Origin: a virus | Direction: 5' to 3' (one strand) | Virus record (IMG/VR): IMGVR_UViG_3300025536_000182 | Length of the DNA stretch: 64,000 bases | Shown: positions 1-64,000 of the stretch, piece after piece | How the letters are laid out: each line of letters begins with the position of its first letter | How positions within the stretch are numbered: the first letter of the stretch is position 1 | Translations under genes and position numbers: made by a program | Notes under the pieces: generated by a model | What the model saw: the letters and a program-made list of their open reading frames with translations, nothing else | The model's database searches: none | Told to the model about the DNA's origin: nothing

Positions 1-1
1 G

Positions 2-439
2 CAGCTTGCAGAATTCTCGTCATTGAACTACATCAAAGAAGATCTCAATCTCAGACAGTCTTCAGATTCTTTTCGGGATGCGATGTATGTCTTGCTTGGA
101 GCTGACAAGTCGTTTAGAAAGATGGCACACAAGTTTGGAATATCGCCAAGACAGAACCAAAGAGTAAGGGCAAGACTTGATGACTGGCCAGAGAAGGATG
201 CAAAGAGAGTAATCCTTGAAGTGATGGGATCTTATCTCTGTCCTTGTGGATGCGGAATGAATCTTGTGACATCAAAGAGACATGTCGACTTGACAAGTGA
301 CAAGTTCTTTTGGGAGATAAGATTCAAGGACAAGAAATTCAAGATTCCAGAAAAGTACAGACAGAAATATAATATCACTCCGATTGCAATAGCTGAAAAA
401 GTCTGGGGCAAAAAATTCAAGCTCGCAGTATCGGCTTAA
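2..439 (+). CDS. 3' part of the 358-aa hypothetical protein (full copy at 41938..43014)
   Basis: Translation is identical to the C-terminus of 41938..43014; contains CPCGCG. Confidence 0.85.
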   Translation, partial: QLAEFSSLNYIKEDLNLRQSSDSFRDAMYVLLGADKSFRKMAHKFGISPRQNQRVRARLDDWPEKDAKRVILEVMGSYLCPCGCGMNLVTSKRHVDLTSDKFFWEIRFKDKKFKIPEKYRQKYNITPIAIAEKVWGKKFKLAVSA

Positions 440-733
440 CCTTTCTTATTATTGCCAAGTTCGTACTAACATCATAAACTGCGCTTGTGCAGCTATGGTC
501 AGTGTTCGGGACGCTAGAGCGGATTCAAAACCGCACCCGTTTTATATTCAATTAAGGTAATTTTAAAATACTATTGTAATATTGTAATATCGACCAAGAA
601 TGCATAGGAATAGCAGCATTTCAAATCCCGTAGCTGGGGGCAATAATACCAGTAAGAAAACAGCTATTGATTCAATAGTTGAAAATACCCAAGGTCTGAT
701 TAGAAAGGACCTTCTTTTGGAGAACGATTCATA

Positions 734-853
734 ATGACTGATGTCATATGTGGAGAATGTAGAGATCCAGTAAACGATGGTATTGGTTCTCATCCAAAAT
801 GCAGAGACAGAGCTTGTACTGCACAAATGAAACGTTATGGAAGGGCAATCTAA
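734..853 (+). CDS. Small Cys-rich protein (39 aa)
   Basis: Hand-translated MTDVICGECRDPVNDGIGSHPKCRDRAC...; its TAA overlaps the next ATG (TAATG). Confidence 0.55.
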   Translation: MTDVICGECRDPVNDGIGSHPKCRDRACTAQMKRYGRAI

Positions 854-993
854 TGGCAAAAAGAGTTACCCTTATGATGGACGAGTCAATTGACAAGAAG
901 CTCAGACTCCAGCAATCAAAGCAAATCAAGGAAACAAACGCCTCAGTAAGCTATTCGCAGGTAGTCAATGAGGCACTTGCAAAGGTGCTGTAA
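853..993 (+). CDS. Ribbon-helix-helix DNA-binding protein, Nitrosopumilus-type
   Basis: MAKRVTLMMDESIDKKLR...SVSYSQVVNEALAKVL shows the beta-strand/helix/helix pattern; ATG at 853 is coupled to the upstream stop. Confidence 0.75.
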   Translation: MAKRVTLMMDESIDKKLRLQQSKQIKETNASVSYSQVVNEALAKVL

Positions 994-1305
994 ATGGACT
1001 CTGGAAAACAAATGATCTTCGAAGACAGAAGAAAAAAAGCAGCAAAGGAAGTCATTCTGAAACGAGTCGGGGAACACACTTTCAACGTTGTTGACAAGGA
1101 AGGAAACTTCAAGTATAAAGTCTCAACCGTTCCAGGAAAGGAAGACTGCGAGTGTCCAAGCTTTGTGCAAAACAACACAAAGAAACATGATGATGCAACA
1201 GGTGAATTCTTTCTCTGCAAGCACATCTATGCTGCACAGTATGTGGAAAGTCTGGAAGAAACAATCAAGGAAAATTCCACACATACAAAGGAGATGGCAA
1301 GCTAA
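994..1305 (+). CDS. SWIM zinc-finger protein
   Basis: CECPSF-x17-CKHIYAA matches the CxC...CxH SWIM signature. Confidence 0.85.
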   Translation: MDSGKQMIFEDRRKKAAKEVILKRVGEHTFNVVDKEGNFKYKVSTVPGKEDCECPSFVQNNTKKHDDATGEFFLCKHIYAAQYVESLEETIKENSTHTKEMAS

Positions 1306-1931
1306 TGCCTTTCCTCAAAATATCAGAAGCCAGGGATGCAATGAAGGGAAGCTTTGTTGGAACCATCAGGTCAGCAGGAGATCTAAAGTCTGGAACCAAA
1401 GACGGAAGAGACTGGACAAAAAAAGTATTCATCATCGAGGATGACAGTACGGCAGTCGATATGGTAGCTTGGGGAGATGACATCTCAAAGTTCAAGGTTG
1501 GAAACAGATACGAGATTGTAAATCCGTTATGGAAGGAATACAACGGTGACATCACCGTAAACATCAGCAGGTACTGCCAAGTCAAGCTGATAGGAACTTC
1601 TGGAACCCAGTCAACGATGGAAGCCTCAACACAGTCTGCTCCAACTCAGACAAACACAACACAGTCAACTGTCCCACCATCTGACGAATATCTACAGAAT
1701 AGACAAAAAGAGATTCTTGAAAAAGAGGCTGCAAGAAACAAACAGATTGAAGAAAAGACAAAGTCTGTATTCACAGCAGAACAGCTTGTAGACATCGACA
1801 GCGAGCTTGACAAGCTGATTGTCCTGGAATCAATAGTGACAAAGAAACTAACAGGTGAAACATTACCAAATCCAGCAAAAGTCGGAATGTTGATGAAGTT
1901 TCTTTATGACAAATTAGGGGCAAAACAATGA
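1305..1931 (+). CDS. ssb: Single-stranded DNA-binding protein (single OB fold, archaeal SSB/RPA-like) with a S/T/Q-rich linker and helical C-terminus
   Basis: IIEDDSTAVDMVAWGD...FKVGNRYEIVNPLWKEYNGDITVNI parallels the crenarchaeal SSB pattern DETG-V-L-LWG...GQVV-I-NA...FKGQVQLN. Confidence 0.85.
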   Translation: MPFLKISEARDAMKGSFVGTIRSAGDLKSGTKDGRDWTKKVFIIEDDSTAVDMVAWGDDISKFKVGNRYEIVNPLWKEYNGDITVNISRYCQVKLIGTSGTQSTMEASTQSAPTQTNTTQSTVPPSDEYLQNRQKEILEKEAARNKQIEEKTKSVFTAEQLVDIDSELDKLIVLESIVTKKLTGETLPNPAKVGMLMKFLYDKLGAKQ

Positions 1932-2128
1932 CTGATTGCGCGTCATGTGGAAACAGATTGGAAACTCTTGGTGGTAGAATGAAACCTTTCTGTGCAGTAG
2001 AAGAATGTACAAACTATGATAAAAAATCCACAAGACAAGCTGAAAGATTATTGGGACCAAAGAATCAAACCCAATAACTTTCTTTTTTATTTTTTCTTCT
2101 TTATTGTAATTCAATCATAAAGATACCA

Positions 2129-2314
2129 ATGCAGTACATCGCACAACAAAAGACACTGACTGGCGTAATCTTTCATTATGCAAATGAAGATCACGTCGTA
2201 GAATCACTATTCTACACCAATGATGAATTGGACACAATGGCTAACGTTTCTCCCGAATTCGGGGAAGCTGTTGAATATACCTCAAAAGGTATGAAAAAAC
2301 CATTAGACTCATAA
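2129..2314 (+). CDS. Hypothetical protein
   Basis: 61-aa ORF after a T-rich terminator; no motif recognised. Confidence 0.6.
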   Translation: MQYIAQQKTLTGVIFHYANEDHVVESLFYTNDELDTMANVSPEFGEAVEYTSKGMKKPLDS

Positions 2315-2377
2315 TGTAGAATAACATCTATTTTTTTTCAAATAGTTCTCTAGAATCATTACATCTAAAATCAATCA

Positions 2378-2662
2378 ATGGAAGTTTCAATCATCTATCT
2401 ACCTGATAACAAAGTGATAGGACATGAGACTCCTGGGGATTCTGTTTTGTATGTTGCTAAGATTCCAATCTCGAAAGAAAATCCTGAAGGACTAATAGGA
2501 AAATATCATCTGAAATGTTACAACTGCGGATTCATTTGTCATTTGGGAAATCATACAATACAAATCATAAATGAAAAAGTAACTCTAGATCCATCAGTAT
2601 TATGTCCAATTGAAAAATGTAAAGCTCACTATTGGATAAAAGACGGAGTGGTTATACTATGA
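2378..2662 (+). CDS. DUF6527-like Cys/His protein, paralogue 1
   Basis: CYNC...VTLDPSVLCPIEKCKAHYWIKDGVV aligns by eye with the C-terminus of 3011..3280. Confidence 0.65.
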   Translation: MEVSIIYLPDNKVIGHETPGDSVLYVAKIPISKENPEGLIGKYHLKCYNCGFICHLGNHTIQIINEKVTLDPSVLCPIEKCKAHYWIKDGVVIL

Positions 2663-3009
2663 AAGGACTGCTAATCTTTGAAAAAAATCATGACTTGCAA
2701 GTACTGACATTTGTATGTGACGTATGCAAGAAAGAGCATTCAATCTTTGTACATGAGGGAGAGCCTTTTGTAAAAACATTCTATGACAACTCTGAAAAAC
2801 CGTACAACGTAAATGTCTGGGGCTACAAGAGAGGGGATAATTCAATCATCATAGACCAATTTCTAGTAATAGACATGGTATTTCATCCAAGCTTTAACAA
2901 CTCACAGCATTGCGGATATCACTCAAGTGCAAACTGGAAAGTCGAAATCAAGACAATCAACGCAGATGAGATTGTAACTGATGAAATGAATCATTGGTTA
3001 CATAACTAA
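2659..3009 (+). CDS. DUF6527-like Cys/His protein, paralogue 2 (divergent)
   Basis: FVCDVCKKEHSIF...W...FHPSFNNSQHCGYH; ATG at 2659 overlaps the upstream stop (ATGA). Confidence 0.5.
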   Translation: MKGLLIFEKNHDLQVLTFVCDVCKKEHSIFVHEGEPFVKTFYDNSEKPYNVNVWGYKRGDNSIIIDQFLVIDMVFHPSFNNSQHCGYHSSANWKVEIKTINADEIVTDEMNHWLHN

Positions 3010-3010
3010 A

Positions 3011-3280
3011 ATGAAACAAAATACAATAACTGCAAAGTTTTCAAAATTTATTCCAGAAGTATTAGAGAATGGAATCCTGTACGTATCACTTGAATATCAT
3101 ACTGCAACTCACAAATGCTGCTGCGGATGCGGAGAGAAGATAGTAACTCCATTGAATAATGATTGGTGGAAACTACAGATGAATGGAGAATTAGTGTCAT
3201 TGAGTCCATCAATTGGAAGCTTTAGTCTGGCTTGTAAATCACATTATTACATTAAAGAAAATAAGATTCAATGGTTGTGA
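3011..3280 (+). CDS. DUF6527 family protein, paralogue 3
   Basis: FIPEVLENGILYVSLEYHTATHKCCCGCGEKIVTPL...VSLSPSIGSFSLACKSHYYIKENKIQW is the characteristic family pattern. Confidence 0.8.
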   Translation: MKQNTITAKFSKFIPEVLENGILYVSLEYHTATHKCCCGCGEKIVTPLNNDWWKLQMNGELVSLSPSIGSFSLACKSHYYIKENKIQWL

Positions 3281-3400
3281 TGATTGATGGATGAGAAACC
3301 TAGAAAAATATTTTTGCTGATCTTTCTGATGAACAAGCTAATTATGGAAGGTCTTGAAAATCCAGAATCTGACGTAGGAAAACTAATGAGGTTATCATAG

Positions 3401-3535
3401 ATGTCAAAAATAATCAAGATGTACTGTCCTGTATGTCATGAGATATGCGGATTCACTGACGAGGAATTATGTGTCAAGACATATGTGACATTACACGAAG
3501 AATGCTTTAAGAAAATAAATCCAAACCAATCTTAG
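3401..3535 (+). CDS. Small zinc-finger protein (44 aa)
   Basis: Hand-translated CPVCHEICG...LHEEC. Confidence 0.55.
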   Translation: MSKIIKMYCPVCHEICGFTDEELCVKTYVTLHEECFKKINPNQS

Positions 3536-3769
3536 AAATGTGCAACTCACTTTCATGTCCTCTTTACTTTGTAAGATCAAACTCTGATAGATCATGGAAG
3601 CCTTTGATTTTGGATTCTTGCATGACAAAAAGAATAGAGATGCTAAGGAACCAGGGAATAGAGACACATGGATGTTGTTGTGGTCATGGAAAAACACTGC
3701 CCTCAATAATCTAACTGTGTTCAAACGAACAAACATAATCCTAAGAATCATCTGTTATCTTTTTGCACT

Positions 3770-4024
3770 GTGGCAATATCTGAAACAGAGCAATATGTTA
3801 TTCTAAACGCAATAGGATTCCTAGGACTACACGAGCAGAAGATCAGGACATTTCTTAACGAGTACAAGAACAATCCCTCACAGCAGCTTGAGGATGACAT
3901 CAAGACACAGATCAGGCTGATGAGAAGGCTGCTAAACACATTGTTCACAAGAAATACAATTACTGCAGAAGTCAGGGGCTATACAGACCAGGAACTAGTA
4001 AACATGAGAATCAAGCAAGAATAA
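3770..4024 (+). CDS. Hypothetical protein
   Basis: 84-aa helical ORF with genome-typical codon usage. Confidence 0.6.
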   Translation: MAISETEQYVILNAIGFLGLHEQKIRTFLNEYKNNPSQQLEDDIKTQIRLMRRLLNTLFTRNTITAEVRGYTDQELVNMRIKQE

Positions 4025-4281
4025 CTTCTGTAATATCATTTTCACTCTATACAATCTGGAAGATGCGGTAGGGAGGAAGAGCATCAAGAACCATCAGGAC
4101 AAGCGAGAGAGATATCTTTAACTTGACTGATACTAGTCGAAGCCAGATGAAGCACTGACTCGGGGTTGGATGAGAGCATAGAAACCTGCGTACGAAAAGG
4201 GGATGCTCTTGTACACATCAGAATCCCGCTGAGGCCATAGACTCCCATAAAGATCAAATATGACATTAACAAAAATCAAGG

Positions 4282-4479
4282 ATGAACAAATGGACACTCA
4301 TTGGTGCATTTGTAGTTGGTGCAACAGCCATGTTTGTCATAGGGATGTACATTGCAGAATACTCTTCTGACCCAGCATTTGCCATATGCGACCAGCTTGA
4401 CAAATACCCACTGACTTCATCAGAAAGAAAAGTTCTACATGAGAAGATACTGCAGGACTATGGCGTAAGATGTCCATAA
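4282..4479 (+). CDS. Small membrane-anchored protein
   Basis: N-terminal hydrophobic helix WTLIGAFVVGATAMFVIGMYIA. Confidence 0.65.
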   Translation: MNKWTLIGAFVVGATAMFVIGMYIAEYSSDPAFAICDQLDKYPLTSSERKVLHEKILQDYGVRCP

Positions 4480-4532
4480 ATTCAAGCGAATGATTCCACA
4501 AAGATCAAATATTATGAATATGATTACCAATT

Positions 4533-4715
4533 ATGAATGGATTAAAGTGTAGTATCTGTAACGAACCATTAACCATTAACAGTTTTGTTGTAGCAAGAAA
4601 GGACGGCAATCATATCTCAGGTCTTGTACATGCAAGCTGCTCAGTAAGAGAGGAAATAATGAATCCTAACAATCAAGCAGATTTACTTTGCAGTTTTAAT
4701 GTTGAGAATAGATAA
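4533..4715 (+). CDS. Small zinc-finger protein
   Basis: CSICNEPL...HASC (CxxC...HxxC). Confidence 0.55.
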   Translation: MNGLKCSICNEPLTINSFVVARKDGNHISGLVHASCSVREEIMNPNNQADLLCSFNVENR

Positions 4716-4854
4716 CAGATCATCATAAATTCTAGTATCATAATCACAAATCATGGGGTAGGAGTTGATTTGTACGGTTCTCTGAACTTTTCATTTCTAG
4801 GCACTCTTACCCCTTTACAATACTTCACTAATTCAATCTCACAGTTAATCCGGT

Positions 4855-4929
4855 AACGTGGTGGTGTATGGCAGACAACATATCGGGCTCATATCCCGAA
4901 GTGCCTAGGTGCGATTCCTAGACACGTTA
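4855..4929 (+). tRNA. tRNA-Met(CAT), initiator-like, with non-canonical features
   Basis: Hand-folded cloverleaf: acceptor AACGTGG/ACACGTT (A1:U72, G7.A66 mismatch), D-stem GTGT/ACAT, anticodon stem TCGGG/CCCGA with loop CT-CAT-AT, T-stem CTAGG/CCTAG with loop TGCGATT, A73, no encoded CCA. Confidence 0.8.
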
Positions 4930-4993
4930 TTACAAATTACTTCGTTTATGATATTTTATCGCACTAATTGCATGTGTTTATTCCTAAATCAGT

Positions 4994-5599
4994 GTGATAT
5001 TTTCCGCATTTTTGGAGCTGGTGAATTTGGTAAAGAAGCAAGGTAACACAGCAGACAACAAGGAAAAAAGACTTCAAGAGCTAGAAAAGATTCTAGATAA
5101 ATTTGACAAAGAAGAAAAGAAACCATCCCCATCTGAGATACTGTCAGAGCTTGCAAAGAAAGGATTCAAGATTTCAAAAAGAACATTGTATGATGACTAT
5201 ACAGACCTTGCAATCAGTGATCCATTTGTCCAAGATCTAGCTAACAAGTCATATTCAAAAATAATTCATGATTGCTTTGATTCAATAGAATTTGCAGAAA
5301 GAGAAGCAAGGGCAATACTAAAAAAGAAATGGACCAGGTCAAAGGCAACAAAAAAACAAGTCTTTGTAGATGGTGCCAAACAGACAGTGGCAGAACAGAC
5401 AATAACAGAAGAGATTGCAGAACCACATCTAAGAGCCATTGCAGAAATCAGGGAATGCTCAGAGACCAAGATCAAACTATTGGGCGGAGACATCATCAAG
5501 GCATCCGCAAAGAAATGGTCCATACAGAGAATCAAGGATCAGCAAACCATCAATGACCTTAATGCCAAATTACAGGAGCTGAAGTTAAAATCCAAATAG
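4994..5599 (+). CDS. terS: Terminase small subunit (putative)
   Basis: HTH-like SPSEILSELAKKGFKISKRTLYDD followed by coiled coil; lies immediately upstream of TerL. Confidence 0.65.
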   Translation: MIFSAFLELVNLVKKQGNTADNKEKRLQELEKILDKFDKEEKKPSPSEILSELAKKGFKISKRTLYDDYTDLAISDPFVQDLANKSYSKIIHDCFDSIEFAEREARAILKKKWTRSKATKKQVFVDGAKQTVAEQTITEEIAEPHLRAIAEIRECSETKIKLLGGDIIKASAKKWSIQRIKDQQTINDLNAKLQELKLKSK

Positions 5600-5781
5600 T
5601 AAAAATCGGGGATGACTACATTCCAGTTGGAAAAGGAAACGATGTTTTTAATGAAGCTGATTCGCTGATTGACGGTTATTCTCCAAGTGAGATAGTTCTT
5701 CCTCCAAAGGACATACTGTATGATTATGAGAAATTCTTCACCTGGGCAGGTGGCGTACTTCATCCAAGGTTAAGAGATGAA

Positions 5782-6666
5782 TTGGGAAGACCAATGAGAA
5801 TTCTAAAACCATTCTGGTATCAGACAAAGTTTGCAGAGATGAAAAGAGGTGTACTGCTTGGATCAAACAAACTAGCAAAGACAAAGGGAGAATTAATCAG
5901 AGACATTCAAACTAGACTCTGGCCTGAACATGCAGGGTTTGACATGCTGCTAGTCGGACAGAACCAGACCATGGCAGACGAGCATTTATTGAATGCAAAA
6001 AAATGGATGCTTGCAAGTCCTACACTGAAACCGTTTCTGATTGTAAGGCCTGAAAACAGATTCAGACTCAGGGAAGAAAAATCAAAGATGAAGATGCTGT
6101 ATGTTGAGAATCCGTACGAGCCAGAGAATCCGTCAAGAATAATATCAATCGGATTTGCAGAGTCTCTAGCTTACTCTTGGGAAAAAATAGACAGACTGCA
6201 TGTCTCAGATCCAGGACAGAATTCAAGAAAGAACCAAATATCATTTTTCTCCGGATTGTTTTCCAGACTTTCAAACACAGAAGGTGACATCAAGTTTGAG
6301 GGAGTAGCTAGCAAGAGATCAGGCTATTGGTGGGACCTATGCAGAAAATTATTTCCAGAACACATCAGTGACGAATACGAGGATGTTGAGGACCTGCTAG
6401 ATCCTGACAGAGGACGAGTTTTGGAGATGGAAGAATTTCAGACAATGGCAACCAGTTTTGACAAATTGTTTCTAACAGCTGACGACGGACTGAAGGTAGG
6501 AATCATAACAAAAGACTGGCTTGACTATGCAAAGGGAATCATGCCATATGAAGAATATCTGAGGATATACTACTGCAAGTTTACAAAACAGGAGGGAGCA
6601 ATTTTTGATTCTATAAAGATAGGAGGACATGAATCACTTGGAGCTGAGGACATTCTAAATGACTGA
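5782..6666 (+). CDS. terL: Terminase large subunit, ATPase domain only (frame open from 5563; true start probably near 5590-5600)
   Basis: PFWYQ (Q motif), GSNKLAKT (Walker A-like), LHVSDP (Walker B-like), EGVASKRSGYWWDL (motif III-like), YLRIYYCKF...GAIF (end of ATPase domain). Confidence 0.75.
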   Translation: MGRPMRILKPFWYQTKFAEMKRGVLLGSNKLAKTKGELIRDIQTRLWPEHAGFDMLLVGQNQTMADEHLLNAKKWMLASPTLKPFLIVRPENRFRLREEKSKMKMLYVENPYEPENPSRIISIGFAESLAYSWEKIDRLHVSDPGQNSRKNQISFFSGLFSRLSNTEGDIKFEGVASKRSGYWWDLCRKLFPEHISDEYEDVEDLLDPDRGRVLEMEEFQTMATSFDKLFLTADDGLKVGIITKDWLDYAKGIMPYEEYLRIYYCKFTKQEGAIFDSIKIGGHESLGAEDILND

Positions 6667-6811
6667 TACAAAAAAAATTGCATTGTCTTTGTATTTACAT
6701 GACCCAAAGAATCGTAGTGATTTTGAATGGGGTCTTAAAATAATCAATAACTATCTTGCATCATTGAACCCAAGCTTGACACCTAAACAGAAATTGGAAT
6801 TACTGAAATGA
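6659..6811 (+). CDS. Small hypothetical protein between the TerL halves
   Basis: Hand-translated 50-aa ORF MTDTKKIALSLYLHDPKN...; overlaps both neighbours. Confidence 0.55.
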   Translation: MTDTKKIALSLYLHDPKNRSDFEWGLKIINNYLASLNPSLTPKQKLELLK

Positions 6812-6960
6812 GATCTGATTCTTGGGACAAAAAAGAAAAGGAACCGTTTAACGGATTCATGAAACCTGACAAGGTAGAACACGAACACATCTTTGATGGA
6901 ATGACTGGAAAGTGCATCTACTGTTTCAAGACAAGAGAGGATCTGAGAAAAGAATGGTAA
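6808..6960 (+). CDS. Small zinc-binding protein between the TerL halves
   Basis: HEHIF...CIYC; ATGA and TAATG coupling to neighbours. Confidence 0.55.
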   Translation: MRSDSWDKKEKEPFNGFMKPDKVEHEHIFDGMTGKCIYCFKTREDLRKEW

Positions 6961-7118
6961 TGTCAGTAATCACAAAAGCAAAAAAAGAAGTAATGGAAAA
7001 ATGGCAATCATCTGAAAAATACCCTTGGCAGAAATCAATCAAGGAATTGGACCTGTACATTGAAAGAAAAATAACTCAGGGATACTGCATATGCAATCAG
7101 AGGTGTTCAATTGGTTAG
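6960..7118 (+). CDS. Small hypothetical protein between the TerL halves
   Basis: MSVITKAKKE...CICNQRC; coupled start at 6960. Confidence 0.55.
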   Translation: MSVITKAKKEVMEKWQSSEKYPWQKSIKELDLYIERKITQGYCICNQRCSIG

Positions 7119-7803
7119 CGTATCAATCCATGACCCAGGAGGATGGGCTGACTCTTTTTGCAACGTGATGGCAGAAGTAAACACACATGAGATTCAGCTT
7201 ACAGATGCAATATTTTGGAACAAGATAAAATTTCCAAACCTCACTACAAGAAAAATAAAAGATGACATTGCAAAGCTGAACAGACACTTTCGTTTTGACT
7301 ATCATCTCTGCGAGACAAACAATCAGGGCAACATGATAATATCTGATTTGAGATCAGAGTACAAGATTCCTGTAATTGGAATCACGACATCGGGAGCTTT
7401 GAAGACTGCAAAGGCGCTGAGAAAAGGCTCATCACTTGACAAGGACAAGACAGTCCCTTGGGTTATGAAGTTCATAGAGGATGGAATAATCAAGCTTCCA
7501 AGAACACTGACACCAGGACTCAAAGAGGGAATGGAGCAGATAAAAAACTATGGAGTCTCAAAGTCTGGAAAATATGAGGCACTGTCTGGCCATGATGACT
7601 TTATCAGCTGTCTTGTAATTTTAGTACACTGGGCAAAAAGAAAGATGATAAAATCAATCGCATCAAAGACGATTGGCGTGGGAAGTGGAGACCCATATGC
7701 TGCACTGTCAAACACACCGTATGATATTGCACTCAATGCCATGAAGAAAAGATTTGACAGTATAGGAATGCAGCCAGATAACATCGATGTGTCGTTTCCT
7801 TAG
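7111..7803 (+). CDS. terL: Terminase large subunit, RNase H-like nuclease domain (stand-alone gene)
   Basis: IHDPG...DSF, CETNNQG and GHDDFI correspond to the acidic catalytic motifs of terminase nuclease domains. Confidence 0.85.
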   Translation: MVSVSIHDPGGWADSFCNVMAEVNTHEIQLTDAIFWNKIKFPNLTTRKIKDDIAKLNRHFRFDYHLCETNNQGNMIISDLRSEYKIPVIGITTSGALKTAKALRKGSSLDKDKTVPWVMKFIEDGIIKLPRTLTPGLKEGMEQIKNYGVSKSGKYEALSGHDDFISCLVILVHWAKRKMIKSIASKTIGVGSGDPYAALSNTPYDIALNAMKKRFDSIGMQPDNIDVSFP

Positions 7804-7919
7804 TTCTCTTTTTGCATTCTTCTGATAAAACATCAATTGGTTAATCAGAACATGTGTCCTTATTGCTTTGAGGTTTTACAAAATGATTCCTGCATCGAAT
7901 GCGGATTCAGGAGAACAAA

Positions 7920-9389
7920 ATGAGTGCCGTCAGAAGAACAGCAAAGGGAAAGACTGTCGGAATTGGAATGCCAAATGACATAGAGCAGATAATAAAATCA
8001 GAGCTTGCAAAAATAATAATTCCAACACAGCTAAAGGACCTAAAGGAATATCACTTTAGAAGCCTAAAGACATCCGTAAAAAACTGGCGCAAAGTGCCAA
8101 CAAGATTTGTAACAATATTTGGTGCAGCAGGACCTGAGGACATCCCAGAGACAAAGCTAAAGGTAATCACAGATCATTATTCATCCACGACAAGAAAGGC
8201 ACTGAATGACGCAATACTTGAAGATCCTCTCTTGTCACCGTCAACTGACAGGAGATTCGATTCAATATTTGAGGACGGGTTTCATCTTGAATATGTCGAT
8301 GCAATTGCATACGACCCGATAAACAAAAGGCATCTTACAAAGGAGGAATCAATTGCAAGGTTCGAAATGTCAAAGACAAAGTTTGACGAATTTCTTCAGC
8401 AGCTTGAAACATGGAAAGACAACATACATCTCATTGACAACATGAGGGATTCTGCAGCTGTGTCTTTTGCACAGGGCAATGCAGCATCGCTTATTTCTCC
8501 TGGATTGCATGAGCTTACAAACGGACAGCTTCCTTTCTCAGTTGAGATAATTCACTACTCTGATCTTGGTGACGTCATTGTTGACATCGGACTTACAAAA
8601 CAGATAGTTGCAGTAAAGACAAAGTTTGAGGACAAAAAGATTTGCAGAAAAGACGAGATTGTCTACATTACAAGAAACAAGAGGGGATACAGAAAGGAGG
8701 GCAAGTTCTTTGGAACATCTCCACTTGAGCCGGTGCTTGTAATCTCAAAGTCAATCAAGAGAATATACAACTATGACATTCCAGAAGCTGTAATTGCAGC
8801 ATACATCACAAAGATACTTTTCAGATTCTTTGACGGGGTTGATGAGACAGAGGCAGCAACGTTTATCAGAAATTTCCTGACAACTGGAAAGCTTGCATTT
8901 GGAATGACAAACGTTGAGGGAATCGACGTGGTCCAGCCAAAGGTCGATACTGTAATGATTGACACTTTGGAGAAAAAGCTTGCAGACGTACTGCTGTCAG
9001 TTGTCGGTGTTCCAAAATCAATGCTCAACAGGGAGCACAATCTTAACCGCGACATTGCAACAATAGAGGCAATCCAGTTCATCAAGTTTGTAAGAAAACC
9101 AGACGAGCAGCTAATCGCAGACGAATACGAAACTCAATTGCTCAACGTCTTGCTTTCAATGCATTTCGGAGTTCCACTAAACCAGCTTCCAAAGAGAATC
9201 AAGATTGTAAGAAACATGCCAGACAAAGACCTCGATACTGTGTTTGAAGCTCAGACGAATCTGCAAAGCCAAAAGACCGAAGAGGTAAACTCTGGCAACG
9301 TTGCAACAAATCCTCTTGCAATGTTTGGCGCAGCTGGTGAAACATACAGGGTAAAAAAAGTCGGTGACGAATACATTGTCACAAACTGA
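7920..9389 (+). CDS. Portal protein
   Basis: About 490 aa, directly after TerL and before the gpF-like gene; SVVGVPKSML...IATIE portal-like region; ATG at 7920 is coupled to a 23-aa CxxC ORF (7852..7923). Confidence 0.8.
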   Translation: MSAVRRTAKGKTVGIGMPNDIEQIIKSELAKIIIPTQLKDLKEYHFRSLKTSVKNWRKVPTRFVTIFGAAGPEDIPETKLKVITDHYSSTTRKALNDAILEDPLLSPSTDRRFDSIFEDGFHLEYVDAIAYDPINKRHLTKEESIARFEMSKTKFDEFLQQLETWKDNIHLIDNMRDSAAVSFAQGNAASLISPGLHELTNGQLPFSVEIIHYSDLGDVIVDIGLTKQIVAVKTKFEDKKICRKDEIVYITRNKRGYRKEGKFFGTSPLEPVLVISKSIKRIYNYDIPEAVIAAYITKILFRFFDGVDETEAATFIRNFLTTGKLAFGMTNVEGIDVVQPKVDTVMIDTLEKKLADVLLSVVGVPKSMLNREHNLNRDIATIEAIQFIKFVRKPDEQLIADEYETQLLNVLLSMHFGVPLNQLPKRIKIVRNMPDKDLDTVFEAQTNLQSQKTEEVNSGNVATNPLAMFGAAGETYRVKKVGDEYIVTN

Positions 9390-10182
9390 GATTGTCAACA
9401 TAGTCAAAGTTGTAAAAGCAGCAAAGTCTGGAAAGCTTGAATCAAAAAAGACAGTAGACCACATGAGGTCCAGGACAACTCAGAAAACTATGCAGCTTGT
9501 AAAAACCGCAGAAAGAGAACTAATGCATATAGGAGCTGAGATAGCAACTCTCTTGGACAAAGATCCTGACATTGATGTTGAAAACAAAGTAAAACCAGAA
9601 TTCAGGTCCAGGGTAGGATCAATCATAGCAAATACAGTAAGAGAGTCTTATCTTCTCGGACTGCATTTTGTTGAGAATTTTGAAAAGCAGACCATCAAGT
9701 TCACAGAAGATCAAACTCATAAAATGAACATGCAGATAGATGAGGAGATACAAAGATTTTGGAACAACGTAAAATCAATCCAGGACAAACAGCTAAAGAA
9801 AAAATACGAAACTGAGACCAACATTTTTGGAGCTTCGTTCGGGTTTGATCTTGCAGCAGCTTTTAGCACATTTGCAAAAAACCTGACAGTCTCAATGTCC
9901 TTTCTAGCTTTGGGAGATTCAACAGTACTCTCTAAGAACCAAGCTTACCAGCAGCAGATCAGAGTCGGAAATGTCGGAATCACTGCAACTGCTATACTCG
10001 AAGCTCCAAAAATGATATGGGTATCAGAAAGAGACGGACGGGTATGTCCAGAATGCAAGAATTTGGACGGACTTGTTTTTTCAATAGACGACCCGTCTCT
10101 TCCAAGGCCTGTACGAAGCACGCATTTTGGATGCAGATGTCGATTATTGCCAATTGATGGTGGCAGGGTTTTCAACGCCTGA
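9364..10182 (+). CDS. Minor head protein, Mu gpF/SPP1 gp7-like
   Basis: WVSERDGRVCPEC...PRPVRSTHFGCRCRL signature. Confidence 0.9.
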   Translation: MTNTLSQTEIVNIVKVVKAAKSGKLESKKTVDHMRSRTTQKTMQLVKTAERELMHIGAEIATLLDKDPDIDVENKVKPEFRSRVGSIIANTVRESYLLGLHFVENFEKQTIKFTEDQTHKMNMQIDEEIQRFWNNVKSIQDKQLKKKYETETNIFGASFGFDLAAAFSTFAKNLTVSMSFLALGDSTVLSKNQAYQQQIRVGNVGITATAILEAPKMIWVSERDGRVCPECKNLDGLVFSIDDPSLPRPVRSTHFGCRCRLLPIDGGRVFNA

Positions 10183-10252
10183 TTCTTGAAAAATAAAAAA
10201 CGGTTATTTCTACCAAATTGATTCTCAATAATTTTCAAACCAGATTCATATC

Positions 10253-11521
10253 ATGATTGAAGACAAGCCTCACACTTTGGATCCAAAGGAAATTTCACAA
10301 TTAATCAAGGAAGGAGTTGAACTTGACAACTCTGGAAATCACATGTACATAATGCGTTTTGGATGGAACAACGAATGGAATCAGGCAGCTGATCCTGCAC
10401 CATTCAAAATCAAACCGCATCTTAACGAGAAGCTAAGAAAAGACGCACTTGGAATGCCATATGTTGTTCCGCCATATGGAATGCAAAAACATCTCAGAAA
10501 GAAAAAAGATGCAAAGGAACCAATGACAATCCAAGAGCAGCTTGAAGCCATACTTAACGTCCAGTCAAACTATGCAATTGGTGAAATCCAAGGATCACTT
10601 CAGTATCCGTCTGGAAATGTATGGATGATTATCGACGTATGGCCAGAGTTTCAAGCTGGTGTGGAAAGGGGATATTATCCTGAATTATGTTCTCCTACTT
10701 TTAATTTTATAAAAAATACTCCTGACGGTGTCGAGGATGCGCAGTTTCTAAATCTGCAAGCTGTTCCGAATTCCGGTTATGATCCTGAATATACGCAGAT
10801 ACAGCCTATCTGCAAAAACGGAATAAAGGAATGCATGGCAGAGATGGTTGCATATGGAGCTTCTGGCGGTCTTCTAAAAGCAAGAAAAGAAGGTAAATCT
10901 TTCTCTAATAGAATTATCGGGGCATCAGGAGTTATGAGCGAAGAACAAGGGTCTGAAAAAACTGCCGAAAGCAGAATATCAGATCTAGAATCCGGTATGG
11001 CGGAAATCTCAAAGCGTGTGTCAAGCATGGAACCAAAGCTTGATGCAATAGCTGAAAAGATTCTGAAAGAAAATCCGGCAGCTGATCCACCTGCTGATGC
11101 AGCAATTAGCGGTGCAGCTGGTAAAACACAACTAGAACTTTTGAAAAAAGAGTTAGATCAACTCAAAGAAAATGATGCTACAAACACAAAACTTGTAAAA
11201 CAATTCGAAAAAGAAAAACAAGAGACTGAGAAAAAACTCAGATTAGCACAAGCAACATCAATTGTTGAACGAGTACACAAAAACGACAAGCTTGACGAAA
11301 AAGCAAAGATTGCAAAAATCAACGAGTATGTCGAGATGAAGGATGCAGCTGGAAATCCTAGAGATTTGGAACTTTTGGACAATACTCTGAAATCTGTAAT
11401 TCCAGAACCAACAGAATCATCTGGAATCTCCGGAGCATATGGTTTGTTCAGACCAGAATCAACAACTGAAACAACAAACAGACCAAAGAATTCTGAAATC
11501 ATGGAGGCGATAAGAAGTTGA
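10253..11521 (+). CDS. Prohead protease-scaffold fusion
   Basis: N-terminal ~200 aa has a His (QKHL) and CSPTF...LNLQAVPNSGY, resembling Mu gpI-type proteases; C-terminal half is coiled coil; position fits. Confidence 0.75.
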   Translation: MIEDKPHTLDPKEISQLIKEGVELDNSGNHMYIMRFGWNNEWNQAADPAPFKIKPHLNEKLRKDALGMPYVVPPYGMQKHLRKKKDAKEPMTIQEQLEAILNVQSNYAIGEIQGSLQYPSGNVWMIIDVWPEFQAGVERGYYPELCSPTFNFIKNTPDGVEDAQFLNLQAVPNSGYDPEYTQIQPICKNGIKECMAEMVAYGASGGLLKARKEGKSFSNRIIGASGVMSEEQGSEKTAESRISDLESGMAEISKRVSSMEPKLDAIAEKILKENPAADPPADAAISGAAGKTQLELLKKELDQLKENDATNTKLVKQFEKEKQETEKKLRLAQATSIVERVHKNDKLDEKAKIAKINEYVEMKDAAGNPRDLELLDNTLKSVIPEPTESSGISGAYGLFRPESTTETTNRPKNSEIMEAIRS

Positions 11522-12105
11522 GCTCATTAGGTTCAGTTCTTAACAAATCTGCATCACTCGTAAGAGTGACAGCAATTGTCAAAATAGGGCAATCGTTGAC
11601 ACCAGGACTTGTCTACAGAAATGCAGCAAGAGACTGGAGAAATGCTCCAACCGATGGAAGCAAGCTTGCAAAAGATCTATACTGGAACGAGGAAACAGTT
11701 GCAGTAAACACCAAAGAAGTCAAGATCACTGTCTATGACTTGGAAGGCTTGATGGTCATTGGAAAATCCGATGGCATAATTCCAGTAGGTGGAGAAGTAA
11801 AAGCATCCACCACATCTGCACATGGTGGTCAGTTAATCACCAACCCAGAGCCAACATCTGCATTTACAGCAGCTGACGGTTCGACTGTTGACGGAACTTA
11901 TGGTGCTGAAGAAGCATTGGTAGTTGCAAACAACGTCACCAGAATTGCAGAACTTGTAACAAGGGAAGCAGCAATAAGAACCTGGGTGAAACACACAGTA
12001 GGTCATTACCTTGGACACGAGACAGCACTCCGTGAAAATGGTGAATTGATTGACTCTGTTGATGAAGATGAGGACTGCGTCTTCGTATTGAGGAGGGGCA
12101 AGTAA
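11518..12105 (+). CDS. Head decoration/cement protein (putative)
   Basis: Beta-rich 195-aa ORF between scaffold and capsid genes, the usual position of lambda gpD-like genes. Confidence 0.5.
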   Translation: MSSLGSVLNKSASLVRVTAIVKIGQSLTPGLVYRNAARDWRNAPTDGSKLAKDLYWNEETVAVNTKEVKITVYDLEGLMVIGKSDGIIPVGGEVKASTTSAHGGQLITNPEPTSAFTAADGSTVDGTYGAEEALVVANNVTRIAELVTREAAIRTWVKHTVGHYLGHETALRENGELIDSVDEDEDCVFVLRRGK

Positions 12106-12107
12106 TC

Positions 12108-13307
12108 ATGAACGGAATATCAAAACAACAATCCATTCAAGCAGAAGTTCTTGAAGCGCGACTTGCACAAAACGGTTCAATGCAAAAGTCAGCATTGACT
12201 GTACTTGGAAACAAGATTTACTTGGGAGATGGTCGAGAACATGGTCTTTCCAAAAAAGACATCATGATTCATCTTGATCCTTGGAACCAAGCTCAAATCT
12301 ACGGTGCATCTGGTGAGACAGACAAAATGGACGGACTCAAAATGTTTGGCGACAAATATTATGAGATGTATGGAGACTTCAAAAAAATAGACGACATCAT
12401 ACAGCAATATCCGTACATAACAGCAAACGACATTGTGGTAAGTGGTGCAGCTGGTGAGGCCGCAATCACAAACTATGAGACAATTCGTCAGTCTGGAAAA
12501 CTCGCAGCAGACATCTCAGGACTGCAAAGAATCCTAGAGGATCTAACTGCAGTGAACATCGCAAAGAAAGAAACAACTGACAGATTCAAACATGAATACA
12601 TCAGAAAGACATCCGCAGTACTAACTGCTGACAAAGAACTGGCAGATGACCAGCTACCTGGTGACATCAGACCTGCCTTTGCAGTAGGAGAGTATGAGAT
12701 CTTTGCAGATGGAACATCATACAAGACCAACCTTAGAGATAAGGAGTTGAAGATTGATGTTGCAGCAGAAATTGCAAAAGAGATACCTGGAATGTTTGCA
12801 CAGACACAAGAGGACAAAGTAATTGCATTGGTAAACGCCATTACTGGTAACAACCAGGGCGATTGGGATGCAAGAACATCTGGAATCTTTGATGTCAGAG
12901 CAGCATCACAAATCGACACAGCAGTTGCAGCAGTCAAAGGCTATGGCGGACCTATAGTCTGTCTAATGCCATCTGACACATGGAGACTCTATGAGGACAA
13001 CGTAGGAGAGGGATACTTGGGACAAAAACCAGGTAACAAGACAACACAAACTCCTGACTCCAAACACGGAATGCTCAGAGCAAATCCAAATGTAGAGTAC
13101 TGGCTCAATGATAGCGTAACTACACAAACCTACATCATTGCAGCACTGAACTCGTACATGAAGCACATCCAAGGAATGATTATCAAAACATCATTCAAAG
13201 ATGTTAGAACTGCAGGTCAGACAGAGACTACATTCGAATTCAATTACAACGGTGTATTTGAAGACGAAACAAGTGCGCAATACAAAGGAACATCTGTAGG
13301 AGCATAA
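12108..13307 (+). CDS. Major capsid protein (HK97-fold, inferred)
   Basis: 399 aa; head-module position; followed by a strong T-rich terminator; VCLMPSDTWRLY resembles the capsid A-domain pattern. Confidence 0.8.
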   Translation: MNGISKQQSIQAEVLEARLAQNGSMQKSALTVLGNKIYLGDGREHGLSKKDIMIHLDPWNQAQIYGASGETDKMDGLKMFGDKYYEMYGDFKKIDDIIQQYPYITANDIVVSGAAGEAAITNYETIRQSGKLAADISGLQRILEDLTAVNIAKKETTDRFKHEYIRKTSAVLTADKELADDQLPGDIRPAFAVGEYEIFADGTSYKTNLRDKELKIDVAAEIAKEIPGMFAQTQEDKVIALVNAITGNNQGDWDARTSGIFDVRAASQIDTAVAAVKGYGGPIVCLMPSDTWRLYEDNVGEGYLGQKPGNKTTQTPDSKHGMLRANPNVEYWLNDSVTTQTYIIAALNSYMKHIQGMIIKTSFKDVRTAGQTETTFEFNYNGVFEDETSAQYKGTSVGA

Positions 13308-13318
13308 ATCCAAGAGAA

Positions 13319-13350
13319 TTTTTTTCCTTCTCTTTTCCTTTTACTTTTGA
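13319..13350 (+). terminator. Archaeal oligo-T terminator after the capsid gene
   Basis: ttttttttccttctcttttccttttacttttg-like pyrimidine tract directly after the stop codon. Confidence 0.6.
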
Positions 13351-13359
13351 ATTTACCTA

Positions 13360-14172
13360 ATGGTAAAAGACGAACAAAGTGGAACTAACGAGTCCGCACA
13401 ACTACAACAAAAACACGAGAAATTTTTAAGCAAACTCGAAGAAAAAATGCAAAAAGAAAATTTTACAGAAGAGCAGCGTGATGTAATCACAAGCCTTGCA
13501 AAAGAATGCAGTCCAGGGGACAGAGATGCAATCAAAAACATTGCATCCAAGATGCAAGAATTTTTTGAGGCAAACAACAAATCCGAAGATTCAGAACCTG
13601 AAGAAAAAGAACTCTCAGATTTTGAAAAACTTGAAAGTGTCAAAGACTTTGAGCAATTCATCATCTTTGCAAAGGCAACTCAGATCATACCATCTGATGC
13701 AGAAGTGGAGGAATTCTCAGAAAGAGAGCAGAGTGACTTTGTTTCAAAATACAAACTATGGTTGAAGAACGGAAAACCAGCAGCTGTGAATCCTTTGGGA
13801 AGTGAGGAACCTGAAAAAATACTGAGACTTGCAAGAGTCAAGGCATTTGGAAAGCAAAAGCTTACAGCTGTAATCAAAGGCAAAGACATTCCGATGGGAG
13901 TCGAGCTTGTACCTGAATACAGAAAGTATAGGGAAAACGGAATTGAAAAAACCGACAAGACAAAAGTGCTCTCTCATAAGGTCAGATATACGATTGACTA
14001 CACAGACAAACTCGCAGCAGAACTTGTAAAGAGATGCGAGAACGAAGCTGAAAGCCCTGAATTCACTTTCAAGGAAGGAGGCAGAACAATCTACATCAGA
14101 GACTACAAGAAAAACTTCAGAAGAGACTTTGATGAAGTGATGAAGGACTCACGAGCTGGCATTCCAGTCTAA
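13360..14172 (+). CDS. Hypothetical virion-module protein
   Basis: 270-aa charged ORF between capsid and neck genes. Confidence 0.75.
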   Translation: MVKDEQSGTNESAQLQQKHEKFLSKLEEKMQKENFTEEQRDVITSLAKECSPGDRDAIKNIASKMQEFFEANNKSEDSEPEEKELSDFEKLESVKDFEQFIIFAKATQIIPSDAEVEEFSEREQSDFVSKYKLWLKNGKPAAVNPLGSEEPEKILRLARVKAFGKQKLTAVIKGKDIPMGVELVPEYRKYRENGIEKTDKTKVLSHKVRYTIDYTDKLAAELVKRCENEAESPEFTFKEGGRTIYIRDYKKNFRRDFDEVMKDSRAGIPV

Positions 14173-14201
14173 TCCTTCTTTTTTTCCTTTTTTTTTATTT
14201 T
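14173..14201 (+). terminator. Oligo-T terminator
   Basis: tccttctttttttccttttttttatttt after the stop codon. Confidence 0.55.
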
Positions 14202-14206
14202 AACTC

Positions 14207-14650
14207 ATGGCACTTGTATTTACTGACGCTGGAGATAACACATCTGCAAAACGTGTGGCAAGGGTTAGACGTTTGGCTGGCAACTTAAGCAGCAGTGATA
14301 TTTCAGATGATGACACTATTGAAATAATCAACAGGCAAGATGATTGGATGCTAATGCATATTGGCATCACGGATTCTGCAAATTTTACAAGCAGCGATTC
14401 CAGATGGACACAAGGCCTACAAGCTGGCGAACTTATGGCAGCAGCAGAAATAAACGATGGCATTCCGACAAACTCTGCTGCATCAAAGGCAAAGGACCAA
14501 AGACTTGCAGCCAGAGACATAATCAAGGCGATGAACAAAAAGGACTCTGACATACAGCAGACAACAATAACCACGATATCTGACGGTGTGAACATTACAA
14601 ACGAACTGGATCCTGCAAACTATACGCCAGAGCAGGACGTGTTCGGATAA
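14207..14650 (+). CDS. Head-tail adaptor (putative)
   Basis: RVRRLAGNLSSSDISDDDTIEII resembles the N-terminus of SPP1 gp15/HK97 gp6-type adaptors; position fits. Confidence 0.6.
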   Translation: MALVFTDAGDNTSAKRVARVRRLAGNLSSSDISDDDTIEIINRQDDWMLMHIGITDSANFTSSDSRWTQGLQAGELMAAAEINDGIPTNSAASKAKDQRLAARDIIKAMNKKDSDIQQTTITTISDGVNITNELDPANYTPEQDVFG

Positions 14651-14663
14651 CATCAGGTGTCAC

Positions 14664-15203
14664 ATGACAATCACTGTAGAGCATCTTGAGGGGGCACTTG
14701 AAGGATTTGATGAAACCATCAGACACCTGATATCTAGAAACTGGACTGCTGCAAATACGGAATCCAAGACTCCAAAGTTCCTGTCTCCACATGGAAGAGA
14801 TACGGACGCAAGCTCAGCAACTGAGCAAGTCTCACCGAACTCCTGGGCGATGCACAAAAACAAGGATTTGATTAGATTCAAGCAGCAGCAAACAATCAGA
14901 AACGACCCAGGATCTATTGGAAATGGAACTATCAGATTAATCACGTTTGTCTATATCGAAATTTTTGCAGAAACAAACCACAGAAAATTATTATTCGGAG
15001 AGGAAGTCAACAGAATAATATTTGAAAACATTCCAAACAGCTCAACCCGACTTGTAAAATCAGACAACACTAATGACTCTGCAATACACACTTTTGACAG
15101 ACAGAACATAGAATGGAACGAGAGAGGATCTTTTGAAGATGCGGGAATAATCAGATTTCTGGAAGGAGAGATAGGATGTCTGTGGCAGAAGAGAAGATCA
15201 TGA
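14664..15203 (+). CDS. Neck/tail terminator protein (putative)
   Basis: Position upstream of the tail tube gene; VYIEIFAE...EEVNRII alpha/beta pattern. Confidence 0.5.
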   Translation: MTITVEHLEGALEGFDETIRHLISRNWTAANTESKTPKFLSPHGRDTDASSATEQVSPNSWAMHKNKDLIRFKQQQTIRNDPGSIGNGTIRLITFVYIEIFAETNHRKLLFGEEVNRIIFENIPNSSTRLVKSDNTNDSAIHTFDRQNIEWNERGSFEDAGIIRFLEGEIGCLWQKRRS

Positions 15204-15238
15204 TTTGGTTCTTTTTTACAAAAAGGTAAGAATGAGCA

Positions 15239-15601
15239 ATGATGAAGACTGAAACTGATTTGGAAAAGATGTCAACTGACGAGATAGTCCAAATTCTGGA
15301 ATCAAAAACAGGTATTAAACTACCTGCAAAAATAAAAACAAAAAGACTGTATGTTCTTGACCTGTTCAAGAACAAGCTTCATGGAATAGAATACATCAGA
15401 AATGACGAGGAAGTTAAAAATAAAATTATAATTAAAAAAGAAAGGGTTGCAAAAAAAGTCACAATGAAAGACTGTACAAACTGCAAATCTAAAAATTCTC
15501 TGTGGTCTCAACCATTGCCAAAAGAATCTGGAATGGAAGGATCCAGTTGGTGTTCAAAATGCGGATTCTGGGAAATTCCAAAAAAGGAGAATGAGTCATA
15601 A
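15239..15601 (+). CDS. Hypothetical protein with C-terminal zinc ribbon
   Basis: CTNC...CSKCGFWE. Confidence 0.65.
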   Translation: MMKTETDLEKMSTDEIVQILESKTGIKLPAKIKTKRLYVLDLFKNKLHGIEYIRNDEEVKNKIIIKKERVAKKVTMKDCTNCKSKNSLWSQPLPKESGMEGSSWCSKCGFWEIPKKENES

Positions 15602-16506
15602 TGGGAGCTCAGCAACTAATTACTCATCGTAATACTAACAAGAAAGTTCAGTCAGTGGACGAAGGAATTACAGCAGCCACTTATGCTGTCACTCCAACGA
15701 ATCCTGCTTTTGCATGTCATGGGCAGGATGCAGTACTGATAAAATCTCCAAATCCAATTGTAGCTGAAAAAAGAATTGGAGGATCAGTAGCTAGACAATC
15801 CATTACAAAAACCAGAGAAGTAAACCGAGTTACTTACAGAGGAAAACTAATGACTGCCGATGAAGCTCTATTGGCTTGGTGTGCTAATACAGCAGCAGGA
15901 GATGGAACTTGTGACGATTCAAGAACTTTTTTCTACAGTTGGGATACTGACGGAGGAACTGAAACATTTGAACAATTTCTAGGATGCAAGCCTGAATCAT
16001 GGAGCCTTTCAATTGATGGGTCTGGATTTATTATTTTACAAATCGAGATGAGCTGCAAAACCATAACAATCGACACATCAGGTCCAACAATCGGAGCGGG
16101 AAGCTATGGAACACCACTTACGGGAACTCCACTAGCACACATTGACTCTGGAGCAGCACCATTCACATACAACTCTGGAGCATTGGAAGTGAGAAACTTT
16201 TCAATATCTGGAGTTAATACGATGGGTCCACAAGATTCGCTAGGATCTATCAGTGACCTTTATCGTAAAGTGACACAGCAAAGTTACTCTGGAACTGCTG
16301 TCATTTTCAAGTCTGATGATACAGAAGATACTGATGCAAGAGCAAGAACTGAAAGAACCGCAGTTTATGTCATTGACACTGGACAAATTACTATGACCAT
16401 GACGAGATTTTCATTTATGCCTAGTGGAGAGGATTTGTCTGGAGACAACGCAGATGTAACAATGGAAAACAAGAACTTTGAGTGCGACGTTGTTGCGATA
16501 ACATAG
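15601..16506 (+). CDS. Major tail (tube) protein
   Basis: 301 aa, T/G/S-rich and beta-rich; FLGCKPESWSLSID pattern; upstream of chaperone and tape measure genes. Confidence 0.75.
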   Translation: MGAQQLITHRNTNKKVQSVDEGITAATYAVTPTNPAFACHGQDAVLIKSPNPIVAEKRIGGSVARQSITKTREVNRVTYRGKLMTADEALLAWCANTAAGDGTCDDSRTFFYSWDTDGGTETFEQFLGCKPESWSLSIDGSGFIILQIEMSCKTITIDTSGPTIGAGSYGTPLTGTPLAHIDSGAAPFTYNSGALEVRNFSISGVNTMGPQDSLGSISDLYRKVTQQSYSGTAVIFKSDDTEDTDARARTERTAVYVIDTGQITMTMTRFSFMPSGEDLSGDNADVTMENKNFECDVVAIT

Positions 16507-16515
16507 GAGTCTGTA

Positions 16516-17046
16516 TTGTCTGAGAGAAAAAATCCACAGGAAGAAATTCAAAATACTGCAAAGGAAATCCAGGACTATTTCAAAGATCCTGATTTTGGAG
16601 TTGACACTGACAGACTAATCGCATTTGTAGACAAGAAAAAAATTACATGGAAGATAAGGCCTGACGGACATACAAAACTAGTAAGAGATAAGATTATTGC
16701 AATTCAAGACCAGTACAAGAAAGACTTTGAAGCATACGAAGCTCTCTCAGAAAAAGAACAGAGTAATTCCCTCCGATACTCTATCGCTGAGAAAGCTACA
16801 AAAGCAATACTGGAAACTGGTCTGATTGGATTCAACTATGACGATATGGCAAACCATGAAGCAGGAGGTCCATCCGTCCTGCAGATGCTATCAAACGAGG
16901 TATCTATTTTTTTAGTGGAAAGCGGAGGGAGGGCAGGACATCAGCTCTTGCTAATGCAGCGAAAACTGGGTACACTCAACCAATTAATTTCTTCGATGGA
17001 CTTGTCGAAATCTGGAACATCTTCCAATGGTCAAGGAACAACATAG
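16516..17046 (+). CDS. Tail assembly chaperone (gpG-like; 0-frame product)
   Basis: Between tail tube and tape measure genes; contains an in-frame slippery heptamer T TTT TTA at 16908-16914. Confidence 0.7.
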   Translation: MSERKNPQEEIQNTAKEIQDYFKDPDFGVDTDRLIAFVDKKKITWKIRPDGHTKLVRDKIIAIQDQYKKDFEAYEALSEKEQSNSLRYSIAEKATKAILETGLIGFNYDDMANHEAGGPSVLQMLSNEVSIFLVESGGRAGHQLLLMQRKLGTLNQLISSMDLSKSGTSSNGQGTT

Positions 17047-17138
17047 GTACGGTCTGCGAGCTTCACGAAATAGTTAACGGAAAAAAACCCACACTTGAAG
17101 ATCTGATGGAATACAATATCCTGGCGAGGAATTCCTGA
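16914..17138 (+). CDS. -1 frameshift extension of the tail chaperone (gpGT-like)
   Basis: The -1 frame is open for 74 codons after the slippery site and ends in a TGA overlapping the next ATG (TGATG). Confidence 0.65.
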   Translation, partial: SGKRREGRTSALANAAKTGYTQPINFFDGLVEIWNIFQWSRNNIGTVCELHEIVNGKKPTLEDLMEYNILARNS

Positions 17139-17632
17139 TGGCATTCATTGAGGGAAAAATACACCTGGGAGATATTGAAAAGGAACTTGATTCAATGGAT
17201 TCCAATTTTATAAAATACCAGGAAGCGGTACTAAAAGATCTTCAGGATATTTTCATAAAAAACGTAGAAAAGAAAGCTCCAAAAAAAACAGGAAAATATT
17301 CCAAGTCGTGGAAAGCTGGTCCAATCAATGGCAACAAGGCAACAATCTACACTCCATTTGGAATGCTCTACGCAATGCTTGAATGGACTGGAAGAAGTCC
17401 TGGAAGAATTTCTGGAAAACTGATGGTCTTTGAAGCTGAGACAGGAGAAACCATATTCACTATGAAAATAGATCATCCAGGATTTGATTCTGTTCCGCAT
17501 GTCAGACCAGCTCTAAAAAAGACAATGGCTGAATCATCCCCTGTATTGTTTGCACATTTGGACAAGCTATCAAGGATGTTTGACAAAGTTGCAAAGCAGA
17601 ACAAAACAAAAGCGGAGAATCTGAAAAAATGA
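17138..17632 (+). CDS. HK97 gp10-like tail completion protein
   Basis: APKKTGKYSKSW...YAMLEWTG...HPG...PHVRPAL matches the AP-DTG-L--S...YA-yvE-GT...HPG...PF-rPA family pattern. Confidence 0.75.
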   Translation: MAFIEGKIHLGDIEKELDSMDSNFIKYQEAVLKDLQDIFIKNVEKKAPKKTGKYSKSWKAGPINGNKATIYTPFGMLYAMLEWTGRSPGRISGKLMVFEAETGETIFTMKIDHPGFDSVPHVRPALKKTMAESSPVLFAHLDKLSRMFDKVAKQNKTKAENLKK

Positions 17633-17672
17633 TTGAATTGTTACTTAAACTCACAGATGGGGAATTGATTCC

Positions 17673-26600: not shown

Positions 26601-27872
26601 ATGAGCAAGGTGCAGATTACGACTGCATGGCAGGATTATGCCACAGTCAAGAACTGGAAAAGGGATCTAAAATCCAATTCCAAAATAAACAAGCTTTCAG
26701 AAAAGACAGAGGAAGCTATCAACAATTACATGCCATTATTTGTAGAATTCAAGCAAAAGAATCCAGACCAAATTATCGAGGAAGCACTTGCAGGAAAATA
26801 CGTAGTAAAGGAAAGCCTCTCAGACTTTGCAACCTGGCTCCAGGACATCAAGCACAAAAGCTTCAACCATGCAATCCATGGCTCATATCATATTATCAGA
26901 GGATTTTATTCTCACAACGAGGTAAACACCCAAAAGATAACAACTCCTGTAATGGACCCATCAAAGGTTCAGACCACTGATGACAATCTGCCGCTATTCA
27001 ACTATCGAGAGATAGGAGATGGTGATGAAAAACAGCTTGTCATGGAACTGAGACGAGATTTTATCGGAAAGTTTTTTGATTTTTTTGATTTGAAATACAA
27101 GACAATAATGATGTGCATAAAGGATACAGGAGCTGACAGCGGCGACATTATGGACTGGACTCTGGAAATGATTAGATACCAGGAGCAGTACGAGAGAATC
27201 TTTATCAGAATTCTAAGAAAAAAGACAAGGCAGTATGCATGTCACTTTCTGTCAAAAGAGACCACCAAGCTGATAAGAAGATATGAAAAGATGCACAGGG
27301 CAAATGCACAAGACTCGGATCATGTCTTTGTCCATTCTGCAAGGGAATTCAAGTCGGAATTTTATAAAAAATATGGAAGGTCGTTTGTACCAGGAACAGA
27401 CAAGCTTGACTTGCAAAAGCTCACAACTAACAATCTTTCTGATGCTGCAAGGGCTGCAACAAGACAGATGGAAAAAATGCTTTCAGAGGAAGGAACACCA
27501 ATGAAAATTCTAAGGTCTGGACAGCAATCGCCGCTAAGACCAAAGAGGTTCAGAAAGGTGTTTTCTGATGCGTGTGACTATGCCGGAATTCCAGTGGATA
27601 TTAAGAGACTGTTCATGGGTAAGGCAAATAAGGCAAATGAGGAATATGAGGGAAAATCAAGACAGAACTTGGAGATGTACTATGCAAACAAGCTGGAGCC
27701 AGTGTTGGCAGTTTATTCAAAACCAAAAGGAATGGAAGTAGAAGAAATCAGAAAGCTTGAGAAAAAGCTTGAAGAGAAGGAACAAGAACACCAGAAAAAA
27801 ATGGATGATATGGAAACGAGATTCCAGAAGCAGATAGATTCTGTTCTTGACAAACTGCCGCGAGAATCCTGA
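26601..27872 (+). CDS. int: Tyrosine recombinase/integrase with atypical active-site residues
   Basis: N-terminal SAM-like core-binding region; KDTGADSGD (box I), RKKT, PKRFRKVF...AGIP...LFMGK...EEY (box II); adjacent to a tRNA. Confidence 0.85.
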   Translation: MSKVQITTAWQDYATVKNWKRDLKSNSKINKLSEKTEEAINNYMPLFVEFKQKNPDQIIEEALAGKYVVKESLSDFATWLQDIKHKSFNHAIHGSYHIIRGFYSHNEVNTQKITTPVMDPSKVQTTDDNLPLFNYREIGDGDEKQLVMELRRDFIGKFFDFFDLKYKTIMMCIKDTGADSGDIMDWTLEMIRYQEQYERIFIRILRKKTRQYACHFLSKETTKLIRRYEKMHRANAQDSDHVFVHSAREFKSEFYKKYGRSFVPGTDKLDLQKLTTNNLSDAARAATRQMEKMLSEEGTPMKILRSGQQSPLRPKRFRKVFSDACDYAGIPVDIKRLFMGKANKANEEYEGKSRQNLEMYYANKLEPVLAVYSKPKGMEVEEIRKLEKKLEEKEQEHQKKMDDMETRFQKQIDSVLDKLPRES

Positions 27873-27922
27873 TCGCACTGACTTTGCATGAATCATCATG
27901 TGTGTTTTTTTTGAACAAAACA

Positions 27923-28150
27923 AAATCACGACGATGAAATTCCAAAACTGGGAATCTATTATAAAAGATTTTATGAACTCATGTACTATAACATTATTAG
28001 CTTTGTAACATTACGAAGACGTTGATTATCTTCACGAAGCGGGGGAGGATTGCGATCAAAACTTAGACAATCATTTTCATCAAATCACGACGAGGAAATT
28101 TTCAATTTTGAAATCTTTCTCCAAAAAATAACAAATCACGACGGAGAATT
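27923..28150 (+). repeat. Three direct repeats of AAATCACGACG (followed by atgaaatt, aggaaatt or gagaatt)
   Basis: Copies at 27923-27933, 28082-28092 and 28133-28143 in the largest gene-poor interval. Confidence 0.75.
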
Positions 28151-28718
28151 AGTATTTCATCATGCCGTCAATGTTAAATACAAACAATTTGAAAAAATCC
28201 GAATACTTCAGTTATGGGTTAGTGACTATGACTACTCAGGAACTAGACAAACGACCAAGAATGAATAGCACAACCCTTTTCGCCATAGTCAATTCTAATT
28301 ATAGTTCAATCTGATAAATATTGATCTTTTGTCAAGGTTGAATCATTTTGATCCATCAGCGTGTTATTTTGAGCTGGTATTGTTTATGTAATTGCCAACC
28401 TTGGTAACTATGACCAAGAAATGAATAGGAAAAGCACAAAAAAGCAGTGTATACTTTATTGGCATACTAGCTTGTTCATTACCTATTTCCTGCAAGATGT
28501 AGGTGTGTGCTTTCAACTCTGGTCAGGAGATGGCCAGAGTCAATGCTTGTAGGTTCTGCCACTTCTGACTCTCAGGTCATACGCAGTAATTGCGGACACG
28601 GTAATTTTGTAGCTGTCAAAGTGATTTGCCTTGACAAGATAGGCAAGACGCACAAGATCCGTGTCTGCAGTTCCTGCCGTATTTCTGATTTTTACAAAAA
28701 TTATCCGGAGGAGAAGAT

Positions 28719-29057
28719 TTGATTAACGACTGTCACTGCTGCATCCAGATCCAGGACGAGAAAAGAAAAAAGAGATGGGATGGAATATTTGATGACAACT
28801 GGATTCCAGTTGCAGGACCAGCTCGAGGATTTGCAGAGTTTGATGGTGAAAAATCACAGCCGTATTACTGCCTTGCAGTCTACAAACTGACACAGTCTCA
28901 AAAGTTATTGATTGCCCAAAGGACTCAGCAACACTTTGGAATCAAGCTTGAAGACATTCTAAATGATTTTGAAAAACCAAACATGATTTTTCCAATTTTG
29001 TTTGATGATACGATTCAGATGATTTGTGAAAAGCACACAAGGATGATGATCTCATGA
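28719..29057 (+). CDS. Hypothetical protein
   Basis: 112-aa ORF, TTG start, coupled to neighbours. Confidence 0.7.
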   Translation: MINDCHCCIQIQDEKRKKRWDGIFDDNWIPVAGPARGFAEFDGEKSQPYYCLAVYKLTQSQKLLIAQRTQQHFGIKLEDILNDFEKPNMIFPILFDDTIQMICEKHTRMMIS

Positions 29058-29221
29058 TTACGGTTGAAAAGACATGTTACAATTGCGGGGCAACAATCCA
29101 GCCAATAAAATCAGACTATGAAAAATTCAATGACAAATTTGTAATTGACACCGTAATTGTGGAATGCATTCACGGGCACAAGAACACTGTAAAAGTTCAG
29201 GAGGATAACGGGCTTGATTGA
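29054..29221 (+). CDS. Small zinc-ribbon protein
   Basis: Hand-translated CYNCGA...ECIHGH. Confidence 0.55.
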   Translation: MITVEKTCYNCGATIQPIKSDYEKFNDKFVIDTVIVECIHGHKNTVKVQEDNGLD

Positions 29222-29843
29222 ACTGTCTGAAATATTGGACGGATTGTTAGCAGACGGATTAATTTCTCATGAAATTAAAAAACAGTTAGATGAATCACTA
29301 GAGAATTCAAAGAAATTCCAAGAGTTGAGAGATGTTTTCAAAGAAGACAGTCCACTTGAATTGGCAATTTTAATTAAAATTTTAGATGATTTCAAAAAAC
29401 ATTCTAGGTGTGGTATTTGTGGAATGGTTACACCTGAACATTCTATTGATAGCCATATAGAATTACACCAAGTAGAAACAATCAAAAACAAAGTAATCGA
29501 GGAAAACAAATCACTATCAGAAGAAAATGCAAGACTGAAAGAGAGAATTGATATTGCTAATCATAATATTAAAGAATTAAAACTAATATTAGAAAAAACA
29601 GCACAATTAAAAAACAATTTACAATCTGAAATTCAAAACCTCAAAGCACAACTAGAACAATGGAAAACAGATTATAATACTAGAGCAGAAAAGTGTGTAG
29701 AGTATAAACAACAACTAGAACAATACAAGATAACAACAGATGAGATTAGAAAGCTCATGGATGGATATCATAAATTTGATACCATAATAACTTCCGTGCC
29801 TGAACTTACAGCAATACTCAACAAAATAGGAGTACAGACTTGA
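29214..29843 (+). CDS. Coiled-coil protein with a C2H2-like finger
   Basis: CGICG...HIELH followed by a long heptad repeat. Confidence 0.7.
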   Translation: MIELSEILDGLLADGLISHEIKKQLDESLENSKKFQELRDVFKEDSPLELAILIKILDDFKKHSRCGICGMVTPEHSIDSHIELHQVETIKNKVIEENKSLSEENARLKERIDIANHNIKELKLILEKTAQLKNNLQSEIQNLKAQLEQWKTDYNTRAEKCVEYKQQLEQYKITTDEIRKLMDGYHKFDTIITSVPELTAILNKIGVQT

Positions 29844-30043
29844 GTCACATTAAAGATTGTGATTATGACAAGGATGGGTACTATGATGTAGACTGTCCAG
29901 AATGTATGAGAATCTACAACGAATTTCTAGATTCCAGAACAAATCCAACAGATAAGAATGTAAAAAAAATGACAGAGTCAAACAAAGATGAGATTCAGAA
30001 ATTCATCGCTGATGAAGTAAAAAAACGTGGAGGTTCATCTTGA
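29840..30043 (+). CDS. Hypothetical protein
   Basis: H..DC...CPEC; coupled TTG start. Confidence 0.6.
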   Translation: MSHIKDCDYDKDGYYDVDCPECMRIYNEFLDSRTNPTDKNVKKMTESNKDEIQKFIADEVKKRGGSS

Positions 30044-30180
30044 ACCACTTCAACTGCATCTTTTGCGGCACTGTCTGCAAGAACTTTTTGCCACACCTGG
30101 AAAAATACCACAAGTCAGGCATTGACCCGTTTCCAGTAACAGAAGAACAAGCCAAGAAATATTTCAGGAGCAGAAAATGA
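30040..30180 (+). CDS. Small C2H2 zinc-finger protein
   Basis: Hand-translated CIFCG...HLEKYH. Confidence 0.55.
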   Translation: MNHFNCIFCGTVCKNFLPHLEKYHKSGIDPFPVTEEQAKKYFRSRK

Positions 30181-30461
30181 CACCGATTGAAAGGCTTCCA
30201 GTAAATGTTTATTTTTTCTATGAAGGAATAATGCAAAAATGCAATCATAATATTATTACAAAAGGATATGCACCAAGAGAAGAAGGTTGGAGAACATGCT
30301 GCATCTGTTTCTACATAACTTGGATTCCAACTTCTGACACTCAATACATGAAAGATGGAAAATACGATGAAGAAAAAATAAAACAATCAGCAACCAAAGA
30401 CGGCGTTCCTCACTTTCCAATCATGCCAACAAACAAAACTGTTTTTGAGGTTGTGAATTGA
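30177..30461 (+). CDS. Hypothetical protein
   Basis: 94-aa ORF, CNH...CCIC. Confidence 0.6.
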   Translation: MTPIERLPVNVYFFYEGIMQKCNHNIITKGYAPREEGWRTCCICFYITWIPTSDTQYMKDGKYDEEKIKQSATKDGVPHFPIMPTNKTVFEVVN

Positions 30462-31393
30462 ATCCAAAACTTCATCTGAAATCTCAGATTGTGGATACCC
30501 AGTCAGGGGAAATCATCTGCGGATGTGGATGCGGTCTTGTAATGGCTGAAAAGACAAGCGAAAATAAGATTCCAGGATTTGAGGATGAAAAGCATTCTGT
30601 TCACTACAAGGCAGAAAGCAATGTTGAACATGACAAGGGAATAGGATCAATAATCTCCAATACTTATTTTGGCAAAACAACACCAACAAGAAAACAGCAA
30701 AGTGAAATAAAGAGACTGAGAACCTGGCAGACCCGCACCAGGATAAACAACGATTCAAACAGAAGGCTTGAAAAATATTTCGAATCATTGGGATCTTTTG
30801 AAAACGAGCTTGAAATTTCATGGGTTATAAAAAATGACATTTACACATTTCTCAGACGTCTTGAAAAGCAACATCTTCTCAAACACAAAAACGAAAAGAT
30901 AACAATCATTGCACTTGTCTATCTTACAAAAAAACTGCATGGAATTCCATTTCATGTAAAACCATATCTGAAAAAATATCATTACACAATTGCAACTTAT
31001 CTGAAATACATAGATGATTTCAAGACAGGCCTTAATCTTAACACTGCAAACCTTGCGACTCCTAGAATGGCAATTATGCTTTCCATATGCAAGAAGCTAA
31101 ACATCAGACAAAGCATAGCCAGTACTGCAAGCTCCATAGTTGATTACTGCGTTGAAAAGGGACTTTTCATATCAAAGCAGCCGTCAATTCTTGCTGCAAC
31201 ATGTGTCTATGTTGTATCTACAAATCAGAATGAAAATATAATGATGATTGATGTTGCAGAAGCCACTGGATGTTCCAGTGTCTCAATTCGTAATCTCAAA
31301 GATGAAATGAAGGAAGTCTTTGAAATTTTTGGTCTAAGCATTGAGCTGAAAAAATCAATCAGAAATTATCAGAGTCAGGAGAGATTGACTTGA
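30458..31393 (+). CDS. tfb: Transcription initiation factor IIB (TFB) homologue, divergent
   Basis: GEIICGCGCGLV (Zn ribbon), HDKGIGSII, RLRTWQTRTR (B-linker), GLFISKQPSILAATCVY and DVAEATGCSSVSIRN (second cyclin fold and HTH). Confidence 0.92.
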   Translation: MNPKLHLKSQIVDTQSGEIICGCGCGLVMAEKTSENKIPGFEDEKHSVHYKAESNVEHDKGIGSIISNTYFGKTTPTRKQQSEIKRLRTWQTRTRINNDSNRRLEKYFESLGSFENELEISWVIKNDIYTFLRRLEKQHLLKHKNEKITIIALVYLTKKLHGIPFHVKPYLKKYHYTIATYLKYIDDFKTGLNLNTANLATPRMAIMLSICKKLNIRQSIASTASSIVDYCVEKGLFISKQPSILAATCVYVVSTNQNENIMMIDVAEATGCSSVSIRNLKDEMKEVFEIFGLSIELKKSIRNYQSQERLT

Positions 31394-31572
31394 ACATCGC
31401 AGGTGGTCCAAGCTATTCAGTTCCAGAGCCTTGGGATGGCTCTATCAAAGATGAAGGTTTCTGGGATGATACTCAGATCTGCAAGAAATGCAAGAAAAAA
31501 GTGATGTTCTTCAACTCTGGAAAAAAGAAGGACCACACCTGCACGCATTGTTGGAGGGTTGTAACGATATGA
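31390..31572 (+). CDS. Small zinc-ribbon protein
   Basis: CKKC...CTHCW. Confidence 0.6.
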   Translation: MNIAGGPSYSVPEPWDGSIKDEGFWDDTQICKKCKKKVMFFNSGKKKDHTCTHCWRVVTI

Positions 31573-31781
31573 CTTGTAGAGGAATATGCGAGAAATACCG
31601 TGCAAAAAAACCTGTCGGAACCAACAGGTATCTTTCAGGACAAAAGAGATGTCAAATCTGTGATCTTTTCATCCAATGGGATACGCTTTGGTGTCCTTGT
31701 TGCAGCTACAGACTGAGGACAAAACCAAGAGGCGGAGAAAACAAGAGAAGATTCCGCCAAGCCACGGAGGAAAAGAAATGA
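31569..31781 (+). CDS. Cys-rich protein resembling a Nitrososphaeria-conserved small family
   Basis: MTCRGICEKY...GQKRCQICDLFIQWDTLWCPCCSYRLRTKPR; ATG at 31569. Confidence 0.75.
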   Translation: MTCRGICEKYRAKKPVGTNRYLSGQKRCQICDLFIQWDTLWCPCCSYRLRTKPRGGENKRRFRQATEEKK

Positions 31782-33565
31782 CTTCCATGAAAATTAAAAT
31801 TGGAACCAATATTGATACTGGCGAACCTGTAGTCCTGGATCTTGACTATGTCATTGAAGAAAGAATGGAAATCTTGGGAGGATCAGGAAGTGGAAAATCC
31901 CATCTGCTAAGATGCATATGCGAACAGACAAACGGAAAGGTTCAGCAGATAATCATCTCTCCAAAAAAAGAGTTTGTAACACTAAGGGAGAAATTCAATT
32001 ACGTTCATGTCGGAACTGCATCACCAATTTCAAAACCTGACATTGAGCTAAACACCAGATATGCAGGACAGTTGGCTCTAAAGATTTTAGAAACTGGAAT
32101 GGATGCAATCATAGAATTTTCTGAAAACTCTAAAGACCGAGTCAAGTATGTCAGAAATTTCATTGAAGGACTTCTTGATGCTGGAGAGCATCTGTGGCAT
32201 CCTGTGATGATATGCATTGATGAGATTGACATTTGGGCTCCTGAGAAAGGACATGGAGAAGCTGAATCTCTTGGAACAATTGCAGACCTGGCATCAAGGG
32301 GAAGGGACAAGGGATTCTTTTTGGTTGCAGCAACTCAGAGAATCTCAAAATTCAACAAAGACGTTGCAGCTGAGCTTGGTGTAAAATTCATCGGAAAGGC
32401 AACACTTGACAATGACCAGACAAGGGCAGCTCAGGAGCTTGGAATTCCATCAAAGGAAAAGACAAAGCTTAGGGACCTTGGAAGACCAAACTTTCATTTC
32501 TATGCATTTGGTCCAGGACTGTCTGATGACGTAATCAAAATCAAATCGCTCCCAGTCCAGACAACGCATGTTTCAGGATACAAACGAAACAAGATGCAAA
32601 AGCCGATTCCAACTCCTGCAAAAATTTCCTCAATGATTTCCCAGTTCTCAGACTTGCCAAAGGAAGCTGAAAAGGAAATAAAGACAAAGGAAGAGCTTCA
32701 TAAAAAAATTACAGAACTTCAGATAAGACTAAAGCAATCTGAAAAAATACAGCCAAAGCAGGACCCACAAGTAATTCAAAATGCTCATGATTCTGGTTAT
32801 CAGAAAGGATTCAACGATGCTGTAAAAAAATCAAAGGAAACAATAGATGCACATGTAAAATACATTCATGCCATAAAATCAAACGCATCAAGAATTAAAC
32901 AGATACTCTCTGGAATTCCAGAAAAAATAGATCATGAACTTGCACTGATTCTTGAAACTGCTCCTGTAAATTCATCATTGCCTGAATTACCTAAAGAGAC
33001 AAAATTACCTATCCATACAGATATTGTAAAATCATCTCCTGCAATAATTCAACCAAAGACAAATGAATCTACAAATAGTCTATTAGTAGATTCCAACATT
33101 TCTGGACCTGAAAAAATAATACTTACTGCAATTGCACAAAGAAATCCACAGGAAGCAACAAAACAGCAAATCTCAATCGTTTCAGGCTATTCAATCAAAA
33201 GCTCAGGCTTTAACAATAATCTGGCACACCTCAATTCAAACGGATTGATTCAGCGTTCTAATGGAATTATGAAAATAACCGAAGCTGGTTTACAGGCATT
33301 GGGACCATACGACCCACTTGAAACTGACCCAGAAAGACTACTTGACTTTTGGTGTGACAAGCTTGGAAACTCTTGCGGAAAAATTCTCAGAGCAATATGC
33401 GAGGCATATCCAAACTCGATAACAAAAGAGGAAGTAGCTGAAAAATCAAATTATTCAATTACAAGCTCTGGATTCAACAACAATCTTGCAAAGCTGAATT
33501 CTTCAAATCTGATAGAACGACTTGGTCCAGGAGAACTCAAAGCATCAAAGGAGATGTTTCCATAA
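31778..33565 (+). CDS. HerA/FtsK-like P-loop ATPase with coiled coil and two C-terminal winged-helix repeats
   Basis: GGSGSGKS (Walker A), CIDEID (Walker B), RGRDKG, ATQR; duplicated SGFNNNLAxLN motif; ATG at 31778 is coupled to the upstream stop. Confidence 0.85.
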   Translation: MTSMKIKIGTNIDTGEPVVLDLDYVIEERMEILGGSGSGKSHLLRCICEQTNGKVQQIIISPKKEFVTLREKFNYVHVGTASPISKPDIELNTRYAGQLALKILETGMDAIIEFSENSKDRVKYVRNFIEGLLDAGEHLWHPVMICIDEIDIWAPEKGHGEAESLGTIADLASRGRDKGFFLVAATQRISKFNKDVAAELGVKFIGKATLDNDQTRAAQELGIPSKEKTKLRDLGRPNFHFYAFGPGLSDDVIKIKSLPVQTTHVSGYKRNKMQKPIPTPAKISSMISQFSDLPKEAEKEIKTKEELHKKITELQIRLKQSEKIQPKQDPQVIQNAHDSGYQKGFNDAVKKSKETIDAHVKYIHAIKSNASRIKQILSGIPEKIDHELALILETAPVNSSLPELPKETKLPIHTDIVKSSPAIIQPKTNESTNSLLVDSNISGPEKIILTAIAQRNPQEATKQQISIVSGYSIKSSGFNNNLAHLNSNGLIQRSNGIMKITEAGLQALGPYDPLETDPERLLDFWCDKLGNSCGKILRAICEAYPNSITKEEVAEKSNYSITSSGFNNNLAKLNSSNLIERLGPGELKASKEMFP

Positions 33566-33817
33566 TGCCCTGGTGCAGAGCTTGCGGTTATCGGGAAGCA
33601 GAAGATGAAAGTTGCAGATGTCCAACTTGCGGAGGTCGTTTGAAATAATGCCTTGTGGAATAGCCCAGATTTGTAAGAATCAAAAATGCCGTCATTACAA
33701 ATCAGATCATAATCATAGAAACGAATGCCAAGTGGCAGAATGTGATTGTCCAGAATATATTCCAGGACAAATTCTGAACACAACGCAGAGGTATCTTAGA
33801 CCGGAGGAGTCAGAGTA

Positions 33818-34057
33818 ATGCCCAAAGACGGATACGTATCTGTAACTTTTCCAACATGGATACTTGAAGCTGCAAGTGTAATCATGCCACCAGGACAAAC
33901 GCTTCAAGCTTTTATCTTAAACAATCTGCTTGTTCCAAACATTTCAAAAAAACAGCTTCGAGAAATTTACGACAAGTGGGTATCTGAGCACTATCCGTTT
34001 GGAGGAACAAAGCCTTTTGACAATTCTGAGAGTGAGGTAAAAAATGATTCAAACTAA
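33818..34057 (+). CDS. Hypothetical protein (possible RHH-like)
   Basis: YVSVTFPTWILE N-terminus. Confidence 0.55.
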   Translation: MPKDGYVSVTFPTWILEAASVIMPPGQTLQAFILNNLLVPNISKKQLREIYDKWVSEHYPFGGTKPFDNSESEVKNDSN

Positions 34058-34277
34058 AAAGCCAGAGATACCTTGGTATGACAAGCACCGCAAGGTTGAG
34101 GATTTCAAGGACTCGAAAGACTTTGTCGATGGATACAATCAGGCTCTAAAGGATTTTGACATTATTTTTGGAATGGCACCCATTCCAGGAGAAGAAGAAT
34201 ATCGATGTGGTACAATTCATGGAAGTAATCAGATTCACTCGGTTTGTGAGTTTTGGAAATTGGAGTACAAGAAATGA
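34044..34277 (+). CDS. Hypothetical protein
   Basis: 77-aa ORF in a coupled run. Confidence 0.55.
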   Translation: MIQTKKPEIPWYDKHRKVEDFKDSKDFVDGYNQALKDFDIIFGMAPIPGEEEYRCGTIHGSNQIHSVCEFWKLEYKK

Positions 34278-34510
34278 CCTGTAAAATCTGTTTTCATTCT
34301 AACTATAATGATCTTCCAGGAGATGATTTGGAAGCTGCGTGTAATTGTGATTGTCATGATGAATGTGATGAGAATACATGCCCTGACTGTGACAGAGATT
34401 ACTCAAACTGCATATGCGATGGAGAAAAAGAAAATGAATAAGGAAAATAAAATAAATATTTATTTATTTATTTATTTATTTTTGATTTTATTTTGTTTTA
34501 GTTTAGGAGT

Positions 34511-34846
34511 TTGTTTCTAATGGTTCTTCGTACATTTGAAACAGATGAGGAAAAATGGAAGAAGTTCAAAGCTCACTGCATCAAGGAAGGAATAGACCTA
34601 GGAGAAAAACTCAATTCGCTAATCGATACGGAACTAAAAGAGCATGGAGACGGCAATCCAGCTTTCAAAATCACTGACTTTAATGATCCAAATTTCATTG
34701 CAACTCCTGCACTTACAAGAAGTCCTGAGGACATTAGAAAATATCTTGAAAAAATCTGGGGAACCCCTGAATGGGACAAGATAGGTAGATGCCTTGATGA
34801 GACTTGGGTCAAGCAGTACAATGATGTGGAGGCAAGTCACCTATGA
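34511..34846 (+). CDS. RHH/ParG-like DNA-binding protein upstream of MCM
   Basis: LRTFETDEEKWKKFKAHCIKEGIDLGEKLNSLI pattern. Confidence 0.65.
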   Translation: MFLMVLRTFETDEEKWKKFKAHCIKEGIDLGEKLNSLIDTELKEHGDGNPAFKITDFNDPNFIATPALTRSPEDIRKYLEKIWGTPEWDKIGRCLDETWVKQYNDVEASHL

Positions 34847-43880: not shown

Positions 43881-44506
43881 TGCCTTTCCTCAAAATATCA
43901 GAAGCCAGGGATGCAATGAAGGGAAGCTTTGTTGGAACCATCAGGTCAGCAGGAGATCTAAAGTCTGGAACCAAAGACGGAAGAGACTGGACAAAAAAAG
44001 TATTCATCATCGAGGATGACAGTACGGCAGTCGATATGGTAGCTTGGGGAGATGACATCTCAAAGTTCAAGGTTGGAAACAGATACGAGATTGTAAATCC
44101 GTTATGGAAGGAATACAACGGTGACATCACCGTAAACATCAGCAGGTACTGCCAAGTCAAGCTGATAGGAACTTCTGGAACCCAGTCAACGATGGAAGCC
44201 TCAACACAGTCTGCTCCAACTCAGACAAACACAACACAGTCAACTGTCCCACCATCTGACGAATATCTACAGAATAGACAAAAAGAGATTCTTGAAAAAG
44301 AGGCTGCAAGAAACAAACAGATTGAAGAAAAGACAAAGTCTGTATTCACAGCAGAACAGCTTGTAGACATCGACAGCGAGCTTGACAAGCTGATTGTCCT
44401 GGAATCAATAGTGACAAAGAAACTAACAGGTGAAACATTACCAAATCCAGCAAAAGTCGGAATGTTGATGAAGTTTCTTTATGACAAATTAGGGGCAAAA
44501 CAATGA
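43880..44506 (+). CDS. ssb: SSB/RPA-like protein (copy)
   Basis: Identical copy at +42,575. Confidence 0.85.
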   Translation: MPFLKISEARDAMKGSFVGTIRSAGDLKSGTKDGRDWTKKVFIIEDDSTAVDMVAWGDDISKFKVGNRYEIVNPLWKEYNGDITVNISRYCQVKLIGTSGTQSTMEASTQSAPTQTNTTQSTVPPSDEYLQNRQKEILEKEAARNKQIEEKTKSVFTAEQLVDIDSELDKLIVLESIVTKKLTGETLPNPAKVGMLMKFLYDKLGAKQ

Positions 44507-44952
44507 CTGATTGCGCGTCATGTGGAAACAGATTGGAAACTCTTGGTGGTAGAATGAAACCTTTCTGTGCAGTAGAAGAATGTACAAACTATGATAAAAA
44601 ATCCACAAGACAAGCTGAAAGATTATTGGGACCAAAGAATCAAACCCAATAACTTTCTTTTTTATTTTTTCTTCTTTATTGTAATTCAATCATAAAGATA
44701 CCAATGCAGTACATCGCACAACAAAAGACACTGACTGGCGTAATCTTTCATTATGCAAATGAAGATCACGTCGTAGAATCACTATTCTACACCAATGATG
44801 AATTGGACACAATGGCTAACGTTTCTCCCGAATTCGGGGAAGCTGTTGAATATACCTCAAAAGGTATGAAAAAACCATTAGACTCATAATGTAGAATAAC
44901 ATCTATTTTTTTTCAAATAGTTCTCTAGAATCATTACATCTAAAATCAATCA

Positions 44953-45237
44953 ATGGAAGTTTCAATCATCTATCTACCTGATAACAAAGTGATAGGACAT
45001 GAGACTCCTGGGGATTCTGTTTTGTATGTTGCTAAGATTCCAATCTCGAAAGAAAATCCTGAAGGACTAATAGGAAAATATCATCTGAAATGTTACAACT
45101 GCGGATTCATTTGTCATTTGGGAAATCATACAATACAAATCATAAATGAAAAAGTAACTCTAGATCCATCAGTATTATGTCCAATTGAAAAATGTAAAGC
45201 TCACTATTGGATAAAAGACGGAGTGGTTATACTATGA
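44953..45237 (+). CDS. DUF6527-like paralogue 1 (copy)
   Basis: Identical copy at +42,575. Confidence 0.65.
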   Translation: MEVSIIYLPDNKVIGHETPGDSVLYVAKIPISKENPEGLIGKYHLKCYNCGFICHLGNHTIQIINEKVTLDPSVLCPIEKCKAHYWIKDGVVIL

Positions 45238-45584
45238 AAGGACTGCTAATCTTTGAAAAAAATCATGACTTGCAAGTACTGACATTTGTATGTGACGTAT
45301 GCAAGAAAGAGCATTCAATCTTTGTACATGAGGGAGAGCCTTTTGTAAAAACATTCTATGACAACTCTGAAAAACCGTACAACGTAAATGTCTGGGGCTA
45401 CAAGAGAGGGGATAATTCAATCATCATAGACCAATTTCTAGTAATAGACATGGTATTTCATCCAAGCTTTAACAACTCACAGCATTGCGGATATCACTCA
45501 AGTGCAAACTGGAAAGTCGAAATCAAGACAATCAACGCAGATGAGATTGTAACTGATGAAATGAATCATTGGTTACATAACTAA
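45234..45584 (+). CDS. DUF6527-like paralogue 2 (copy)
   Basis: Identical copy at +42,575. Confidence 0.5.
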   Translation: MKGLLIFEKNHDLQVLTFVCDVCKKEHSIFVHEGEPFVKTFYDNSEKPYNVNVWGYKRGDNSIIIDQFLVIDMVFHPSFNNSQHCGYHSSANWKVEIKTINADEIVTDEMNHWLHN

Positions 45585-45585
45585 A

Positions 45586-45855
45586 ATGAAACAAAATACA
45601 ATAACTGCAAAGTTTTCAAAATTTATTCCAGAAGTATTAGAGAATGGAATCCTGTACGTATCACTTGAATATCATACTGCAACTCACAAATGCTGCTGCG
45701 GATGCGGAGAGAAGATAGTAACTCCATTGAATAATGATTGGTGGAAACTACAGATGAATGGAGAATTAGTGTCATTGAGTCCATCAATTGGAAGCTTTAG
45801 TCTGGCTTGTAAATCACATTATTACATTAAAGAAAATAAGATTCAATGGTTGTGA
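45586..45855 (+). CDS. DUF6527 paralogue 3 (copy)
   Basis: Identical copy at +42,575. Confidence 0.8.
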   Translation: MKQNTITAKFSKFIPEVLENGILYVSLEYHTATHKCCCGCGEKIVTPLNNDWWKLQMNGELVSLSPSIGSFSLACKSHYYIKENKIQWL

Positions 45856-47429
45856 TGATTGATGGATGAGAAACCTAGAAAAATATTTTTGCTGATCTTT
45901 CTGATGAACAAGCTAATTATGGAAGGTCTTGAAAATCCAGAATCTGACGTAGGAAAACTAATGAGGTTATCATAGATGTCAAAAATAATCAAGATGTACT
46001 GTCCTGTATGTCATGAGATATGCGGATTCACTGACGAGGAATTATGTGTCAAGACATATGTGACATTACACGAAGAATGCTTTAAGAAAATAAATCCAAA
46101 CCAATCTTAGAAATGTGCAACTCACTTTCATGTCCTCTTTACTTTGTAAGATCAAACTCTGATAGATCATGGAAGCCTTTGATTTTGGATTCTTGCATGA
46201 CAAAAAGAATAGAGATGCTAAGGAACCAGGGAATAGAGACACATGGATGTTGTTGTGGTCATGGAAAAACACTGCCCTCAATAATCTAACTGTGTTCAAA
46301 CGAACAAACATAATCCTAAGAATCATCTGTTATCTTTTTGCACTGTGGCAATATCTGAAACAGAGCAATATGTTATTCTAAACGCAATAGGATTCCTAGG
46401 ACTACACGAGCAGAAGATCAGGACATTTCTTAACGAGTACAAGAACAATCCCTCACAGCAGCTTGAGGATGACATCAAGACACAGATCAGGCTGATGAGA
46501 AGGCTGCTAAACACATTGTTCACAAGAAATACAATTACTGCAGAAGTCAGGGGCTATACAGACCAGGAACTAGTAAACATGAGAATCAAGCAAGAATAAC
46601 TTCTGTAATATCATTTTCACTCTATACAATCTGGAAGATGCGGTAGGGAGGAAGAGCATCAAGAACCATCAGGACAAGCGAGAGAGATATCTTTAACTTG
46701 ACTGATACTAGTCGAAGCCAGATGAAGCACTGACTCGGGGTTGGATGAGAGCATAGAAACCTGCGTACGAAAAGGGGATGCTCTTGTACACATCAGAATC
46801 CCGCTGAGGCCATAGACTCCCATAAAGATCAAATATGACATTAACAAAAATCAAGGATGAACAAATGGACACTCATTGGTGCATTTGTAGTTGGTGCAAC
46901 AGCCATGTTTGTCATAGGGATGTACATTGCAGAATACTCTTCTGACCCAGCATTTGCCATATGCGACCAGCTTGACAAATACCCACTGACTTCATCAGAA
47001 AGAAAAGTTCTACATGAGAAGATACTGCAGGACTATGGCGTAAGATGTCCATAAATTCAAGCGAATGATTCCACAAAGATCAAATATTATGAATATGATT
47101 ACCAATTATGAATGGATTAAAGTGTAGTATCTGTAACGAACCATTAACCATTAACAGTTTTGTTGTAGCAAGAAAGGACGGCAATCATATCTCAGGTCTT
47201 GTACATGCAAGCTGCTCAGTAAGAGAGGAAATAATGAATCCTAACAATCAAGCAGATTTACTTTGCAGTTTTAATGTTGAGAATAGATAACAGATCATCA
47301 TAAATTCTAGTATCATAATCACAAATCATGGGGTAGGAGTTGATTTGTACGGTTCTCTGAACTTTTCATTTCTAGGCACTCTTACCCCTTTACAATACTT
47401 CACTAATTCAATCTCACAGTTAATCCGGT

Positions 47430-47504
47430 AACGTGGTGGTGTATGGCAGACAACATATCGGGCTCATATCCCGAAGTGCCTAGGTGCGATTCCTAGACAC
47501 GTTA
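47430..47504 (+). tRNA. tRNA-Met(CAT), initiator-like (copy)
   Basis: Identical copy of 4855..4929. Confidence 0.8.
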
Positions 47505-47568
47505 TTACAAATTACTTCGTTTATGATATTTTATCGCACTAATTGCATGTGTTTATTCCTAAATCAGT

Positions 47569-48174
47569 GTGATATTTTCCGCATTTTTGGAGCTGGTGAA
47601 TTTGGTAAAGAAGCAAGGTAACACAGCAGACAACAAGGAAAAAAGACTTCAAGAGCTAGAAAAGATTCTAGATAAATTTGACAAAGAAGAAAAGAAACCA
47701 TCCCCATCTGAGATACTGTCAGAGCTTGCAAAGAAAGGATTCAAGATTTCAAAAAGAACATTGTATGATGACTATACAGACCTTGCAATCAGTGATCCAT
47801 TTGTCCAAGATCTAGCTAACAAGTCATATTCAAAAATAATTCATGATTGCTTTGATTCAATAGAATTTGCAGAAAGAGAAGCAAGGGCAATACTAAAAAA
47901 GAAATGGACCAGGTCAAAGGCAACAAAAAAACAAGTCTTTGTAGATGGTGCCAAACAGACAGTGGCAGAACAGACAATAACAGAAGAGATTGCAGAACCA
48001 CATCTAAGAGCCATTGCAGAAATCAGGGAATGCTCAGAGACCAAGATCAAACTATTGGGCGGAGACATCATCAAGGCATCCGCAAAGAAATGGTCCATAC
48101 AGAGAATCAAGGATCAGCAAACCATCAATGACCTTAATGCCAAATTACAGGAGCTGAAGTTAAAATCCAAATAG
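47569..48174 (+). CDS. terS: Terminase small subunit (copy)
   Basis: Identical copy at +42,575. Confidence 0.65.
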   Translation: MIFSAFLELVNLVKKQGNTADNKEKRLQELEKILDKFDKEEKKPSPSEILSELAKKGFKISKRTLYDDYTDLAISDPFVQDLANKSYSKIIHDCFDSIEFAEREARAILKKKWTRSKATKKQVFVDGAKQTVAEQTITEEIAEPHLRAIAEIRECSETKIKLLGGDIIKASAKKWSIQRIKDQQTINDLNAKLQELKLKSK

Positions 48175-48356
48175 TAAAAATCGGGGATGACTACATTCCA
48201 GTTGGAAAAGGAAACGATGTTTTTAATGAAGCTGATTCGCTGATTGACGGTTATTCTCCAAGTGAGATAGTTCTTCCTCCAAAGGACATACTGTATGATT
48301 ATGAGAAATTCTTCACCTGGGCAGGTGGCGTACTTCATCCAAGGTTAAGAGATGAA

Positions 48357-49241
48357 TTGGGAAGACCAATGAGAATTCTAAAACCATTCTGGTATCAGAC
48401 AAAGTTTGCAGAGATGAAAAGAGGTGTACTGCTTGGATCAAACAAACTAGCAAAGACAAAGGGAGAATTAATCAGAGACATTCAAACTAGACTCTGGCCT
48501 GAACATGCAGGGTTTGACATGCTGCTAGTCGGACAGAACCAGACCATGGCAGACGAGCATTTATTGAATGCAAAAAAATGGATGCTTGCAAGTCCTACAC
48601 TGAAACCGTTTCTGATTGTAAGGCCTGAAAACAGATTCAGACTCAGGGAAGAAAAATCAAAGATGAAGATGCTGTATGTTGAGAATCCGTACGAGCCAGA
48701 GAATCCGTCAAGAATAATATCAATCGGATTTGCAGAGTCTCTAGCTTACTCTTGGGAAAAAATAGACAGACTGCATGTCTCAGATCCAGGACAGAATTCA
48801 AGAAAGAACCAAATATCATTTTTCTCCGGATTGTTTTCCAGACTTTCAAACACAGAAGGTGACATCAAGTTTGAGGGAGTAGCTAGCAAGAGATCAGGCT
48901 ATTGGTGGGACCTATGCAGAAAATTATTTCCAGAACACATCAGTGACGAATACGAGGATGTTGAGGACCTGCTAGATCCTGACAGAGGACGAGTTTTGGA
49001 GATGGAAGAATTTCAGACAATGGCAACCAGTTTTGACAAATTGTTTCTAACAGCTGACGACGGACTGAAGGTAGGAATCATAACAAAAGACTGGCTTGAC
49101 TATGCAAAGGGAATCATGCCATATGAAGAATATCTGAGGATATACTACTGCAAGTTTACAAAACAGGAGGGAGCAATTTTTGATTCTATAAAGATAGGAG
49201 GACATGAATCACTTGGAGCTGAGGACATTCTAAATGACTGA
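48357..49241 (+). CDS. terL: TerL ATPase domain (copy)
   Basis: Identical copy at +42,575. Confidence 0.75.
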   Translation: MGRPMRILKPFWYQTKFAEMKRGVLLGSNKLAKTKGELIRDIQTRLWPEHAGFDMLLVGQNQTMADEHLLNAKKWMLASPTLKPFLIVRPENRFRLREEKSKMKMLYVENPYEPENPSRIISIGFAESLAYSWEKIDRLHVSDPGQNSRKNQISFFSGLFSRLSNTEGDIKFEGVASKRSGYWWDLCRKLFPEHISDEYEDVEDLLDPDRGRVLEMEEFQTMATSFDKLFLTADDGLKVGIITKDWLDYAKGIMPYEEYLRIYYCKFTKQEGAIFDSIKIGGHESLGAEDILND

Positions 49242-49685
49242 TACAAAAAAAATTGCATTGTCTTTGTATTTACATGACCCAAAGAATCGTAGTGATTTTG
49301 AATGGGGTCTTAAAATAATCAATAACTATCTTGCATCATTGAACCCAAGCTTGACACCTAAACAGAAATTGGAATTACTGAAATGAGATCTGATTCTTGG
49401 GACAAAAAAGAAAAGGAACCGTTTAACGGATTCATGAAACCTGACAAGGTAGAACACGAACACATCTTTGATGGAATGACTGGAAAGTGCATCTACTGTT
49501 TCAAGACAAGAGAGGATCTGAGAAAAGAATGGTAATGTCAGTAATCACAAAAGCAAAAAAAGAAGTAATGGAAAAATGGCAATCATCTGAAAAATACCCT
49601 TGGCAGAAATCAATCAAGGAATTGGACCTGTACATTGAAAGAAAAATAACTCAGGGATACTGCATATGCAATCAGAGGTGTTCAA

Positions 49686-50378
49686 TTGGTTAGCGTATCA
49701 ATCCATGACCCAGGAGGATGGGCTGACTCTTTTTGCAACGTGATGGCAGAAGTAAACACACATGAGATTCAGCTTACAGATGCAATATTTTGGAACAAGA
49801 TAAAATTTCCAAACCTCACTACAAGAAAAATAAAAGATGACATTGCAAAGCTGAACAGACACTTTCGTTTTGACTATCATCTCTGCGAGACAAACAATCA
49901 GGGCAACATGATAATATCTGATTTGAGATCAGAGTACAAGATTCCTGTAATTGGAATCACGACATCGGGAGCTTTGAAGACTGCAAAGGCGCTGAGAAAA
50001 GGCTCATCACTTGACAAGGACAAGACAGTCCCTTGGGTTATGAAGTTCATAGAGGATGGAATAATCAAGCTTCCAAGAACACTGACACCAGGACTCAAAG
50101 AGGGAATGGAGCAGATAAAAAACTATGGAGTCTCAAAGTCTGGAAAATATGAGGCACTGTCTGGCCATGATGACTTTATCAGCTGTCTTGTAATTTTAGT
50201 ACACTGGGCAAAAAGAAAGATGATAAAATCAATCGCATCAAAGACGATTGGCGTGGGAAGTGGAGACCCATATGCTGCACTGTCAAACACACCGTATGAT
50301 ATTGCACTCAATGCCATGAAGAAAAGATTTGACAGTATAGGAATGCAGCCAGATAACATCGATGTGTCGTTTCCTTAG
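49686..50378 (+). CDS. terL: TerL nuclease domain (copy)
   Basis: Identical copy at +42,575. Confidence 0.85.
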   Translation: MVSVSIHDPGGWADSFCNVMAEVNTHEIQLTDAIFWNKIKFPNLTTRKIKDDIAKLNRHFRFDYHLCETNNQGNMIISDLRSEYKIPVIGITTSGALKTAKALRKGSSLDKDKTVPWVMKFIEDGIIKLPRTLTPGLKEGMEQIKNYGVSKSGKYEALSGHDDFISCLVILVHWAKRKMIKSIASKTIGVGSGDPYAALSNTPYDIALNAMKKRFDSIGMQPDNIDVSFP

Positions 50379-50494
50379 TTCTCTTTTTGCATTCTTCTGA
50401 TAAAACATCAATTGGTTAATCAGAACATGTGTCCTTATTGCTTTGAGGTTTTACAAAATGATTCCTGCATCGAATGCGGATTCAGGAGAACAAA

Positions 50495-51964
50495 ATGAGT
50501 GCCGTCAGAAGAACAGCAAAGGGAAAGACTGTCGGAATTGGAATGCCAAATGACATAGAGCAGATAATAAAATCAGAGCTTGCAAAAATAATAATTCCAA
50601 CACAGCTAAAGGACCTAAAGGAATATCACTTTAGAAGCCTAAAGACATCCGTAAAAAACTGGCGCAAAGTGCCAACAAGATTTGTAACAATATTTGGTGC
50701 AGCAGGACCTGAGGACATCCCAGAGACAAAGCTAAAGGTAATCACAGATCATTATTCATCCACGACAAGAAAGGCACTGAATGACGCAATACTTGAAGAT
50801 CCTCTCTTGTCACCGTCAACTGACAGGAGATTCGATTCAATATTTGAGGACGGGTTTCATCTTGAATATGTCGATGCAATTGCATACGACCCGATAAACA
50901 AAAGGCATCTTACAAAGGAGGAATCAATTGCAAGGTTCGAAATGTCAAAGACAAAGTTTGACGAATTTCTTCAGCAGCTTGAAACATGGAAAGACAACAT
51001 ACATCTCATTGACAACATGAGGGATTCTGCAGCTGTGTCTTTTGCACAGGGCAATGCAGCATCGCTTATTTCTCCTGGATTGCATGAGCTTACAAACGGA
51101 CAGCTTCCTTTCTCAGTTGAGATAATTCACTACTCTGATCTTGGTGACGTCATTGTTGACATCGGACTTACAAAACAGATAGTTGCAGTAAAGACAAAGT
51201 TTGAGGACAAAAAGATTTGCAGAAAAGACGAGATTGTCTACATTACAAGAAACAAGAGGGGATACAGAAAGGAGGGCAAGTTCTTTGGAACATCTCCACT
51301 TGAGCCGGTGCTTGTAATCTCAAAGTCAATCAAGAGAATATACAACTATGACATTCCAGAAGCTGTAATTGCAGCATACATCACAAAGATACTTTTCAGA
51401 TTCTTTGACGGGGTTGATGAGACAGAGGCAGCAACGTTTATCAGAAATTTCCTGACAACTGGAAAGCTTGCATTTGGAATGACAAACGTTGAGGGAATCG
51501 ACGTGGTCCAGCCAAAGGTCGATACTGTAATGATTGACACTTTGGAGAAAAAGCTTGCAGACGTACTGCTGTCAGTTGTCGGTGTTCCAAAATCAATGCT
51601 CAACAGGGAGCACAATCTTAACCGCGACATTGCAACAATAGAGGCAATCCAGTTCATCAAGTTTGTAAGAAAACCAGACGAGCAGCTAATCGCAGACGAA
51701 TACGAAACTCAATTGCTCAACGTCTTGCTTTCAATGCATTTCGGAGTTCCACTAAACCAGCTTCCAAAGAGAATCAAGATTGTAAGAAACATGCCAGACA
51801 AAGACCTCGATACTGTGTTTGAAGCTCAGACGAATCTGCAAAGCCAAAAGACCGAAGAGGTAAACTCTGGCAACGTTGCAACAAATCCTCTTGCAATGTT
51901 TGGCGCAGCTGGTGAAACATACAGGGTAAAAAAAGTCGGTGACGAATACATTGTCACAAACTGA
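50495..51964 (+). CDS. Portal protein (copy)
   Basis: Identical copy at +42,575. Confidence 0.8.
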   Translation: MSAVRRTAKGKTVGIGMPNDIEQIIKSELAKIIIPTQLKDLKEYHFRSLKTSVKNWRKVPTRFVTIFGAAGPEDIPETKLKVITDHYSSTTRKALNDAILEDPLLSPSTDRRFDSIFEDGFHLEYVDAIAYDPINKRHLTKEESIARFEMSKTKFDEFLQQLETWKDNIHLIDNMRDSAAVSFAQGNAASLISPGLHELTNGQLPFSVEIIHYSDLGDVIVDIGLTKQIVAVKTKFEDKKICRKDEIVYITRNKRGYRKEGKFFGTSPLEPVLVISKSIKRIYNYDIPEAVIAAYITKILFRFFDGVDETEAATFIRNFLTTGKLAFGMTNVEGIDVVQPKVDTVMIDTLEKKLADVLLSVVGVPKSMLNREHNLNRDIATIEAIQFIKFVRKPDEQLIADEYETQLLNVLLSMHFGVPLNQLPKRIKIVRNMPDKDLDTVFEAQTNLQSQKTEEVNSGNVATNPLAMFGAAGETYRVKKVGDEYIVTN

Positions 51965-52757
51965 GATTGTCAACATAGTCAAAGTTGTAAAAGCAGCAAA
52001 GTCTGGAAAGCTTGAATCAAAAAAGACAGTAGACCACATGAGGTCCAGGACAACTCAGAAAACTATGCAGCTTGTAAAAACCGCAGAAAGAGAACTAATG
52101 CATATAGGAGCTGAGATAGCAACTCTCTTGGACAAAGATCCTGACATTGATGTTGAAAACAAAGTAAAACCAGAATTCAGGTCCAGGGTAGGATCAATCA
52201 TAGCAAATACAGTAAGAGAGTCTTATCTTCTCGGACTGCATTTTGTTGAGAATTTTGAAAAGCAGACCATCAAGTTCACAGAAGATCAAACTCATAAAAT
52301 GAACATGCAGATAGATGAGGAGATACAAAGATTTTGGAACAACGTAAAATCAATCCAGGACAAACAGCTAAAGAAAAAATACGAAACTGAGACCAACATT
52401 TTTGGAGCTTCGTTCGGGTTTGATCTTGCAGCAGCTTTTAGCACATTTGCAAAAAACCTGACAGTCTCAATGTCCTTTCTAGCTTTGGGAGATTCAACAG
52501 TACTCTCTAAGAACCAAGCTTACCAGCAGCAGATCAGAGTCGGAAATGTCGGAATCACTGCAACTGCTATACTCGAAGCTCCAAAAATGATATGGGTATC
52601 AGAAAGAGACGGACGGGTATGTCCAGAATGCAAGAATTTGGACGGACTTGTTTTTTCAATAGACGACCCGTCTCTTCCAAGGCCTGTACGAAGCACGCAT
52701 TTTGGATGCAGATGTCGATTATTGCCAATTGATGGTGGCAGGGTTTTCAACGCCTGA
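51939..52757 (+). CDS. gpF-like minor head protein (copy)
   Basis: Identical copy at +42,575. Confidence 0.9.
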   Translation: MTNTLSQTEIVNIVKVVKAAKSGKLESKKTVDHMRSRTTQKTMQLVKTAERELMHIGAEIATLLDKDPDIDVENKVKPEFRSRVGSIIANTVRESYLLGLHFVENFEKQTIKFTEDQTHKMNMQIDEEIQRFWNNVKSIQDKQLKKKYETETNIFGASFGFDLAAAFSTFAKNLTVSMSFLALGDSTVLSKNQAYQQQIRVGNVGITATAILEAPKMIWVSERDGRVCPECKNLDGLVFSIDDPSLPRPVRSTHFGCRCRLLPIDGGRVFNA

Positions 52758-52827
52758 TTCTTGAAAAATAAAAAACGGTTATTTCTACCAAATTGATTCT
52801 CAATAATTTTCAAACCAGATTCATATC

Positions 52828-54096
52828 ATGATTGAAGACAAGCCTCACACTTTGGATCCAAAGGAAATTTCACAATTAATCAAGGAAGGAGTTGAACTTG
52901 ACAACTCTGGAAATCACATGTACATAATGCGTTTTGGATGGAACAACGAATGGAATCAGGCAGCTGATCCTGCACCATTCAAAATCAAACCGCATCTTAA
53001 CGAGAAGCTAAGAAAAGACGCACTTGGAATGCCATATGTTGTTCCGCCATATGGAATGCAAAAACATCTCAGAAAGAAAAAAGATGCAAAGGAACCAATG
53101 ACAATCCAAGAGCAGCTTGAAGCCATACTTAACGTCCAGTCAAACTATGCAATTGGTGAAATCCAAGGATCACTTCAGTATCCGTCTGGAAATGTATGGA
53201 TGATTATCGACGTATGGCCAGAGTTTCAAGCTGGTGTGGAAAGGGGATATTATCCTGAATTATGTTCTCCTACTTTTAATTTTATAAAAAATACTCCTGA
53301 CGGTGTCGAGGATGCGCAGTTTCTAAATCTGCAAGCTGTTCCGAATTCCGGTTATGATCCTGAATATACGCAGATACAGCCTATCTGCAAAAACGGAATA
53401 AAGGAATGCATGGCAGAGATGGTTGCATATGGAGCTTCTGGCGGTCTTCTAAAAGCAAGAAAAGAAGGTAAATCTTTCTCTAATAGAATTATCGGGGCAT
53501 CAGGAGTTATGAGCGAAGAACAAGGGTCTGAAAAAACTGCCGAAAGCAGAATATCAGATCTAGAATCCGGTATGGCGGAAATCTCAAAGCGTGTGTCAAG
53601 CATGGAACCAAAGCTTGATGCAATAGCTGAAAAGATTCTGAAAGAAAATCCGGCAGCTGATCCACCTGCTGATGCAGCAATTAGCGGTGCAGCTGGTAAA
53701 ACACAACTAGAACTTTTGAAAAAAGAGTTAGATCAACTCAAAGAAAATGATGCTACAAACACAAAACTTGTAAAACAATTCGAAAAAGAAAAACAAGAGA
53801 CTGAGAAAAAACTCAGATTAGCACAAGCAACATCAATTGTTGAACGAGTACACAAAAACGACAAGCTTGACGAAAAAGCAAAGATTGCAAAAATCAACGA
53901 GTATGTCGAGATGAAGGATGCAGCTGGAAATCCTAGAGATTTGGAACTTTTGGACAATACTCTGAAATCTGTAATTCCAGAACCAACAGAATCATCTGGA
54001 ATCTCCGGAGCATATGGTTTGTTCAGACCAGAATCAACAACTGAAACAACAAACAGACCAAAGAATTCTGAAATCATGGAGGCGATAAGAAGTTGA
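52828..54096 (+). CDS. Protease-scaffold fusion (copy)
   Basis: Identical copy at +42,575. Confidence 0.75.
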   Translation: MIEDKPHTLDPKEISQLIKEGVELDNSGNHMYIMRFGWNNEWNQAADPAPFKIKPHLNEKLRKDALGMPYVVPPYGMQKHLRKKKDAKEPMTIQEQLEAILNVQSNYAIGEIQGSLQYPSGNVWMIIDVWPEFQAGVERGYYPELCSPTFNFIKNTPDGVEDAQFLNLQAVPNSGYDPEYTQIQPICKNGIKECMAEMVAYGASGGLLKARKEGKSFSNRIIGASGVMSEEQGSEKTAESRISDLESGMAEISKRVSSMEPKLDAIAEKILKENPAADPPADAAISGAAGKTQLELLKKELDQLKENDATNTKLVKQFEKEKQETEKKLRLAQATSIVERVHKNDKLDEKAKIAKINEYVEMKDAAGNPRDLELLDNTLKSVIPEPTESSGISGAYGLFRPESTTETTNRPKNSEIMEAIRS

Positions 54097-54680
54097 GCTC
54101 ATTAGGTTCAGTTCTTAACAAATCTGCATCACTCGTAAGAGTGACAGCAATTGTCAAAATAGGGCAATCGTTGACACCAGGACTTGTCTACAGAAATGCA
54201 GCAAGAGACTGGAGAAATGCTCCAACCGATGGAAGCAAGCTTGCAAAAGATCTATACTGGAACGAGGAAACAGTTGCAGTAAACACCAAAGAAGTCAAGA
54301 TCACTGTCTATGACTTGGAAGGCTTGATGGTCATTGGAAAATCCGATGGCATAATTCCAGTAGGTGGAGAAGTAAAAGCATCCACCACATCTGCACATGG
54401 TGGTCAGTTAATCACCAACCCAGAGCCAACATCTGCATTTACAGCAGCTGACGGTTCGACTGTTGACGGAACTTATGGTGCTGAAGAAGCATTGGTAGTT
54501 GCAAACAACGTCACCAGAATTGCAGAACTTGTAACAAGGGAAGCAGCAATAAGAACCTGGGTGAAACACACAGTAGGTCATTACCTTGGACACGAGACAG
54601 CACTCCGTGAAAATGGTGAATTGATTGACTCTGTTGATGAAGATGAGGACTGCGTCTTCGTATTGAGGAGGGGCAAGTAA
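54093..54680 (+). CDS. Head decoration protein (copy)
   Basis: Identical copy at +42,575. Confidence 0.5.
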   Translation: MSSLGSVLNKSASLVRVTAIVKIGQSLTPGLVYRNAARDWRNAPTDGSKLAKDLYWNEETVAVNTKEVKITVYDLEGLMVIGKSDGIIPVGGEVKASTTSAHGGQLITNPEPTSAFTAADGSTVDGTYGAEEALVVANNVTRIAELVTREAAIRTWVKHTVGHYLGHETALRENGELIDSVDEDEDCVFVLRRGK

Positions 54681-54682
54681 TC

Positions 54683-55882
54683 ATGAACGGAATATCAAAA
54701 CAACAATCCATTCAAGCAGAAGTTCTTGAAGCGCGACTTGCACAAAACGGTTCAATGCAAAAGTCAGCATTGACTGTACTTGGAAACAAGATTTACTTGG
54801 GAGATGGTCGAGAACATGGTCTTTCCAAAAAAGACATCATGATTCATCTTGATCCTTGGAACCAAGCTCAAATCTACGGTGCATCTGGTGAGACAGACAA
54901 AATGGACGGACTCAAAATGTTTGGCGACAAATATTATGAGATGTATGGAGACTTCAAAAAAATAGACGACATCATACAGCAATATCCGTACATAACAGCA
55001 AACGACATTGTGGTAAGTGGTGCAGCTGGTGAGGCCGCAATCACAAACTATGAGACAATTCGTCAGTCTGGAAAACTCGCAGCAGACATCTCAGGACTGC
55101 AAAGAATCCTAGAGGATCTAACTGCAGTGAACATCGCAAAGAAAGAAACAACTGACAGATTCAAACATGAATACATCAGAAAGACATCCGCAGTACTAAC
55201 TGCTGACAAAGAACTGGCAGATGACCAGCTACCTGGTGACATCAGACCTGCCTTTGCAGTAGGAGAGTATGAGATCTTTGCAGATGGAACATCATACAAG
55301 ACCAACCTTAGAGATAAGGAGTTGAAGATTGATGTTGCAGCAGAAATTGCAAAAGAGATACCTGGAATGTTTGCACAGACACAAGAGGACAAAGTAATTG
55401 CATTGGTAAACGCCATTACTGGTAACAACCAGGGCGATTGGGATGCAAGAACATCTGGAATCTTTGATGTCAGAGCAGCATCACAAATCGACACAGCAGT
55501 TGCAGCAGTCAAAGGCTATGGCGGACCTATAGTCTGTCTAATGCCATCTGACACATGGAGACTCTATGAGGACAACGTAGGAGAGGGATACTTGGGACAA
55601 AAACCAGGTAACAAGACAACACAAACTCCTGACTCCAAACACGGAATGCTCAGAGCAAATCCAAATGTAGAGTACTGGCTCAATGATAGCGTAACTACAC
55701 AAACCTACATCATTGCAGCACTGAACTCGTACATGAAGCACATCCAAGGAATGATTATCAAAACATCATTCAAAGATGTTAGAACTGCAGGTCAGACAGA
55801 GACTACATTCGAATTCAATTACAACGGTGTATTTGAAGACGAAACAAGTGCGCAATACAAAGGAACATCTGTAGGAGCATAA
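54683..55882 (+). CDS. Major capsid protein (copy)
   Basis: Identical copy at +42,575. Confidence 0.8.
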   Translation: MNGISKQQSIQAEVLEARLAQNGSMQKSALTVLGNKIYLGDGREHGLSKKDIMIHLDPWNQAQIYGASGETDKMDGLKMFGDKYYEMYGDFKKIDDIIQQYPYITANDIVVSGAAGEAAITNYETIRQSGKLAADISGLQRILEDLTAVNIAKKETTDRFKHEYIRKTSAVLTADKELADDQLPGDIRPAFAVGEYEIFADGTSYKTNLRDKELKIDVAAEIAKEIPGMFAQTQEDKVIALVNAITGNNQGDWDARTSGIFDVRAASQIDTAVAAVKGYGGPIVCLMPSDTWRLYEDNVGEGYLGQKPGNKTTQTPDSKHGMLRANPNVEYWLNDSVTTQTYIIAALNSYMKHIQGMIIKTSFKDVRTAGQTETTFEFNYNGVFEDETSAQYKGTSVGA

Positions 55883-55934
55883 ATCCAAGAGAATTTTTTT
55901 CCTTCTCTTTTCCTTTTACTTTTGAATTTACCTA

Positions 55935-64000: not shown

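Follow-up and report, generated by a model that had tools for sequence, protein, structure and literature searches.

A short motif shared by the head proteins of an archaeal tailed virus: candidate cleavage sites of a Mu-like prohead protease

The window analysed here, a 64,000-nucleotide stretch of the virus record IMGVR_UViG_3300025536_000182, holds 1.5 copies of one 42,575-bp genome, and each motif site described below therefore repeats at +42,575. The host assignment supports the archaeal origin proposed in the initial annotation and points to a tailed virus of ammonia-oxidising archaea with Nitrosopumilaceae hosts, the single family that hosts all known relatives. The head module comprises the following genes and features.

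7899..9389, + strand: portal protein, 496 aa (P0001)
8115..8132, + strand: portal N-terminal site IFGAAG, aa 73-78, at the edge of the conserved portal core
9321..9338, + strand: portal C-terminal site MFGAAG, aa 475-480, 16-18 aa before the end
9364..10182, + strand: MuF-like minor head protein, 272 aa (P0005)
9823..9843, + strand: near match IFGASFG in the MuF-like protein, aa 154-160, decayed here
10253..11521, + strand: protease-scaffold fusion protein, 422 aa (P0002)
10253..10861, + strand: predicted prohead serine protease domain, aa 1-203
10490-10492, + strand: candidate catalytic H80
10691-10693, + strand: candidate catalytic S147
10811-10813, + strand: C187
10832-10834, + strand: C194
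10850..10867, + strand: site A, AYGASG, aa 200-205, directly C-terminal to the protease domain (position of a release site)
10913..10930, + strand: IIGASG, aa 221-226, an exact match
10934..10936, + strand: ATG of M228, in a disordered linker
11105..11122, + strand: site B, ISGAAG, aa 285-290, in the linker joining two scaffold helices
11426..11443, + strand: site C, ISGAYG, aa 392-397, 27 aa before the scaffold C-terminus (position of a maturational site)
11518..12105, + strand: conserved head-module protein, 195 aa
12108..13307, + strand: major capsid protein with HK97 fold, 399 aa (P0003)
12297..12314, + strand: capsid site 1, IYGASG, aa 64-69, within the N-terminal extension
12438..12455, + strand: capsid site 2, VSGAAG, aa 111-116, at the start of the HK97-fold body

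The portal gene, located upstream of the MuF gene, matches a PHROG portal family (E 2.8e-5), and its product gave feature and structure matches in the ESM Atlas to Portal_Mu/Phage_portal clusters over residues ~82-454. The next protein was identified by Pfam Phage_Mu_F (E 5.8e-10) and as a minor head protein by PHROG. The 195-aa protein encoded between the scaffold and capsid genes is syntenic in all relatives; it is devoid of GA[AS]G and gave no match in the family searches (Pfam, PHROG). The major capsid protein has an N-terminal extension of ~114 aa. Its model matches HK97 heads in Foldseek (E 8e-8, probability 1.00) and HK97-fold capsids and encapsulins in VIA (Z 11-13), which bears out the HK97-type assignment made initially.

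The AF2 model of the 422-aa protein shows a folded N-domain (residues 1-180, pLDDT 76-94), disordered linkers and long helices (238-273 and 289-341). Residues 12-421 match AFDB clusters named Mu-like prophage I protein, DUF2213, XkdF and capsid maturation protease (E 7e-8 to 4e-5). The protease domain has no match to Pfam, PHROG or PDB sequence profiles. Its best solved-structure match is T4 gp21 (5jbl), with a Z score of 9.6 and an rmsd of 3.1-3.2 A in VIA-align, covering 128-129 of 164-165 residues (model 5 to 173/183). Foldseek put herpes proteases at the top of its list at weak E-values (0.03-0.3) and listed gp21 with a weak E-value too; among the 50 matches listed on re-alignment (Z at least 7.3), assemblin chains were absent. 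The model thus supports a prohead-protease fold for the N-domain, which in structure comes closest to T4 gp21 and Mu gpI-like proteins rather than to the herpesvirus assemblin first invoked. In 64 sequences (down to 17% identity), the only invariant columns are H80, S147, C187 and C194. A non-significant hhalign alignment sets H80 over gp21 H85 and S147 next to gp21 S140/S141; together with their invariance, this makes H80 and S147 candidate catalytic equivalents. A third catalytic residue of the predicted protease was not identified.

The initial annotation had reported seven exact GA[A/S]G copies and two near matches in the head proteins, with none in tail or replication proteins, and had suggested counting them against a shuffled background. 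All nine coordinates are correct. With 72 ORFs and 13,267 aa per genome copy, 0.36 occurrences are expected from proteome composition and 0.59 from per-protein shuffles, and none of 5000 shuffles reached the seven observed. The motif is confined to the portal, protease-scaffold and capsid proteins, for which the expectation is 0.07, and is absent from all remaining ORFs. As had also been noted, the codons vary from copy to copy (GGT/GGC/GGA/GGG for Gly, GCA/GCT for Ala, GCA/GCT/TCG/TCT/TCA for the third position). A degenerate DNA version of the motif, scanned on both strands, was found at the seven in-frame places and nowhere else.

We compared the window with ten related head modules and another 22 homologues of the capsid protein (35-98% identity). 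The motif recurs at eight shared positions: one on either side of the portal core, one midway through MuF, three in the protease-scaffold protein (where the protease domain ends, in the scaffold linker, and 27 aa before the C-terminus) and two in the capsid N-terminal extension. These sites are preserved amid otherwise variable or indel-rich regions, and the amino-acid motif is retained in relatives of 35-40% identity although the DNA differs. Judged from these alignments, the motif is a family trait. In a logo built from 109 non-identical sites, the frequencies are G 93%, A 97%, A/S/Y 94% and G 91%, with I/V/P/L two residues upstream. Full head modules (the window and loci L001-L007) have two to eight copies of the motif with its upstream hydrophobic residue, and L008, represented by its capsid gene only, has one; this combination was never found in the other proteins of the window and of L001-L008.

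In the portals, the two sites flank the structural core. The column of the N-terminal site reads IFGAAG, IHGAAG, IFGSSG, IVGAAG, VWAASG, VIGAAG or VYAAAG in ten sequences, with G78 invariant and A76 almost so; it is variable upstream and followed by a conserved DIPETKLK block. The column of the C-terminal site, which lies outside the core ending at ~450, is also conserved in the ten portals (A478 invariant; F476, G477 and G480 at least 90% conserved). The near match in the MuF-like protein proved to be a true family site that has decayed in this genome: the relatives have exact LQGAAG, IFGAAG or ISGAAG in that column, and L007 has VQGAAFG, resembling the IFGASFG of the window.

The three family sites of the scaffold lie in segments with pLDDT below 50, as expected for the exposed linkers initially proposed. 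In 15 aligned sequences, G205 of site A is invariant, and in nearly the whole 106-cluster family the motif occurs at a fixed distance behind Cx6C-x2-EL-x. At site B, G287 and A288 are invariant despite indels and unalignable flanks (disordered segment 274-291). At site C (segment 386-413), G394, A395 and G397 are invariant, and the third position is Y, A, S or F; the Tyr found here, where other sites have Ala or Ser, would be awkward as P1'. The IIGASG copy at 10913 is an exception to this conservation. Its column holds unrelated residues in the other family members, and it is specific to this genome. It overlaps a GGAG located 2 nt ahead of the M228 ATG. M228 and F217 are invariant in the 15 sequences, as are the ATG and a TTCT in the DNA alignment, and a Met 30-40 aa past the Cx6C recurs in most family members. 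M228 may thus be an internal start for a nested 195-aa scaffold protein.

In the capsid protein, A67 and G69 of site 1 are at least 90% conserved (23 sequences), with four distant members differing. This site does not fit the expectation of a flexible linker, as the model places it at a helix break (pLDDT ~81) with no disordered loop. Site 2 (pLDDT ~63-66) follows a region of variable length; its G113 and A114 never vary, and A115 and G116 reach at least 90% conservation. The model aligns with HK97 (2gp1) over 128..398 on 119..383, and with T5 (6okb) over 124..399 on 170..458. Extrapolation from these alignments brings the known cuts (K103|S104 in HK97; after residue 159 in T5) to model residues 112-114, in agreement with the cut near residue 114 first suggested.

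Several genomes depart from the motif. In the Nitrosopumilus provirus L012, Ala replaces its first Gly at four scored sites spread over three proteins (both portal sites, site A and capsid site 2), L002 has Ser in the second position at two sites, and L005 and L007 have each lost the last Gly at three sites. Departures at the same motif position group by genome (15 pairs, permutation p ~5e-5, overall genome divergence not being controlled for). This clustering by genome and motif position suggests a single co-evolving reader.

The computational checks suggested in the initial annotation all spoke for its interpretation. We consider it probable that the motif [I/V/L/P]-x-G-A-[A/S/Y]-G marks the recognition and cleavage sites of the virus-encoded, Mu-like protease-scaffold protein. 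The protease would correspond to roughly the first 200 aa of the 422-aa protein, with H80 and S147 as candidate catalytic residues, and would be joined to a coiled-coil scaffold; Mu gpI, XkdF and DUF2213 proteins have this layout, as does, by analogy, herpesvirus UL26. In the assembled procapsid, it would release itself at site A, fragment the scaffold at site B and cut off its last 27 aa at site C. The ~114-aa capsid extension would then be removed in two pieces, leaving ~285 aa, and the portal would lose ~76 aa N-terminally and ~18 aa C-terminally; MuF may also be split in the relatives with an intact site. We infer cleavage as such, the viral rather than a host enzyme as the cutter, and the order of the cuts. 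Every motif site is at a domain edge. The bond GA|[A/S]G proposed initially is one of at least two plausible registers. If the bond is A|[A/S/Y], P1 would be occupied by Ala, the residue conserved best, which matches assemblin; if it is G|A, the conserved hydrophobic residue would fall at P3, which matches both T4 gp21 and assemblin. Conservation also extends to parts that cleavage would remove, namely the portal C-tail and the KIYLGDGR-containing N-domain of the capsid protein, and this requires that they serve some purpose while still attached.

Many head proteins of T4 and phiKZ are processed via a motif code (PMC9026906). The present system has in common with these one short motif in many head proteins, several sites per propeptide and, as predicted here, protease self-processing (PMC9026906). 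It differs from T4 gp21 in having no sequence-profile similarity, in its protease-scaffold fusion, in the predicted cutting of the portal, and in surroundings of the predicted cut that are small and neutral (G-A-A/S-G) with no glutamate, where gp21 reads (L/I)-x-E, and phiKZ gp175 and SPN3US gp245 read S/A/G-x-E. Predicted structures of the Mu gpI/gpZ type (Pfam Mu-like_Pro, XkdF/Peptidase_S78_2, DUF2213) are the best whole-protein matches (query 12-421), and the gene order is that of the Mu type: portal, MuF, protease-scaffold, small conserved protein, major head protein. We know of no published cleavage consensus for the Mu group. In Mu-like phages, scaffold genes are embedded within protease genes, as in Burkholderia phage KS10, whose scaffold gene lies in frame inside the protease gene (gp28/gp29; PMC2628397); the invariant Met228 fits this arrangement. 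In contrast, the hosts here are archaea, no archaeal family member reaches any Pfam model of the Mu type listed above, and the invariant Cx6C ahead of site A is a feature of the archaeal virus family.

Release and maturational sites are also known in herpesvirus UL26 (PMC4498786). Like the assemblins (UL26/UL26.5), the 422-aa protein fuses an N-terminal protease to a scaffold, with one site right behind the protease domain and a second 25-37 aa before the scaffold C-terminus in herpesviruses, where cleavage has Ala at P1 and a small P1' (e.g. YLQA-T and VQA-S in PrV; PMC4498786). However, the assemblin triad is Ser-His-His and only one His is invariant here, and herpes capsid and portal proteins are uncut, in contrast to the cuts predicted in both here. 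As in HK97 gp4/gp5 and T5 pb11/pb8, where the delta domain is removed, the capsid protein has the HK97 fold preceded by an N-terminal extension, and its predicted cut maps to the positions cut in HK97 and T5. Head proteases are known to trim portal proteins in lambda (gpC/Nu3), P2 (gpO) and T5. Compared with this group, the present system has a capsid extension plus a separate scaffold, a different protease family and specificity, and a predicted N-terminal portal loss exceeding that of lambda or P2.

A motif without meaning at the protein level, arising from composition or a DNA-level signal, deserves next to no credence. Gly and Ala are somewhat commoner in the head proteins than on average in the genome, but this reading is refuted by the shuffle expectation of 0.07 against seven observed, the differing codons, the in-frame DNA pattern and the persistence at 35-40% identity. 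It is unlikely that the motif is an uncut docking or hinge element, such as a flexible Gly/Ala turn binding a common partner in assembly. Small-residue turns of the G-A-A-G kind are common hinges, and conserved flanking segments would be expected if their function persists. Yet a hinge has no need for hydrophobic conservation two residues upstream or for a near-invariant Ala, and would not recur at precisely the points of cleavage in HK97, T5, herpes and Mu-like systems (PMC4498786); co-varying departures in different proteins of one genome also call for a single sequence-specific reader.

That reader could be a protease of the Nitrosopumilaceae host, an option that we regard as quite improbable. 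In the staphylococcal phage 80alpha, the host protease Prp reportedly cleaves both capsid and scaffold proteins at a common motif. As the known relatives share one host family, motif conservation and its lineage-specific shifts could track host specificity, and the co-variation is compatible with a host enzyme too, since viral protease and host lineages shift together. Nevertheless, we know of no host protease of such specificity, and a host cutter would leave the viral prohead-protease-fold domain, with its invariant His and Ser, without identified substrates. The fixed distance of site A from the protease-domain end through nearly all of the family is also what self-release predicts. Host cleavage of a motif common to capsid and scaffold proteins does have a precedent (PMC5744158).

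Viral self-processing is accordingly the reading that we favour. The principle of motif-coded head processing is already known from phages and herpesviruses, and the kind of system is familiar; the system itself is a sequence orphan and new. For this family of archaeal viruses, the shared motif would provide a readable and testable map of head maturation.

The motif [I/V]-x-G-A-[A/S]-G shared by the head proteins is quite probably the cleavage code of the viral protease domain encoded among them. In the 64-kb window, a 42,575-bp genome is present 1.5 times in tandem: bases 1-21,425 recur unchanged as bases 42,576-64,000, and hence each feature repeats at +42,575. An 87-kb contig of approximately two genome lengths carries the same protein as the window. 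The repeat and this contig suggest a circular or concatemeric assembly. The head region of the first copy is organized as follows.

Genes of the head region (coordinates in the window, strand, product)
7111-7803, + strand, terminase nuclease fragment
7899-9389, + strand, portal
9364-10182, + strand, MuF-like protein
10253-11521, + strand, 422-aa protease-scaffold protein
11518-12105, + strand, 195-aa protein
12108-13307, + strand, 399-aa capsid protein

The order portal, MuF, protease-scaffold, 195-aa protein and capsid is kept in the window and in the nine contigs to which we compared its head module (L001-L007, L010 and L012; a further contig, L008, contains the capsid and downstream genes only). 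This is a Mu-like module, composed of portal, MuF, protease-scaffold, a small conserved protein and an HK97-fold capsid protein, with the protease-scaffold gene positioned between the portal and major capsid genes as for known prohead proteases. In all relatives, as in the window, the gene of the 195-aa protein (11518-12105) separates those of the scaffold and the capsid; the protein has neither a family match nor a motif copy. It takes the place of the small conserved protein of Mu-like modules and could be a decoration or head-completion protein. DnaJ-domain genes are found upstream of the head module in two relatives (L001:3364-3717 and L006:921-1202). Other genes of the genome code for a TFIIB-repeat (TFB) protein, an MCM helicase, a HerA-like ATPase and a DNA methylase, and the phage-integrase family was matched weakly, below threshold (E 3.5e-4, 20.8 bits vs a cut-off of 27.1). 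A genome scan with a profile from an eight-sequence alignment located relatives of the 422-aa protein within a 776-kb Nitrosarchaeum MAG contig and a 74-kb Nitrosopumilus MAG contig, which indicates a virus of Nitrosopumilaceae and agrees with the archaeal origin first proposed. It is a tailed, and probably temperate, virus of these hosts.

All nine motif positions located by the initial annotation in the head proteins were correct. The core GA[AS]G occurs seven times among the 72 ORFs (13,267 aa) of one genome copy, namely twice in the portal, three times in the 422-aa protein and twice in the 399-aa protein, and it is absent from every other ORF. The number expected is 0.36 from composition and 0.59 from per-protein shuffles, none of 5000 shuffles reaching seven, and it drops to 0.07 for the portal, 422-aa and 399-aa proteins alone; the shared motif is therefore well above a shuffled background. 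Its codons vary among the copies, and the corresponding degenerate DNA pattern is limited to the seven in-frame places when both strands are examined, so that the signal is at the protein level, as had been claimed. We give next to no weight to the idea that the repeats arose by chance or as a DNA-level artefact. All seven exact copies reported are present, but one of them, IIGASG at 10913, is carried by no relative.

The other copies are found in the same alignment columns across the window and the nine head-module contigs, as expected for a motif conserved in related viruses. These columns are portal N, portal C, MuF, sites A, B and C of the 422-aa protein (AYGASG, ISGAAG and ISGAYG in the window), and two capsid sites. 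The MuF site is exact in L001, L002 and L004 but reads GASFG, a decayed form, in the window. Site A is at the close of the N-terminal domain of the 422-aa protein and site B in its central linker; site C, GAYG in the window and GAAG, GASG or GAFG in other genomes, is located 27 aa before the C-terminus. The conservation extends to 22 capsid homologues (35-98% identity) from a large protein collection, while a search of viral contigs with the capsid protein and a tblastn search against 'phages' returned no relatives. A logo was built from 109 non-identical site instances.

Motif logo (109 sites; position, residues)
-2, I/V/P/L
-1, any
0, G 93%
+1, A 97%
+2, A/S/Y 94%
+3, G 91%
+4, weak preference for E/P/K

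With its upstream hydrophobic residue, the motif is present two to eight times per full head module and once in L008, which has the capsid gene only, and it is absent from all non-head proteins of the window and of the eight loci counted. As in T4/phiKZ-type systems, a single short consensus is found in several head proteins and is missing from the other virion and non-virion proteins.

Its placement is also constrained. In almost the whole protease family, site A follows a Cx6C pair at a fixed spacing (Cx6C-x2-EL-x-h-x-G-A-A/S-G), and in most members the motif is repeated near residues ~300 and ~400. Departures from the consensus differ from one genome to the next. In L012, a Nitrosopumilus provirus, the first Gly is replaced by Ala at four scored sites of three different proteins (both portal sites, site A and capsid site 2), and the MuF column, VIASAAGP, may be a fifth. 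This substitution is a lineage-specific dialect of the motif across three or four proteins. All clearly alignable copies of that provirus (L012:4047-10963) read [V/I]-x-A-A-[A/S/T]-G-P. L002 has Ser at the second motif position at two sites, and L005 and L007 have lost the last Gly at three sites each and the first Gly at two. Such same-position departures cluster within genomes (15 pairs, p ~5e-5 by a column-wise permutation that ignores genome divergence). Departures at genome-specific motif positions argue for the co-evolution of many substrates with one enzyme.

A candidate for this enzyme is the N-terminal domain of the 422-aa protein (residues 1-180 of the AF2 model, pLDDT 76-94), which has the assemblin/HK97/T4 gp21 fold (MEROPS clan SH) on that model. 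It aligns to T4 gp21 (5jbl) with a VIA-align Z of 9.6 and an rmsd of 3.1-3.2 A over 128-129 aligned residues of 164-165, gp21 being the sole non-helical match among the top VIA-align rows. Foldseek listed herpesvirus proteases and gp21 first, with weak E-values. The AFDB clusters matched over residues 12-421 (E 7e-8 to 4e-5) include Mu-like prophage I protein, XkdF, DUF2213, capsid maturation protease and Caudovirus prohead protease. Sequence-based searches gave no such relationships: the full 422-aa protein had no Pfam match at E up to 0.01 and no PHROG protease match, 64 N-terminal domains had no Pfam match at E up to 0.1, none of the Peptidase_S77, S78, S78_2, Mu-like_Pro, DUF2213 and S21 models matched the protein or the domains, the profile of the protease-domain alignment gave only chance matches against PDB sequences, and a Pfam scan of ten distant or fused members returned nothing relevant. 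The family is thus a sequence orphan, and clustering at 50% identity divides it into 106 clusters.

In an alignment of 64 sequences, down to 17% identity, just four columns are invariant: H80, S147, C187 and C194. In a non-significant hhalign alignment (probability <1%), the candidate catalytic residues H80 and S147 fall on gp21 H85 and beside S140/S141, respectively; His85 and Ser140/141 are the catalytic residues of gp21. H80 is the only His invariant or nearly so, and the Ser-His-His triad of assemblins is therefore not found in the 64 sequences. The Cx6C pair C187...C194 (10811-10834), invariant in the 64 members, lies seven residues before the predicted self-release site; it may form a disulfide, a metal site or a switch. 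Several long members of 650-1130 aa begin with the protease domain (P0062, P0064, P0065, P0098, P0104, P0108 and P0117) and may be fusions with further head proteins, a type of fusion described in other thaumarchaeal proviruses. In an hhalign comparison of P0065 (1044 aa) with the capsid profile, only 15 residues around a motif copy aligned, without significance. In some relatives, genes for matrixin-like metalloproteases of the Peptidase_M10 family are found between the head and tail genes (L004:13065-13820 and L010:15876-16586). We rejected Peptidase_M10 as the maturation enzyme, since the gene is missing from the window and from most loci.

In the predicted model of the 422-aa protein, the segments 183-208, 213-239, 274-291 and 386-413 are disordered and hold all four motif copies, and long helices span residues 238-273 and 289-341. 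The scaffold sites thus lie in linkers, as cleavage sites were expected to. The 399-aa protein has an HK97 fold (Foldseek to HK97 heads, E 8e-8, probability 1.00; VIA-align Z 11-13 against HK97-fold capsids and encapsulins). In the alignment of its 22 homologues, G113-A114 is unchanged throughout, and conservation at A115 and G116 is at least 90%; this second site is preceded by a stretch of variable length and directly followed by the well-conserved body, and the first copy (aa 66-69) is kept except in four distant members. Residues 119..383 of HK97 align on residues 128..398 of the model, and residues 170..458 of T5 pb8 on 124..399. The known maturation cuts fall after residue 103 in HK97 and after residue 159 in T5. 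Linear extrapolation places both cuts on model residues 112-114, i.e. on the invariant G-A, and by position this is consistent with the predicted mature capsid protein of ~285 aa.

PHROG supports the identity of the portal, as do matches of features and structure in the ESM Atlas to the Portal_Mu and Phage_portal families; the profile of its alignment gave only chance matches against PDB sequences, and a Pfam scan of the alignment nothing relevant. Compact portals align to its residues ~82-454, so the two portal motifs (73-78 and 475-480) flank the structural core. Two segments predicted to be removed are conserved, namely the N-terminal extension of the capsid protein (12108-12437), with a KIYLGDGR block, and the C-terminal tail of the portal (9339-9386), with the pattern V-x-x-x-x-D/E-G-x-Y-x-V. 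They probably have a role in assembly before their predicted removal.

Two other explanations would retain a conserved protein motif. It might be an uncut docking or hinge motif; the coincidence of capsid site 2 with the extrapolated HK97 and T5 cuts is on the side of cleavage, and we regard this explanation as improbable. Alternatively, a host protease might cut it. The departures by genome are compatible with any single enzyme, including a cellular one, and the virus itself encodes a domain with a prohead-protease fold directly before site A; we find a host enzyme very improbable. If the viral protease domain cleaves after the conserved Ala, the portal would be trimmed to residues 77-478 (402 aa) and the capsid protein to 115-399 (285 aa). 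The free protease would consist of residues 1-203, and the scaffold would be cut into 204-288 (or 225-288 in this genome), 289-395 and 396-422. Site A would correspond to the herpesvirus release site, directly after the protease domain, and site C to the maturational site, whose cleavage detaches the scaffold from the shell of the capsid. At least two registers are plausible: a cut at A|[A/S/Y] would give the assemblin arrangement, with the most conserved residue at P1, and one at G|A would bring the conserved hydrophobic residue to P3, like the sites of T4 gp21 and assemblin. The Tyr at the third position of site C is a better fit to G|A.

The scaffold might also be made from a nested gene. 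M228 (ATG at 10934-10936) and F217 are invariant within a disordered and otherwise unalignable linker, and most family members have a Met 30-40 aa beyond Cx6C. In the window (10901-10936), an invariant TTC-TCT precedes this invariant ATG by 33 nt. A GGAG is found 2 nt before the ATG, and its reading as a Shine-Dalgarno sequence is weak because the usual spacing in this genome is 4-10 nt. Mu-like phages have their scaffold gene nested in frame inside the gene of the protease (PMC2628397), and UL26.5 is the herpesvirus counterpart (PMC4498786). Given these precedents and the invariance of M228, an in-frame internal start yielding a candidate scaffold of 195 aa is plausible.

The predicted system resembles several known ones. 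Herpesvirus protease-scaffold proteins have a release site and a maturational site (PMC4498786). The likeness to assemblin (S21) is one of position only, with site A after the domain and site C 27 aa from the end, and it does not extend to the triad, Ser-His-His in assemblin as against one invariant His here. In T4 and phiKZ, propeptides have several sites and one motif is common to many head proteins (PMC9026906); similarly, the predicted sites of the window are repeated within propeptides and across head proteins. As in Mu gpI/gpZ, the model has an N-terminal protease domain and a putative C-terminal helical scaffold in one frame. A survey of thaumarchaeal proviruses (PMC6563490) described proteases of the S78 type and others, chymotrypsin-like, that are fused to the capsid protein; these types differ from the orphan family of the window.

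Scaffold-fused prohead proteases that act on consensus sites of head proteins are well known. New here are the orphan protease family, its predicted specificity for small neutral residues, the archaeal host and the broad range of predicted substrates, including both portal ends and MuF. The literature searched contains no account of this motif, nor of maturation cleavage for thaumarchaeal viruses. We know of no cultured tailed virus of ammonia-oxidising archaea, nor of any experimental work on head maturation of archaeal tailed viruses outside haloarchaea.

A more far-reaching idea, which we put forward tentatively and consider unlikely, is that the family is an unrecognised archaea-specific branch of prohead proteases combining a Mu-like nested gene, an assemblin-like layout and a T4-like code. 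If true, the layout would comprise a release site after the protease and, ~27 aa before the scaffold terminus, a maturational site, with Ala in P1 and a small P1' residue; the code would reach the portal and MuF as well. The invariant Cx6C before the release site might then be a redox or metal switch that times self-release. Should the scissile bond be Ala|Ala/Ser, the assemblin-type specificity and layout would be older than the divergence of archaeal tailed viruses, phages and herpesviruses.

Phages and herpesviruses are already known to follow this principle, and its extension to these viruses is no surprise and would overturn nothing. Small neutral residues would represent a fourth specificity class among the few prohead proteases with a code readable from sequence, and the predicted processing is unusually concrete and cheap to test. 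The motif predicts the termini of the mature capsid, portal, scaffold and protease proteins throughout a family of 106 protease clusters, including the Nitrosarchaeum and Nitrosopumilus proviruses, and provides a simple signature with which to annotate these orphan proteases and their substrates in metagenomes.
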